The notes beneath the pieces were generated by a model. That model had not been told where the DNA came from and did not search any database. It saw nothing but the letters and a program-made list of their open reading frames with translations. From the IMG/VR virus record IMGVR_UViG_3300045988_128407, positions 78,035-142,034 of that record: a stretch of DNA of 64,000 bases. One strand, given 5' to 3'. This document shows, one piece after another, positions 1 to 64,000 of this stretch. Source of the stretch: a virus. The translations under genes were made by a program, and so were the position numbers. How positions within the stretch are numbered: the stretch's first letter is position 1; each line of letters starts with the position of its first letter.

Positions 1-1148
1 CTATAGCCAATGCCGAGAAAGCCAAGAAATTTAGAGACGAATACGGATTTTGGGGAGAAGATGCTGGTAAGTACGACCAAGGAAGTAAATCGGCATATAA
101 CTCATTTGCCGTAGATGACAAATTTGGGCAAACTACGGCAACCAGATCATTTTATGGATTGGATGTAGTTACTCCTGAACAAAAGAGATTGTTGAACGAA
201 AAAGGGATAAAGAATTATGTTGACTTATTTGGTGATAAATCTGATGCAGCTAAGAAGATTCTGGGTGCCGATTATAATAAGTTTGCTGCTTTAAAAGATA
301 GCGGTTTGATGTCAGAAACAGACTTTATTTTAGAAGCCGTAAATCCGGCATCAAAACCTATAGAAGCTGAACCTGTAGGAACCGGCGCTAAATCTCCCAA
401 CCCAGGTTCTCCAGGCAGGATAGAAGTGAAGAAAGAAAATCCTGTTGTTAATACTACTGTAGAAACGGAAGCCGAGGAAGAAGATGATACAAACGGAAGA
501 AAAGGTGTCAGTCCTGCTTTATCAGGCCCTATATTCCCTGAGATGTTGAGGATGCTTGATACTGGATTAGAGATAGAAGGCCTGGAAAGACATCAGGCTC
601 CGAGAATAGACCCGGTTCTTCAATCTGCTGATCAGTATATCAACGAGCTCAACCGTGCGACATCGGCTCAGTTAGACGCAGTAGGTGACGTGCCCGACTC
701 CCAGCGGGCTGCTATTCTGGCTAATATGAACGCCATAGCTGGAAGCAATATAGCCAAGTATGTTAATGAAGTAAATTTCAATAACGCAAGGCAAATAAAC
801 GAAGCTGATAGGTTTAATGAAATGGCTTATGTTCAGACAGACGATAAGAACATAGCGGAAAGGCAACGTTATGAATCCGGGTTATTGAAGGCTATGGCTA
901 TAAGGGATGAAAATCTTGCTCGTTATTATGATAGCATAAACAGCGAAATACAGAATAAGTTCAATGTTCGTACATCGTTGAATACCATAGCTTCCATAGC
1001 TCCGAATATGAGAATGCTTCCAAGTGGCCAAATTATTTACGTTCAAGGTAATCAGGATGTGATGAATATGGGTGATTATTCTACACCTTACTTGAGAAGT
1101 TTAAATGAAGAAGATGATGAAACTAAAAGAAGAAGGAGGACCAAATAG
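1..1148 (+). CDS. hypothetical structural/virion protein, 5' end outside window (frame open from nt 3; track start 159 is a TTG)
   Basis: Reading frame has no stop from nt 3 to TAG at 1146-1148; coiled-coil-like composition; stop overlaps next start (TAGtg). Confidence 0.5.
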   Translation, partial: IANAEKAKKFRDEYGFWGEDAGKYDQGSKSAYNSFAVDDKFGQTTATRSFYGLDVVTPEQKRLLNEKGIKNYVDLFGDKSDAAKKILGADYNKFAALKDSGLMSETDFILEAVNPASKPIEAEPVGTGAKSPNPGSPGRIEVKKENPVVNTTVETEAEEEDDTNGRKGVSPALSGPIFPEMLRMLDTGLEIEGLERHQAPRIDPVLQSADQYINELNRATSAQLDAVGDVPDSQRAAILANMNAIAGSNIAKYVNEVNFNNARQINEADRFNEMAYVQTDDKNIAERQRYESGLLKAMAIRDENLARYYDSINSEIQNKFNVRTSLNTIASIAPNMRMLPSGQIIYVQGNQDVMNMGDYSTPYLRSLNEEDDETKRRRRTK

Positions 1149-4100
1149 TGGCTTCACAGTATAGTATTTTAAGGCAATATGCCCCGTATGTTAGTCCTTA
1201 CAACATAGATCTTGTTAAGGACGTCATGATGTATAAACAGCAGAAGGTTGATGCTGCTCGTGAAAAGATCTATACCCAGGTAGATTATCTTATGGGTCAA
1301 GAGATAGATAAGCCTGAAGCCCGCGCTTATATGGAAGATAAGATGTCAGGTGTGATTGCTAACATCAATCAAAAATTCAAAGGCGTGGATCTTTCTTCTG
1401 ATGGTGTTACGAGAGCCATACAAGGAGAGATCAGTTCAGTGTTGGATGATACGGTCATTAACGCGATTGCCGGCACAAAAGAAGGCAAGAGGGTTATGAA
1501 GGAAATAGAATCTCTAAAACAGAATCATCCTGAACTTTATTCCCCTATTAATGAATGGCATGCTTTGGACCCTTATTACAAATGGAGGTCAGATGGTAAA
1601 GCAGGATCAAGGTTGGGAGGTCTTCATTATTCTCCTTATGTCGATTATACTAAGGAGATAAATAAGCTGGTCAGTGATTTTAGGAAAAACAACGAAGGCA
1701 AGAAGATTCAGACAACAGAATATGATGTTAAAGGTAATCCTACTGGTGGAATCATAGAAGTCAACGTAGATGAGCTTACTGATTCCCAGATAAGGAATTT
1801 TGTGTCTGCTAACTTATCTGAAAACATGAGGAATCAGATGAGAATAGAAGCATCATACATGGCAGCTACCAATCCGGTGTTCAGTAATCCGGATTTGGTT
1901 AGTCAATACATTGGGTCTTATGTCGAAAGATACGATAGGCATATAGGAGCATTGGAAGCGAAAAAGAAATCAGTAGGGGATAATAAAGATATTATTGATC
2001 GTATTGATAGTCAGATACAGGAAGCTAAAAATCAGAAAGCAGAAGCCAAGAGGGAGGCAGATATGATAATAGCTTCATCAGATCCGGTAGCGGCTGCTAA
2101 TTTTGTTGTTACCAATAATCTTTTCGATAAGATGGTTGATGCATGGAGATACGACAATACAAGTTTTGAAAGGAAGAAAGATGATCTTTATTTTGCAAGG
2201 TTGGCAGAGGATAGGGCTCAGCAAAAGTTTTTGACTGACAATGCCAAGTCTATGGTTGAAATATCATTGGCGAATGAGCAGCTTGCTCAGGCTAAGATTG
2301 AAACCGAATACATGCGTACTTACGGTTCCAAGATGGGCACTGAAAGCTCATCCGGAGGCACAAGAGGAGCAGGCGGTGTAGGAGTGCCGATGGCTCCTAT
2401 GGACGGGCCTACGGCTATCAATTCTGGAACGGGTAAGATAGGATCTGTTAATTTGGCTAATATCCCTTATGAACAACTCACATCTTCTTCCACAGAGCGT
2501 AGAGCAAATTTATTGAAATTATATAATTCATTATCTCCTACAGACAGAAGCAATATCGTTGCAGCATCATACGAAGAAGAAAAAACTGACCCAGGATTGT
2601 ATGCTAATATGACTCCTGAAGAACGGATATATTCTTATTTAAAAAATAATGGAGGTCAGAAAAACGGATATTTCGGACAAGGAAATAACAGATTGTCTGA
2701 AGCTTATGATGCTTTACTTCTTTCTGATTCTAAGGCAAATGGAGCTGCAAAGGCTATAAATAACATAACTGATTATCAAATAGATAATATAGTTACTAAA
2801 AAAAATAAGGATATTATCAGTAAAGTTCGTAATGCTAAGTTTATGAAAGGAAATTCTTTTATAAATCTTACCGATACAGATGACAAGGCTGGAGCCTTCC
2901 TACTCGCCACAGCCATAACAACTGGTGTATCTGATGCCGTAGGGTTCAGAGAATACATGATGGACCCTTCAAGAGGAATAGATATTCTTAGTGCTATATC
3001 TCCGTCATTAGGAGCTAAGGTGAGTGCCGGCAAGTTGGGGAAAAACATATCTGATGCTATTACAAGCGAGAATAATGGTTCTTCTACCGGTACATTGGCT
3101 CTTATTAATGGAATGAAGAAACTCAATGGCGATCCTGATTTTAATATATCTGATTATATGACCATAGATAAGGATGGTGATATAGATTTAAAAGATTATC
3201 AGGAAGGTGAACCATTGACTATTACCCAGCTAAGATATGCTGAAAAAAACAGTAGGGTGTCTGATATGATAGCAGGTCAGATGCAGGATGAGATAAAAAT
3301 GTCTGTATCTCCCGATCAGATTTCTGATAAGCTATCTCAGTATCATTACCTTGATTCTTACAAAAGATACAATTGGAATGCCGATTCACCGGAAAAGTCT
3401 TTGCAGAAGGCTCAGTTTAGAAGATTGTCCGGTTACATGGCAGGAAAGGTAGATAATCTGGATCCTACTGCTATTAATGCCATTAATATGGATGCCGAGA
3501 TAGATAATGGCACTGTTAGAAGATTCTTGACTGCTCAAGTAGGTTCCGGTAAAAATTCTTATGTTACAGAAAGAGTTGAGATTACGAATGACGAGCTTCT
3601 TAAGGCGGGTATAGATCCTTCGGTCGAGGAGCGCAATTATCCGGTAGATGGCTACAAATCAAGTTTTGAAACCTGTGATTTTGTAGATACCGGAAAGAAG
3701 GAAGGTTATTCTTATGATAAGTATCTTATACGTAATGGTCTTCCCCGTTTGGCTTCTAAGGCTGATGTTAAGAATGATCTTTATGATATAGTAAAGGTTC
3801 ATGGTTCTTACCTTAAGCCGGAAGAAATGAATGTTATTAAAACCCTTGTTGATAATTTTATTGACATGTCTGATAACATATCAGTTCAGTTGGAAGGAAT
3901 GGACGATAGGGGTTCGAGAGAGGTAGCGGTCAATTTCTATGACAAAAGGACTAAAAATTCTAAAAATCCTGCATTGTTGTTCTCGGATTTTGTTCCTTTG
4001 GATCCAGGTAATGATGAGTATGCGGATTACTGGAATAGCATTCACCAGAAGTGTCCTCAGTACTTCTTTGTAAAATACGTGAAGGAGGCTGTTCAAGAAC

Positions 4101-4207
4101 GTCTTGATCAGATGAGGGATCCGTATATGAGAGGAATAAATATCACGCCCAATATGAATGACAAGTTTAGTAAGTTGAACGATTTTTTGCAGAAAATTTA
4201 TGGCTGA
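1148..4207 (+). CDS. large virion/structural protein (1019 aa), GTG start
   Basis: Uninterrupted 1019-aa ORF; stop overlaps start of next giant ORF (ATGGCTGA); contains a DKDGD string (nt 3167-3181) of unknown significance. Confidence 0.55.
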   Translation: MASQYSILRQYAPYVSPYNIDLVKDVMMYKQQKVDAAREKIYTQVDYLMGQEIDKPEARAYMEDKMSGVIANINQKFKGVDLSSDGVTRAIQGEISSVLDDTVINAIAGTKEGKRVMKEIESLKQNHPELYSPINEWHALDPYYKWRSDGKAGSRLGGLHYSPYVDYTKEINKLVSDFRKNNEGKKIQTTEYDVKGNPTGGIIEVNVDELTDSQIRNFVSANLSENMRNQMRIEASYMAATNPVFSNPDLVSQYIGSYVERYDRHIGALEAKKKSVGDNKDIIDRIDSQIQEAKNQKAEAKREADMIIASSDPVAAANFVVTNNLFDKMVDAWRYDNTSFERKKDDLYFARLAEDRAQQKFLTDNAKSMVEISLANEQLAQAKIETEYMRTYGSKMGTESSSGGTRGAGGVGVPMAPMDGPTAINSGTGKIGSVNLANIPYEQLTSSSTERRANLLKLYNSLSPTDRSNIVAASYEEEKTDPGLYANMTPEERIYSYLKNNGGQKNGYFGQGNNRLSEAYDALLLSDSKANGAAKAINNITDYQIDNIVTKKNKDIISKVRNAKFMKGNSFINLTDTDDKAGAFLLATAITTGVSDAVGFREYMMDPSRGIDILSAISPSLGAKVSAGKLGKNISDAITSENNGSSTGTLALINGMKKLNGDPDFNISDYMTIDKDGDIDLKDYQEGEPLTITQLRYAEKNSRVSDMIAGQMQDEIKMSVSPDQISDKLSQYHYLDSYKRYNWNADSPEKSLQKAQFRRLSGYMAGKVDNLDPTAINAINMDAEIDNGTVRRFLTAQVGSGKNSYVTERVEITNDELLKAGIDPSVEERNYPVDGYKSSFETCDFVDTGKKEGYSYDKYLIRNGLPRLASKADVKNDLYDIVKVHGSYLKPEEMNVIKTLVDNFIDMSDNISVQLEGMDDRGSREVAVNFYDKRTKNSKNPALLFSDFVPLDPGNDEYADYWNSIHQKCPQYFFVKYVKEAVQERLDQMRDPYMRGINITPNMNDKFSKLNDFLQKIYG

Positions 4208-7200
4208 CAATAATATAGATAGATATAATCCTGCTGCTAAAACCACTTACGAAGATGTGGCAAGGCAAAGAAAATTAGCCGAAGAAGAGAATTATACTCC
4301 GGCTACACTACCAGAGACGACAACGCCTCTGGTTCCTAATTATATGCCTGGTGAAGGTGTGTATGCCCAACCTAAATTTCCGGATTACGCATCAAGGATA
4401 GCTGCTGCCGAATACGAAGAACCGTATATAGCCAAGGAGATAAGCAACAGCTACTCGGAGGCACTGGCTCGTAACAGCTACAGGGGGGCTACACCTGCCC
4501 CGCCGCCTCTTAATCCCTATGGACCAAAGGTAAGTATCCGTGAAAGTCATCAGATGGGTAATGATGGGGTATGGCGTACAAAATATCCCAACTATATTCC
4601 GGGTATAAACAATGAGGATTATTATGCCAGGAGACAGAGCGGATGGAGTAAGTTTTGGAATGGTGTGGGCAAATTCGCTTTAAAGTCTGCATTGTACGGT
4701 GCTCAAGGAGTTGTGTCATTGCCTGACAAACTTATCAATATGGCATCTGAGGGAAGTTACAAAGCTGCGTTAAACACTAACATGGATAAGTTTGTAGGTG
4801 ATCTTGACCAGCAAATAGACATGCTTCTTCCCCATTATTACAAGAAAGAGGTAGAAGATTATAATTTCGGTCAGAAGCTTTTTAAGGATACCGGTAATTT
4901 CTTATGGAATGATGTCCTTGGTAACGGAATGTCTTTTACCGTAGGAGCCATGATATCAGCGTACATGACCGGAGGACTTGGAGTTGGATCATTGGGCAAT
5001 ATAGGTGCTAAATTAGGTGGAAGAATCGGAGCTAAGTTGGCAGCAAGGCAAGCCGCCAATAGGGGCATAGGAAGCCTTAAAAGCGTGTTTAACGACTATG
5101 TAAGAAAAGGAGTTGCTACCGGAAGAAATGTAGGGGAGGCGGCTAAGACCATGACGTTGTTGGCTACCAGTGCCGGATTCGAGTCATCGGTTGAAGCAAA
5201 TTCTTTTATGAAGCAATCCGAGTCTGATTTCAAGGATTATTATCGTAAGATTTATGGTCGTGATCCCAATGCAGAGGAAATGGCTGTTTTTCGTAATTCT
5301 AATGCTGATGTAGGTAGTGCTATATTTGCCGCCAATATGGGTATAGTAGGATTATCTAACTGGCTTCTTTTTGGTAAGTATATAGGGTTAGGAGGCAAAG
5401 CTATACCAGGGTTGGAAAAGAAGCTCAACAAGCATTTATTTGGATTAGGGACGGAAGTTGCGAAGCCGGGAGAGATGGCTATTAAAATAACCAATCCCAA
5501 TATAGGACAGAAGATAGCAGGCAATGTTTTCAATATCATGAAAAGACCGGTATCTGAAGGCTTATGGGAAGAAGGATCTCAAGGTGCTGTCCAGAATACG
5601 GCTGAGGAATATGTTAAGTCAAGATATGATAATGTCGCCATGAACGGAGCCGTTGATGTTCTTGATGCTATTTCTGAAGGATTTAAAAAGCAATATACGT
5701 CTAAAGAAGGATGGACTGAAATAGGAATCGGTGCTATTATCGGTTCTTTGTTCGGTATGAGGGAAGGCTTCTTTGGGTTGAAAGAGTATAGCAATAGTCA
5801 GATCTTGCTGGAAAGGCAAGTGAATGAATACAACAAAGCATCTTCTAATCTTAACATGGCGGCTTTGAATACGTTGAAAAAATCAATGAGTTTAGGGCCT
5901 CAAGTTCGTTCCGATGCCCAGTCTATGACTGGTAAGGAGCTTGATGATGCTATGTTTGAAAAGATGTCTATTGACAACCAAATGGGAACCTTAGAGGATT
6001 CGGCTGAAAATTTCCGGCAGATGATTGATATGATGCCTATTTCGGAAATAGCCGAAGCTAATGGAATGTCTTTGGAAGAGGCAAAGAAATACAAGGACTC
6101 TATTATTGATAATTATAACAATCGTCTTTCGGATTTCAGATCTGCCCAGAGTTTTGCCGAAGATCTTATAGGTGATGATTCTAAGATTGAGTTTAGGAAA
6201 TACGTGGCTCGTAATGCTTTCCTTGGTCTTCAATCGGAATCAAGAATGAAAGACATAGCTTCTGTCATAGAAACGCTTTCAGGACAGCCTCGCGTGGCAG
6301 ATGCGCTAAGTACGTTCTCCCGGCTGTCGGACAGGGCAAGGGAGCGGGCGATGGCTATCCGTGGCATACGGTCAAGAATAGAAGAACTTGAATCCGAAAT
6401 AGAAGATCTTGCTACCCGCCCTCGTAACGTAGAAGGGAAAGATCCACAAGCTGAATACATACAACGAAAAACCAAAGAATTGGAAAGTCTTAGAACCAAT
6501 TACAACAATTCGTTGTCTGAGTTATCAACGTTAATAGGAAAAGAGTTTTCGATAGAAGAGTTGGTAAGTAAAACCGAATCTGTTTTATCATCTCCTCTTT
6601 CTCCCATAAGTTCACAAGATGTGATAGAAGCCTATGATACGCTTGTGGCTTTTGATGATTATTTTAATGTAAAATCAAGACAGGAAAAGAAGTTTACAGC
6701 CAAAGACAAAGCCATGAGATCCTTGGTAAATGAATACCGAAGGAGTTTGATGGGCTATAGGAATATGAATAACTTCTTGTCCAAGATGCTTGATAAAAGA
6801 TTCTTAGCTGAGGAAAACAGGGGATTTTCAAAAGCGCTGTCTTCTCTATGGTCTACTCCTTATAAGGGGGATGATAAGGTTCCTGATTTTGCAGAGCCTA
6901 ATAAAGTTGGTGAATATGATACTGATGAGGTAGTAGATCAAGCTGTGTCAGAAGGTAAGATTTCGGAAGACGAAGCTTGGACTATCAAGGCTTTTATGCA
7001 TGCTCTTGATAAAGTAAGGGAAGATAGGATGAAGGAAGCAGAAGATGATATAAAAGAGTCACCGCTTACGGAGTCTGTATCGGATGAAGATTATGAGGCT
7101 GCTATGGATAATCCTATTATGGTTCCGGCCGTAAGGCAGTCTATAATTGATAAACTATATACAGGCAATGCCGATCTTCTTACTGCGAGAGAAAAAGATG

Positions 7201-10200
7201 TGTATGATAAATACAAACAAGATTTTGATGATTATGTATCATCTTTGGGTGACAGTCCTGTTAATCTCATAAAATCATTATCTGAGAAGGCTGATAGGCT
7301 TACAAGTCCGAGATCTGTGTATGAGGATAATAAAGCTATTATTGATATGGCTAAATCCAATTTAGAACCAGATCAAAGGAAGGAACTTGATGATGCTATT
7401 TCTTCGTATGTTGATATAATGAACAGACGGGATAAAGGGGAGAAGGTTGACGAAGATAAGCTTGCCGATTCGGTATTTACCATAGAAGATCTTGGCCAGG
7501 TTGGAAACATCACAGATCTCCTTCCTTATATCGAACAAAACAGGATTATTGATAAAGGTCGTATTTCCGAATCTACGTTAAGTAATTTTGGGGAGGATGA
7601 TACCAATATAGATTCTCTTGTAAATGAGTTAGATGAATCCGATAATACGCCTGGAGCTAACATAGATAGCGCCCAGAATCCAGAGACGTTGATGGTTAGA
7701 AGAATATCCAACGATGGCAACGAAAGGTATGAAATTGCAGGTCTTAGAGCCGATAAATTTATATCTTCTATAAAATCATTGGTTCCTATTCAAATAAGCT
7801 CTGAAACGAACGCTAATGGCACTAAAAGGTATTCTCTTAATATAGGTGGAGAAACGGCTACTATAATTGAATTGCCTTATCATGCGAGATGGTCTATAGA
7901 CAAAGAATCGGCTCGTGTTCTTAACCGTTACACAGACGTGTCTATTCAGGACGTGGGTAATTCCTATTCTTTGGTTTATAAGCGTCTTGATTCAGATGAA
8001 TTGGTTCCGTACAGAACAGGTGTCGGATTCGGAGAGAATGAGGTAGATAAAATAGATCAGGAAGCATTATCTTCTTTGAAAAAAGGAGATAAGGTTAATC
8101 TCGAAATAGATGTAAATGATACCTATAATCAGTCTCTTTTTGCCGAATACAATGACGCTGTTCAGTCCGGCGATAAAAAAAGAATAGAATCTGCTGAGAA
8201 TAAACTGGTATCCAATATGGTTATCAAGGTCATGAGTGGGAACAGATTCGTTTCTGTTGTAAAAGCTGATACAGGAGGCATAGATGGTATAAGTAAAATA
8301 AGAAGAACGGCTTTTAACAAGTGGAAGAAGGACGCCGGCCGGTCGGCTACCATCGGCGTCGGCACGCATGTTGTTGCCCAGACCCTTCCCGGAAGACCGG
8401 TGTTTAACATGAAGGTGAACGGTCAAGGATATGGCCAGATAGAAAATCTCCCTATTACCGAAAAAGGTGCTGAAAAAGTATCTGATGTTGGATATGTATT
8501 AAATGGCAAAGTCGTGCTTAAGAACGGATCTAAATACACAGGCTTCCCATTTGCTTATTCTATATTAAATGACAAGGGGAATAATTACAAAAATGTAAGA
8601 GTTCCGGTAGTCGTCATCAAAGGTAAAAACGGTCTTAATTATCTTTTCCCAGTTAGCCTACGTTCTGTAGAATCAGAGGAAGGGCAGAAATGGATGTCTT
8701 TTATAGATATGCTGCTTGAATCTGGTGATTCTGAATTGCTACAGATGGGTCAAGATGACATACAAGATCTTAATGCGTATCTAACCAAGTTAGGTCTTGA
8801 TCCGGCTTCGTATCAAGTATCGTATTTGAATCCTATTTCAGGGCTTAGAAAAGCTCGTGAGGCTATAGAAAAATTATCTACGGTTCCTGATGTTGTTAAG
8901 TGGGTAGAAGATGAAAGCAGGAATGTGAAAGACATTGTGACGTCTGAAGTAGAATCTGGAATAGATTTCGAAGGTGAGATGTTTGTCGCTCCTAAGATCA
9001 GGATTCAGTTTGGCAAATCATCTTCCAGACCTAAATCGCTTATAGAGGATGATCTTCCTTTCTCTGATGAGGGTAAGACCGTTACTTCTAAGGTAGAAGA
9101 TGTGGAAGTTTATGAAGAGGAAATGCCAGAGGAAGGGGCTGCCCGGGAGACTCGGCCGGCGCCACCAGCCCAGCCGGCTCCTGCGGCACAAGCTACGCAG
9201 TCCTTACATGGCAAGAAGCGCACCTCCAGAAAAAACTTCTCTCTTATGTTAAACGAAATAGAATCTCATATAGAAAAAGAAGGATTGCCGTCTTATGCTA
9301 ATATTTTTGATTTTATAGCAAGGAAGATTGTAGGAGGTGATTTGAGGTTTCTTCGTGAGAGAGGTAATCCTAAAAGCCTTAAGGAAGAAATGGGATTAGA
9401 ACCTAAAGGAACAGTAGGTGATAAAATATCCACTCCTTCTAAAAAGGGAGGTAAGACCTTAGAAGAATATGTTTCTTGGCTTCGTTCTCAAACAGATCAG
9501 GTGGTGGTTGATTATGTTGGTCCAAGATCTGACGAACAAATTATATCAGAGTTGAAAAACTTTTTGAAATATATTAATTTTGTTCCAAGCAAGGCTTTGA
9601 ATTATTCTCTTAGAGTCAATGGCATGGATGCCCTAAAAGAATATGGCACAAAAGAGGAAGTAGAAAAAATGGAATCTGACATCAATAGTTTGGTTTCTGA
9701 AGTTTTGCCTACGGTAGATAATCAAACTGTAGAAGATGTTTCTACTGCAATAGAATTAAATAACCTGCCTGCCATATGGAGACCTATGGAAAGCCTTGAT
9801 ATGACAAACGAGGAAAAAATAGAGTTTTTGAATAACGTAGCAGATTTCCTTAGCGGCATTCCAGAGTATGATGCTGTTGTGGAGTCTATAGAGTCAGAAT
9901 CAGATAATATTTTAAATGATGGAAAAGAAGGAAGTGCAGAAGGCGGTGCAGTACGCGCTGAGGAAGATGGCGATAAAAAGGGAGATGGAGAAGGCAAAGG
10001 ACAATCCAGAACAAATGTCGAAGTTGAAAGAAATGTCGAATTACCTGGATCTACAAAAGGAGAAATAGAAAAAGACGAACCTCGTATATCCGAAGAGTCG
10101 CTTACTCACATATCAAGGGTAACAACCCCTTATTTCCTGTACGGCGGTGACGAAGCATATACATCTGTTCCGGCTAAGGTAGAACCTATACCGGAGAAGA

Positions 10201-10535
10201 TAATGGGTCGTAATGGCATTAAATTTGGTATGAGTGTAGTCGAGTTAACCAAATTAGGGTACAAAAAAGCTGGTGGAAATTGGATATATAAATTCTATAT
10301 GAACTCAGGTGTGTATGATTTGTATAATATCAGTACCGGTGAAGCGTTTAGGGCAAAACCGGATCTTGGAGTTAAGATAAGTTCCAGCGCATTCATCCGT
10401 TCTTTATCTCAATCTGGTAGAAAAATACAAAATATGATGAGTAATATGAGCCAGGAAGAGATAGATAGGAATAAGAATCTCGTAGAAGGTTCTGATAATT
10501 CGGATTCGATAAATGAGTTAAATAAGGAGTGTTGA
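4200..10535 (+). CDS. giant virion protein (2111 aa) with N-terminal glycine-zipper/TM-like segments; tape-measure-, ejection- or virion-RNAP-like candidate
   Basis: 2111-aa ORF; Gly-rich hydrophobic stretches (GGLGVGSLGNIGAKLGGRIGAKL, GIVGLSNWLLFGKYIGLGG); long acidic/coiled regions. Confidence 0.6.
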   Translation: MADNNIDRYNPAAKTTYEDVARQRKLAEEENYTPATLPETTTPLVPNYMPGEGVYAQPKFPDYASRIAAAEYEEPYIAKEISNSYSEALARNSYRGATPAPPPLNPYGPKVSIRESHQMGNDGVWRTKYPNYIPGINNEDYYARRQSGWSKFWNGVGKFALKSALYGAQGVVSLPDKLINMASEGSYKAALNTNMDKFVGDLDQQIDMLLPHYYKKEVEDYNFGQKLFKDTGNFLWNDVLGNGMSFTVGAMISAYMTGGLGVGSLGNIGAKLGGRIGAKLAARQAANRGIGSLKSVFNDYVRKGVATGRNVGEAAKTMTLLATSAGFESSVEANSFMKQSESDFKDYYRKIYGRDPNAEEMAVFRNSNADVGSAIFAANMGIVGLSNWLLFGKYIGLGGKAIPGLEKKLNKHLFGLGTEVAKPGEMAIKITNPNIGQKIAGNVFNIMKRPVSEGLWEEGSQGAVQNTAEEYVKSRYDNVAMNGAVDVLDAISEGFKKQYTSKEGWTEIGIGAIIGSLFGMREGFFGLKEYSNSQILLERQVNEYNKASSNLNMAALNTLKKSMSLGPQVRSDAQSMTGKELDDAMFEKMSIDNQMGTLEDSAENFRQMIDMMPISEIAEANGMSLEEAKKYKDSIIDNYNNRLSDFRSAQSFAEDLIGDDSKIEFRKYVARNAFLGLQSESRMKDIASVIETLSGQPRVADALSTFSRLSDRARERAMAIRGIRSRIEELESEIEDLATRPRNVEGKDPQAEYIQRKTKELESLRTNYNNSLSELSTLIGKEFSIEELVSKTESVLSSPLSPISSQDVIEAYDTLVAFDDYFNVKSRQEKKFTAKDKAMRSLVNEYRRSLMGYRNMNNFLSKMLDKRFLAEENRGFSKALSSLWSTPYKGDDKVPDFAEPNKVGEYDTDEVVDQAVSEGKISEDEAWTIKAFMHALDKVREDRMKEAEDDIKESPLTESVSDEDYEAAMDNPIMVPAVRQSIIDKLYTGNADLLTAREKDVYDKYKQDFDDYVSSLGDSPVNLIKSLSEKADRLTSPRSVYEDNKAIIDMAKSNLEPDQRKELDDAISSYVDIMNRRDKGEKVDEDKLADSVFTIEDLGQVGNITDLLPYIEQNRIIDKGRISESTLSNFGEDDTNIDSLVNELDESDNTPGANIDSAQNPETLMVRRISNDGNERYEIAGLRADKFISSIKSLVPIQISSETNANGTKRYSLNIGGETATIIELPYHARWSIDKESARVLNRYTDVSIQDVGNSYSLVYKRLDSDELVPYRTGVGFGENEVDKIDQEALSSLKKGDKVNLEIDVNDTYNQSLFAEYNDAVQSGDKKRIESAENKLVSNMVIKVMSGNRFVSVVKADTGGIDGISKIRRTAFNKWKKDAGRSATIGVGTHVVAQTLPGRPVFNMKVNGQGYGQIENLPITEKGAEKVSDVGYVLNGKVVLKNGSKYTGFPFAYSILNDKGNNYKNVRVPVVVIKGKNGLNYLFPVSLRSVESEEGQKWMSFIDMLLESGDSELLQMGQDDIQDLNAYLTKLGLDPASYQVSYLNPISGLRKAREAIEKLSTVPDVVKWVEDESRNVKDIVTSEVESGIDFEGEMFVAPKIRIQFGKSSSRPKSLIEDDLPFSDEGKTVTSKVEDVEVYEEEMPEEGAARETRPAPPAQPAPAAQATQSLHGKKRTSRKNFSLMLNEIESHIEKEGLPSYANIFDFIARKIVGGDLRFLRERGNPKSLKEEMGLEPKGTVGDKISTPSKKGGKTLEEYVSWLRSQTDQVVVDYVGPRSDEQIISELKNFLKYINFVPSKALNYSLRVNGMDALKEYGTKEEVEKMESDINSLVSEVLPTVDNQTVEDVSTAIELNNLPAIWRPMESLDMTNEEKIEFLNNVADFLSGIPEYDAVVESIESESDNILNDGKEGSAEGGAVRAEEDGDKKGDGEGKGQSRTNVEVERNVELPGSTKGEIEKDEPRISEESLTHISRVTTPYFLYGGDEAYTSVPAKVEPIPEKIMGRNGIKFGMSVVELTKLGYKKAGGNWIYKFYMNSGVYDLYNISTGEAFRAKPDLGVKISSSAFIRSLSQSGRKIQNMMSNMSQEEIDRNKNLVEGSDNSDSINELNKEC

Positions 10536-10537
10536 GT

Positions 10538-10615
10538 ATGAGAAGGAGATTTTTTAAAGGCTTGGAGGAAAAAGACCTTATGTATGTCAGTTTAATAAAA
10601 TTCATATACATATAG
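10538..10615 (+). CDS. tiny ORF MRRRFFKGLEEKDLMYVSLIKFIYI (copy 1 of repeated MRRRF leader motif); may be regulatory rather than coding
   Basis: ATG 2 nt after stop of 2111-aa gene; DNA motif ATGAGAAGGAGATTT repeated at 28859 and 29482. Confidence 0.15.
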   Translation: MRRRFFKGLEEKDLMYVSLIKFIYI

Positions 10616-10656
10616 GACCTGTATTAAAAGATCATGATTCTGATGTTAGTTACATA

Positions 10657-11010
10657 ATGTTTAATAGTAATTGGAATCATGGTGGTTATGAATCTATGGT
10701 TTATAATCATAGCAATAATGGTATTTTTATATTAGGTGAAAACAAAATTGGTAACATAGAAGATCATATACAAGATCTAACATATTGGTACGAATATGAT
10801 CCAAGTCTTAATGAAAATTATTGTTATTATTATTATGAAGCTGATAATAGTGGAAATGCTATTAAGTTGAATGGTGAGTTTAGTGATGTTAGCACTGTTT
10901 TCAACATTCCCAGCTTGGAAGTTACCACTCTTCGTGATGGCAGTTTGAGTTTTCCGGAGATTTATATAGAAGGAATTTGGGATCCGTCATTGTATAAGTC
11001 GGTTTTATAA
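10657..11010 (+). CDS. hypothetical protein (117 aa)
   Basis: ATG-initiated ORF in plus-strand block; Tyr/Asn-rich. Confidence 0.4.
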   Translation: MFNSNWNHGGYESMVYNHSNNGIFILGENKIGNIEDHIQDLTYWYEYDPSLNENYCYYYYEADNSGNAIKLNGEFSDVSTVFNIPSLEVTTLRDGSLSFPEIYIEGIWDPSLYKSVL

Positions 11011-11036
11011 TTAACTTTGCAAAAAAGTTAATTACA

Positions 11037-13295
11037 ATGGGTGTCAAATGTCAGATAGAAAAAAAGGAAAATGAAATAAAACGGGTTAAGGCTCCTAACG
11101 GGGAGCCTTCCGTTCTTTACGAAAGTGCTTTAAAAGTATTAGGAAACAGCGAGCGGGCCCTTCAGGTATGGGCTAAGGCTTACACTCCTGGTTTTTTGTC
11201 GTATTACGGTCATTGGAACAACCCGGCTCCAGGGGAGATGTTTAATACCGATCTCAATGGCGAACCTCTTTTAGAAGACGTGCTGTCGTATATGAAGCGT
11301 CAGGCTTATTTTTCCGATCCTTTAACGGCTCAGGATGTTAAGGATGTAAGGGATTTCCTTTTGTCTACTCATTATTTTTTCAATGCGTCTTCATTGTCTA
11401 ATGCTATTCTCTTCGATTTTTATGTAGATGGCAGTTTGATACTGAATGAGCAGGAATTAAGGAGATCCGGTTTGTATGATGAAACAGAAATAAGTCGTAT
11501 TTTATCCGATCCTTCTGTTTTAAACGAGGTTTCGACTTCCATGAGAAAGTTAATAGATTCTTCTATTAACGAACATGATAGGGAAAAAGATGATTATTTT
11601 ATGTCTATTGACTATCAGTATGGTCCTATTGTTTACAAGGAGGGAGTGTTTAACCAATTTGGTAAAAAAGTACCATATAATCCTTCTGAGCTTTATTATG
11701 CTATGCGTAAAACAGTAGCCGGCATAAAAAACTTTTCTGAATTTTCATCTGCTTTTGAATCGTTGAGAAATTCATATCCTGAACTGGTTGAGAAATTCGT
11801 TTCTGATAAAGAATTTGCCGAATCTATGTTTGATGAGTTCTCATCTACGAATAAGATTCCGGTAATAAACATAGAAGGGGATGATGTGGTGGAAGGCAAG
11901 AGAAGATCTTTGTCTAAGCTACAAGATCTTTCTTATTACAATTCCGGCAAAATAGAGTTCCTAAGAGCTCGTATATCAGCTTATTTACATAGGGCTAATG
12001 CCGACACCGAATCCGATTTAAGAAGCATGATATGGGATATAGAAGAGGCTTGTACGTGGTTTGGCATAGATATAATAGGGACATCGGAAACTTATGATGG
12101 CACAGAAGAATCTTTGAATAAGATAGATAATTTGATGCTGGATCTTGATATTTATGTGGCCAGGCATAATGATGTAAATTATGCTCCAACGCTGGCATCT
12201 TCTATAGATGATGTTCTTGGTGATAGTACAGACTATTATTTTGGATTATTGCCGGAGTATATGGATAATTTGAATATCGTTTATTCTGAATCCGATATAG
12301 ACCCAGTAGAGGCATTTGAGAAACATTCATTGCTTAAGGTAGGAGATAATCTATATCAAAGGATCAGCAAAGATGATCTTAACGAGATGTATCAAATATC
12401 AACAGTATTAGCCAAGCACAACCTAACTCATTTTTCTACTAAAATATATCCTGAATCTTGTTTTAAGAACGGCGTTTTGGATAAAGAGAAAGTACGGAAC
12501 GTAGATAATAATACGCTCATGGCTTCCATTAAAAAATACGTCAGATCGTTCATGGATTCTCAGAACACAGAGGACATGATAATGACCAGGATGGCGTTTG
12601 GGCACCCTGCGGTACTTGACGTTCCTTACGTGGATGTGGATCGGGAGTATAGTCGATACATGAACAAAAAACAAGATAGCGAAAACCCATTATCCTTATT
12701 CGATTTATACCAATCTTACCTTGACAACAAACTCCATAAAACAAAATTATATGATAATGCCTATAAGTATCTTGACTTCAAACCTGGTCCATCTTTGGGT
12801 CTTATTTCTGATGATCCTGATATTTTGAAATCAATAGAATTATCTTTATCTGGAAAAGACAGGTTGATGTTGTTTGATTATAGCATGACCAGTACCGACC
12901 CTTCTTTATCAGGATTGTTTTATTTGGAGAGGTATGACCCTTCGTATGCTGGGAATGATTTTGAACACTATTTTTACACCAGGCACCCGTATTTGTTAAA
13001 AGAAAAATCGGGTTCTAATATCGTAGAGCAAGATGGTGTTATAACAGCAGAAGGTATTTATGATAATTTTATAAGAGTAGGTAATAAGATATGGTCTAAA
13101 GTAAGCGAGAGTAGTTCTGGCTCTATCTACCAAAATCTGACAGGAACCGAATCGGAGGTGAAATACGATTCTACTCAGAAGGCTAAGACGGTAGAAACTG
13201 ATTACGCTCCATACCAAAACAGATCTGGCTTGACGCAAGACATGACCGTAAGCAAGTCTGAATTGGATGATCTTAACAAATTGGAATGCAGGTAA
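11037..13295 (+). CDS. hypothetical large structural protein (752 aa)
   Basis: Long ORF co-oriented with structural block; no recognisable motif by eye. Confidence 0.55.
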   Translation: MGVKCQIEKKENEIKRVKAPNGEPSVLYESALKVLGNSERALQVWAKAYTPGFLSYYGHWNNPAPGEMFNTDLNGEPLLEDVLSYMKRQAYFSDPLTAQDVKDVRDFLLSTHYFFNASSLSNAILFDFYVDGSLILNEQELRRSGLYDETEISRILSDPSVLNEVSTSMRKLIDSSINEHDREKDDYFMSIDYQYGPIVYKEGVFNQFGKKVPYNPSELYYAMRKTVAGIKNFSEFSSAFESLRNSYPELVEKFVSDKEFAESMFDEFSSTNKIPVINIEGDDVVEGKRRSLSKLQDLSYYNSGKIEFLRARISAYLHRANADTESDLRSMIWDIEEACTWFGIDIIGTSETYDGTEESLNKIDNLMLDLDIYVARHNDVNYAPTLASSIDDVLGDSTDYYFGLLPEYMDNLNIVYSESDIDPVEAFEKHSLLKVGDNLYQRISKDDLNEMYQISTVLAKHNLTHFSTKIYPESCFKNGVLDKEKVRNVDNNTLMASIKKYVRSFMDSQNTEDMIMTRMAFGHPAVLDVPYVDVDREYSRYMNKKQDSENPLSLFDLYQSYLDNKLHKTKLYDNAYKYLDFKPGPSLGLISDDPDILKSIELSLSGKDRLMLFDYSMTSTDPSLSGLFYLERYDPSYAGNDFEHYFYTRHPYLLKEKSGSNIVEQDGVITAEGIYDNFIRVGNKIWSKVSESSSGSIYQNLTGTESEVKYDSTQKAKTVETDYAPYQNRSGLTQDMTVSKSELDDLNKLECR

Positions 13296-13342
13296 TTTTT
13301 GTATATATATATATATAGTTTTTTCATAGTTATAATTTGGGA

Positions 13343-13372
13343 AGTGAGGCTTGTGAAAGTCTCACTTTTCTC
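13343..13372 (+). terminator. weak intrinsic-terminator-like hairpin after the 752-aa gene
   Basis: AGTGAG..CTCACT 6-bp stem followed by TTTTCTC. Confidence 0.3.
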
Positions 13373-13520
13373 ATATATGTACGTATATCAATAACATACA
13401 AGAAAAGTTAGATTTTCATTGTTTATGAATTATTTTTATTAAGTTTGCAATATTAGTTTCAGGAAGGGATTATAGAAATAGGAAAAAGTAAGAACCGGAC
13501 GTAACTAATAACAGTAGAAA

Positions 13521-13718
13521 ATGAGAATCAGTACCATCAAACGTAATAACAGCATTCATCTTATGTATAAAAACATTATGAATGATTTAGGTCAATTAAG
13601 AACTGTAGTTTCAAAATCCTATATTTATAATCTGATACAAAATCAAACCGGATTAAGTATCAGAACTATATCCCATGTCTTGAATCATACAAAAGAACAG
13701 GATACAGATTCTTTGTGA
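13521..13718 (+). CDS. small hypothetical ORF (65 aa), doubtful
   Basis: Only ORF in a 620-bp AT-rich gap; followed by strong terminator at 13802. Confidence 0.2.
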   Translation: MRISTIKRNNSIHLMYKNIMNDLGQLRTVVSKSYIYNLIQNQTGLSIRTISHVLNHTKEQDTDSL

Positions 13719-13801
13719 AAGGCATACATTTTCATATATTTGTGTGTTCTTTAGTTTTTAGATTTAAGTTTTTCATGGTATTAGTTTAGATTAGTGTAGA
13801 T

Positions 13802-13836
13802 CAGGGCTCGCAGTGATGCGGGCCCTGGTTTGATTT
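13802..13836 (+). terminator. rho-independent terminator
   Basis: CAGGGCTCGCA gtga TGCGGGCCCTG (11-bp stem with one G.U) followed by GTTTGATTT. Confidence 0.45.
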
Positions 13837-13875
13837 AAAAAGTATTAAAATATTTGCTATTTAAAATCCTGTTCC

Positions 13876-13883
13876 TATCTTTG
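13876..13883 (+). promoter_or_regulatory. Bacteroidota-type -7 promoter motif (TAtcTTTG) upstream of antirepressor-like gene
   Basis: Matches TAnnTTTG consensus; about 120 nt upstream of ATG 14005. Confidence 0.25.
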
Positions 13884-14004
13884 CTCCAGAAACAATGAAC
13901 AACGAGATCCCACCTCTGGTTGTTTGATGTTGAAAGATATTTTTGGCTCATTAGGGTTTGTCATAGTGGGATCTGACATTCTCTTTTGGGCCTATTTTTT
14001 TATC

Positions 14005-14889
14005 ATGGATAAAGTTTCTGTTTTTGAAAGTTCGGATTTTGGAGAGCTTAGAATTATTGTAGATCCAAAAGGAGATGTTTGGTTTGTGGCGTCAGATGTG
14101 GCTAAATCTCTTGGATATATAAATGCTAAAGATGCGGTAAAAAGACATGTAGATGATGATGATTCTATGCTTTTGTAAGTATCTGATAATCAATGGGGCG
14201 TGAATCAATCCCTATTGAAAACCAGATACATAGATAATATAAGAATCATTAATGAATCTGGTTTATATTCTCTTATATTATCTTCAAAATTAGAATCTGC
14301 TAAGAGATTTAAACGATGGATAACATCTGAGGTTCTTCCTTCTATTCGTAAAACAGGAGAATATAAAACAAGTTCAGGCGGCAAGGGAATTTTGGTTCCT
14401 GACTTTTCTAATCCAGCAGATGCGGCAAGGGCATGGGCTGATCAGTATGAAGCTGCTCAGAGAGCTATAGCTGAAAAGTCGCAGGCAGAGGCAGAGAAGC
14501 AACAAGCCTTGAAAACAATAGAAGAGCATAAGCCTGATGTAGAATTTGCCGAGTCTTTTAGGAAAGTAGACCATAACAATATGTGGTTGATTCGTGATAT
14601 TGCCAAAAAGTTAGAACAGAATGGTGTTATCATAGCCGAAAAGAATCTTCGTTCATTTCTTGAAGAAGCTAAGTTTATGTTTAGAAACGGTCTTGGAAAA
14701 TGGGAGTTGTACAGTAATGTAGTGGCTAAAGGATATGGTGTGTATAGGTCTTATTTTGTTGACAAATATTCCGGTGAAAGGGTTAATCAACAAACCATCT
14801 ACATGACAGGATCCGGATATGAAGTGACCCTCAATGGCATAAAAGGAAAACTTAAAAATGTATTTTTAAAATATGGCAAATTTTCTTGA
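14005..14889 (+). pseudogene. Bro-N / KilAC (Ant-like) antirepressor gene interrupted by a single in-frame TAA at 14176-14178 (two ORFs in the same frame)
   Basis: N-part has the Bro-N half (RIIVDPKGDVWFVASDVAKSLGY..KRHVDDDD). The C-part continues the same domain (INESGLYSLILSS..KRFKRWITSEVLPSIRKTG) then a KilAC-like tail. 14200-13924=276, so both parts share one frame. Confidence 0.5.
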
Positions 14890-14900
14890 GTTTATTTATA

Positions 14901-14942
14901 GGTAGTGTTTTAAAAGAATAAAAAAAACACTACCTTTTTTTT
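14901..14942 (+). terminator. rho-independent terminator
   Basis: GGTAGTGTTTT / AAAACACTACC 11-bp stem followed by TTTTTTTT. Confidence 0.6.
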
Positions 14943-15068
14943 GTTTCTGTCTTTTCTGAAAATACTTCTCTTCTATAGGAAATAAACACACCCATATTCC
15001 ACCCTGCAATCATGATCTTTGTTACGTGCTTCATGCACGTATGTTTAACAATTAAATACTATAAAATT

Positions 15069-16076
15069 ATGGGTGGTGATAAAATCGTCCTTTTAGATGG
15101 AGCCGGGGCTAACGGTGGTGGTGCAGCCACTAACGGTCTTCTTTCAATGATTCCCGGCATGTTTGCTAATTTGATAGGTGGTAATAAAATGGATCCGAAT
15201 CTGGTGGCGGCTTTGATGAACGGTCGTAACAACCAGGACGGTTTCGGTGGGGCTAACGGTTGGTGGCTCTGGATAATTGTTTTGTTCTGGCTGTGGGGTG
15301 GACGCGGCTTCGGTAACGGTTTTGGAAATGGCGGTGATTGTTGTGCCAATGGTTTGCCGGCTCAGTTGAATAACGATTACGGTCGTGAACTTTTGATGCA
15401 GGCAATTCAAGGTAATCGTAGCGCCATAGATCAGATTGCTTCTGCTTTGAACTGTTCTACTACTCAACTTCAGAACGCTATCTGCAACGTACAGGGTGCT
15501 ATTGATAAAGTAGCTGGTCAGGTAGGTATGACTTCTCAGGCTGTTATCAACGCAGTTCAACAACAAGGTTGTGAAATAGGAAATCAAATCAGCTCTTGCT
15601 GCTGCAATCTGAGTTCGTTGATCAATCAAAGCACTTGCCAGACTCAGGGAATGATTACTCAGCAAGGTTTTGATAACCAGCTTCGCACGTTGGAACAAAC
15701 CAATGTCTTGCAGAACGGTCTCAACCAAGGTCTGGCTAACAATCGTGAGCAAGCTACAAGCCAATTCAATATCTTGTCTGCGAAACTTGACGCCCAAACC
15801 GTTATGATCAACGACAAATTCTGTCAGTTGGAAATGAGGGAGATGCAGAACACTATTGCTCAACTTCGTGAAGAAAAAGCGGCTTTGACAGCTTCGGCAT
15901 TATCTCAGCAACAAACCCAGAATATCGTTGGTCAATTACGCCCGACGGCCGTCCCGGCCTACCCCTCTTGTTCTCCTTACCAGGCTTATACTTGGGGACA
16001 GGTATTCGGAGGAGGTTGCTGTAATAACGGATGCGGATGTAACAACGGATGTTGCAATAACAACGCTGCTGTCTGA
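15069..16076 (+). CDS. Gly/Asn/Gln/Cys-rich low-complexity membrane-anchored protein with vicinal-Cys motifs and C-terminal GGGCCNNGCGCNNGCCNNN tail
   Basis: ATG at 15069 (MGGDKIV). Tryptophan-rich hydrophobic TM-like segment WWLWIIVLFWLWGG; CC/CCC motifs. Antisense ORFs over it are judged spurious. Confidence 0.45.
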   Translation: MGGDKIVLLDGAGANGGGAATNGLLSMIPGMFANLIGGNKMDPNLVAALMNGRNNQDGFGGANGWWLWIIVLFWLWGGRGFGNGFGNGGDCCANGLPAQLNNDYGRELLMQAIQGNRSAIDQIASALNCSTTQLQNAICNVQGAIDKVAGQVGMTSQAVINAVQQQGCEIGNQISSCCCNLSSLINQSTCQTQGMITQQGFDNQLRTLEQTNVLQNGLNQGLANNREQATSQFNILSAKLDAQTVMINDKFCQLEMREMQNTIAQLREEKAALTASALSQQQTQNIVGQLRPTAVPAYPSCSPYQAYTWGQVFGGGCCNNGCGCNNGCCNNNAAV

Positions 16077-16099
16077 TTTTATTAAGAAAGGAGGCTAAT

Positions 16100-16513
16100 A
16101 TGGCTTGTGTTTCTAAAATAGGATCGTTGTATGAGATGGTTACGAAGAATGTTATTGTCAGTACGACAAATACAGTCTTCGGTATTAACCCACGGGCTTG
16201 GATCGCCCTTCCGTGTGAGGGTCTTATCCTTCTTAAGATAAGGCAAGTAGTCCCTACAGCCGGAAGTGCTCTACCGGTACAGATTGCGGTCCCGGCAAAC
16301 AGCACAGTTTCAACAGTAGGAGCCGACACCTGTTGCCCGGTTACGGGAGTGAATGTCGTGAACCCTATTAACGTAGCTGTCACGGGCGCTGCTATGGTAA
16401 ATGGCACAGAACGCCTTCTGTACTTCAATAAAGTTCGTGGCGTGTTAAGATTAATGGATTGTTGTGTTCCGACAACAACAGCCCAGGCGTCTGAAGTTAA
16501 AGCAGGTAAATGA
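16100..16513 (+). CDS. hypothetical protein with two vicinal-Cys motifs (DTCCPV, MDCCVP)
   Basis: ORF co-oriented with neighbours; shares CC motif with the upstream protein. Confidence 0.35.
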   Translation: MACVSKIGSLYEMVTKNVIVSTTNTVFGINPRAWIALPCEGLILLKIRQVVPTAGSALPVQIAVPANSTVSTVGADTCCPVTGVNVVNPINVAVTGAAMVNGTERLLYFNKVRGVLRLMDCCVPTTTAQASEVKAGK

Positions 16514-16563
16514 TTTCAGTAGGGTGATGAAGATCATCACCCTATTTTCACCTAACTAATATT

Positions 16564-17058
16564 TTGATCATGTTTTCAGATTTGAAGAAAGGGTTTCAGG
16601 TACATACCCTTGATACTAATACAGTACCTAAATACGAATTGGGAAAGGTAGTAGCCGTATCCGAACCCAGGTATCTTCCTCCTCAGCCAGGTCAGTATCA
16701 GGCGATGCAGACCCGCGTGGTGGATCTGACGGTAGAGCTCACTGGCGAAACCAAGACCTATACGGTCCCGGAATCCCAGAATGTGGCTAAGGCTATGGGC
16801 ATAACATTATCTACCAGCATAGATCCGATTATGAACGAACTGAATGCTATAAAAAACACCAGTCAAGACATAATAAACAGCGTAGATGCCCATCGTGCCA
16901 AGATAGAGGCTTGTGAATCTATATTAGAAGACATCAATCCGGCATTCAAACAAACGAGAGAGCAGGATCGTAAAATAGCTGGTATAGAAAATAAGGTGAA
17001 TGACCTTACTGATTCATTCGAAGATTTAAAGAAGTTAATTGTAGAACGTTTGAAATAA
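16564..17058 (+). CDS. hypothetical coiled-coil protein (164 aa)
   Basis: ORF with heptad-like C-terminus. Confidence 0.45.
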   Translation: MIMFSDLKKGFQVHTLDTNTVPKYELGKVVAVSEPRYLPPQPGQYQAMQTRVVDLTVELTGETKTYTVPESQNVAKAMGITLSTSIDPIMNELNAIKNTSQDIINSVDAHRAKIEACESILEDINPAFKQTREQDRKIAGIENKVNDLTDSFEDLKKLIVERLK

Positions 17059-17065
17059 GTATAAT

Positions 17066-17434
17066 ATGATAGTATATGATTTAAATTCAGGACACAGAGA
17101 ATATCCTGGATATGACGAGATAGAAGACAGACGAGGTGGAGGCAGAGGCAGAAGCCGGCGTTCTGATGGGACGTACATGGGGTATGGTGGTGGTATTTAC
17201 GACCATTACGGTATGCATGAGAAGATGAAAGAAATGGAAGAGCGCGAAAACGAGCTGGAAGAAAGGGAAAGAAGGCTCGAAGAGCGCGAACGTCGTCATG
17301 AAATGGAGGACCGGGAATACCGGAGGATGGGTTACGAATCCTACCCGACCGATTACTATGGAGACGACAGATACTACGGTGACGGACCTCAGATGCGTAG
17401 AGGTCGCGGACGTGGCAGAGGTCGTTCTTATTGA
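17066..17434 (+). CDS. Arg/Gly-rich protein with ER-repeat coiled coil (EERERRLEERERRHE) and RGRGRGRGR tail
   Basis: 122-aa ORF; TGA stop is in frame with the next ORF (17528-17821). Confidence 0.45.
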   Translation: MIVYDLNSGHREYPGYDEIEDRRGGGRGRSRRSDGTYMGYGGGIYDHYGMHEKMKEMEERENELEERERRLEERERRHEMEDREYRRMGYESYPTDYYGDDRYYGDGPQMRRGRGRGRGRSY

Positions 17435-17527
17435 GGAGCAGACGCAGAGGATCCAGCTTATCAGAAATATGTAGATACTTACGGCTACCATTTTTCTAAT
17501 GCTCTCGCTGATGAGGCGGTAAAGAAG

Positions 17528-17821
17528 ATGGTCAACGTCGATGGATCCAAGAGGATCTGGAAGCAGCCGGAAATAAAAGATATTTTTGAAAAGTGCGGAG
17601 CGAAGAAGCCGGATAAAGCGACATGGGGCGATGTCCAATATGTCTTTGCAATGTACTATTCGGATGGTTTTCCGAAGGTCTTCAAATGTGAGAACGAGTT
17701 GGTGAAAGCTACGTTAATGTATTTGGATGATCCGGATGCTCCCGAAGGAGTAGCCTTTATAAGATGGCTTGCCGTGCAAGATTACCTCGGCGAAAAAATA
17801 AACTGGAAGGATCTGACCTGA
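17528..17821 (+). CDS. hypothetical protein (97 aa)
   Basis: ATG ORF; frame is open back to the TGA at 17432. Confidence 0.4.
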   Translation: MVNVDGSKRIWKQPEIKDIFEKCGAKKPDKATWGDVQYVFAMYYSDGFPKVFKCENELVKATLMYLDDPDAPEGVAFIRWLAVQDYLGEKINWKDLT

Positions 17822-17925
17822 GATCCAGATCCAGGTCCTTCCGGTGGTGCGGGAGCCATAGTAAAAAATATGATTCCCGCATTCCCGTTTTTCCCGTTTG
17901 GAAAAAAAGGAATAAAAATATTATA

Positions 17926-17965
17926 CCGGTCGGCGGGCAATAGAATACCCGTGGCCGGTTTGTTT
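17926..17965 (+). terminator. hairpin plus T-run; terminator-like and/or right-end secondary structure of the TnpB island
   Basis: CCGGTCGGCGGG..CCCGTGGCCGG imperfect 11-bp stem followed by TTTGTTT. Confidence 0.35.
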
Positions 17966-18166
17966 CACATAACTTTTTTTTTGGATATGAATATAGCACA
18001 CGAATCTAAATCGAATAAAACCCCATTGTATTTAATAGGAGAGTTGATTGGCGTACCGAATACGGTTATGGACTCAGCATTGCATGAACTGAAAGATAGA
18101 ATAGACAAAGACCCTAAATGGGTGATTATATACCACTTTACACCAAAAGCGTAAAGTAATACACAT

Positions 18167-19390
18167 TTATACGGAAATTCGTACCGGGTTACACCAAAAC
18201 CCTCTACCTTCTGGTAACATCGTTACATCAAAGGATTCTTTTTCCGATTTACGGATGATGTTAAAAGCACCATTGATATCAGCATTAATTGTCTTACCAG
18301 AAGAGGTTTTAAACAATCCTCGTTTAATCCTTCTTCCTTTGTAAGATTCATGTTTGCAAATCCGTTCATTATCTAAAAAGCTACATTTTGAAGTATAAGA
18401 TTCTTCAACGATCTTAACATTAATACCTTCTAATGTAGCTTTATACGATATCATACTGATAAACGAATTAAAAGGAATAGATACAAAGTTCTGATTATTA
18501 CGCTTTCCAATATTGATCTCTTGTTTCCAGCACTTGTTATGACCGATTATGATCGTATTAATACCATTGGAAACTACATGATTAACCAATATTCTACTTG
18601 CTTTATGCAGATAGTCTTTGATCTTGTTATTCCTTTTGTCGGTTAATGACCTTATTTGTTTTGAAATCTGTTTATTGTCTTTTAACTTAGATTTTAAGAA
18701 TGCTAACCTTTTGTTATAATATTGGTTAATAGACTTTAGTGGTCTACCATTGATGATAAAACAAGAACCGGTGTTTGAAACACAAGATGCTAAATTATCC
18801 AATCCTATGTCGATGCCAAGATAGTTCCCATTATCGGACATAAGATTCTTTTCCTTCTTATTGTAAACTATTTCAAGAACAATATACCCATTCTTAGGAA
18901 TGAATCTAAGTTGTTGAATATTTTGCTTGTTAGTTCTTGTTGTAAAGGAAAACTGTTTTGGTAACTTAACAATGCCTTGTTTTATCCATTTTTGAGAAAA
19001 AGCATTTGTTGCAAAAACAGCAGGAAACAAACCACCCTTGTTGAGATACCTTGGCATTCTTACTTCCTCAGAATACTCACCTCTATTCTTTTTATTAAAG
19101 AGATTGAAGAAAGATTTAAAGTTTCTATCAACCATCATCAATACTTGTTGAGCAACCGGTGCTGGTAAAGCACGATAGTCAACATCATTTTCTGTTCTTA
19201 ACTTCTTTTCAAGAGAATAGTAGTTTAGGTACTTATACTTTACAGTATTATCATCCTTGTATTGAAAATAATACTGTCTAACAACATATAACCCTTTATT
19301 GTATAAGTTTTTACACTTATGCAATAGATCATAAAGTTCATTGTAATAAACAGAACTTGGTTTGATCGTATGTTGTTCGACTAATCTCAT
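18167..19390 (-). CDS. tnpB: TnpB / OrfB-like RuvC nuclease (IS605 family), 407 aa
   Basis: RuvC-I LGIDIGLDN, RuvC-II VEESYTSK, RuvC-III INADINGAFNI. Only a degenerate zinc finger (CSFLDNERIC). Paralogous to 31984-33174. Confidence 0.8.
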   Translation of the reverse strand: MRLVEQHTIKPSSVYYNELYDLLHKCKNLYNKGLYVVRQYYFQYKDDNTVKYKYLNYYSLEKKLRTENDVDYRALPAPVAQQVLMMVDRNFKSFFNLFNKKNRGEYSEEVRMPRYLNKGGLFPAVFATNAFSQKWIKQGIVKLPKQFSFTTRTNKQNIQQLRFIPKNGYIVLEIVYNKKEKNLMSDNGNYLGIDIGLDNLASCVSNTGSCFIINGRPLKSINQYYNKRLAFLKSKLKDNKQISKQIRSLTDKRNNKIKDYLHKASRILVNHVVSNGINTIIIGHNKCWKQEINIGKRNNQNFVSIPFNSFISMISYKATLEGINVKIVEESYTSKCSFLDNERICKHESYKGRRIKRGLFKTSSGKTINADINGAFNIIRKSEKESFDVTMLPEGRGFWCNPVRISV

Positions 19391-19607
19391 GACACAAATA
19401 TTGGCGTATTTGTGGTGTAAAGTTGTATATAATTACCTAAAGATGTTAAAAATTGGCTCGAATCTTTACCCAAGATCTGAACCTATTTTTTTCAATACCA
19501 GGCCCGATGCGATTTTAACGTATCGGGTTTTTATTTTAATTCATATTGTTTTATTTTAAATCTAATTAATTCATGAATGTCGTACTTTTGTTGAAAAAGT
19601 ATTTTTT

Positions 19608-19835
19608 ATGGAAAATAAGGAAGATTACGTTGGTTACGAAGATCAAGAACTGTGTAACCGGTATTACAAAGAGGCTGAAGTCATGAGGCAAAAGCAGGAC
19701 TGGCCTCGGCTTAGGGCTGTCCCTGCTCCGGCTAAGGGAACGCCATCGCCCGGCTGGGGTCAGCTTGGACGTGGAAATGATGTCCGTGTTAAGTATGTTA
19801 GCATCAATTCAGGATTAGGAGGAGATAGGTTATGA
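19608..19835 (+). CDS. small hypothetical protein (75 aa)
   Basis: First of four start/stop-overlapping small genes. Confidence 0.35.
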   Translation: MENKEDYVGYEDQELCNRYYKEAEVMRQKQDWPRLRAVPAPAKGTPSPGWGQLGRGNDVRVKYVSINSGLGGDRL

Positions 19836-20047
19836 CTGTAGAAGAATTGGCTAATAAAAGATACGGTGGCGAATTTGTTTTCATGTTTGGTCATCTTGAA
19901 GGTAGAACAAGATTCGTTTTTGGATGCTTTGATCCCAGACCTGATCACGAAGGTAAAAACACTTATATGGTTTCCTATTTTGATAAGGGACTTCGTAGAA
20001 GAGATGTGGTAGATGTGCCGTGTTATATGAATATTTTGCCAAAATAA
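19832..20047 (+). CDS. small hypothetical protein (71 aa)
   Basis: ATGA overlap with upstream stop. Confidence 0.4.
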   Translation: MTVEELANKRYGGEFVFMFGHLEGRTRFVFGCFDPRPDHEGKNTYMVSYFDKGLRRRDVVDVPCYMNILPK

Positions 20048-20250
20048 TGGAAATATTAATCTTAGATGTACCTGTATTTTCCGGTAAGATTATTTCTCCT
20101 ATCTGGATTAAAGCCGTAAGAGATTTTCAATCCAAATCGAAGACAGAAAGAGACTCGTATTGTTTGATTTGTGGATGTACAGGAGGGTGTAACTTGTGCG
20201 ATGATATAAGTAAATATAGGATTTCAGAACAATTAAAATATTACAAATAA
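20047..20250 (+). CDS. small Cys-rich hypothetical protein (67 aa from ATG 20047)
   Basis: TAATG overlap with upstream stop; CLICGCTGGCNLC motif. Confidence 0.35.
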   Translation: MEILILDVPVFSGKIISPIWIKAVRDFQSKSKTERDSYCLICGCTGGCNLCDDISKYRISEQLKYYK

Positions 20251-20805
20251 TGGAATTAAAAGATTCAGTCAGGGTAATGACTAAAGAAGAGTTCGAATCA
20301 GCAATCAACGAAGATATTAAATTCGTTGAAGGAATTAAGCATTTTTTTTAAACATGATGATGCTACGAGGGTAATGGAACACGTAAAGTCCGTGTTAGAG
20401 GCATCAGTAGACTACCACTACCCGAATCATCCTGAACCTGAAGCAGAACCTGGAGACATGGGAGAGGTTTCTGATGGATACCATACTTTCAATGAATTGT
20501 ATCGGTACCGCATGTTGTATAATGCCGCCTTCTTTAATCTATTAGCCAGAAACGGACAGGTTGAAGTTTGCAAATCAAGGAGACACAGCGATGGAGAAAA
20601 ATGCTTCGGTTCTGATGATTGGTTTATTGTGATGGCGATCCTACCTACCGGTCAGGTATCTAATCACTATGAAAGCAAATACTGGGATTTGTTTGATGTT
20701 CCTGAAAGAGAAACCGCTTTCGAATACGATGGCCATACACCAAATGAAGCCTCCGACAGACTTGAAAAGTATCTCAAACTGCCTCGTCGTGGCATGACAT
20801 TCTAA
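20250..20805 (+). CDS. hypothetical protein encoded in two frames joined at a T8 tract (20342-20349); would need a +1 shift, or a T7 allele
   Basis: ATG 20250 overlaps upstream stop (TAATG). That frame ends ..CAT TTT TTT TAA; the 159-aa ORF continues in the +1 frame from AAA CAT GAT. Confidence 0.35.
20342..20349 (+). repeat. T8 homopolymer at frame junction
   Basis: Counted directly in sequence. Confidence 0.9.
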
Positions 20806-20939
20806 CAGGCTTTAGAACGGCTTAAATTAGGTCGTAAGATAAAAAGAATCGATTGGGGTAAAAAGTATATCTGTATATCCGAAATAACATTAAAACAATA
20901 TAATTTCATTATAAGGTTTTAATGTACCATAAATGGTCC

Positions 20940-21136
20940 GGATATTAGCCTAAGCCTTGAAACGAAGGCTACGTTATTTGAGAATAGATAGTTACCTACG
21001 GATGTTTGCCCAAGTCCGTAGCCCTAAGGCAAGCGATTAAACAGGAGTAGTATATTTGGTGAAACAGTGTTGCCTGCAAGTAAACCTCTTATAACATTGG
21101 CGATGGGTACTAACAGGATGAAATATTCCTGATTTA
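20940..21136 (+). ncRNA. omega-RNA-like structured non-coding element immediately upstream of the IscB remnant (copy A of a ~200-bp repeat)
   Basis: No ORF. Local hairpins GCCTT/AAGGC and CTACGGA/TCCGTAG; GGCAA/TTGCC closes a 45-nt segment; CAGGA/TCCTG near the 3' end. About 90% identical to the reverse complement of 50683-50880. Confidence 0.4.
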
Positions 21137-21167
21137 TGTTGAATAAACATTAAAAACGTTTGTAGAT

Positions 21168-21650
21168 ATGGTGTACGTACAAGACATAAATGGTAAACCG
21201 ATGATGCCAACAACGAGGCATGGTAAGGTTAGGAGACTGCTTAAAGATAAAAAGGCAGTCGTTGTGAACCTATGTCCGTTTACCATCAAATTAATGTACG
21301 TCACATCCGATTACAAACAAGAAATTGTGTTAGGCGTTGATGCTGGAACTAAGCATGTTGGTCTATCAGCTACAACGAAAAGCAAAGAACTTTACAGTAG
21401 TGAAGTGATCCTTAGAAATGATATCGTAGATCTTTTGTCTACCAGAAGGGAGCTACGAAGAGCAAGACGGAACAGGTTAAGATATAGAAAACCTCGTTTT
21501 AATAATAGAATAAAAAGCAAGCGTCCAGGATGGACAGCACCTTCGGTGAAGTACAAAATAGACGCCCATATTCGTGTTTATGATAGAGATGAGATGAAAT
21601 TGATATATAGTATAAAAAATAGTATCTTGAAAGAAATGTTTATCATATGA
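21168..21650 (+). pseudogene. iscB: truncated IscB/IsrB-family N-terminal fragment (PLMP-like motif + RuvC-I + Arg-rich bridge helix), 160 aa
   Basis: GKPMMPTTRHGKVRRLLKDKKAVVV; IVLGVDAGTKHVGLS; RRELRRARRNRLRYRKPRFNNRIKSKRPGWTAPS. ORF ends before any RuvC-II/HNH/RuvC-III region. Confidence 0.6.
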
Positions 21651-21709
21651 TTACCAAGCAGGACATATCATAAAAAAATGGCGGAATTGAACTATTTAAA
21701 CAAATAATA

Positions 21710-21744
21710 AAGTCGGGTACGTAAGTTATCCGACTTTTTTTTTA
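21710..21744 (+). terminator. rho-independent terminator after the IscB remnant
   Basis: AAGTCGG..CCGACTT stem followed by TTTTTTTTT. Confidence 0.6.
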
Positions 21745-21754
21745 TATTTGTGGC

Positions 21755-22078
21755 ATGGCAAGAGGTTATTATTGGATACCGCAGACAGATGAAACGTTAA
21801 ATGGCAGAAGCTATTACGTGGCTAAGATAGTAGGAGATATCACGTTTGATACTAAACGAAAAAGAATCGTATTTCAAGCTGATAGGTATTTCCCTGTAGG
21901 ATCTGTTTTCCATTTTACGCACAATTGCTTCAATTATATCATAACTTGCCGACTTCGTAAGCCGGGGCTTTGGTTTGAAGCCAGGAGAGAGGATTCGGGC
22001 CCTATTTGCCCTGAAGATATTGAGCGCTTTGAATCGGGAAGGTTTATACACCGAGATGGGTACATGCATTACATATAA
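21755..22078 (+). CDS. hypothetical protein (107 aa)
   Basis: ATG ORF; the antisense ORF over it is judged spurious. Confidence 0.3.
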   Translation: MARGYYWIPQTDETLNGRSYYVAKIVGDITFDTKRKRIVFQADRYFPVGSVFHFTHNCFNYIITCRLRKPGLWFEARREDSGPICPEDIERFESGRFIHRDGYMHYI

Positions 22079-22190
22079 GCTGAACTTGACGATTTTTCGT
22101 CAGATTATAATTTTTTTTTCATATTATTTTTAAGCCATCAGACTGAGAAGTTAGATGGCTTTATTTTCTATGATATGCTTGATTTTTAAC

Positions 22191-22198
22191 TACCTTTG
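22191..22198 (+). promoter_or_regulatory. Bacteroidota-type -7 motif (TAccTTTG) upstream of the 2140-aa gene
   Basis: TAnnTTTG consensus about 25 nt upstream of ATG 22222. Confidence 0.3.
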
Positions 22199-22221
22199 TC
22201 TCATAACAAAAATGTTTTACT

Positions 22222-25200
22222 ATGACATCAACGTGTATTATTAAAAGAGATAATAAAAAGAAAGTTGTTTCTGTCTCTACCAGATCAGGGGACAGGTCTA
22301 TGTTGTTTGATAAGATAGCATCTATTCCTCTTATGGAGAACAGGGAACGGGCTACTACTGTTTTTAAAACCGTATTTTCTAATAAGTTCTTAAAGGCTTT
22401 TGGTGACTGGAGAAGGAATGTACCTGTTAATAAACAGGCTTATAATAAGGTAAAATCCAACATCGGCCTTATTCCGGAAGCCTATAGAGAAAGGGTGCTG
22501 GATAAGGCTTCTAAGATGAGTAATCCTATTCTTGTGTCAAAATCAGATGCACCTTATGAAATCCGAGAATCGGGCTTTGGATTTTACAGCCAAGATCTGG
22601 GTGATAATATTATGTTGGTGGATGCTATGGTTCCGTCAAGTATTTCTGTACCGGAAGGACCTGGAATAGACGCCGGACAGTATCTACAAGATGCTATATC
22701 TTCGGACTTTACTCCCGTATTTATGGTACAGGATAAGGGTGTTAATTATATGGTTATAAAAGACGGTCTTAAGATATTTAGCCCAGAAGAGTTACCAGAA
22801 ACAGATTCTAATCCCGTGGGTGTAACATATCAGACCGGAGAGCCTCGTTTGTTTTTCATGAACGATCGTAGTCAATTATTTGAAGATTACGGAGAAGCTC
22901 TTCGCTCTGGCGGGAATGATATTAGAATAGGATTCTTATCAGGCACCGTTCAAGAATCTGCCTGGGATGGCGTGGCAGACATTACTTACAAGGCTGGAAA
23001 GTATGTTCTTAATAATCCCAAGTCTTTTATACCGGTCATGACCGCTTCTGCTTCTACTTCTTTATCAACGAAAGGTGGGATAATTAACTACCTTATAAAG
23101 AAAGGTCTTTTATCAGGATCTAAGATATTCGATTCGGAAACAAGAAGCTATTATCTTACAGGAGAAGGGCATACAGGACAAATTAGACTTTTCAATTCAG
23201 CCTTATCCTACACCGAGCTCCGTAATCATTTTGGTTCCGATGTTTCCATGAACGACCAAGGTATGATAACCATAAGCTCGTTGGATAATAGTAAGGTAAC
23301 TATGAGACTCGCCACCGGAGGAACGGAAAGGGTTAGCAAAGAGCAGATAAAGAACGATCTTAAGTCGGGGAGATACAATGAATTGGACGCCAAGTACGAT
23401 CATTTTGATGCGCTTGTAGTTTCATTCATATTAGAAGACAACGATCTTTATGCTGATACTAAAGCTAAGATCGTATCAGATTATAGCAGGCAGGAACGTG
23501 ATCAACGAAATTCTATTGTCGAGATACTGAAAACGCTTGGCGTTAGTGTCATAGGTATGACCGACTATATAGAGAAGTACCAAACCAAATACGGGCATGA
23601 ACCTTCTGTTAAGGCATTGGCGGATATTGCCAATAACGTAATAGCAGTTGGTGAAGATGCTACTTTATCTGATTTAGTAGAAGAAACAGCCCACTTCCTT
23701 GTAGAGGCATACAGAGATCAGAATGCTGTTGAGGCTGTTCTGCAAGATGTAGAAGGTACGGAAGAGTGGAACCAGTATGCTGGTCAGTATTATAATACAT
23801 ACGGTAAGGTATATGAGGGAGCTGAGCTTGATAATGCTGTTAGGAGAGAAATTCTTGGAAAGATCCTTGCCAGGGAGATGCAGACCGGCACAGCACAGGC
23901 GCCGGTAGAGCCCACCTCCTTCCTGGGGCGCGTCCGGCAGCTTTTCTCTGGAATCGTAAGCTGGCTTAAATCAGCTTTATCTACTCAAAGACAAGATTTG
24001 AATAACGTTATTAAAAACATTCGTGATCTTGCCATTACTGACATAGATAAAGGATTTGACCCCTCTCTGTTAAAGGATAATGACTTTACATTATACTCCC
24101 TTTCTTCTATGAATAAGAACAAGTTTCTTGAGTCTAAGATCCGGGCATTAAGAAAAACCTTAAGAGACTTGCGTCAGATAAGCTCTGATAGGGCTGTAAC
24201 TACGTCTATGACCCTTGCTCAGCTTAAGACCATAGAAGATAAGATAAATAAGGTAGAGACCGAAATAGACAAGAATGAGATGGCGGCTGCCATGAACAGC
24301 ATGATCTCTACAGCCGAAGCTCAGGTCAGATACTTAAGTAATGTGGTGAACACCATCCTTCATGGTGATACCAAAGACGGTAAGCTTCACTTCAATACCA
24401 ATGATCGAAAGAACGTAGATATTATCAACAATCAGGTTCTTCCGATCATGAACGATCTTCGAGGATATATCCGTAACAGAAGTACCGAATTTGATGAACG
24501 TGAAAAGCAGGATTATACAAATAGGATCAATACCGTCATTGCCGACATTAATGGTATTCAATCTGATATTAAATCAGTACAAGACCTTGATGAAAGTACG
24601 TTGCTTGATAAGTTAATGAACGAACTTCATGTGCCGGCAGATAAGGTAAAGAGAGTAAAAGAATTTTTTGACAAAGTTCAACATGATGTCTCTTGGATAA
24701 GTAGGTGGTTCGGTATATTAGAGCATTCTTCCAGTCCGTTCAATAACGCTCTTGGAGCTATGATTGCCAAAGACAATTACAATGCGATGGTGAATGCCCA
24801 GCCCGCCATATCCGACTTCCTGGCATATGCTAAAAAGCATGGTTTTAACAAATCTGAATTTGAAAAACTGCTTCAGAAAGTAGACGGCAAAACTTCTAAT
24901 TACCTTCGTAGTGCTCTTGATATGGCTAAATACGATCGTAATAAGAAGTTGGCGCAGATGCGAGCGTTTGCGACTGCCATGAACATAGAGATATCAGAAG
25001 AAGAAATTGGTGATGTGGTTGACAATAACCGTAATTACGTATTTAAAAGAGAAGTAGTTGACAAGGATGGAAATACGGTTACTGAAAACGCTAAATTCAA
25101 ACCATCGTCTGATAGGGTTAATACCGATATTTTTACCATCGAGCAGGAAAAGATCTATACAGAACAGATGGAAAAGTGGGATGCTGAAAATTCGGAACTG

Positions 25201-28200
25201 GAATTTAGCGAAAGTTATGCCACAAGAATGGAATCCATATACAAAAAGGCTGAAGAAGAATTAGGGCATCCGGTTTCTCAAACAACTAAAGAATACCTTA
25301 ATGCTCTATCCAGGCAAAAACGGATATTGAGGCAGCCTTTTATTGATAGCGGTGGTAATTTTGATGAGGTTGCCTACTATAAGAGTAGTAACTACGAAGA
25401 AGAAGGACTGCTTCGTAAACAACGTAAGGAAGCAGCTTCGGAATACATATATGTTGGTACCAGACGTGTTGAAAAAACCGGAGACCAACTTAAGATGGCC
25501 AAAGAAATACAAGCCATAAATGAAGTTTGGAGAAAGGAATCAAATAATGTCACTAATGCCGTATCAGAATCGTTTTTGCAAAAATTAAGAACGATTCAGA
25601 GCGAGTCTGGAGGAGAAGCTGCGCTGAAGACGCTTATGTTGGGAGGTCACCTGTCATTTAACGATCGGTTTTGGAATGACGTAGAATCGGAACAGTCGGC
25701 GCGTACCGAATCAAATAACAAGGCTTCGTATCTTAAAATGGCGCATGATATCATTAGTTCTACGACAAGTGATAGAGATGCGACTGACGTGGACTCGATT
25801 GTAAAAGATATAGAAAAAAATAAGGCCATTATCAAGGAAATAATTGGAAACAATCGCGATGTGGCTGATATCGGAGAGATTAACGAAGCGACATTTACCT
25901 CATCTGAAAGAGATGCTTTTAGGGCCGCATCTGAAGCTATTGAAGCCGATTACGCTATTTTGATAGATTATGCTAAGATGGTGGGTCTTGAAGATATTGA
26001 TAAGTACCTTACTAAAAGCAGTAAGGCTGAAAACGAAGTAAATCAGTCTTATTTAAATGCTCTTGCTGACTCCAAGGAAGTGGAATGGAAGTTCGTACAA
26101 CGTCATACTACGGCGAAGAAAGCAAAAAGGATTCAGGCTTTAAGGGATAAGCTGTTTAAGGCTGCTGATAACCGATATCTGTTTACCGTATCTGAAACCA
26201 ACTACCTGTCAGAAAAGCTTGGTATAAGCAAAGAATTAGACGGTAGAGATTTCAGGAATGCTGTTAATGCTAAGATGGCCAGTTTATTTTTAAATAATAC
26301 AAGAGAAGAGGGCGTAGAAGAAGCTAATGCTATTGTTAATGAATTTGCCAGAAGCCAGGTTTTTTCGTACTATAAACGCATGGCGCCTACCGGATATGCA
26401 GCTATGATCGACAAAATCGGTCGAGGTGAGATAGATGTGGCGCAAATGGTTAAGGACGTACAAAACGGTACATCCACCCAAGATTATGGCATGGACATAT
26501 CGTACTTGTCTTTCGACCCTGCAAGGGCATGGGTGGCTGAATCTGAAGCCGAAAATAGCGGTCGTAATCCTGATTATGTAAAAGATCATGGGTATGGTCA
26601 TCGAATGCCTAAGAAAAGCCTGTATCGTGATGAATCGTATTTCAATGACTTTGGTATCAAGTATGATGCTGACGGTAATGAAGTTGCTACTAAAAACGTA
26701 GAGCAGTGGAATATGATTCAAAAACTCAAGGAAATAAAAAGACAATCCCTTGATCTATACAAAGAGCAGAGCCCGAACCTGTATGCTATTCCACAGATAT
26801 CAAAACAAGACATAGAACGTATGGAAGGATTGGGTATTAACTTCAAAAATACGGTTCGTAATTTTGTATCAGATCTGTGCCTGGACAGAGTAGACGACTC
26901 TTTATACGGTAAAACCAGACAAGGAGAAGTGTATGATCCGGAAGACAGACTTAGGTCTATACCTAAATACTACATATATGAATTGGAGAACCAAGATGAT
27001 GTATCTCACGATTTTGGTTACTCTTATTCGATGCTTATGATGCAATCATCGTTATACAACGAAAAGCAGAAGTCTATAGAGCTTGCCCAAGGACTGGAGC
27101 AGATGTTACTGAATAAACAATTTGAGGGCGGTAAGAAGGCTGAAGCAACCCAAGCATATCAGATGTTCAGGGACTTCTTCAACGATCATTATTATGGCAT
27201 TAGGATGAACACCAAAAAACTTACGGTGAATATCGGAGGATATACGGTAGACCTTACAAGAATTATGATGGCTGTTGAAAGATTTATGTCGGTTATGAAC
27301 CTGGCACTGTCTCCGTTTGTGGCAGCTACCGGCGCCCTGACAGGTCATATCAATCTCATCATGGAATCTGCCGTAGGACAGTATATAAGCAAAGACTCCC
27401 TTAAATACGCATCGGCTGAGTTTTCACGTCTTGCGCCATCTTGTATAGCAGAAACCGGAGACATAGATAGGAAAAGCAAATTATATGTCATAGGTGAGAG
27501 AATGGGGATATTCAATATCCGAAATCGTATGTATGGTGCCGGATACAATAGAGCGGCCAGGACCTTAATGCGTTCGCCTATGTATGCTTTTATGGAAATC
27601 CTGAACTACCCTCTTGATCCGCAGGTTATGATTGCTACTATGGACAATGTTCGTTATTACAAAGGTCGGTTCTACACGTTCCAAGATTTCAAGATGGAAA
27701 AAGAACGTAATAAAGAACAGAGTACCATAAAAAGAGAATGGAATGCATTAAAAGATCGTACTTTATGGAGTATGGTAGACGTCGTGGATGGGAAGGTGGT
27801 TGTAAAGCCAGGATCGGGTGTTACTGTTGAGGAAGTTGAAACCCAGATGGCTATAACCAGAAATCAAGTTCGTAGCTTGTCGCAGATATGTAACGGATCT
27901 TTGAATGAAGAAAACCGAACTGCCGCATCGCGCAACTGGATAGCCAGGTTCATGACCGCCCACCGAGGATGGTTGGTGCTGGCGGCTCAACGTCTGTGGA
28001 AAAGACGTGGCTTCAATTTCCAAACAATGCAAGAAGAGGAAGGACTGTCAATTACGTTAAAGAATATGATAGCCAAAACATTTAGCTTAGCTTCCGAGTC
28101 TGGTATGAAAAACATCATAGATGCCTGGAACGAAAATAAAGACAATATGAATGAGGTAGAAAAAACTAATCTCAAACGCCTCAGTGTCTATGCCGGCACG

Positions 28201-28644
28201 TTCCTTATCATGCAAGCCGTATCCATGCTTCTTGCCGGATGGCGTGATGATGATGAAAACGAAGAAAGTTGGCTTACTCAATTTGGATCTTACGTTGGAT
28301 TCAGAACCATAAACGAAATAGCTTCACAGATGCCGTTTATTATGGAGCTTAACGTTGTAGATATCATTAACGACCCGTTTGTCATGGGGCGGAAGTTGAA
28401 GGATCTTACTGATCTTAGGAATTACTCACTTGATAAAGTAACATCCGGCACATACAAAGGAGAGTCTAAGTTATTTAGGCAACTCGCCAAACAGACGTTT
28501 ATCAAACAATGGTATAATATCAAGACGCCGGAAGACGTAGCGCGCGCCTATAATTGGTGGCAGCAGACAAACAACAAGTCAATGATGTTCTTCATCGGCG
28601 CTACTCCTGATTCGGAAGGAGACGATGACGTTAGTTACAAATAG
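22222..28644 (+). CDS. giant virion protein (2140 aa); crAss-like virion-RNAP / tail-associated candidate
   Basis: Single uninterrupted 6.4-kb ORF; size class matches giant virion proteins of crAss-like phages (recalled from literature, not confirmed here). Confidence 0.6.
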   Translation: MTSTCIIKRDNKKKVVSVSTRSGDRSMLFDKIASIPLMENRERATTVFKTVFSNKFLKAFGDWRRNVPVNKQAYNKVKSNIGLIPEAYRERVLDKASKMSNPILVSKSDAPYEIRESGFGFYSQDLGDNIMLVDAMVPSSISVPEGPGIDAGQYLQDAISSDFTPVFMVQDKGVNYMVIKDGLKIFSPEELPETDSNPVGVTYQTGEPRLFFMNDRSQLFEDYGEALRSGGNDIRIGFLSGTVQESAWDGVADITYKAGKYVLNNPKSFIPVMTASASTSLSTKGGIINYLIKKGLLSGSKIFDSETRSYYLTGEGHTGQIRLFNSALSYTELRNHFGSDVSMNDQGMITISSLDNSKVTMRLATGGTERVSKEQIKNDLKSGRYNELDAKYDHFDALVVSFILEDNDLYADTKAKIVSDYSRQERDQRNSIVEILKTLGVSVIGMTDYIEKYQTKYGHEPSVKALADIANNVIAVGEDATLSDLVEETAHFLVEAYRDQNAVEAVLQDVEGTEEWNQYAGQYYNTYGKVYEGAELDNAVRREILGKILAREMQTGTAQAPVEPTSFLGRVRQLFSGIVSWLKSALSTQRQDLNNVIKNIRDLAITDIDKGFDPSLLKDNDFTLYSLSSMNKNKFLESKIRALRKTLRDLRQISSDRAVTTSMTLAQLKTIEDKINKVETEIDKNEMAAAMNSMISTAEAQVRYLSNVVNTILHGDTKDGKLHFNTNDRKNVDIINNQVLPIMNDLRGYIRNRSTEFDEREKQDYTNRINTVIADINGIQSDIKSVQDLDESTLLDKLMNELHVPADKVKRVKEFFDKVQHDVSWISRWFGILEHSSSPFNNALGAMIAKDNYNAMVNAQPAISDFLAYAKKHGFNKSEFEKLLQKVDGKTSNYLRSALDMAKYDRNKKLAQMRAFATAMNIEISEEEIGDVVDNNRNYVFKREVVDKDGNTVTENAKFKPSSDRVNTDIFTIEQEKIYTEQMEKWDAENSELEFSESYATRMESIYKKAEEELGHPVSQTTKEYLNALSRQKRILRQPFIDSGGNFDEVAYYKSSNYEEEGLLRKQRKEAASEYIYVGTRRVEKTGDQLKMAKEIQAINEVWRKESNNVTNAVSESFLQKLRTIQSESGGEAALKTLMLGGHLSFNDRFWNDVESEQSARTESNNKASYLKMAHDIISSTTSDRDATDVDSIVKDIEKNKAIIKEIIGNNRDVADIGEINEATFTSSERDAFRAASEAIEADYAILIDYAKMVGLEDIDKYLTKSSKAENEVNQSYLNALADSKEVEWKFVQRHTTAKKAKRIQALRDKLFKAADNRYLFTVSETNYLSEKLGISKELDGRDFRNAVNAKMASLFLNNTREEGVEEANAIVNEFARSQVFSYYKRMAPTGYAAMIDKIGRGEIDVAQMVKDVQNGTSTQDYGMDISYLSFDPARAWVAESEAENSGRNPDYVKDHGYGHRMPKKSLYRDESYFNDFGIKYDADGNEVATKNVEQWNMIQKLKEIKRQSLDLYKEQSPNLYAIPQISKQDIERMEGLGINFKNTVRNFVSDLCLDRVDDSLYGKTRQGEVYDPEDRLRSIPKYYIYELENQDDVSHDFGYSYSMLMMQSSLYNEKQKSIELAQGLEQMLLNKQFEGGKKAEATQAYQMFRDFFNDHYYGIRMNTKKLTVNIGGYTVDLTRIMMAVERFMSVMNLALSPFVAATGALTGHINLIMESAVGQYISKDSLKYASAEFSRLAPSCIAETGDIDRKSKLYVIGERMGIFNIRNRMYGAGYNRAARTLMRSPMYAFMEILNYPLDPQVMIATMDNVRYYKGRFYTFQDFKMEKERNKEQSTIKREWNALKDRTLWSMVDVVDGKVVVKPGSGVTVEEVETQMAITRNQVRSLSQICNGSLNEENRTAASRNWIARFMTAHRGWLVLAAQRLWKRRGFNFQTMQEEEGLSITLKNMIAKTFSLASESGMKNIIDAWNENKDNMNEVEKTNLKRLSVYAGTFLIMQAVSMLLAGWRDDDENEESWLTQFGSYVGFRTINEIASQMPFIMELNVVDIINDPFVMGRKLKDLTDLRNYSLDKVTSGTYKGESKLFRQLAKQTFIKQWYNIKTPEDVARAYNWWQQTNNKSMMFFIGATPDSEGDDDVSYK

Positions 28645-28781
28645 ACGAAGAATATCGGACTTGCATTGTTTTTGTATGATTCCAATATGTTATATTAGCA
28701 TCGTCAAAGAGTAGATTGTACGTTTTTTTGTTCTTACTTGAAAGATTATGTAGGTTTAATTTTTTCTGAAATTGTTTTCTT

Positions 28782-28823
28782 ACCGGTTCTCAGTCAGAGA
28801 TGATAGGGAACCGGTTTCTTTTA
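28782..28823 (+). terminator. rho-independent terminator after the 2140-aa gene
   Basis: ACCGGTTC..GAACCGGT stem followed by TTCTTTT. Confidence 0.5.
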
Positions 28824-28858
28824 TGTTGTCAATTATTGCTATCTTGCAAACAAAAATC

Positions 28859-28915
28859 ATGAGACGAAGATTTCAAATAGGGATGGGGGGTAAATCCCTC
28901 GCTTATAATCAATAA
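28859..28915 (+). CDS. tiny ORF MRRRFQIGMGGKSLAYNQ (copy 2 of MRRRF leader motif, contains a G6 tract 28885-28890)
   Basis: ATGAGACGAAGATTTCAAATAGGGATGGGGGG matches copy 1 over about 35 nt. Confidence 0.15.
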   Translation: MRRRFQIGMGGKSLAYNQ

Positions 28916-28937
28916 AGGCATATACATCCAACATGTA

Positions 28938-29477
28938 GATGGAGGATTATATACAAAAGAAAATTGGTCTAATAAAGGATATTCCAATGATCTATGCAAT
29001 GGAATAGCTCTTGTAGATAAAGTGTGTTTTGTTATAGCCACCGAATATATTGGCACATTTCGTTGGGGTAAGGATGGAGATATAGACAATATATTTGCAC
29101 AAGATAGTTCTAATATGGGAACTATTAAAAAGGATTATTGGGGGCGTGAAAATCAGAATGCGTATCTTGAATATGATACCAGTAATACAGATTACGCTTT
29201 TAATAAAGCTAATAGCTATTTATTTAAAAATGGTCAAAATGGATATGTAGGTGGCGCCGGAGAGTTTTTTTTGATATCATTGTATGCTAATGAAATAAAC
29301 GAATGCCTTTTAATGGTAGGAGGTACGATAATGAGTAATAGAATGTGGACATCCACTCGAAATGAAAAATTTTCCTATTCGTGGTATTATGATATAAACA
29401 TCCAAGGAGATCATTTGGATACAGGTTCAAGGGGTAGTTCACATTATGTCCGTCCTTTTACTGAATTAATTTTATAA
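28938..29477 (+). CDS. hypothetical protein, DUF1566-like C-terminal region (ATG 28938 upstream of the track's GTG start)
   Basis: GAGEFFLISLYANEINECLLMVGG..MWTSTRN..HYVRPF pattern resembles DUF1566/Lcl C-terminal-domain proteins (recalled). Confidence 0.35.
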   Translation, partial: DGGLYTKENWSNKGYSNDLCNGIALVDKVCFVIATEYIGTFRWGKDGDIDNIFAQDSSNMGTIKKDYWGRENQNAYLEYDTSNTDYAFNKANSYLFKNGQNGYVGGAGEFFLISLYANEINECLLMVGGTIMSNRMWTSTRNEKFSYSWYYDINIQGDHLDTGSRGSSHYVRPFTELIL

Positions 29478-29481
29478 AATT

Positions 29482-30218
29482 ATGAGAAGAAGATTTGAAA
29501 ATAATGCTAAACTATATGAGTATAAGATAGTTAGCGATTGTATAGGGGGGGGGTAATCGTAGAAGGAAAGAAAGTAGGCACCATTCCACAGGGCGGGCAA
29601 TTTATCTTTCTGTCTAAAAAAGAACGGCTGGATTCCATAAGTGTCCAAGGCGGTGTTCCAATGGAAGATAGGCAAGAGATTGATAGTCAGGTTGATACGA
29701 CAGAGGAATTGCTTGAACAGGATTCGGTGGTTCTTGCTATTGCTTTAACAACCTCTCCTTATTATGGATTTAGAGTAAGTGTGATAGCACCTGATGAGTT
29801 TACGCTAAGAACAACCAATAGGATTAATAGAACCTTTTTAATAACAAGCTTTACTCCACCTGCTGCTATATACGGTGTAAACTTTGGTGATCCTATTGTC
29901 CTTAATTATGATAGTTACCAATATGAGATGCCAGATCTTGTAATTGATGGACCTCATGATAGAATAGTTAGGGCAGATCCTAATCTTACTTGGGTTGTAA
30001 GATGTACAGACGCCGACTTTACACCTTTGCCATATCCAGAATCATGGTCTGGCCAAGGTTTAAATTCTATGTTCTTATCAGAAATGAAACGTCTTGCTCC
30101 TGGTGATCATCATGTATCATATACAGCTTATATTAATTTGGACTTGATAGATGATGGCGGAAGTAAAGTTCATACTGAATATCTGATATTAGAAAAAACA
30201 CTTAATTTTACGATATGA
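29482..30218 (+). CDS. hypothetical protein whose ATG-initiated leader (MRRRFENNAKLYEYKIVSDCIGGG) is separated from the 226-aa body by a G9 tract; needs a -1 shift or a G10 allele
   Basis: Frame A reads ATA GGG GGG GGG TAA; the body frame begins GTA ATC GTA two nt later. The body otherwise has only a TTG start. Confidence 0.35.
29545..29553 (+). repeat. G9 homopolymer at frame junction
   Basis: Counted directly in sequence. Confidence 0.9.
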
Positions 30219-30263
30219 CAACAATCCCTAACCGTACGCCTATTGTATGGTTGGGGATTGTTG
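30219..30263. terminator. long hairpin at the convergent junction of the two gene blocks (bidirectional-terminator candidate)
   Basis: CAACAATCCCTAACC..GGTTGGGGATTGTTG, about 14 bp. Confidence 0.45.
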
Positions 30264-30307
30264 TAGTTACCATCTTTTCTTGTATAAGCAGAACATGAAA
30301 TAAGTTT

Positions 30308-30796
30308 CTAAGCATTAACTTCATGACCTCCCCTATCTGTGAAAACTAAACCAATACCTTCTATGATATGTCCTACTACAGGAGCTTTGTCAAATTCCTC
30401 CTTCGTAGCCCAAGTAGCATTATCAGGCATCAGATCCTTGAATGCGTCCGAAACATCACCTTGACACCAGCAGTTATTTGATACAACAATGCCTTTCCCT
30501 TCGATATTGATATACATTTTTCTTCCACCACATCCAAGGCTGTTCCATCCGCTCGGTACGTTTTCCACCATAGGCTTAAGCACCCAGCTTTCACCGTCTA
30601 TCCTAACCCATCCTGGATCGTCTTTGTGCTTGTCGTACATATTTTGCCAAAAAGAGCATTCGTAGCACCACCCCCTGTCTTCCATGACAGTTCTTATCTC
30701 ACACCTTTCAAATCCATCTGCATCCATCGTGTGCGGAGAATGAGGCTGGTGAGGAGTGCCACATTTTGGACATACGAGTTTTAAATTATTTTCCAT
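30308..30796 (-). CDS. hypothetical Cys/His-rich protein (162 aa)
   Basis: CPKCG..H..H zinc-ribbon-like N-terminus. Confidence 0.4.
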   Translation of the reverse strand: MENNLKLVCPKCGTPHQPHSPHTMDADGFERCEIRTVMEDRGWCYECSFWQNMYDKHKDDPGWVRIDGESWVLKPMVENVPSGWNSLGCGGRKMYINIEGKGIVVSNNCWCQGDVSDAFKDLMPDNATWATKEEFDKAPVVGHIIEGIGLVFTDRGGHEVNA

Positions 30797-31034
30797 ATTG
30801 TTTCACTTTTATGATCTTAATAGAATCTCCTATATTGTATTCCCCTTGGTATCCAACGAATTTTATAAGTCTATTACTGTTAAATATTGAAAATCCTCCG
30901 TCTTCACCATAATACATCACACGCCCACCCTGTAAAGGACGTAAATCATATATAACCCATCCGTTATTAACCTGACTATCATCATGCGAACATGATGATA
31001 ACACAAGTGCCATCAATAAAACAAAATACCTCAT
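30786..31034 (-). CDS. small lipoprotein
   Basis: MRYFVLLMALVLSSC: signal peptide plus lipobox Cys. Confidence 0.45.
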   Translation of the reverse strand: MRYFVLLMALVLSSCSHDDSQVNNGWVIYDLRPLQGGRVMYYGEDGGFSIFNSNRLIKFVGYQGEYNIGDSIKIIKVKQYGK

Positions 31035-31041
31035 GTTATTT

Positions 31042-31233
31042 TCAACATAAAAATTTATAACCTGGTTTTACTGCCTCTGCTTCTTCTCTCGTATCAAACA
31101 TTAAGATAGTAGTTGATTCTGTACCTTCACAAATGTAAGATACTTCCACCCACCACCTAAAAATTCCAGAGCCATAATCATCATAGTACGGCTCAGAAAG
31201 AACTTCTTCTACATACCCATCCAAATAATTCAC
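31042..31233 (-). CDS. small hypothetical protein (63 aa)
   Basis: Stop/start overlap with neighbours. Confidence 0.35.
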   Translation of the reverse strand: MNYLDGYVEEVLSEPYYDDYGSGIFRWWVEVSYICEGTESTTILMFDTREEAEAVKPGYKFLC

Positions 31234-31976
31234 GATCGCTCCTCCTTATTTTTAGATTCTGCCTCTTCGAGTATGCTGATCACCTTATCAACAATATCCG
31301 AATCAGACATTTTCTCAATAAAAACATCCATTGCCTTAGTTATGTCATTGGCTTCTTTTTCTTCAAGAGCTATTTCTCCACCGGTAATAGCATCAGATAA
31401 TGATGTAGATAAGTGTCTTATCTTATCAATGCTCATAAACGTAAATGGATTACCACCTTGACCTCCACCCATTTCTTTCATGATCTGATATCCACCTGAG
31501 ATAAGTCTGCCTGATGTCGTGGCCAAGGAGGATACGATTAGGGACAGTACCGCCGCTTCCGTCCGCTCCTCGGACACACCCCTCGACCACACGGCTGCCC
31601 TTATAGCGCCGGCCAGGTCGTCTATGTATGGCATGAGACAGTCTTCCATGACCTGTGTTATATCAGCAATAACCTCACTACGTTCTTTATTTATGTAGTA
31701 GATAGAAGCATTGTACCTCTTTATCTCTTTGTCCATATCATTTAAAAGACGCTTGATATTGTGCTTATACATAGGACTGGTTTTAATTACTTCCTTTAGC
31801 TTAAGAATGTAATTATAAGCCTGGTCGTTTACGAACAACGTCATGGTCTCAACCGTTGAATGAAGCGTGTTGAGACTGTTAAGAATCTTATCGAAATTGT
31901 TTATCAAATAAGCTTTTCTGGCTTTTGCTGCATAGTTAATGTTATTAAAATTATTCATTTTATTCATTAGATTCAA
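31230..31976 (-). CDS. hypothetical protein (248 aa)
   Basis: ORF starts 7 nt downstream of the tnpB-like stop. Confidence 0.45.
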   Translation of the reverse strand: MNLMNKMNNFNNINYAAKARKAYLINNFDKILNSLNTLHSTVETMTLFVNDQAYNYILKLKEVIKTSPMYKHNIKRLLNDMDKEIKRYNASIYYINKERSEVIADITQVMEDCLMPYIDDLAGAIRAAVWSRGVSEERTEAAVLSLIVSSLATTSGRLISGGYQIMKEMGGGQGGNPFTFMSIDKIRHLSTSLSDAITGGEIALEEKEANDITKAMDVFIEKMSDSDIVDKVISILEEAESKNKEERS

Positions 31977-31983
31977 CCTTATA

Positions 31984-33174
31984 TCACAAAATATTTATTC
32001 TAACCGGATTAAACACAAATCCACTATCGATTATCTTTCCAATGAAAGAATCACCGACTACTTTTCTTGCTATTCCTATAGCTCCATTAATATCAGCATT
32101 AATTAGCTTTCCAACGGAACTTTGGAATAATCCACGTTTCTTTCTTTTCCCTAAATAGGATTCTTGTTTCTTTAGAGATTCAAAAGCAAGATGGTCAATC
32201 TTTGATGTGTAAGATTCCTCATGAGTAATTACCTCTATCCCTAAAAGATTTGCTTTGTAAACAATCTTATCAATCAATTTAGAATGAGGAATAGAAACAA
32301 AATGTTGGTTATTCCTTTTACCGATATTTATCTCGTTTTTCCATTCTTTGTTTAATCCAATGATGATTGTTCCTATATTGTTAGATTTACAAAAGTCTAC
32401 AATGTATCTACTGATTTTATGCAATTTGTCTTCTATCCAACAATTTCTAAACAAAGTAATTTTTCTTATTCTATTTGAAGTTCCCTTATTACCAACAAAA
32501 GACATCAACTTAGCTTTCTTCTTATTGTACCACTGATTTACTGATTTCATAACCCGTCCGTTTATAATGAAAGAATTAGTTTCTACATTACTAATACATG
32601 AACATAAATTATTCAATCCTAAATCAATCGAAAGAAAATTGTCTTTGTTTAAACCAAGATCAGTTTCCTTTCTTTCATAAACTACCTCTACTACATAACA
32701 TGTAGCTTGAGGGATTATTCTAACTTGTTTTAGTTCGTCTTTCTTTACATTTGTTTTGATAGGTTTGATTATATCTTTAACAAAATAAATACAATTATCA
32801 CCCTTTACCCTACAATTGCAGTTGGTGAAAACAACCATGTTTTGTTTCTTACCTTGTTTGTATGACGGAAGGTGAGGTCTATGATTTCCGTATTTAGAAG
32901 GATTCTTTTCAAAATCCTTCTTGAGTTTTATCCAGGATTTTATGTTTTTAAATACCTGTTTAATCACCTGTTGGGATACATGATTAGGTAAATTCCTGAA
33001 ATCGAATTGGTTTTCTTTGCAAAGTTTGTTTGATAAATCAAATTCCTTTAAATAGTTACCTGAAAAGATTCCTTGACGAATGTTGTAAAGAACATAATTA
33101 TATAACAAGCCGGATTTGAAGCAAATATCCTCAAACCGGTTGTCTTTAACTATATGCCTTTCAACTAATCTCAT
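31984..33174 (-). CDS. tnpB: TnpB-like RuvC nuclease paralog lacking the zinc finger; embedded in the minus-strand operon (domestication candidate)
   Basis: LSIDLGLNN, THEESYTSK and INADINGAIGI are retained. There is no Cys between RuvC-II and RuvC-III. IIIGLNKEWKNEINIGKRNNQHFVSIP is near-identical to copy 1. Spacing to flanking genes is 7 nt and 53 nt. Confidence 0.75.
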   Translation of the reverse strand: MRLVERHIVKDNRFEDICFKSGLLYNYVLYNIRQGIFSGNYLKEFDLSNKLCKENQFDFRNLPNHVSQQVIKQVFKNIKSWIKLKKDFEKNPSKYGNHRPHLPSYKQGKKQNMVVFTNCNCRVKGDNCIYFVKDIIKPIKTNVKKDELKQVRIIPQATCYVVEVVYERKETDLGLNKDNFLSIDLGLNNLCSCISNVETNSFIINGRVMKSVNQWYNKKKAKLMSFVGNKGTSNRIRKITLFRNCWIEDKLHKISRYIVDFCKSNNIGTIIIGLNKEWKNEINIGKRNNQHFVSIPHSKLIDKIVYKANLLGIEVITHEESYTSKIDHLAFESLKKQESYLGKRKKRGLFQSSVGKLINADINGAIGIARKVVGDSFIGKIIDSGFVFNPVRINIL

Positions 33175-33227
33175 TTGAATGATTTATATCGTAAATGTAA
33201 TCGTTATTTGTAAAATAATCAAATTAT

Positions 33228-33770
33228 TCAATCATCGCATTCGAATTTTAGATTTTCAAGTTCATGTATTTGTAACCTAAGAGACTTAATTAAATTCGTT
33301 CTCTGTTCCTCTGCATGTTTTAAAGCCTCTTCCTTGCTTTCAAAAGCACAATCCCCTATCTGATAAGGGGTGTAACGACCAGGAGTGTCGGCTAATAAAA
33401 GACCACCACAATCTTCTATTCTGGCTTTTACCTTTCTTATTTTCCCATCTTTTAGACACATGTCCGTAACCCATACGAATTTACCATATAATTTATCATA
33501 CTCTTCTAATCTCTCTTCTTGCAATTCATACCATTCCGGCTTAGGAAATCTTAATGTGAATCTAATTTCGGTATCTTTCTCTAAGACATTAATATCATAC
33601 GCCTCCGGCCACAGTTCTTTTATACTGTCTTCGTCTTCAGCATACGCCACCAGCACAAATGAATTACTGGATTCTGCGCTACACCAATACGGGTATTTTA
33701 TAGGCCATTTGACTGGACGGTAGTCGTTACTACAGTCGGATTTTTTAATGTAAAATCTTGCTCTAATCAT
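33228..33770 (-). CDS. hypothetical protein (180 aa)
   Basis: ORF in packed operon. Confidence 0.4.
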   Translation of the reverse strand: MIRARFYIKKSDCSNDYRPVKWPIKYPYWCSAESSNSFVLVAYAEDEDSIKELWPEAYDINVLEKDTEIRFTLRFPKPEWYELQEERLEEYDKLYGKFVWVTDMCLKDGKIRKVKARIEDCGGLLLADTPGRYTPYQIGDCAFESKEEALKHAEEQRTNLIKSLRLQIHELENLKFECDD

Positions 33771-33777
33771 ATCGTTA

Positions 33778-34089
33778 TTAATCTAATAATTTTTCAATTT
33801 TAATTGATTTTGATGATAGATACATATTCCATGTTCCTCTGCCTCTGTCACCTTTTTCGTTTTGTTTTTGGATTGTCAAGTACAGATCTCCGTCTTCACA
33901 TACTTCAACTTTTTTCAAGAAGCCTATCATTTCATCTCCTGTTTCGTGTAAAATACGGATCTTACCTCCTTCTTTTAACCCATAATTGGAATCAAAGTAT
34001 TCTTTTTTGATTCTATCAATATTGTCTTTATGGTTTTTTATAGCATAAAGCTCTTTTCTTAATAAATAATTTAGTTGTTCTATTGTCAT
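33778..34089 (-). CDS. hypothetical protein (103 aa)
   Basis: ORF in packed operon. Confidence 0.35.
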   Translation of the reverse strand: MTIEQLNYLLRKELYAIKNHKDNIDRIKKEYFDSNYGLKEGGKIRILHETGDEMIGFLKKVEVCEDGDLYLTIQKQNEKGDRGRGTWNMYLSSKSIKIEKLLD

Positions 34090-34643
34090 TTCTTTTCCTC
34101 CTTGTTTAATGGTATCAACCCTTTTCCATGCTTGTCATACCACAGCATAGCTATACAGTTCCATGCACATTGTGCAAGATGAAAACATCCTGTATCGGAA
34201 TCCACTCTTTCCCCTTTCATGTATTCCATTAGGTGTCTGGCAGCCGCAGCACGATACCGTTCAAACCCGTTGTCAAGGTTCTGCCATTTATTGGGTCCGT
34301 ACTTCTTTGCACCAGCATGATAGACTCTTACAATATCCTCAATCTCTTTCATTGGAAGCAAATCCCATCGTAGTTTGTCGTCAATGATGTCATTTTTCAC
34401 CGATTTGTTTTCTATGGGGTCTTTGGTAAGAATAATATCCATAATATCCGTTTCTATGACGAACGTCTCCCCATTGCAACAAACCTCAGCATATTTATCA
34501 TTTACTTCTATGTCTGATACTGCCTCCGCTATAGCTCCTTTGACGATTTTAAATTCGGCACTGATTATATCATCTTTTAATATGCGAAAAATAGATCCTT
34601 TTGGATAAAGGATATTTTTAGTATTATCATCCATCTTTTCCAT
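34086..34643 (-). CDS. dATP/dGTP pyrophosphohydrolase-like domain protein
   Basis: C-terminal RWDLLP..AGAKKYGPNKWQN..RHL..GE..D..TG.FHLAQCAWN pattern recalled from phage dATP/dGTP diphosphohydrolase N-terminal domains. Confidence 0.45.
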   Translation of the reverse strand: MEKMDDNTKNILYPKGSIFRILKDDIISAEFKIVKGAIAEAVSDIEVNDKYAEVCCNGETFVIETDIMDIILTKDPIENKSVKNDIIDDKLRWDLLPMKEIEDIVRVYHAGAKKYGPNKWQNLDNGFERYRAAAARHLMEYMKGERVDSDTGCFHLAQCAWNCIAMLWYDKHGKGLIPLNKEEKK

Positions 34644-34695
34644 TGCTTTATCGTTGTTTTACCTCATTTCGATAGTAATATAATCCATCTTCGTC

Positions 34696-34983
34696 TTATA
34701 CCCTATCATTTCTGTTTTTCTCAAAATACTGTTTTACGGCTTCAATCGCCTTATCGTCATCAAAAGCCTCTACAAACCCCTCATAGAATCTATTTCGCTC
34801 CATAGAGAACGTATTGCTTCCATCCGGAATGGTTCTGAACACAACTACCTTCTCTCCATCTACGTTCGTTCCTATGATGTTGTTATGGAGAATAATAGAA
34901 TACCGCCCAGAGTTTTTGTTCTGGACGACACTATGTTCGAGATTGTAGAGTCTAAGTAGTTCTCTTATTTCTTTTACTCCCAT
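34696..34983 (-). CDS. hypothetical protein (95 aa)
   Basis: ORF in packed operon. Confidence 0.35.
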   Translation of the reverse strand: MGVKEIRELLRLYNLEHSVVQNKNSGRYSIILHNNIIGTNVDGEKVVVFRTIPDGSNTFSMERNRFYEGFVEAFDDDKAIEAVKQYFEKNRNDRV

Positions 34984-34984
34984 A

Positions 34985-35701
34985 TTATTTTACGTTTTTA
35001 GAAGTTACAGCCTCTTCTCCCCATTTCTTTACATATATAGATCTCATCATGTTCATTAAATTAGAGAAAGAAGAGATGGTTCCCATCTCTATGCAGAATG
35101 CAAGATTAGACTGTAGGGTTTCAAGTTCTTTTAACTGCTCTTGAGTTGCTCTGTTATCTAAAACATATTTATGTTTATTGAATACAATCCAGTTTAACTT
35201 ATCAGCCATTTCTATATAATCAACATCTTCAAATTTTGATACAGACCTTGAAAGAGTATTGTATTTATCCCCTATCTCTATTCTATCCAAAATAAGTTTA
35301 TCATTTAACCATCCAGTAACTTCTGCATACAGCATAGGATTTAATTCTATAGCGACTAATACCCATATGTAGGGATCACACATAACATTTCTGTTTGTTC
35401 CTCTTCCTGTAGTCTTATAGGCATTATACCACTTCATTACTTTTATCAAAGAGTTGTTTTCCACTATATCCATAAACTCTTTCAAGGTTTCACTTTTTAT
35501 GTATTTCTGTTTTTTAAGAATATAAAATATCCTTTCTGCACTCTCCTTGTTCGAAAGAATATTTTCTATTCTCTTATCATTCCACCCCATCTCCACTCTT
35601 TTTCTTGTATATGCCTCTTGTAATCCAGTTAATGACATAAAGGAAGTTTTAATGTCCTGTCTGATTACCACTCCATACAATAACCTGTCTTTAGAAATCA
35701 T
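34985..35701 (-). CDS. KilA-N-like DNA-binding domain protein (tentative)
   Basis: N-terminal YGVVIRQDIKTSFMSLTGLQEAYTRKRVEMGW resembles KilA-N. Confidence 0.3.
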   Translation of the reverse strand: MISKDRLLYGVVIRQDIKTSFMSLTGLQEAYTRKRVEMGWNDKRIENILSNKESAERIFYILKKQKYIKSETLKEFMDIVENNSLIKVMKWYNAYKTTGRGTNRNVMCDPYIWVLVAIELNPMLYAEVTGWLNDKLILDRIEIGDKYNTLSRSVSKFEDVDYIEMADKLNWIVFNKHKYVLDNRATQEQLKELETLQSNLAFCIEMGTISSFSNLMNMMRSIYVKKWGEEAVTSKNVK

Positions 35702-35722
35702 AACTTTTAAATTATTTAATAA

Positions 35723-35788
35723 AATACGCTTGTATTAAAATTACACGACGTAAAAATATAGATTGTGTAACTTTAATACAAGCGTATT
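35723..35788. repeat. perfect 17-bp inverted repeat (AATACGCTTGTATTAAA / TTTAATACAAGCGTATT) around a 32-nt spacer that holds a nested 6-bp inverted repeat
   Basis: Read directly; lies in a 120-bp intergenic gap of the minus block. Confidence 0.7.
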
Positions 35789-35821
35789 GTGTTAAATTTT
35801 ACTTATAGTGTTTTTATAGAC

Positions 35822-36178
35822 TCACATTATTCCTTCTAAATTTACTTTTATAGAACCATTTATGGTTTTAATGCTCCCATCTATGGTTGAAATTACATCA
35901 TCTATATCATTTATAATGCCTTCCATGTCATCAACCACCTCCTCCATATCAGTTACAGCCCGATCTGATTCCCAATATCTTTCTGAGTCTTGTAACGATT
36001 CCGGTATATTATCTCTCGCCTCCGTCTCTTCATCTAAAATCATATCAATATCATCTTTGGCTGAATTTATGTTGTGCTTTAACTCCGATAACTTTGATTT
36101 GATGTATTCAAAATCTGTTTTATACTTATTTGCGTTTTTGATAACATCTGATATTTTTTTTCTTCTCTTGTTGTTCAT
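35822..36178 (-). CDS. acidic hypothetical protein (118 aa)
   Basis: ATGA overlap with helicase stop. Confidence 0.35.
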   Translation of the reverse strand: MNNKRRKKISDVIKNANKYKTDFEYIKSKLSELKHNINSAKDDIDMILDEETEARDNIPESLQDSERYWESDRAVTDMEEVVDDMEGIINDIDDVISTIDGSIKTINGSIKVNLEGIM

Positions 36179-38544
36179 GCTTTTATCCTATTATAATATT
36201 CGATAATCTTTTCTTTCCTATCTCCCGGTTTTACTGCCATATTCTCAGCCAAGAACCTAAAATACGACACCGGTATGTCCTTGAATCTAATTCCTTCATA
36301 TTTTCCAAACCACATTATTATGCTGTCAAGATCGTCTTCTCTCCTACCATCTCCATTCACAGATTTAAGCGAGGCTGCCCGACGAAGGATCTCGTCTTTG
36401 GTAATAATATCACCCATCCTTATATTAGACAGAAGTTGATCGCCGGCAAACATACACCAGCCCTTAGAAGGGAATTGCTCGATTGTCAGGTCTTCTATCC
36501 GACCAAAGCGTCTCATGTTGTCGCAGCAATCAACTATCAGCGCCTCTTTCTTGTCAGGATGGATGCGGACGGCGCGGCCTAATATTTGGTAATAAGTTGA
36601 ATATGAGAAAGTTGGTCGACCAAACATCACACAATCAAGTTCAGGAAAATCAAATCCGGTAGCAAGCGTTGAATAATTAAAAACCACCTTCAACTTACCT
36701 TCTTTGAAATCGGATATGATTTGCTCTCTTTTCTTTTTGGTTGTTAGCGATGTTACGACACCGGTTATGGCTCCCATCCTGGCATTCATGAACTCTGATA
36801 TTCTATTACATGATTCGATAGAATCCATACAGACCAAAATGGCTTTACGTTCGTTCATAAGTTGAAGAAGGCGCTTGTAGATAGAGTTATTTAAGCCGTT
36901 TCGTACAATACTTTCTTTAATAGATTCGTTGGTGTATTCGGCTCCGGTACTGTTTAACATCAGAGCCGATTCATCAAAAGACCATCGTTCGTACTTAAGA
37001 GGGCACCAAAATCCCTGAGAAGTTAGCTCTTGTATTTGAGTCACATGAACTATTTTCTTGAAGAAGTTATGTTCGTCTTTCGTCAGCATATTGAGCTTGC
37101 TATAGTTCCCTTCCAGCATGGAGCTGTAGGTCCGGAGGCGGCAGGGCGTGGCAGTGAAGCCCAGCACCTTCGCCTCTGGAAACCTGCTCATAAACTCCAT
37201 AAATTCAGAACCTTCTTCAGGAGAGTACCCTGAATGACAATTTCCAGAAACAAATGTATATCCTTTATATCTTAGTACTATACATCCAGATGGAACCTCT
37301 ACGCAATAAACTTGTCCGGTGTATTTTTCATATCGTTTATACATAGAGTTAGTGCCTCTTAGTTTTTTGTCTTTTGTTATAAAAAGCCTATAAACATCCG
37401 AATATGTTTCTTTTCTGCCATCCTTTTCAATAGAAACATAGCATCCGTGGCCAGCTATTGTGGCTACAGAATTATAAAAATCCACCTGCGTTTTATCGGT
37501 CGATGAATAATAAAGCATCGTATTCCCTATAATACTTCCGTCCCATAAAGAACACTCTTCTATTACCGATCTTGCTTTTTCGTAAGACATTGGGAACGAT
37601 ATATGATTTCGAATATCCTTTGTTGTAAACTTTGGCATTCTCACCATAAACCTTCTTCTGTTTTTCGTATTTCCTTCTTTTTTTATTTTTCCTTTAACTT
37701 CCCATATCTCAACGTTTGCATTCTTACATAAATAATGAATCCTTTTTATTTTTCTTTCTTTTGAAAATGAGAAAGATATAATTGTGTCATTTTCGTTTTT
37801 GTTATGAATACTTCCATCTGCTTGTGTTGCTATAAACAACCTCTCCATGTCAGATAAGGAATCGCCTTCGCTATCTACACGTGATATCCCTGATACCGGA
37901 ATGCATTTCCCAGATTTAAAAGAAGCTTCAGATATTTTCTGTTTATACCATTTACCGTATTTCTTATCATAAAACAAGAAATCATGATTCTTTGTCACTG
38001 GAAGATCTATTCCATGTTTAATATGAAGTAAACAAATGTCACCATCGTGCGGCTTGTTGATATATCTGATAGGCATCACAAAATCAATAAATCCTTTATC
38101 ATATTGAGCTACCCTTACATTTTGTTCTAATTTATTAAATTGAACAAACCCTTTTTCGGTTAATATCTCCACATCTCCAGTAAAACATTCATCTATCAAG
38201 ATCGTATCTATCCCTATATCCTTCAACCTCGCTACATCTTTCTTTATGCTCTTTAATGTTGCATAAGTCATAGCCGACAGTTCCTTTATACCACATGAAG
38301 CAGAATATATGGTAGGTTTAGAATCGAATGATACGGCCTTTGCATAATTCTGCTCCAGAATCTCTTTTGAGGGCTGTAATACTAACGTCGGTCTATTTAT
38401 TTCATGTGCTATCTTGGATATCAGAAGGCTCTTTCCACATCCGCATGGAGCTACGATTATGCCAGGCTTCTTAGATCTTCCTGTAAGAAACTTAAGCCCG
38501 GCATCTACTGCTTCTTTTTGATAAGGTCTAAGTTCAAAGCCCAT
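36175..38544 (-). CDS. SF2 (DEAH/DECH-box) DNA helicase interrupted by a 316-aa intein
   Basis: Walker A APCGCGKS; motif II split as ILIDE|C..intein..N|CHSGYS; motif III GFTATP; motif VI QILGRAVR. Confidence 0.75.
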   Translation of the reverse strand: MGFELRPYQKEAVDAGLKFLTGRSKKPGIIVAPCGCGKSLLISKIAHEINRPTLVLQPSKEILEQNYAKAVSFDSKPTIYSASCGIKELSAMTYATLKSIKKDVARLKDIGIDTILIDECFTGDVEILTEKGFVQFNKLEQNVRVAQYDKGFIDFVMPIRYINKPHDGDICLLHIKHGIDLPVTKNHDFLFYDKKYGKWYKQKISEASFKSGKCIPVSGISRVDSEGDSLSDMERLFIATQADGSIHNKNENDTIISFSFSKERKIKRIHYLCKNANVEIWEVKGKIKKEGNTKNRRRFMVRMPKFTTKDIRNHISFPMSYEKARSVIEECSLWDGSIIGNTMLYYSSTDKTQVDFYNSVATIAGHGCYVSIEKDGRKETYSDVYRLFITKDKKLRGTNSMYKRYEKYTGQVYCVEVPSGCIVLRYKGYTFVSGNCHSGYSPEEGSEFMEFMSRFPEAKVLGFTATPCRLRTYSSMLEGNYSKLNMLTKDEHNFFKKIVHVTQIQELTSQGFWCPLKYERWSFDESALMLNSTGAEYTNESIKESIVRNGLNNSIYKRLLQLMNERKAILVCMDSIESCNRISEFMNARMGAITGVVTSLTTKKKREQIISDFKEGKLKVVFNYSTLATGFDFPELDCVMFGRPTFSYSTYYQILGRAVRIHPDKKEALIVDCCDNMRRFGRIEDLTIEQFPSKGWCMFAGDQLLSNIRMGDIITKDEILRRAASLKSVNGDGRREDDLDSIIMWFGKYEGIRFKDIPVSYFRFLAENMAVKPGDRKEKIIEYYNRIKA
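37240..38187 (-). mobile_element. intein (Hint domain with LAGLIDADG-type homing-endonuclease motifs) inserted in the DECH motif
   Basis: Starts CFTGDVEIL, ends FVSGN before +1 Cys; LFIATQADGS and SLWDGSIIGN motifs. Boundaries verified codon by codon. Confidence 0.6.
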
Positions 38545-38911
38545 CGCAATCTATTTTACTATTTTTTGAAAGTTCTATTATCGCCTCTTTCAACATCTCC
38601 CTTGCTTTATCTTCGCTATCTTCAAGCAAGCATACACTGCACGATATACCCATACGATCTCCATAAGCTTCGGCATTACCTAATGTGAATGCGCAGCAGT
38701 AATCATAATCCATGTTTTTTGCTACGGCAATAAACTGATTATCTTCTATCAGTACAGCATATTCAGCATCAGTTTCACACATGATAATGGCTTTATCTTT
38801 TTTTATAGACAATACCTTGTTTCTGAAAAGTCCGTTATAAATCCATAGTTCCTTTCCTGCATTTTTATAAAACGCAACCATATCTTCCTTGATTGTAACT
38901 TCTTTTTTCAT
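38534..38911 (-). CDS. hypothetical protein (125 aa)
   Basis: ORF in packed operon. Confidence 0.35.
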   Translation of the reverse strand: MKKEVTIKEDMVAFYKNAGKELWIYNGLFRNKVLSIKKDKAIIMCETDAEYAVLIEDNQFIAVAKNMDYDYCCAFTLGNAEAYGDRMGISCSVCLLEDSEDKAREMLKEAIIELSKNSKIDCDGL

Positions 38912-38914
38912 GAC

Positions 38915-39235
38915 TTACTTGTGTTTAACATCAGTAATTAAAACATATCTTTTAACAATATCTTCAAGCTCCATAGAAAATAATAAAGTTGGGCTTTTTC
39001 CGTACTCGTACAGAGCGAACCCTTCCTTTATGTCTAATATCTTAATCACATGCTTGCCTCTTTCAAATGGATCCATGAAGTAGCCTTCGTATTCGTATCT
39101 TTGACCGACTTTTATTTTGTCGGTCTTCTTCTTCATCTTATACCGATCTATTGCCATGCTTATTTTTATAAGAATCGTTACAAACAAGTATAATAATAAA
39201 AAGGCCGCTGCTCCTGCTATCAATACTTCTTTCAT
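38915..39235 (-). CDS. small membrane protein (106 aa, N-terminal TM)
   Basis: AGAAAFLLLYLFVTILI hydrophobic segment. Confidence 0.35.
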   Translation of the reverse strand: MKEVLIAGAAAFLLLYLFVTILIKISMAIDRYKMKKKTDKIKVGQRYEYEGYFMDPFERGKHVIKILDIKEGFALYEYGKSPTLLFSMELEDIVKRYVLITDVKHK

Positions 39236-39405
39236 TGCACCTCTTTTAAGTAGTTAAACCATATATCCTCCAGTCTTTCCTGAAGCTCAAATGCTTTCTT
39301 AAAATTCCCGCTTCTTACAGCAACGTCTCTCATGTATTCTACGTTTATAACCTCCGGATCTTGCCGGTATTTTGTTCTTAACTTTTGAACACCCTCGTAT
39401 TTCAT
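39232..39405 (-). CDS. small ORF (57 aa) bridging two genes with ATGA overlaps at both ends
   Basis: MKYEGVQKLRTKYRQDPEV..; below the 60-aa track cutoff; start overlaps upstream TGA, stop overlaps downstream ATG. Confidence 0.25.
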   Translation of the reverse strand: MKYEGVQKLRTKYRQDPEVINVEYMRDVAVRSGNFKKAFELQERLEDIWFNYLKEVQ

Positions 39406-49093: not shown

Positions 49094-50409
49094 ATTATAA
49101 ATCTTTTAGACATTTCCTCTGTAATATCATATACAACCGTATGATCCTCTTCATTGTATGGTTTATTGATATTCAGCACTCCTTTTCTCACTTTAAACTT
49201 CTTATCTTTTCTAAGGTGATTCAACATACCTTGTTGGAACACGCAATCCGCCTTTTCAAGTGCTATACTGTCTTCTGTCCATTCTTTCAGCGTATATCCT
49301 TTGCTGCTCGTGCTTTTTGGAGAAAAGTTCATAATACGTGCATCAATCCCATACCATGCTTTAACCATTCTTCTTTCAGCTTCTAATTGAAATGCGTATG
49401 ATTCCCATATTCCCCCTGATTTAAAGTCGAGAATAACCACTTCTTCCTTCTCCACTTCTCTTACCTCCTTCTTCGGATCGCCTTTTTTAAACTGCCCTGT
49501 AGCCCTTTGATACACGGCTCCAAAATAACCTTCTTCTTTGTATTTGAATGTCATTTTAACCATCGCATCTATCGGCGTAGCTACCAAATAATCTTCTAAT
49601 GACAATATTCTTTCAATCATCATCGGCTTAACCTTATACTCCGAACAAAACTTAGCAAACTTCATAACTCTGACAATCATATCATCAAGATCATCTATGC
49701 TACCAAAGAATTTGTCAAGATTCTTTTTCGATATCTTCAGCTTGCCTTCTTGTACTGTTTTGATGATAAAGCTTCGATTTAAGACTATATCTCTACCTGT
49801 TAGGTACAATCCGTACATATAGTGCATGATCGTTCCCTTATCAGCTTCATACTGTGCCACCTCTTCCGGATTGCGACCAAGCATCTTCATCTCTTGCTTC
49901 CATTCCTGAAGTGCGGTCTTATCATCTACATACCCATCTTTGATTAAAGTTGTTACCGAAGCATATATCTTGGCCGTCCCATCATCCATCTTCCTTACAT
50001 AAAAACGATTATCGTCTAATGTCAATCTTACGAATTTAGGAGTCTCAATCTTCTTCAACTCATCGCAGATATAAAATGGCTCTAATGTTTCCTGATTTTC
50101 TATAAACGGATTCGAATCTTCTTCTCCAGGGTTAGGAGCGGCTTCCTCCGCCTGAGCTTCCGGTTCCTCCTTCTGGGCCTGCTCTGGCTCAGGCGCCGGC
50201 TCTTCAACTACTGGAACCTGTCCACCTCTTTCCGCTATGTCTCTGTTCTTTATTAAAGACATAACCTCCTTCTTCAACTGCTCCGGTGTTTGATTAGGAT
50301 CTGACACCGACATCACAACATCGTTCATTCTAAACAACGTATTTCCTTTTCCCTCCACCATAGGTACAAACCCTAAATCTGTCAATATTTTTATTTTCTG
50401 TTCTATCAT
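49090..50409 (-). CDS. PD-(D/E)xK nuclease-domain protein (lambda-exonuclease / YqaJ-like candidate) with acidic Pro/Glu-rich linker
   Basis: ATPIDAMV..VVILDFKSG..YAFQLEAERR. Confidence 0.35.
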   Translation of the reverse strand: MIEQKIKILTDLGFVPMVEGKGNTLFRMNDVVMSVSDPNQTPEQLKKEVMSLIKNRDIAERGGQVPVVEEPAPEPEQAQKEEPEAQAEEAAPNPGEEDSNPFIENQETLEPFYICDELKKIETPKFVRLTLDDNRFYVRKMDDGTAKIYASVTTLIKDGYVDDKTALQEWKQEMKMLGRNPEEVAQYEADKGTIMHYMYGLYLTGRDIVLNRSFIIKTVQEGKLKISKKNLDKFFGSIDDLDDMIVRVMKFAKFCSEYKVKPMMIERILSLEDYLVATPIDAMVKMTFKYKEEGYFGAVYQRATGQFKKGDPKKEVREVEKEEVVILDFKSGGIWESYAFQLEAERRMVKAWYGIDARIMNFSPKSTSSKGYTLKEWTEDSIALEKADCVFQQGMLNHLRKDKKFKVRKGVLNINKPYNEEDHTVVYDITEEMSKRFII

Positions 50410-50582
50410 CGCAATTTCTCAATTAATTCCTCTTTAACATAATACAACACAGTTACAGTCTCATCCATATCTGCGGCTGCTCCCTCAAAATCAATTTCTC
50501 TCTCACTCTCTCCTCTTTTTACGTTGGCAATGAAAATAATTTCATCGTCAGCTTCTATTGTAACCTTATATTTTTTTTTCAT
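50406..50582 (-). CDS. small acidic ORF (58 aa), stop overlaps downstream ATG (ATGA)
   Basis: MKKKYKVTIEADDEIIFIANVKRGESEREIDFEGAAADMDETVTVLYYVKEELIEKLR; below track cutoff. Confidence 0.25.
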   Translation of the reverse strand: MKKKYKVTIEADDEIIFIANVKRGESEREIDFEGAAADMDETVTVLYYVKEELIEKLR

Positions 50583-50635
50583 ATCCCATATTCTATTAAA
50601 TATATTTAAAGCTATTCATCTGTTTTAATACATCC

Positions 50636-50661
50636 CCTCGGAGACCTTTCGGTCTCCGAGG
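50636..50661. other. perfect 11-bp stem / 4-nt loop hairpin (CCTCGGAGACC tttc GGTCTCCGAGG) next to repeat copy B
   Basis: Read directly; no adjacent T-run on either strand. Confidence 0.8.
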
Positions 50662-50682
50662 TAGATGTAAATCCCGTTAGGG

Positions 50683-50880
50683 ATAAGTCAGGAATATTTC
50701 ATCCTGTTAGTACCCATCGCCAATGTTATAAGAGGTTTTATATAATGGCAACACTGTTTCGTCAAATACACTACTCCTGTTTAACCACCATTCTTAGAGC
50801 TACGAACTTGGGTAAACATCCGTAGGTAACTATCTATTCTCAAATAACGTAGCCTTTGTTTCAAGGCTTAGGCTAATAAC
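50683..50880 (-). ncRNA. orphan second copy (inverted) of the omega-RNA-like ~200-bp element
   Basis: About 90% identical to the reverse complement of 20940-21136. The copies differ in blocks, and this copy uses an alternative helix pair AATGG/CCATT. No nuclease ORF is adjacent. Confidence 0.35.
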
Positions 50881-50936
50881 CCGATCTCTGAAAGAGATGT
50901 ATTAAACTTTTATAATAGAATTATATCAGGTTAATA

Positions 50937-51458
50937 CTATTTGGGGTTATATCTGTCAATTATTTCAATAATCAACCTACCTCTTTCTTTGATCATTCCC
51001 CTGCTTTCCATATCCAGTACCTTCTTTACCGCATACTTCCATACAAAAGGAAATTCTGTTTCAAGTTTATCAAATTCCATCCGGTCAAGATACATGTCGA
51101 ATACCGTATGCTCCGATTCATGAAGGAAAACTATATTATCCCTGCAAGTAGCAACCGACTTATATATCCTTTTCGGAAGTATGTGACAGACGTTACATAC
51201 TGTAGGAAAATGAATAGCCTTACCAGTCATAGACATTCGAATAGTACTCAACTCCTCCAACATAAGACGAAAAAACCCGGATAAATCCGGGTTCTCTAAC
51301 TTTTTCTTCTTGCTGCTGTTTTTAATGGATGTAATTCTGTTTTTTTTCTTCGGAGTCAACTCTTTGCTCCTGCAAGCCTGGCATAAGCCATGACTTCTTA
51401 TCATCACTTTTCGTCCGCATCGTTCGCAGACGTATAGCTTCTTTTCCTTGCTTTCCAT
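50937..51458 (-). CDS. zinc-ribbon protein with possible HNH-like motif (173 aa)
   Basis: CERCG..CQAC; CNVCH..NIVFLHESEH. Confidence 0.3.
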   Translation of the reverse strand: MESKEKKLYVCERCGRKVMIRSHGLCQACRSKELTPKKKNRITSIKNSSKKKKLENPDLSGFFRLMLEELSTIRMSMTGKAIHFPTVCNVCHILPKRIYKSVATCRDNIVFLHESEHTVFDMYLDRMEFDKLETEFPFVWKYAVKKVLDMESRGMIKERGRLIIEIIDRYNPK

Positions 51459-51643
51459 TCGAATAATAATGATATTATTGAAAAGAACAATCCCACTGAA
51501 GCCAGTAGATAAGGTACGTTCATTAATAATTTAGATACCTCGTCTGTCTTAATCACTATCAGAAGGAAAGCGCCTGCTGAAAGCAATGATATTATCGCCA
51601 CAACAAGCGCTATGTTGGAAACTACATCAGCCTTACTCTTCAC
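51404..51643 (-). CDS. small membrane protein (2 predicted TM)
   Basis: Hydrophobic segments. Confidence 0.35.
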   Translation of the reverse strand: MKSKADVVSNIALVVAIISLLSAGAFLLIVIKTDEVSKLLMNVPYLLASVGLFFSIISLLFEWKARKRSYTSANDADEK

Positions 51644-52103
51644 TCTTCTTCTCGCCTAATTTTTCAGCTCCCTTCTGAAGATCGTATTTGAATACGTCTA
51701 TGATCTTCGTTTCAGCAATAGCTTCGCAATTCCAGTCGCCCAACGTACCCTGCATGCCTTTAGTCAACACAGCTTCGGCATCCTTGGGATTGCCGGCCTG
51801 GACATACATATAGCATGGCGTTTTCTTTTCTTTACCTTTCTTTTCATCCAGTGTAATGTAATTCACCTTACACTTATACCAGTACTCAGCCTCTCCGTTG
51901 AAGAAGATTTCCGACACTTTAATAGGATTAATTTTTACAACCTCGAAAGAATTGTACAAATCCTTGAAGATCTCCAACGATCTTGATTCTGCCTCTGTGT
52001 AAGACAAGGCATCCACTAAATACTTTTCAGTTACCTTCTTTTTTTTGCCGTTCTCGATATTATCAATCTCGGCTTTTACCGTAATTTCAAACCAGCGATT
52101 CAT
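51633..52103 (-). CDS. hypothetical protein (156 aa)
   Basis: ORF in packed operon. Confidence 0.35.
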   Translation of the reverse strand: MNRWFEITVKAEIDNIENGKKKKVTEKYLVDALSYTEAESRSLEIFKDLYNSFEVVKINPIKVSEIFFNGEAEYWYKCKVNYITLDEKKGKEKKTPCYMYVQAGNPKDAEAVLTKGMQGTLGDWNCEAIAETKIIDVFKYDLQKGAEKLGEKKSEE

Positions 52104-52114
52104 TGTATTAATAT

Positions 52115-52387
52115 TTAATTAGTTGATTTCTTTCCTTTCTCTATACTGTTTTTAAATCTTTCAGAACACCACTGCAAAACATCCATCATCATCATCTCAT
52201 TATTAGATAAGATGCCTTTTATAATTAATGCCAATTGATGTTGTGACATTCTTAGGCTCATATCAAATCTTCTTTCCTCTTCATTTACTATCGTAGCTAC
52301 GAAATACTTACACCCCTCTAAGTGCGTTAGGGCTTCAATCATAGCTTCTTTTATCTCTTTTTCTTCCATTCTGTTTTTTTCGGACAA
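52115..52387 (-). CDS. hypothetical protein (90 aa)
   Basis: ORF in packed operon. Confidence 0.3.
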   Translation of the reverse strand: MSEKNRMEEKEIKEAMIEALTHLEGCKYFVATIVNEEERRFDMSLRMSQHQLALIIKGILSNNEMMMMDVLQWCSERFKNSIEKGKKSTN

Positions 52388-52435
52388 AGATATGTCTTTT
52401 GTTGCTTAATAAGAAACAAAATGATTTAATATAAA

Positions 52436-53104
52436 TTAATTTTCTTCCGGGTCAACATCGATAGACATATTGTATCTTTTCCTGATAAAGACTTCTGTTT
52501 CTTCATTAAACGGGTAGGCTTCTTTCAAGAAAGCCATAGCCCGCTCCGCATCTTTATCTGCTATCTCAATATATCTTTCGAAAGTCATGCAAAGGTCGAT
52601 GTTGTACGCACGCTCCTGTTTTATCTTGTCCACGTATTTCAATACCCTGTCTTTGATTTCATTGGCTTTTTTCACAGTATCATTGAAAGAATTTATACTT
52701 TCCAATTCTGGATCTTTGTTTTCCTTGTTTACCTTATCAAACTCTTCCTTGCTATATCCCGCTTCTCCTGTAATGGCTGGGCAAACACTTCCATTTATGA
52801 TCCAAAACTGCTCATACGATCCTATCAGAAACTTTGATTCCATTTTAAATGCATTATATTTAATAAGCAAATTAGCCACCTCAGTTGCACCTTCTATGGT
52901 TCTAAAACCGATGCCGATATCTTTTAACATAAATACTGGAACTCCCGTTCTTGGATACACGACTTCTTTTTCGTTCTTTATATTCCAATTTTTAGCTTCA
53001 ATTGGAATACCCTTACCAACAAGCTCTTTGTCTATATACAGACTTATCTCTTCGTCTGTCAATGCCACAATCTCATCTCTGCTTAAATCAAAAACTGTTT
53101 TCAT
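52436..53104 (-). CDS. hypothetical protein (222 aa)
   Basis: ORF in packed operon. Confidence 0.4.
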   Translation of the reverse strand: MKTVFDLSRDEIVALTDEEISLYIDKELVGKGIPIEAKNWNIKNEKEVVYPRTGVPVFMLKDIGIGFRTIEGATEVANLLIKYNAFKMESKFLIGSYEQFWIINGSVCPAITGEAGYSKEEFDKVNKENKDPELESINSFNDTVKKANEIKDRVLKYVDKIKQERAYNIDLCMTFERYIEIADKDAERAMAFLKEAYPFNEETEVFIRKRYNMSIDVDPEEN

Positions 53105-53303
53105 TTTTTTTATTCATTAGATTAAACAACTTACTTCTTTGTTCAGGCTCCGTATATTCCACCCATATATCGGCTGCCACATTCCTCAGAAATTCCATAA
53201 AGTCTTGATGATCCCTGTATTCAGTAGAATCAACTTTCCTTACAAAATTTATAATTTCTTTTAGTATTTTATTGTTTTCTTCAAGAAGCTCTCTATCGGT
53301 CAT
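53088..53303 (-). CDS. hypothetical protein (71 aa)
   Basis: ORF in packed operon. Confidence 0.3.
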   Translation of the reverse strand: MTDRELLEENNKILKEIINFVRKVDSTEYRDHQDFMEFLRNVAADIWVEYTEPEQRSKLFNLMNKKNENSF

Positions 53304-53324
53304 GATCTCGTGAAAATATATTAT

Positions 53325-53672
53325 TCAACATGTAATAGGCAGTAAATTTTCGATGTATGCCCATCTTACGATATGGAAAATTCTAACAGCTATTTTCCAA
53401 TTAGAGTTATTTGGCCCACAGACAATAGGAGTTCCATCTTGTTTAATAGCAATCAACATTCCACTGTGTTGTGGTGTTTCGCTTGCATCATACCACGCGC
53501 TGTTGATGCTCCATTCTGCACCCGCCATGAAGTCTTCACGGCAATTATCCTTGCGTAGAACATAATCGTCTGCATCCACTTCTTTAAGACCTATGGAATA
53601 ATCTTTTGCTGCTTTTTCAATATCTTCTCTTTTCATAATTTTATACTTTAATCTAACCTCCAATAAAATCAT
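53325..53672 (-). CDS. hypothetical protein, paralog of 53904-54155
   Basis: Shares AEWSINSAWYDASE and RWAYIENLLP blocks with the 83-aa ORF. Confidence 0.4.
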   Translation of the reverse strand: MILLEVRLKYKIMKREDIEKAAKDYSIGLKEVDADDYVLRKDNCREDFMAGAEWSINSAWYDASETPQHSGMLIAIKQDGTPIVCGPNNSNWKIAVRIFHIVRWAYIENLLPITC

Positions 53673-53901
53673 CGGGAGTTATATATCCTACTGATTCCAT
53701 ACGGTCTATAATCTCATTCGCATTCATTTCTGAACCGTTCCATTCAAGTATGATTTCATTTCCTGAAGCCATGCTCAAATTAGGCTCATTATCTCTAAAT
53801 CCTGAGAAAGCAAGATGTTCCCAAATGGATTGCAGTGCAAGGTCCGCTTCGTTTTGTTTGTTTTCTGCTTTCTTTATGGCATTTCTTAATTTTTTATTCA
53901 T
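53653..53901 (-). CDS. hypothetical protein (82 aa from the internal ATG MNKKLRNAIKK)
   Basis: Internal ATG at 53901 abuts the upstream stop; the track start at 53988 would overlap the neighbour by 85 nt. Confidence 0.3.
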   Translation of the reverse strand: MNKKLRNAIKKAENKQNEADLALQSIWEHLAFSGFRDNEPNLSMASGNEIILEWNGSEMNANEIIDRMESVGYITPDDFIGG

Positions 53902-53903
53902 TA

Positions 53904-54155
53904 TCACCCCCTTTCTTCTTCGCATGGGAGCAAGTCCTCGATGTATGCCCAGCGCATATAATGATCCTTTTCTGAAAGTTCTTCCCATGGCTTGCTCTTG
54001 GTTAAATAGACCAAATCATAAGCACCGTCAATATCCTCCACAATGAGCAGCTTCCCTTTGTCTGGCTTTTCTCTTGCATCGTGCCACACGCTGTTAATGC
54101 GCCATTCTGCACCAGCTTTAAAAAGAGGAACAGCATATTCTATATCTTGTTTCAT
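53904..54155 (-). CDS. hypothetical protein, paralog of 53325-53672
   Basis: AEWRINSVWHDARE..RWAYIEDLLP. Confidence 0.4.
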   Translation of the reverse strand: MKQDIEYAVPLFKAGAEWRINSVWHDAREKPDKGKLLIVEDIDGAYDLVYLTKSKPWEELSEKDHYMRWAYIEDLLPCEEERG

Positions 54156-54199
54156 GTCTTATTATTGTTTAATTAATTTAAATATTTTTAGTTTTGAAA

Positions 54200-54445
54200 T
54201 TATTTAATATGCTTATCGGCTGGATTGATTATCAATCCATCGTCACATGAAGGGAATGATATGTTAGATTCTCCATTATCAAGATTAGTCAGTTTAACCG
54301 TTCCAGCATATTCATCATCCACAAAAAACAATTGACCCGAAAAAACCACAAACCTGCATTGATATGCATTCATCATTGCTCCAAGTTGTCTAATCTTAGT
54401 TTTAATCTCTAAAAGTTGAGCGTTGTTGATTATATTCTTATTCAT
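54200..54445 (-). CDS. hypothetical protein (81 aa)
   Basis: ORF. Confidence 0.3.
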   Translation of the reverse strand: MNKNIINNAQLLEIKTKIRQLGAMMNAYQCRFVVFSGQLFFVDDEYAGTVKLTNLDNGESNISFPSCDDGLIINPADKHIK

Positions 54446-54598
54446 ATTTTATTAAAGTTTATCTATTATTTTGTTACCCATTTCCTGCCATTCATCACTC
54501 ACGCTTATAACCAATCCTATGACAGTGAATGATAATAACAACGTAAAAATAAGCCATAACAGAAAGCAGATAAAAACACATACATACCTCATGATTTT

Positions 54599-55345
54599 TT
54601 AGTTGTTAGATAAAAGCAAAATCGGTTCATTTGACCCCGCAATTGCTTTTATTTGTTCTGGATTGATAAAACTCTTAACTTGTTCGCTTATATTACAAAT
54701 GGACTTGATCATATCAACGAATAATTTCGAGGTACATTCGTTACACTCCACTTCCATTACCTGTTTATATCTATTGTATGATATGCTCGTTACACAATTC
54801 AGCCAGTGCGCATAGGTTCCTTTTTCTGTATTTAACCTGCTGTATTCTACTTTTGTCTCTCCATTTCCATATTCAATTACTCTTTTTAGAAATGGTTTTG
54901 CATAAACACTAAAACCGAAAGGTTGGGCGTTTAAGGCATCTAAACGGGAAGTTCCATCCCTCCATTCTCCATTTTCATCGCCTCCTGTCCATTCCTTAGA
55001 GGGGTTAGGGACAATATTTCCGTTTTTGTCATATGAAAACGTGCAATTCGTTTCCAGTTGATACTTAATAACAGGCACTTCTTCTACTATTTTATAACTC
55101 AAACATCTCTTCAGAACTTCCCTGATTTGACTTTCCAAATCAGAAAGTGCTATACTATTGAAATATCCTTCGTTGCCTAATCTGTTTGTAGGTAATTTGA
55201 TCCCATAAGAATGAATCTTGTCCACATCTTCTTTTGACAAGGTAGTGGTAAACACTCCTTCTTTGGTGACATTCACTTTAACAGTTACAGACAAACTGTT
55301 ATTAGCGTTCTTTTCCGTTATATTTAGTGTTGTTAATGCTGCCAT
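54599..55345 (-). CDS. hypothetical protein (248 aa)
   Basis: ORF. Confidence 0.4.
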   Translation of the reverse strand: MAALTTLNITEKNANNSLSVTVKVNVTKEGVFTTTLSKEDVDKIHSYGIKLPTNRLGNEGYFNSIALSDLESQIREVLKRCLSYKIVEEVPVIKYQLETNCTFSYDKNGNIVPNPSKEWTGGDENGEWRDGTSRLDALNAQPFGFSVYAKPFLKRVIEYGNGETKVEYSRLNTEKGTYAHWLNCVTSISYNRYKQVMEVECNECTSKLFVDMIKSICNISEQVKSFINPEQIKAIAGSNEPILLLSNN

Positions 55346-55363
55346 AATCAGATCTTTTTAAAA

Positions 55364-55624
55364 TCAATTCGAATAAATATAATACATTCCTGCTTCATAT
55401 ACCTTATGTACATCAGGGTCATTCTTGTCTTCCGGTTCCAATTCACTCTCTTCACAAGTATAATCCCATTCAGAGTTGTAGTACATATCCTCGTCTGTTT
55501 TCTCCAAGGAACAATCTTTCATTAGATTCATATTTTCTCCCCATACTGCAACTTCTTGTCGTTGCTCTTCTTCTGTCATAAGAGATATTTTGTCTTTCAA
55601 TTCTTTCCAAGTCATGATTTTCAA
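55364..55624 (-). CDS. acidic hypothetical protein (86 aa)
   Basis: ORF. Confidence 0.3.
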   Translation of the reverse strand: MKIMTWKELKDKISLMTEEEQRQEVAVWGENMNLMKDCSLEKTDEDMYYNSEWDYTCEESELEPEDKNDPDVHKVYEAGMYYIYSN

Positions 55625-55639
55625 AAGATGATTAATAGT

Positions 55640-56092
55640 TTATTCTACATCAAAAAGCTGATCTAACACCAATAATTCGGCATCCAGATCCTCTATTAAT
55701 TCCCCTCTGCAATCAAAGTCCGTCAAATCACTTGGAAAAAACTCTTGACCTATATATGGACTTGTCTTATGCTTCAACTCCCATACATTGCTACCTCTGT
55801 TGTATGTGAATGAGATCCCATTCGCTTCCCCTTTCTTTAAATATTTTACAATGTCTTTCTGTTCTATATGCTTCATTACAATAGCATCAATAACATCTCT
55901 AAGATCATGCTTGTTATCGTAGAAGAAAGTTTTCCAATTGCATTCATCATGCAATCGATGCATATCAGAGTATTCAAAAAAGAATGACCCAAACAAACCC
56001 CAATTAGTTATAGGGCATTCTGAATCATGGCAATAATACACTTTAATGCGATAATCGCCTACTTCTTTTGTTGTAATAAGATCGTCTTCCAT
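55640..56092 (-). CDS. hypothetical protein (150 aa)
   Basis: ORF. Confidence 0.35.
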   Translation of the reverse strand: MEDDLITTKEVGDYRIKVYYCHDSECPITNWGLFGSFFFEYSDMHRLHDECNWKTFFYDNKHDLRDVIDAIVMKHIEQKDIVKYLKKGEANGISFTYNRGSNVWELKHKTSPYIGQEFFPSDLTDFDCRGELIEDLDAELLVLDQLFDVE

Positions 56093-56103
56093 GTCTTTAT
56101 ATT

Positions 56104-56556
56104 TTAAATAGTTCTTAATTTTTCTTCGATAAATTCATCTATTACATCATAGTATGAGCCATCAAAATCCCCATATTTCTCTGTAAACTCTTTAGCCCAC
56201 TCTTGAATGATGGCAAATGCCTCTTCCCTGCTACATTCTTTTAATCCCATTAGATCATCCACGGCTATCACCGACATCTCTTGCAGATTTCGTAAATAAT
56301 TCAAATCTATGCTATATGGTAGCTTGCCTACTTCTATACATACATAATGACCTTGTTTAAAGGCATCCTGCAAGTCTTCAAGACTCTCTATCAATGACTC
56401 AGACTCATCATCTATTCTTATCTTGTATAACTCAAAATCTTCATTTTCTGCCGACACCCATATCTTATAGGCTTTTTCGTTGGACAATCTTTTCCAAACA
56501 AATCCGTCACTGAATACAATTAGGCTACCTGTTACTATCGTATTTTTCATAACCAC
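56104..56556 (-). CDS. hypothetical protein (150 aa)
   Basis: ORF. Confidence 0.35.
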   Translation of the reverse strand: MVMKNTIVTGSLIVFSDGFVWKRLSNEKAYKIWVSAENEDFELYKIRIDDESESLIESLEDLQDAFKQGHYVCIEVGKLPYSIDLNYLRNLQEMSVIAVDDLMGLKECSREEAFAIIQEWAKEFTEKYGDFDGSYYDVIDEFIEEKLRTI

Positions 56557-56558
56557 TT

Positions 56559-56873
56559 TTAATCTGTTATTCTGTAATAATAATCAAGTTCTTCTCCCTT
56601 AAAGTTGTTCATGGCATACTCGTCAGCTTCTCGCCACAACCGGTCATACAATGCAGCCAGTTCGCGATCACCTTCATAATGCTGCCAGATTTTATGATTC
56701 AATACAAGCGTTAATTCCGTGAAAAACTTATAATCATCTTTCCATTCATTAAACGCACGTCTGTAGGTATCCTTGACACCTGCTATACCATACTTGTCGG
56801 CTATGCTGAAATCTTCCCAAAAGGTAGTCATTAGGTTATAGCCCACTTCTTTCATAAATTCTTTGAATGTCAT
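56559..56873 (-). CDS. hypothetical protein (104 aa)
   Basis: ORF. Confidence 0.35.
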   Translation of the reverse strand: MTFKEFMKEVGYNLMTTFWEDFSIADKYGIAGVKDTYRRAFNEWKDDYKFFTELTLVLNHKIWQHYEGDRELAALYDRLWREADEYAMNNFKGEELDYYYRITD

Positions 56874-56904
56874 AAGCTATTATTTTAGGTATATAATTAC
56901 CTCA

Positions 56905-57195
56905 TTAAATTTTTGAATTGTCATATAATTCCCCTGAATATGGACTGTATATTGTTCCGGCTTCCACCGCTCCAGGTTCTACCGCCATCAGTCCTACACC
57001 TACTTCATAATACAGTTCAAGATCTATTGGCTCCATCGCCATCCTCTCAGCTTCTTTCTTGCTAAGACCTGAAAGCATTAAACATTTCACCTTATTTGCG
57101 TACGCAATAGGATACTCTTCTGGAGTTAATCTTATTAAGACTACTTCTGCTTCTTCTGCGCTGTTAAGTTTTAATTCGTTTCCCATTTTATGCAT
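56905..57195 (-). CDS. hypothetical protein (96 aa)
   Basis: ORF. Confidence 0.35.
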   Translation of the reverse strand: MHKMGNELKLNSAEEAEVVLIRLTPEEYPIAYANKVKCLMLSGLSKKEAERMAMEPIDLELYYEVGVGLMAVEPGAVEAGTIYSPYSGELYDNSKI

Positions 57196-57278
57196 TGTTT
57201 TCGCTGTTCACTATCTGACTAATGTACGGTCCTGGTCACGAACAGCCAGGCCGACCTCATGGCAGGGCAGGCGCTGCC

Positions 57279-57467
57279 CTACTCTAGCTGTTCTACCCAC
57301 TCTCTGTACCCTACGTTAAAACCAATAGGATCATACCTTTTGATCATAGTGCCATAATTCTCTCTACCGCAATACCTGTTCTTTCCTCCAATAACCCATG
57401 CTTCATCGTCTCTATCTGGAGATATGGAGTTAAGAAACTTCTCATAATCTTTTCTACTCTTTCCCAT
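57279..57467 (-). CDS. hypothetical protein (62 aa)
   Basis: ORF. Confidence 0.3.
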   Translation of the reverse strand: MGKSRKDYEKFLNSISPDRDDEAWVIGGKNRYCGRENYGTMIKRYDPIGFNVGYREWVEQLE

Positions 57468-57813
57468 CTTTGTCTTGATTTAAACAATAGTTAATAAAAT
57501 AAGCAACCTGTTCATTTTCCCCTGTATTATCAAAATCACCTAAAGTCATATCATCATAATCCAGCAGAACCATACGAAAACCGTTTTTTTTGACATACAC
57601 CTCCGTTAAAAACATAGGAATCCCAGCAATTTCTATTATCACCGGAAACTGATCATCAAAGTCAAACGCATTATTATCTTCTCCCCATTTTTTAAATTTT
57701 AGCTTTATACTTCCACCGTTCTCCACTAATGCCTCTTTGATGTACTTTAATCTTTTTGCATTCAGATCAATCTCTGCTTTTTCTATTTCTTTGTACAATT
57801 CATTCAGATCCAT
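57454..57813 (-). CDS. hypothetical protein (119 aa)
   Basis: ORF. Confidence 0.35.
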   Translation of the reverse strand: MDLNELYKEIEKAEIDLNAKRLKYIKEALVENGGSIKLKFKKWGEDNNAFDFDDQFPVIIEIAGIPMFLTEVYVKKNGFRMVLLDYDDMTLGDFDNTGENEQVAYFINYCLNQDKDGKE

Positions 57814-58315
57814 ATTCCACTATATTTATGTTGTCAAATTTTTCTTTTATAACATCCAAGGCGCCACACTCGTTTGTTACCATAGCATACTTTCCTGGCT
57901 TCATTCTCCACAGATTAAAATATCTTGTCACATTCATAGTGGCATTAAATAATGATATTTCATATCTTGTGTTTCCATTTTTATCACGCCCTATGTTTTT
58001 AATATAACATATGTCTGGCTTGTATTTGAAATAATTAAAAAGCCTATACCATCCCTTCCCGTTACATGTTTCACGATTCCATATTCCAGCAAGCTTCCTA
58101 TATCCCCTTACTGGTATTTTCTTTATTTCTTTTGGTACGATCTTGACATACTTTCCTTCTCCGATTGGTATGGTCATATTACCTGCCTCTTCAGTACAAA
58201 AGTATTCTATTTCAGATGCCATTCCTTTATACACATAGAACCGGTATAAGTTCCCGTCAGGGTCTACCCGATCCATGTAATATAATATCACTTTGTCTAC
58301 TTTTATCTTTTTCAT
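57800..58315 (-). CDS. hypothetical protein (171 aa)
   Basis: ORF. Confidence 0.35.
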   Translation of the reverse strand: MKKIKVDKVILYYMDRVDPDGNLYRFYVYKGMASEIEYFCTEEAGNMTIPIGEGKYVKIVPKEIKKIPVRGYRKLAGIWNRETCNGKGWYRLFNYFKYKPDICYIKNIGRDKNGNTRYEISLFNATMNVTRYFNLWRMKPGKYAMVTNECGALDVIKEKFDNINIVEYGSE

Positions 58316-58563
58316 TCCTTTATTCTACTTATCTTTAAATTGTTATTCCCACAGTATTCCTTCAGCCAACTATCCGTTAGATAACGATTAACTCTATCGT
58401 ATTTCTTTTTCGGACCCTTGCTCCAGAATTTCCATTCGTTTGTGATATTGTACCCATATTTATCAAACCAATAGATATAATACACTACGTTACCATATAA
58501 ATCCACTCTTTTTCTTTCCTGTATGACTACCTCGTAAGGCATCTTCTTGTCTCTTTTCTCCAT
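58312..58563 (-). CDS. hypothetical protein (83 aa)
   Basis: ATGA overlap. Confidence 0.3.
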   Translation of the reverse strand: MEKRDKKMPYEVVIQERKRVDLYGNVVYYIYWFDKYGYNITNEWKFWSKGPKKKYDRVNRYLTDSWLKEYCGNNNLKISRIKE

Positions 58564-58641
58564 CTTTGTCCTCCTTTCTTGAATAAAAAAAACGGCACCT
58601 ATCTTCGCAGACCAGTGCCGGTAACTAACTTACATGGAAAA

Positions 58642-59046
58642 CTACTTAACCTCAACTAATTCTACAGAGTTGTAGAATTTAGTGAAGCTACCAACAAATT
58701 CTCTTATATTTTTATATTCTTCTGGTCGTTTTCTGTTACCATCTTTTATATAATTCACCCACAGTCTATCCTCTATGTTCTTAATCGCATTCTCTATCGT
58801 AAATTCGTCGCTGACGCTCATTAAACACGAAGACCCGGTTTTCTTATGTGGTTTATATATCCTTGAAAAAGACCACATTTTTATTCTATCATATATATAT
58901 CCGTTGTTGGGATAAACGAATCCTATCCGGCTGTCACCTTCTTTAGCGTAAAACACACCTGGCTCTTTCCCACCTTTCTTATATACTACAAATCCTTTTT
59001 CTTTTAGGATCTTAGCTATCTTATTTATCTTGTTCTCTACGTTCAT
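58642..59046 (-). CDS. hypothetical protein (134 aa)
   Basis: ORF. Confidence 0.35.
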   Translation of the reverse strand: MNVENKINKIAKILKEKGFVVYKKGGKEPGVFYAKEGDSRIGFVYPNNGYIYDRIKMWSFSRIYKPHKKTGSSCLMSVSDEFTIENAIKNIEDRLWVNYIKDGNRKRPEEYKNIREFVGSFTKFYNSVELVEVK

Positions 59047-59503
59047 TGTAATGCAAGTATTTAAAAACGACTCTCATTATAGTTGCGAAGTTCTCTACCT
59101 TAATCCACTCATGAGCTACTGCTCTAAGTACAGACGTTTCATATGTTGGAATATTGTCTTCTTCAAGCACCTTACAAGAAGCCAGAACTCCTTCGGTCGG
59201 CTTTAGTCCACGGTCATGCAGCTCGCAGAGACCGTCTGGCCGGCGGAATGCGCACCACCCGTCTTTCTCTGTCGGCTGGATCATCGCTATTGGTTTTTCC
59301 TTCACTGCAAGATACCCTACCATCCACATTGTTTCTTTTAACCTATCAGCGTATCCGGCATCTATGATAGCCTCTATGTCTTTTGGCGTACCAATACAAG
59401 GAACCTTACACATGTTCTTGCATTTATCACATGTACAAGGTTGCTCCCATCTATTATGATCTATGCCTACCAACTTCTTTATCCGTTCTACTTCCTCTTT
59501 CAT
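59021..59503 (-). CDS. Cys-rich hypothetical protein (160 aa)
   Basis: CTCDKCKNMCKVPC cluster. Confidence 0.35.
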   Translation of the reverse strand: MKEEVERIKKLVGIDHNRWEQPCTCDKCKNMCKVPCIGTPKDIEAIIDAGYADRLKETMWMVGYLAVKEKPIAMIQPTEKDGWCAFRRPDGLCELHDRGLKPTEGVLASCKVLEEDNIPTYETSVLRAVAHEWIKVENFATIMRVVFKYLHYNERREQDK

Positions 59504-59504
59504 G

Positions 59505-59786
59505 TCACACTTCTTTCGTTAGTTTATCATAATATGCTTTCAATTCCGGTGAAGCATATTCCATAAATGCCTCAAATAAACATGGTACTTCTACTATCGC
59601 GTATATAGCGCACCCTTTCATCGTTGAAAGCTGTTCAAGATCATTACTGTACAGGCACGTAACATAAGCACCTACATTAAATACATGTAAATCTATCCTT
59701 ACGTATTCCATACATAAAGATAATGACTTAAACAAATCCTTTACATCATTCTTATCAAAGAGTTCTACAAATTCTCTCAATTTCAT
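59505..59786 (-). CDS. hypothetical protein (93 aa)
   Basis: ORF. Confidence 0.3.
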   Translation of the reverse strand: MKLREFVELFDKNDVKDLFKSLSLCMEYVRIDLHVFNVGAYVTCLYSNDLEQLSTMKGCAIYAIVEVPCLFEAFMEYASPELKAYYDKLTKEV

Positions 59787-60166
59787 CTTACTACCCTTTC
59801 CACGTGTTTAATTAATACTACTGCCATCCCTTTGCCGGTTTTTATCGCACATTCCGATCCTTTTATCCATTCTACACATCCTACATACTTTTCTGTAGAA
59901 TGAAAACCTGGATTGTATTTCCCGGATGTACTAAACTCTACCGTATCCCCTACCTTCAGATCCTCAAAAGCAATAGCCCATGTGGTCCAAATTCTATCAT
60001 GTCTTCCAGGCTGAATGGCTCCGATTACGCCTTTCTTACGACCGTTTTTTATTGCCTTTAGTATTATCTTTCTATCACCTTCAATAAGGCTGCAAAAACA
60101 CCCATAAAAGGTCAAATCAACCTGTTTTCCTCCTATTTCTTCTCTTATTTTTGTTATTCTGTTCAT
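59783..60166 (-). CDS. hypothetical protein (127 aa)
   Basis: ORF. Confidence 0.35.
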   Translation of the reverse strand: MNRITKIREEIGGKQVDLTFYGCFCSLIEGDRKIILKAIKNGRKKGVIGAIQPGRHDRIWTTWAIAFEDLKVGDTVEFSTSGKYNPGFHSTEKYVGCVEWIKGSECAIKTGKGMAVVLIKHVERVVR

Positions 60167-60410
60167 TTTCTGATTTTGTTTTATTTTTTTCTTTGTTTTT
60201 TCTATCTTCTATAAAAGATGATAATAACATTATCTTTTCTATGTTACTTTTTGACTGTAAAAAAGAATCGCATTTCATTACTACTACGATCTTCTTAAGT
60301 TCCCCATTATCATACAGCGATACACGCATCATGTTTTGCGCCTCGTCCACTATCAGACCTGGAGTAGTCTTAGCCATTTTGCGTAGCTTATTATACTCCG
60401 GTCTTTCCAT
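60117..60410 (-). CDS. hypothetical protein with Lys/Asn-rich basic tail (97 aa)
   Basis: ORF. Confidence 0.3.
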   Translation of the reverse strand: MERPEYNKLRKMAKTTPGLIVDEAQNMMRVSLYDNGELKKIVVVMKCDSFLQSKSNIEKIMLLSSFIEDRKNKEKNKTKSENEQNNKNKRRNRRKTG

Positions 60411-60675
60411 TTCCTCTGTTTATTACTCTATAGTATTTATCTTTATCTCCCTCTTCCAACTTCTCCAAATAGAAAATTCCATCATGCAAATGAGACAAAC
60501 AAAACCTGTATCCGTATTTCTGCGTTCTTCTTACATGATCCCGCAATCTTATCTCTTCACTTTTGTCTTGTACTTTGATTTTAATACTGTCTCCTTCTTT
60601 GATTGTGTATAAAATAGTTTGAATCTCTTCTTTTTTCATCTTATAAAATATTTTAACGGCAGCACCTATACTCAC
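60391..60675 (-). CDS. hypothetical protein (94 aa)
   Basis: ORF. Confidence 0.3.
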   Translation of the reverse strand: MSIGAAVKIFYKMKKEEIQTILYTIKEGDSIKIKVQDKSEEIRLRDHVRRTQKYGYRFCLSHLHDGIFYLEKLEEGDKDKYYRVINRGNGKTGV

Positions 60676-60702
60676 GCACCACTACTGCCTTATGTTTAAC
60701 AA

Positions 60703-61512
60703 TTAAATACTTAACTCTTCAATGGTCAAGCCTTTTTCTTTTGCCCATTTTAACATCGAGCATAATTCTGTTTCTGATTTATATTTCGGATCACGCCACG
60801 CCCATCCGAATTTATCCAGGACATGATGATATAATTCGTCGGCCTTTGCCGTGTAAATGTCTTTGAATAAATGCTCCGAACCTTCCGGTATAAGCATCTC
60901 TGTTGTTGCAAAATCGGAATACGATAAACATCCGTAAGCATATTCTGTTATTTCACTCCACGCTTCTCCGGCTTTAAATCCAAATTCTTTTACAAAAGCC
61001 AAAGTTAGATACATATTTAATAATATTGTTACATCATATCCCGAATCTGACTTTCTTTCTATTATTTTCTTTTCAAATTCCTTTAAATCTTCAGGTCCTA
61101 AAAAGATGTATCCTGATACCGACCGATAATTAGCCTCCGCATACTTCTTGCATTTATCATCATTAACAATCTTACCAATGTTAGATAACATCTTTTGCCT
61201 CCATTCATCACAAAACTCTACCTCTACGTTTATCCAATCGGTACCATAATTGTATCCTTTTGGATGTCCGACTGATATTACCTTTATGTTATTCACACCA
61301 TATTCATAAAGGCGTTCGCCCACCTTATTCGCCCATTCCTGTACAAAAGGAATAAACTTATTGCAATAAGAATCAAAATCAAAATCTAATTCCTCCTCAT
61401 ATTCCGGCATCTCTTCATAATCTTGTTCAAAGAAATAGCGAGGATCTGCTATTGTTTCATAGAAACTTACGTTAATGAAACAAAACTCGTTGGTTGTCGT
61501 TTTTAATATCAT
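60703..61512 (-). CDS. hypothetical protein (269 aa)
   Basis: ORF. Confidence 0.4.
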   Translation of the reverse strand: MILKTTTNEFCFINVSFYETIADPRYFFEQDYEEMPEYEEELDFDFDSYCNKFIPFVQEWANKVGERLYEYGVNNIKVISVGHPKGYNYGTDWINVEVEFCDEWRQKMLSNIGKIVNDDKCKKYAEANYRSVSGYIFLGPEDLKEFEKKIIERKSDSGYDVTILLNMYLTLAFVKEFGFKAGEAWSEITEYAYGCLSYSDFATTEMLIPEGSEHLFKDIYTAKADELYHHVLDKFGWAWRDPKYKSETELCSMLKWAKEKGLTIEELSI

Positions 61513-61763
61513 AGCTTTTTGTATTTACGTACATTTTTCTTGCCATAGAATCTACACATGGCACGAATCTGACTATAAAATACTTTTGTCCTCCTGGCCT
61601 CAAAGTATTTAAACATTTCTTCATTCTTTGTTTCCCACACGTAATCCGTTTGAGAACTCATGTGATTTTTGTCCTTGCGTGAATAATGGTAATATGATAC
61701 CACAACACGTTTCGCACCATTCTTTACAGGTACGATATTCACATCTATGTTATTATCTGTCAT
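61509..61763 (-). CDS. hypothetical protein (84 aa)
   Basis: ATGA overlap. Confidence 0.3.
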   Translation of the reverse strand: MTDNNIDVNIVPVKNGAKRVVVSYYHYSRKDKNHMSSQTDYVWETKNEEMFKYFEARRTKVFYSQIRAMCRFYGKKNVRKYKKL

Positions 61764-61798
61764 ATTATTATCGTTTTATATATTATACAAATACAAAG

Positions 61799-61830
61799 AG
61801 CGCATACCTTTACAGGCCGGCGCTCTTTTC
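61799..61830 (-). terminator. terminator-like hairpin (AAGAGCGC..GCGCTCTT, 8 bp) between minus-strand genes
   Basis: In minus sense it is followed by TTTGTATTTG. Confidence 0.3.
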
Positions 61831-61882
61831 AATAAAAATGAAAAAACTAACATTACATAAACATATTGTTTTCTGCTCTTTA

Positions 61883-62104
61883 TTACAATACTTTTGTCCC
61901 ACAATTGTTATATCGTCCGTACTCTTTTTTCGTATCATTCAAGATTTCAAACACCATCTTCTTATGATCTTTGTTTGGTAACTTGTCTTTAACAGCCGAT
62001 ATCACGCTCGCTATAGACGTAAAGATTGAACACAACAACAAACCTCTGTCGTCGTCTGTGCTTATCGCTGACGCCTTTATAATATCATTCCTATATATTC
62101 TCAT
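61883..62104 (-). CDS. hypothetical protein (73 aa)
   Basis: ORF. Confidence 0.3.
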   Translation of the reverse strand: MRIYRNDIIKASAISTDDDRGLLLCSIFTSIASVISAVKDKLPNKDHKKMVFEILNDTKKEYGRYNNCGTKVL

Positions 62105-62125
62105 AACTTTTTTGTTTTATTGTTT

Positions 62126-62220
62126 GTGAGATGCCCAGAATCGAACCAGGACCGGCACATACGCACCGGCACGCCGCGCCATCCCTCTATGATACACAAA
62201 TAGACATGCCTATTCTCACG
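62126..62220 (-). ncRNA. GC-rich tRNA-like element: T-arm-like GGTTCGATTC plus acceptor-like ..CATCTCAC 3' end paired to a 5' GTGAGA. A canonical cloverleaf could not be built
   Basis: Minus-sense ..ggtcctggttcgattctgggcatctcaca; terminal GTGAGA/TCTCAC pairing about 90 nt apart; GC-rich island in AT-rich DNA. Confidence 0.25.
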
Positions 62221-62579
62221 AACCGACATGCCAAAACCCAAAACTTAATTTGATGAATAAAATAGATTAACAAAAATACTATTCTAATTGGCGATTATAT
62301 ACTATTTTACACCATACATGTTGTAAAACATACATATGTTATTTAATTTCATATTCTTCTTTTCTAACTTTGTTTTACTCAATCGAATCAATAAGTCCCT
62401 TGTTTCGGACAAGACGGTTGAGTAAAAGAGGTCTTTGATATAAGGTTCCATCTTGAAAACGTAAGATGGGTAAAATCAAAAACGTTTTTGGTAAAAGAAT
62501 CCGGCGATCTCACTTTTGAGCAACCGGTAGAGGGTATTGGTGATACCCAGTATGATACTTCGTACAAATGTATATTGTT

Positions 62580-62924
62580 TTACGCTTTTGTGTAAAGTGG
62601 TATATAATCACCTTCTAACTCTTTTATAATATCTTTCACGATATTCAGCCTTACCTCCTTCGTTTCTGGACTAATACAACCAAACCACCCATAAAACGTT
62701 CTTGTTTCCTCTGGTTCTGTGGCCATACTTATCTTCTCCTCCAATTCCGGGAAATATATTCTCACCATTTCGTCTGAACGAAACCCATAGATATTTTTAT
62801 GTTTTTTGAAATACATAAACACTACATTTCTTAACGCAACACATATGTATTCCCCATCCTCTTGCCTATCAATCATCCCATATACCTTTTTCCATATGAA
62901 TAATCGCTCTTCTTTTGTAAACAT
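62580..62924 (-). CDS. hypothetical protein (114 aa)
   Basis: ORF. Confidence 0.35.
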   Translation of the reverse strand: MFTKEERLFIWKKVYGMIDRQEDGEYICVALRNVVFMYFKKHKNIYGFRSDEMVRIYFPELEEKISMATEPEETRTFYGWFGCISPETKEVRLNIVKDIIKELEGDYIPLYTKA

Positions 62925-62938
62925 ATCCTTCTTTATTT

Positions 62939-63280
62939 TTATGGTATTATTAGACTGTATGCAGACTTTTCCATGTACACAATATTATGCTCCTGTCCAA
63001 ACATTTTCTTTGCTGCCTCTTTCTTTATCGCACAATATCTTCCTGTGCGATACGGATTCTTTTGATCTGAGCCATCTTCGACTTCGATAATAAAACAACC
63101 TCCTTCGTCTATTATCTTTTTGCAATTGTCACATACTTCGCCCGTGCATATATGATGCGGCGCCTGCCCCTTGATGTTATTCCCTAATAAAGCAATCCCC
63201 ATCTCTTCGCCACATATCATGCAAACTTCTATAGACGGATTCAATCCGTGTTCTGGATGTAATGTAATACCATCTTTCAT
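62939..63280 (-). CDS. zinc-binding hypothetical protein (113 aa)
   Basis: CMICG..HHIC..C..C. Confidence 0.35.
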   Translation of the reverse strand: MKDGITLHPEHGLNPSIEVCMICGEEMGIALLGNNIKGQAPHHICTGEVCDNCKKIIDEGGCFIIEVEDGSDQKNPYRTGRYCAIKKEAAKKMFGQEHNIVYMEKSAYSLIIP

Positions 63281-63310
63281 TTTCTTTCCTCCTTTGTTTT
63301 TAATGTTGTG

Positions 63311-63433
63311 TGAGATCGCCGGAATCGAACCGACCTACCGCACCATGAATCCCATAAAGCAAGTGCTCCGATCTTCGCAGACGGGAGCGTTCTGTCTAAA
63401 GCATAAGAAAATTAATGAAGAAATTTTTCTCAC
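63311..63433 (-). ncRNA. second tRNA-like element (T-arm-like GGTTCGATTCC plus ..CGATCTCAC 3' end paired to a 5' GTGAGAA); non-canonical length
   Basis: Minus-sense ..gtaggtcggttcgattccggcgatctcaca. It shares its start and end with the 62126 element. A 17-nt near-copy GAATCCGGCGATCTCAC also occurs on the plus strand at 62500-62516. Confidence 0.25.
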
Positions 63434-63671
63434 TTACGCCATAGCATCTAAAATAGCTATCAACACTATTTCTATGACAAACATAATAGAAAATATCTTA
63501 AATGCCTTTTTCATATCGCTATCTCCTCCTTTTTATTTTTTTTAGTTCCACAACAAACTGTTCCGGCTCTGCTCCGACCTACGTTCCACCTACAACCGCA
63601 GGCCTTAGCCCAAGGCGCCGCCTACTCCCCCTCTATGGCAGCCTGTTCGTACCTACAAATCCGGTCTCCAT

Positions 63672-63893
63672 CTACACAACTAACACTACGCGATAACAAA
63701 CATTTATCCTTATAACAATCATAAAAAAAATACACCTCTCACAACCGTAATCCTTAACGTCTACACAGCTAACTACCTTAGCATATACTATACCATCACT
63801 GCCTTCTATTCCTTTCACCCCAAAAATAGAACCTTCTACCTCCTTACTCAAATCTAAGTCAGGCGCAAAGTCATATACGTTCATACCATCCAT
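63672..63893 (-). CDS. hypothetical protein (73 aa)
   Basis: ORF. Confidence 0.3.
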   Translation of the reverse strand: MDGMNVYDFAPDLDLSKEVEGSIFGVKGIEGSDGIVYAKVVSCVDVKDYGCERCIFFMIVIRINVCYRVVLVV

Positions 63894-64000
63894 ATTTTAA
63901 TTGTTAAACATCCCGCTTAAAAAAAAATACTCACATAATGCAGTCCTCAACCCTTAATCTGTTGGAAGGAACCTATATAATGCTGTTTTAAACCCTTATC

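Follow-up and report, generated by a model that had tools for sequence, protein, structure and literature searches.

A gutted IscB element with an intact omega RNA gene in a relative of phage csAssE-Sib, probably the product of a recent deletion

We analysed a 64,000-nt stretch of a viral genome (IMG/VR record IMGVR_UViG_3300045988_128407, positions 78,035 to 142,034; hereafter the window) in which a short open reading frame (ORF) resembling the start of an IscB nuclease follows a structured, ORF-free segment. From its deletion history relative to an intact copy, the locus at 20875-21650 is very probably a broken copy of an IS200/IS605-type IscB element. Its 160-aa ORF is best filed, by sequence, as an IscB pseudogene beside an intact omega RNA gene, with no working IscB. 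Read against the intact copy, the truncation is one recent 1,449-bp deletion and not old decay.

An IscB stump joined to the tail of a phage gene

A first-pass annotation, made from the nucleotide sequence alone, had proposed that the 160-aa ORF reproduces the IscB N-terminus, with a PLMP motif, a RuvC-I motif including its Asp and an Arg-rich bridge helix, and had named a profile comparison with IscB as the check. The ORF is present as described at 21168-21650 (+), and the profile comparisons agreed with its assignment. It matched Pfam RRXRR (PF14239) over residues 2-150 (E = 7e-45) and the first 141 of the 314 positions in the NCBIfam guided_IscB profile (NF040563); its truncation keeps the latter score, 155 bits, under the 175-bit cutoff. 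Solved IscB structures (7utn, 7xht and others) were matched with E ~4e-23, the aligned part being OgeuIscB residues 4-113 and 144-180 only. The IsrB structure 8dmb was also matched (E = 8e-16).

The IscB homology in this ORF covers the PLMP, RuvC-I and bridge-helix regions only and ends after residue 137. This iscB remnant, codons 1-137 at 21168-21578 (+), encodes the PLMP region, RuvC-I (GVDAG, with Asp58) and the Arg-rich bridge helix, ending in ...IDAHIRV, and it is the part that accounts for the RRXRR, guided_IscB and PDB matches. The first-pass annotation had taken all 160 residues as IscB, which holds for codons 1-137 and fails for the last 23. These 23 codons and the stop (21579-21650, +) are the tail of a phage gene, a homologue of the csAssE-Sib CDS WOZ57318.1 (blastn; window 21576-21667 corresponds to L001 5454-5545). 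Frame arithmetic and the shared stop codon showed that the tail is joined in frame to the iscB stump and that the fused ORF uses the phage gene's own stop.

Compared with the features of IscB, the N-terminal PLMP motif, the RuvC-I Asp and the Arg-rich bridge helix are all present in the 160-aa ORF, and a cognate omega RNA lies upstream on the same strand at a transposon end (HEARO match at 20875-21114; ATG at 21168). Missing are the RuvC-II Glu, the HNH His-His pair, the RuvC-III His/Asp and the TAM-interacting domain (TID). In agreement with the earlier observation that the ORF stops ahead of RuvC-II, HNH and RuvC-III, tblastn of the whole 64-kb window with an intact relative found no coding sequence for any of these regions or for the TID. 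A split or recoded iscB was rejected, because this search left no further iscB sequence in the window. Since the missing catalytic features are present in an intact sibling copy (L002, below) and in 63 of 76 related loci, the ORF is regarded as a pseudogene. RNA-guided cleavage by its predicted product should be impossible, given the loss of the catalytic residues.

IsrB, a DNA-nicking relative of IscB, has no HNH domain but still possesses RuvC-II, RuvC-III and the TID. The 160-aa ORF shares the PLMP, RuvC-I and bridge-helix parts with IsrB, whereas the RuvC-II, RuvC-III and TID of IsrB are missing from it, and its intact siblings carry HNH. An IsrB identity was rejected on these grounds; of the earlier label of an "IscB/IsrB" locus, the IscB part is retained and the IsrB part dropped.

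A recent deletion removed most of iscB

The contig that reveals the origin of the stump is IMGVR_UViG_3300045988_118194 (L002), which has the exact left junction of the window at the same site and an intact 406-aa IscB. Its full-length protein matched OgeuIscB with E ~2e-41 across RuvC-II, HNH and RuvC-III. The 293-nt omega RNA region of the window is 100% identical to L002 3708-4000, which lies upstream of the intact iscB, and iscB codons 1-137 of the two differ by one synonymous substitution. Missing from the window are the 1,449 bp at L002 4412-5860, comprising iscB codons 138-406, the iscB-distal transposon end (~34 bp after the stop codon) and ~600 bp of phage DNA. Only the omega-RNA-proximal end, with its hairpin at 20887-20925, is left of the two ends that an IS200/IS605 element has; the distal end is deleted. 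The deletion junction, CGTGTT|TATGATAGAG, was placed at 21578..21579 by comparison with L002, and imperfect microhomology is seen there (left ATTGATAATG, right TATGATAGAG). An exact search of IMG/VR for this junction returned no match. An exact-protein look-up in ENA and Logan assemblies found the 160-aa product on eight contigs from at least six samples, with the same neighbours; one of these contigs is the 143,748-bp XIEH16-1 scaffold_77 of ENA ERZ28659146. An assembly chimera was rejected on the basis of these copies.

The locus had earlier been called decayed, with two readings offered: a fossil insertion sequence, or an RNA kept for another use. The insertion sequence is indeed broken, but it is otherwise identical to the intact copy in L002, and the notion of an old fossil has to be given up. 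The second reading finds no support at the locus, since an RNA that is 100% identical to that of the intact copy has had no time for selection to show.

The comparisons show three steps in the origin of the locus. In related phages, the intact element occupies the same intergenic position, between a DUF2829-domain gene and the ATG of the next gene. In the lineage leading to both L002 and the window, DUF2829 gained a stop codon, and 110 bp were lost between an internal ...CTGT|ATG and the transposon end. In the window lineage, the single 1,449-bp deletion at the imperfect microhomology then fused the stump to the phage gene tail, removing the RuvC-II Glu, HNH, the RuvC-III His/Asp, the TAM-interacting domain, the distal end and ~600 bp of phage genes. 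With the RuvC-I Asp as the only catalytic residue left, the locus should no longer be able to cut DNA, and with one transposon end gone it should no longer be able to excise or transpose. The omega RNA gene and its upstream flank would be intact only because the deletion is very recent. As the genes upstream lie on the same strand, the omega RNA is probably still transcribed by read-through. At most, it may serve an intact IscB supplied by another copy in the same genome or by a co-infecting relative.

The omega RNA and the retained transposon end

The Rfam HEARO model (RF02033) matched 20875-21114 (+) over its complete length (model positions 1-211; E = 2e-19), and the 95.5 bits obtained exceed the gathering score of 83. 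This covariance match bears out the first-pass suggestion of an omega RNA directly upstream of the ORF on the same strand. The RNA had been placed at 20940-21136; it is there, with its true start, and that of the transposon end, at 20875 rather than 20940. Among copies at different sites, homology starts at ATATCCG (ATATCCGAAATAAC), which sets window position 20875 as the omega-RNA-proximal end. The same comparison showed that a second end variant is present in the IscB element family. The omega-RNA-proximal end and the RNA scaffold span 20875-21135 (+) and correspond to the RE in the IS200/IS605 convention. They include a subterminal hairpin with a 10-bp stem (20887-20925) and a 3′ covarying hairpin (21114-21131) that extends the RNA past the Rfam model.

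In the elements studied by Meers et al. (2023), the HEARO-bearing end is the transposon RE and the guide is drawn from flanking sequence that lies beyond the transposon end and precedes the scaffold. By analogy with this IscB biology, the 16 phage nucleotides that adjoin the transposon end on its 5′ side (20859-20874, +; TAAAAAGTATATCTGT) form a putative guide segment. Nine related phage loci with a retained DUF2829 domain have ATG directly after this 16-mer; csAssE-Sib has ATATTT there.

Alignment of the omega RNAs of 28 representative family members gave 47 consensus pairs, 12 of which showed compensatory changes, and the window copy at 20875-21135 retains 46 of the 47. Pairing was 99.4% in 15 omega RNAs beside intact genes and 99.6% in 12 omega-RNA-only sequences, and within the omega-RNA-only (mini) subset alone there were double changes at seven pairs. 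Since pairs are kept and covary in both full-length and mini copies, the omega RNA of the family is under structural constraint, protein-less copies included. The preservation of the window's own RNA, being identical to that of the intact copy, says nothing about selection.

In the L002-L165 alignment, omega RNA helix variants are mixed in a mosaic-like manner across full-length and mini elements (for example GCCTT/AAGGC versus GTGTT/AACAC, and CAGGAT...ATTCCTG versus CAGAGT...ACTCTG). This mosaic suggests frequent recombination among element copies.

Phage context of the locus

In GenBank, the window has a single close relative, csAssE-Sib (OR575929.1), a 151-kb phage from the human gut. A blastn comparison of window 15001-24000 with csAssE-Sib gave colinear blocks of 95-98% identity with two interruptions. 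Window 20879-21575, which holds the HEARO match and the IscB-like part of the ORF, has no counterpart in csAssE-Sib, and homology returns at 21576; no IscB was found in the csAssE-Sib genome. In phages of the L021 type, the element sits right behind the stop codon of a WDGH-DUF2829 fusion gene, which in csAssE-Sib is CDS WOZ57315.1. The DUF2829 part of this gene is a pseudogene in the window (20796-20878). Both L002 and the window have a GAA to TAA change at 20802-20804 (MTF*QALERLKLGRKIKRIDWGKKYICI), where the WDGH ORF (20326-20805) ends. Both also miss the 3′ 110 bp of DUF2829, and the transposon end adjoins ...TATCTGT. This left junction could have originated by a microhomology deletion (TGTAT on both sides) or by recombination between two IS copies.

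Downstream of the fused ORF is an intrinsic-terminator-like hairpin with a T-run (21709-21745, +; hairpin 21709-21737). The first-pass annotation had seen a strong intrinsic terminator here (at 21710-21744) and included it in the span of the locus. The structure is real, but it lies inside a block (21707-24000) that is 95% identical to the IS-free csAssE-Sib, so it belongs to the phage and is no part of the IS.

The interval from the WDGH gene to a 2140-aa gene is an indel hotspot. There is a length polymorphism of 260-460 bp 3′ of the fusion ORF (window 21667-21707 versus L001 5545-6004 and L002 5949-6210), and the csAssE-Sib gene WOZ57319.1 is a mere 8-codon ORF in the window. At the L021-type site, 266 bp of csAssE-Sib (L001 4586-4851; the 91-aa hypothetical protein WOZ57316.1) are replaced by a 1.54-kb element (L021 3716-5255); consequently, no exact empty site was found for the full-length copy.

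An IscB element family in a clade of gut phages

A scan of IMG/VR with the N-terminal 137 residues identified 401 loci of this IscB family, with two or three copies on some contigs, and the best 80 of the 401 were fetched. Among these best 80, intact IscB (at least 400 aa, mostly 406-408 aa) was found in 63 of the 76 evaluable loci. The intact copies have RuvC-II (IVIEVAQFD), HNH (CQYCKGKS...NVHHIE...CETCH) and RuvC-III (KSHxSDAF) motifs and a C-terminal TAM-interacting region. About 25 of the fetched loci are at, or adjoin, the phage-genome position of the window locus. The intact element of ~1.54 kb consists of the omega RNA and iscB, without tnpA, and a crude HUH/Tyr motif filter gave no candidate Y1 (HUH) TnpA among the ORFs of the window. 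As judged from these loci, the family is abundant and evidently moves within a clade of csAssE-Sib-related human-gut phages with genomes of 140-155 kb. The locus is thus no isolated relic but belongs to an abundant, active IS family of 401 loci. In the window's own genome, no other IscB was found in the 64-kb window and 10 kb upstream, and no HEARO match in those 10 kb.

IscB homologues occur in at least 36 GenBank phage records, mostly labelled HNH endonuclease, with a best identity to the family of ~50%. In the literature searched, neither the phage IscB family nor phage csAssE-Sib was described.

Among the metagenomic relatives, iscB is broken in many different ways (P0004, P0007, P0013, P0038 and P0071). 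Some of the broken forms have in-frame internal deletions that lose HNH and/or RuvC-II yet keep the C-terminal domain, and P0013 joins the N-half of IscB to a TnpB C-terminus. In a word-indexed search of a large protein database, all of the best 120 relatives listed were 278 aa or shorter, with varied internal deletions. A conserved miniature family, or pervasive decay, was rejected because intact copies of 406-408 aa dominate the IMG/VR loci.

Omega-RNA-only mini elements and their insertion sites

Stand-alone omega RNAs reportedly occur in Ktedonobacter racemifer. In the window, a second locus of the same family, at 50583-50950 (-), is a 368-bp omega-RNA-only mini element made up of the omega RNA, a GC-rich hairpin (CCTCGGAGACC-GAAA-GGTCTCCGAGG) and the distal end, with no ORF. 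Its HEARO match covers 50706-50950 (-) with 95.9 bits, and by blastn the element matches both ends of the L002 element. The insertion separates a NinG-like gene, the last encoded residues of which it changes, from the ATG of the gene that follows; in csAssE-Sib the site is cleanly empty (GACAGAT|ATGAGAAA). Of the fetched loci, 13 have this site occupied and 13 have it empty. The internal junction of the mini element was found in 78 IMG/VR stretches, at no fewer than 10 sites and sometimes twice per contig, and manual comparison showed that at least 35 contigs are common to the mini-element and IscB lists.

The pairs of empty and occupied sites are clean, without target duplication, and both the intact siblings and the mini element at 50583-50950 have the ends and the insertion pattern of IS200/IS605 elements. 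Full-length and mini elements were compared at more than 20 sites, and in every one of them the distal end adjoins the ATG of the downstream gene (for example L021 5256, L010 ~5235 and window 50580-50582). This suggests an ATG-type, very short TAM or target site (CAT on the top strand of the transposase) or, failing that, very strong selection for such sites.

Comparison with known systems

All of the features above fit known IS200/IS605-type IscB elements and their protein-less PATE derivatives. Intact siblings of the window locus share with described IscB elements (OgeuIscB, 7utn/7xht; GstIscB, Meers et al. 2023) the order PLMP, RuvC-I, bridge helix, RuvC-II, HNH, RuvC-III and TID, and likewise have a HEARO omega RNA upstream at the transposon end, no target duplication and no tnpA inside. 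They differ in that the family is phage-borne and that the insertions seen are all before an ATG, and the window copy in that it is reduced to 137 codons and one end. PATEs are protein-less IS200/IS605 derivatives; Meers et al. described ones related to IscB and TnpB elements. The locus at 50583-50950 is like them, with both ends and an omega RNA, no ORF, multiple copies, and presence or absence depending on the site. In contrast, 20875-21650 has kept a gene stump and lost one end, and because of that loss it should be immobile.

A further comparison is with nuclease-derived regulators. TldRs are TnpB-derived, conserved full-length binders with dedicated target promoters. The likeness of the window locus to such factors lies in a guide RNA gene beside a protein that is unable to cut; the difference is that the loss in the window is recent and private to its lineage, with no sign of selection. 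A TldR-like domestication was rejected, because the truncated form is seen as identical copies only and the other short variants have unrelated breakpoints.

Alternative readings of the locus

The deletion history could be supplemented, though not replaced, by a role of the RNA in trans, which we consider unlikely. The omega RNAs of the window and of the mini elements would then be expressed guide cassettes, loaded by intact IscB that a second copy or a co-infecting phage supplies, and cleavage of sibling phages in which ATG follows the matching site would lead to gene conversion (allele homing) or competitor exclusion. Omega-RNA-only elements are numerous (78 stretches at 10 or more sites, with at least 35 contigs shared with the IscB list), and they keep their RNA structure (99.6% paired, seven pairs double-changed). 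The 16-nt flank of the window is followed by ATG, the presumed TAM, in nine related loci with intact DUF2829, which means that plausible targets may exist among sibling phages, and same-strand upstream genes make read-through transcription possible. However, the 74 kb of window and upstream sequence contain no intact IscB, the TAM is deduced from insertion sites alone, the identity of the RNA to that of an intact copy makes its preservation uninformative, and in csAssE-Sib the match is followed by ATATTT and not by ATG.

A clade-wide extension of this idea, which strikes us as improbable, is a distributed IscB system with few intact nucleases and many separate omega RNA genes, in mini and gutted copies, that are used in trans. 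If it were true, the window RNA (guide TAAAAAGTATATCTGT, target followed by ATG) would cut sibling phages with an intact DUF2829 region, resulting in gene conversion towards the deletion allele or in exclusion of competitors during co-infection. The clade would then have an RNA-guided analogue of what free-standing homing endonucleases do in T-even phages, and start codons would act as its target-adjacent motif.

We regard it as very unlikely that the 160-aa stub is an exapted mini-protein, a functional omega RNA binder that might, for example, inhibit IscB or act as a nuclease-dead regulator in the manner of TldR. In its favour, the fused ORF stays open and in frame up to a natural stop and occurs in several samples; the parts it retains contact the omega RNA in solved IscB structures; and metagenomes hold many other short ORFs from the IscB N-terminus. 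Yet all of those other short variants differ in their breakpoints and fused tails, the pattern of independent breakage. The stub itself is one synonymous change from the intact gene with no sign of selection, is without the TAM-interacting domain needed for binding of DNA targets, and has as its tail 23 residues of an unrelated phage protein, an in-frame fusion expected by chance in one third of cases.

That the locus is an assembly artefact, or that the ORF belongs to an RRXRR family distinct from IscB, is scarcely credible: the only point in favour is the NCBIfam score below the family cutoff, whereas the same junction and the exact protein recur in eight independent assemblies, and membership of another RRXRR family was rejected because an intact IscB with all catalytic motifs (OgeuIscB match E ~2e-41) has the identical sequence in its 5′ part, and because the HEARO match upstream is above its gathering score.

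Significance

Under the favoured reading of a recent deletion in an IscB element, the locus by itself is an unremarkable IS pseudogene, one more broken copy from a very active family. It is of use for annotation, as such ORFs are otherwise labelled "RRXRR protein" or "HNH endonuclease". The wider lead is the human-gut phage clade, with hundreds of near-identical IscB elements, omega-RNA-only derivatives and insertions seen at start codons. This clade may serve as a natural system for the spread and decay of OMEGA elements in phages, for omega RNA action in trans and for a possible ATG-type TAM. The family also offers a compact 406-aa IscB with many putative natural guide/target pairs.

TnpB elements in the same phage

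The window also has an intact 407-aa TnpB (ORF 18167-19390, -; guided_TnpB, 185 bits). Its 1.3-kb element (18120-19437) is a clean insertion relative to csAssE-Sib (...CCCTAAAT|...|AGATGTTAAAA), and on contig L084 tnpB is split into ORFs of 287 and 114 aa. A second TnpB, of 379 aa, is encoded ~9 kb upstream of the window start (L166 1119-2258). With two IscB-type and two TnpB loci, the phage carries at least four OMEGA-type elements or remnants.

Follow-up and report, generated by a model that had tools for sequence, protein, structure and literature searches.

The locus and its features

The window, that is, the whole 64-kb stretch of gut-phage DNA analysed here, carries two copies of the omega-RNA of IscB (HEARO, RF02033), copy A on the plus strand and copy B on the minus strand (Table 1). 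IscB is the transposon-borne ancestor of Cas9. Both copies had been called omega-RNA-like in an earlier interpretation made from the letters only (the sequence-only reading), and our run of the HEARO model bore this out, both exceeding the gathering score of 83. The NinG-like ORF (50937-51458) next to copy B stops four codons inside the element, which is therefore not strictly intergenic, contrary to the earlier description. No IscB ORF directly follows B; hairpins, the far transposon end and then an unrelated 58-aa ORF are found there.

Table 1. Positions of the two elements, their parts and related sites in the window
Feature	Position	Strand	Remarks
Element B, omega-RNA-only (nuclease-less) ISC/IS605-type insertion	50583..50950	-	368 bp; absent from csAssE-Sib
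HEARO match in B	50706..50950	-	cmscan 95.9 bits vs 83, E = 2.3e-18, model positions 1-211/211
Small 3′-terminal omega-RNA hairpin, AUCCC-UAAC-GGGAU	50671..50684	-	IscB-linked copies have AUGUU-GAAUA-AACAU at this place
Large terminator-like hairpin where the iscB ORF would stand	50630..50668	-	perfect 11-bp core at 50636-50661
iscB remnant, 3′ end of its coding sequence (ATGTATTAAAACAG)	50620..50633	-	about 13 nt; BLASTN to the last iscB codons
Far transposon end (ATGAATAGCTTTAAATATATTTAATAGAATATGGGAT)	50583..50619	-	37 nt; similar 36-37-nt stretch in several full-length elements
Predicted guide (GAAAUAAUUGACAGAU)	50951..50966	-	last 16 nt of the flank before the scaffold, part of the NinG coding sequence
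Target-adjacent motif / insertion target, ATGAAA	50577..50582	-	start codon of the 58-aa ORF (50406-50582)
Empty site for the commonest insertion of B's subtype (...GATCAGTGTT|ATGGAATTG)	40736..40790	-	junction between 40766 and 40765
Second empty site (...AATAATGAG|ATGATGATGATGGATGTT)	52157..52220	-	inside a 90-aa ORF (52115-52387); junction about 52186-52196
Element A, decayed autonomous copy	20875..21578	+	omega-RNA 20875-21150, then the first 137 iscB codons
HEARO match in A	20875-21114	+	95.5 bits, full-length model match
Terminal omega-RNA hairpin of A	21136-21150	+	
Truncated IscB ORF	21168..21650	+	160 aa, RRXRR only; Pfam RRXRR PF14239, profile 1-147/174, E = 7e-45

Element B keeps the omega-RNA and both transposon ends, while the 1.2-kb iscB gene has been exchanged for a hairpin segment of about 50 nt. 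Its bounds follow from the alignment of many family members, which fixes the start of the element at ATAACCYC / ATAWCC, the first base of the HEARO model. The near end and the omega-RNA of B are 88% identical to those of full-length elements, and positions 331-370 of the B extract aligned by BLASTN with the last iscB codons and the far end of three elements (L013, L061 and L027) at 80-85%. Counted from where the iscB stop codon would stand, B ends after a further 37 nt, as full-length elements do. A similar stretch of 36-37 nt separates the iscB stop codon from the ATG of the next gene in L013, L008, L038 and L054; other full-length elements have different or longer sequence past the stop codon. 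As judged from this sequence organisation, B is most likely a complete but non-autonomous transposon of the IS200/IS605 superfamily, within its ISC branch. Its membership of the RNA family stands, although the unit of RNA plus ORF is absent.

The perfect 11-bp hairpin that had been noticed after B is present. It is longer on the RNA strand than had been given, and it belongs to the element itself, where it takes the place of the iscB ORF. An 82-nt segment containing it has a folding energy of -37.9 kcal/mol (z = -7.3). BLASTN revealed no counterpart of the hairpin segment in any full-length element. We considered that the hairpin could be a leftover of the 3′ coding sequence of iscB or a hairpin of the full-length elements, and rejected this, as it has no BLAST match and no conserved hairpin was found in the final 110 nt of twelve iscB genes. 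No U-tract follows it (GGAUGUAUUAAAAC is found there) and a terminator scan returned no call, so that it does not qualify as an intrinsic terminator. In the small 3′ hairpin, the inner three pairs of B are fully exchanged relative to the IscB-linked copies.

Element A and the inverted repeat pair

Copy A was found to be without a working nuclease as well. Its 160-aa ORF had no Pfam match to HNH, while a full-length relative of 406 aa has both RRXRR and HNH. When this relative was used as a tblastn query against the window, only residues 1-137 were matched, at 21168-21578, and no intact IscB was found anywhere in the 64 kb. At the same site, the close relatives L115, L061, L059 and L208 encode an IscB of 405-406 aa; the window is shorter by about 1.44 kb there, and the 5′ flank of A is shorter by about 31 nt than in L059 and csAssE-Sib. 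This indicates that copy A is a decayed autonomous element. Rescue of the 160-aa ORF by stop-codon recoding was rejected, because the homology to IscB ends at residue 137 and what lies beyond is homologous to phage DNA of csAssE-Sib that has nothing to do with IscB. The insertion at site A splits a DUF2829-like gene.

The sequence-only reading had matched the reverse complement of 50683-50880 to 20940-21136, and a global alignment reproduced this with 178 matches, 16 mismatches and 7 gap columns over 197/198 nt (88.6%). Our repeat search of the window gave two inverted pairs of arms, 20937-21074 with 50747-50884 (138 nt, 89%) and 21082-21137 with 50683-50738 (56 nt, 98%). The match is thus real, but it does not start at 20940/50880: homology continues for about 65 nt further 5′ at lower identity, and the true starts of the elements are 20875 (A) and 50950 (B), exactly the first positions of the Rfam HEARO matches.

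B is not a second copy of A, as had been supposed. It belongs to a separate omega-RNA-only lineage with a diagnostic 3′ hairpin. Duplication of B from A within the genome was ruled out, as the lineage-diagnostic features differ and each of the two is closer to copies in other phages.

Insertion site, predicted guide and target motif

The genome of the closely related phage csAssE-Sib (OR575929.1; human gut, 151 kb) is 76-98% identical to the window on the two sides of B, with 98% on the right flank, and does not contain B. Its empty site on the minus strand reads ...GAAATAATTGACAGAT|ATGAGAAAAC, the flanks being joined exactly, and the NinG gene and the following gene overlap directly. The filled site of the window reads, on the same strand, ...GAAATAATTGACAGAT followed by the element (ATAACCCC...ATATGGGAT) and then ATGAAAAAAA. 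B lies precisely between ...GACAGAT and the ATG that opens the following gene, with an ambiguity of at most 5 nt in the boundary. AT stands at both junctions because the constant start of the element (AT...) meets a target that begins with ATG, and not because of a duplication.

The window also offers the reverse situation. The L007-type insertion, of which 26 copies were found, has both flanks contiguous in the window at 40765|40766, and this gives a second exact and scar-free boundary. Comparison at these two sites, the empty site of csAssE-Sib and the L007-type site of the window, revealed a discrete insertion with defined ends and without target-site duplication. The other empty site in Table 1 matches both flanks of the L130 insertion, and three extra ATG codons are present at its junction in the window.

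The position of the B guide was deduced from the known layout of IscB omega-RNAs, where the flank 5′ of the scaffold serves as guide, together with the insertion boundary. The last 22 nt of the flank of B are identical in the empty site of csAssE-Sib, where they are followed by ATGAGA; the carrier has ATAACC after its guide match. The B guide has a single perfect match in the window. A second target in the window, which might have pointed to a regulatory role, was sought for either guide, and the only perfect match was to the element's own flank.

Of the 19 flank combinations, 18 have a far flank that starts with ATG (ATGG, ATGA, and ATGT once), and L141 has ACG. The fourth target base is A or G at most sites (ATGR). 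At most sites this ATG starts a gene; at some it encodes a Met inside one. Such ATG-initial flanks agree with two published motifs, N|ATGA as the target of ISC transposons and, for GstIscB, TTCAT, which reads ATGAA on the opposite strand.

Among related phages, three allelic states were found at the B site: empty, filled and deletion scar. Fourteen of the 27 contigs with the left junction share one deletion, in which 18 nt of the element remain, fused to the middle of the next gene. Element B is thus dispensable.

An omega-RNA-only lineage in gut phages

A 25-mer of the conserved core matched gut-phage contigs of IMG/VR in at least 118 stretches. The matches listed, together with MT838317 and the two copies of the window, make up a set of at least 121 elements. 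Among these, at least 59 have a full-length IscB, at least 8 have a truncated gene and at least 34 are without IscB (orphans hereafter); 20 run off the end of the fetched stretch. The truncated genes, 8 out of the 67 IscB-linked copies readable to the stop codon among the matches listed, differ in length.

The orphans fall into three subtypes with one design, consisting of the scaffold, a small ATCCC/GGGAT hairpin, a large hairpin and the far end. The ATCCC/GGGAT hairpin is present in 71 of 72 distinct orphan sequences and in none of the 61 distinct IscB-linked sequences, 60 of which have ATGTT/AACAT at the same place. The large hairpin is constant in position and different in sequence in each of the three subtypes, with homologous outer arms; UUUUU follows it in the third subtype only.

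A 22-mer specific to the subtype of B matched 79 stretches of gut-phage contigs. These gave 66 complete copies with 19 flank combinations and about ten different downstream genes, and the complete copies are almost always followed immediately by an ATG. Between sites, the identity of the elements is 89-100% (median 94%). From the 66 copies, the many sites and this median identity, we infer that the loss of iscB preceded the spread and that the nuclease-less form is itself mobile. As a discrete 368-bp insertion whose design recurs at many phage sites, B supports the sequence-only reading of an omega-RNA-like element with no nuclease gene, be it a miniature derivative of the IS200/605 type or a stand-alone structured RNA.

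Searches of the neighbouring ORFs against PHROG and Pfam added little. A scan of bacterial genomes gave one match, in a 'Vibrio olivae' contig that resembles these phages and is probably a contamination.

Structure and covariation of the RNA

The first helix of B, P1, is formed by 50944-50950 (AUAACCC) with 50876-50882 (GGGUUAU) and has 7/7 pairs. At least nine sequence variants of this 7-bp helix are fully paired. An RNAalifold consensus of 29 representative sequences was 98.5% paired, and 19 of the 47 pairs were changed on both sides. None of 500 shuffles reached 19, and sliding the partners gave 1-4; the covariation in the family is strong. P1 and the terminal hairpin were scored per sequence, because MAFFT offsets their columns between the classes, and both proved to be compensated.

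Two helix differences pointed out between A and B were confirmed from the cmscan alignments. In one, CTACGGA/TCCGTAG becomes CTACGGA/TTCGTAG, a single G-C pair being changed into G-U. The other, GGCAA/TTGCC against AATGG/CCATT, is part of a 9-bp HEARO helix in which three pairs are exchanged on both sides; it reads GCAAGCGAU/GUUGCCUGC in copy A (8/9 pairs) and AAUGGUGGU/GUUGCCAUU in copy B (9/9 pairs). These differences do preserve the structure, as had been claimed, but they do not represent compensatory evolution after a duplication. The AATGG/CCATT variant is also present in IscB-linked copies such as L013, and the internal modules of the omega-RNA are mosaic between orphan and IscB-linked copies, which argues for existing family diversity and recombination as their source.

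The HEARO scores of the orphans (88.8-110.7 bits) cover those of the IscB-linked copies (92.3-103.3 bits). B itself has no disabling changes, with both ends and all helices intact, and its RNA scaffold is as intact as the scaffolds beside full-length IscB genes. Since the modules are shared mosaically by both classes, the scaffolds of the orphans could also have been maintained through gene conversion by functional copies, with no selection acting on the orphans themselves.

Proposed mechanism and alternative explanations

In this window B is a guide without a visible nuclease, as the only iscB gene is truncated. Starting from the observed anatomy, insertion polymorphism, distribution over many sites and match of guide and motif, we propose that B is a complete non-autonomous ISC element that homes with an IscB supplied in trans, and we hold this joint reading to be probable on balance. 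B would have been integrated at an N|ATGA-type target by a Y1 transposase (TnpA) acting in trans, a step for which we draw on the target-site specificity and the literature. Transcription of the co-oriented NinG-like gene would read through into B, the last 16 nt of the flank becoming the 5′ guide of the transcript, and the two 3′ hairpins may define or protect the 3′ end of the RNA. An IscB from elsewhere, be it from an intact element A as in relatives, from a copy outside the window or from a co-infecting phage, would then load the B RNA. The complex would cut the uninterrupted site, which has the guide match followed by ATGAGA as in csAssE-Sib, and recombinational repair off the carrier genome would copy the element in. 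The carrier would be immune, because the insertion parts the guide match from the ATG motif.

For the orphans, the co-occurrence of the sequences makes a nuclease in trans plausible and gives it partial support, as does the intact IscB of 405-406 aa that close relatives have at site A. At least 17 of 95 orphan-bearing contigs also have an IscB-linked copy within the fetched stretches, and at least 9 of these copies are full-length. Contig 113377 has the window-type junction at site A with an intact IscB there, together with the left junction of B. It was considered as a case of an intact A and a full B in one contig and was ruled out, as B has been deleted to an 18-nt scar; it was the only contig found with these junctions and an intact IscB, and a contig pairing an intact A with a full B was not observed. 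Searches for TnpA by tblastn with approximate IS200/IS608 queries gave only one weak fragment of 36 residues (L041) in the window and 1.6 Mb of fetched phage loci.

Some contigs have two or three orphans together with one IscB. The nuclease-less elements might be imagined as additional guide genes scattered over several sites, all serving one IscB that a phage encodes. Every insertion would provide a guide against the corresponding uninterrupted site of rival phages, and the nuclease would home into or destroy competitors at several loci at once; we regard this extension as doubtful. If true, it would be a natural arrangement of one nuclease and many guides in the conflict of phage against phage, and would resemble the step from transposon-bound OMEGA systems towards trans-encoded guides (tracrRNA, CRISPR arrays).

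B could instead be an inert relic, functionless in this genome, passively inherited, unused by any nuclease and heading for deletion. We think this less likely but plausible, and several observations agree with it: the window has no intact IscB and its sole iscB gene is truncated, IscB-linked copies are truncated elsewhere too (the 8 of 67 among the matches listed), one deletion has removed most of B in 14 of the 27 junction contigs, and csAssE-Sib manages without the element. However, the intact ends and helices of B and a HEARO score equal to that of IscB-linked copies are at odds with decay, and the near identity of the subtype at many sites indicates recent mobility of the nuclease-less form. 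The missing IscB may also be encoded in the approximately 90 kb beyond the window or by co-infecting phages, and at least 9 contigs have both an orphan and a full-length IscB.

Domestication as an expression cassette, in which the hairpin would end the NinG transcripts and the AT-rich 37-nt end would serve as leader or promoter of the next gene, appears improbable. It would account for the strong hairpin directly after the RNA, for the T-run after the hairpin in the third subtype and for a weak sigma-70-like match (9/12) on the minus strand at 50628-50599. The position immediately 5′ of an ATG in almost all complete copies of the subtype would also fit, but this is already explained by the N|ATGA target of the transposon, and some insertions at internal ATG codons split genes, as at site A (DUF2829-like) and the L130 site. 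Moreover, the overlapping genes of csAssE-Sib need no cassette, the hairpin of B has no U-tract and was not called as a terminator, and the conservation of a structured RNA of 270 nt would be left unexplained. The sequence-only reading had also suggested that the inverted pair could serve as a recombination substrate for inversion of the 29.7-kb segment between the copies. In principle about 200 nt at about 89%, including 56 nt at 98%, are long enough for homologous recombination. But A and B were inserted independently and come from different sub-lineages. No contig showed the segment inverted, and csAssE-Sib, from which both copies are absent, has the flanking genes in the same order, orientation and spacing (about 28 kb against 29.7 kb). 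We consider inversion hardly credible.

Comparison with known systems

B shares with HEARO / IscB omega-RNA (RF02033) the full-length model match, the covarying architecture of several helices and a 5′ end that coincides with the transposon end. It differs in that a terminator-like hairpin and the far end follow in place of the IscB ORF, and in that its 3′-terminal hairpin, which lies beyond the Rfam model, has a lineage-specific GC-rich stem. An extension of the omega-RNA 3′ of the Rfam model has been reported by Meers et al. 2023 (bioRxiv 10.1101/2023.03.14.532601), who also described the co-orientation of IscB elements with the upstream gene and a TTCAT motif common to TnpA and GstIscB, as well as elements with the omega-RNA only and PATEs that are related to an IscB element but encode no protein.

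The omega-RNA-only ISGst elements and ISGst5-related PATEs of Geobacillus stearothermophilus are, like B, non-autonomous IS605-family elements that keep their ends and encode no protein. Some of them keep the omega-RNA, mobilisation in trans has been proposed for them, and their motif is close to the ATG-initial flanks of the B family. However, they are chromosomal in bacteria, with a resident TnpA shown to excise, while B is in a gut phage with no TnpA seen nearby; and in the B family a conserved hairpin module replaces the ORF. We regard this module as a modest twist on known systems.

Insertion at N|ATGA with no duplication is known for ISC families (Kapitonov, Makarova and Koonin 2016; PMC4810608), and B likewise lies exactly 5′ of an ATGA-like tetranucleotide without target-site duplication. 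ISC transposons are mostly non-autonomous and dependent on Y1 transposases in trans. The described ones encode IscB, which B does not, and the motif of the B family is looser (ATGR, with ATGT once). Stand-alone omega-RNAs, in the account of Altae-Tran et al. 2021 summarised in PMC11610941, resemble B in having no adjacent nuclease gene, and are thought there to interact with OMEGA nucleases elsewhere in the genome.

Omega-RNA-only IS605-family elements, stand-alone omega-RNAs and N|ATGA targets have thus all been published, and B is a well-defined new example. The gain is incremental, since the concept itself is already in the literature. Full-text literature searches for IscB with crAss-like phages or phage genomes returned no description of this phage-borne family. 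The locus is a precisely bounded natural guide-only element whose guide and ATG-initial motif can be read directly. The separation of guide RNA and nuclease in IscB bears on the origin of trans-encoded guides, and the locus suggests that RNA-guided homing may shape the genomes of gut phages.

Homing of OMEGA systems from phage to phage is treated as theoretical in a 2026 review (PMC13565253). The free-standing homing endonucleases of T-even phages and 'transposon non-restorative homing' (PMC13565253) follow the same logic as our proposal: the allele without the insert is cut and repair copies the insert in, while carriers are protected because the insert disrupts the site. Unlike in the T-even endonucleases, recognition by B would be through an RNA guide and a short motif rather than through a protein, and B would spread only the guide, parasitising a nuclease encoded elsewhere.

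Allelic states of the NinG site

A single identical deletion scar was found in 14 of the 27 contigs at the NinG site (IMG/VR loci L193-L198 and L200-L207), where copy B, the omega-RNA insertion without a nuclease gene, resides in the window. In the scar, the initial 18 nt of the element (ATAACCCCAAATAGTATT) run directly into the 58-aa gene, at its middle. The NinG site thus has three natural states: empty, filled, and scar. The scar allele would be predicted to resist cutting, because the ATG motif, the target motif directly 3′ of the insertions, is lost from it. Contigs also differ in how many A residues (7 to 10) come right behind the ATG that starts the 58-aa gene. The difference shifts the reading frame of this gene in some contigs and could be sequencing error or true length variation.

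Two other insertion sites of copy B's orphan subtype (copies without an IscB gene) are uninterrupted in the window. From these sequences, the phage itself would be a target for the guides of the orphan insertions that occupy these two sites in other contigs.

Location of the features described in this part (window positions unless a locus is named)
Feature	Location	Strand	Remark
Deletion scar, example	L197:4807-4845		corresponds to 50498-50932
Variable A-run, 58-aa gene	50568-50582	-	also in loci L116, L044 and L183
Uninterrupted target site, orphan subtype	40736-40790	-	matching flanks, then ATG
Second uninterrupted target site, orphan subtype	52157-52220	-	matching flanks, then ATG
First TnpB gene, full-length, 407 aa	18167-19390	-	Pfam OrfB_IS605 and Cas12f1-like TNB domain
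Second TnpB gene, full-length, 396 aa	31984-33174	-	Pfam OrfB_IS605 and Cas12f1-like TNB domain
Inverted repeat, 65 nt, 80% identity	18144-18208 (left arm); 62526-62590 (right arm)		repeat search of the window
Internal omega-RNA hairpin, variable module	50735-50790 (copy B)		alignment A2, columns about 177-229

OMEGA-type elements in the window

Two TnpB genes, the IscB remnant (element A), and the orphan omega-RNA (copy B) bring the number of OMEGA-type elements that colonised the 64-kb window to at least four. The first TnpB gene has its 3′ end within the left arm of an inverted repeat, and this end is the usual place of TnpB omega-RNAs. No TnpB gene was found near the right arm, which, in analogy to copy B, could represent a transposon end or an orphan TnpB-type omega-RNA.

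Element A lies in a DUF2829-type gene (window 20805-20878; L002:2140-2895 in csAssE-Sib, a related phage with neither element), and the ORF upstream of it ends early, at 20805. Judging from the comparison with L059 and csAssE-Sib, its original insertion point would be an internal ATG (...AAATATATTG|ATGGTAGAT).

Variation and distribution of the family

The internal omega-RNA hairpin occurs as several discrete module variants, such as GGAGTAGTGTATTTGACGAAAC, GTTCTGGTATTCAGGAAC, and GGGATTGTATTTGGGTTCC. Their mosaic spread over orphan and IscB-linked copies suggests that recombination or gene conversion is frequent inside the family.

Upon scanning 185,579 bacterial and archaeal genomes, the sole match was at 5431-6136 of NZ_JBHMEP010000019.1 (L122, labelled Vibrio olivae). 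This 20 kb contig, with 41% G+C, carries a full IscB element of the copy A/B family (405 aa) and also matches the window in further places. Its sequence resembles that of a gut phage, and its presence in a Vibrio assembly is probably contamination.

The only TnpA-like signal across 1.6 Mb of fetched phage loci was a 36-residue match to IS608 TnpA (39% identity, E = 7e-5) at L041:2476-2583 (IMGVR_UViG_3300029730_000049), which adjoins an IscB element and is cut off at the contig end.
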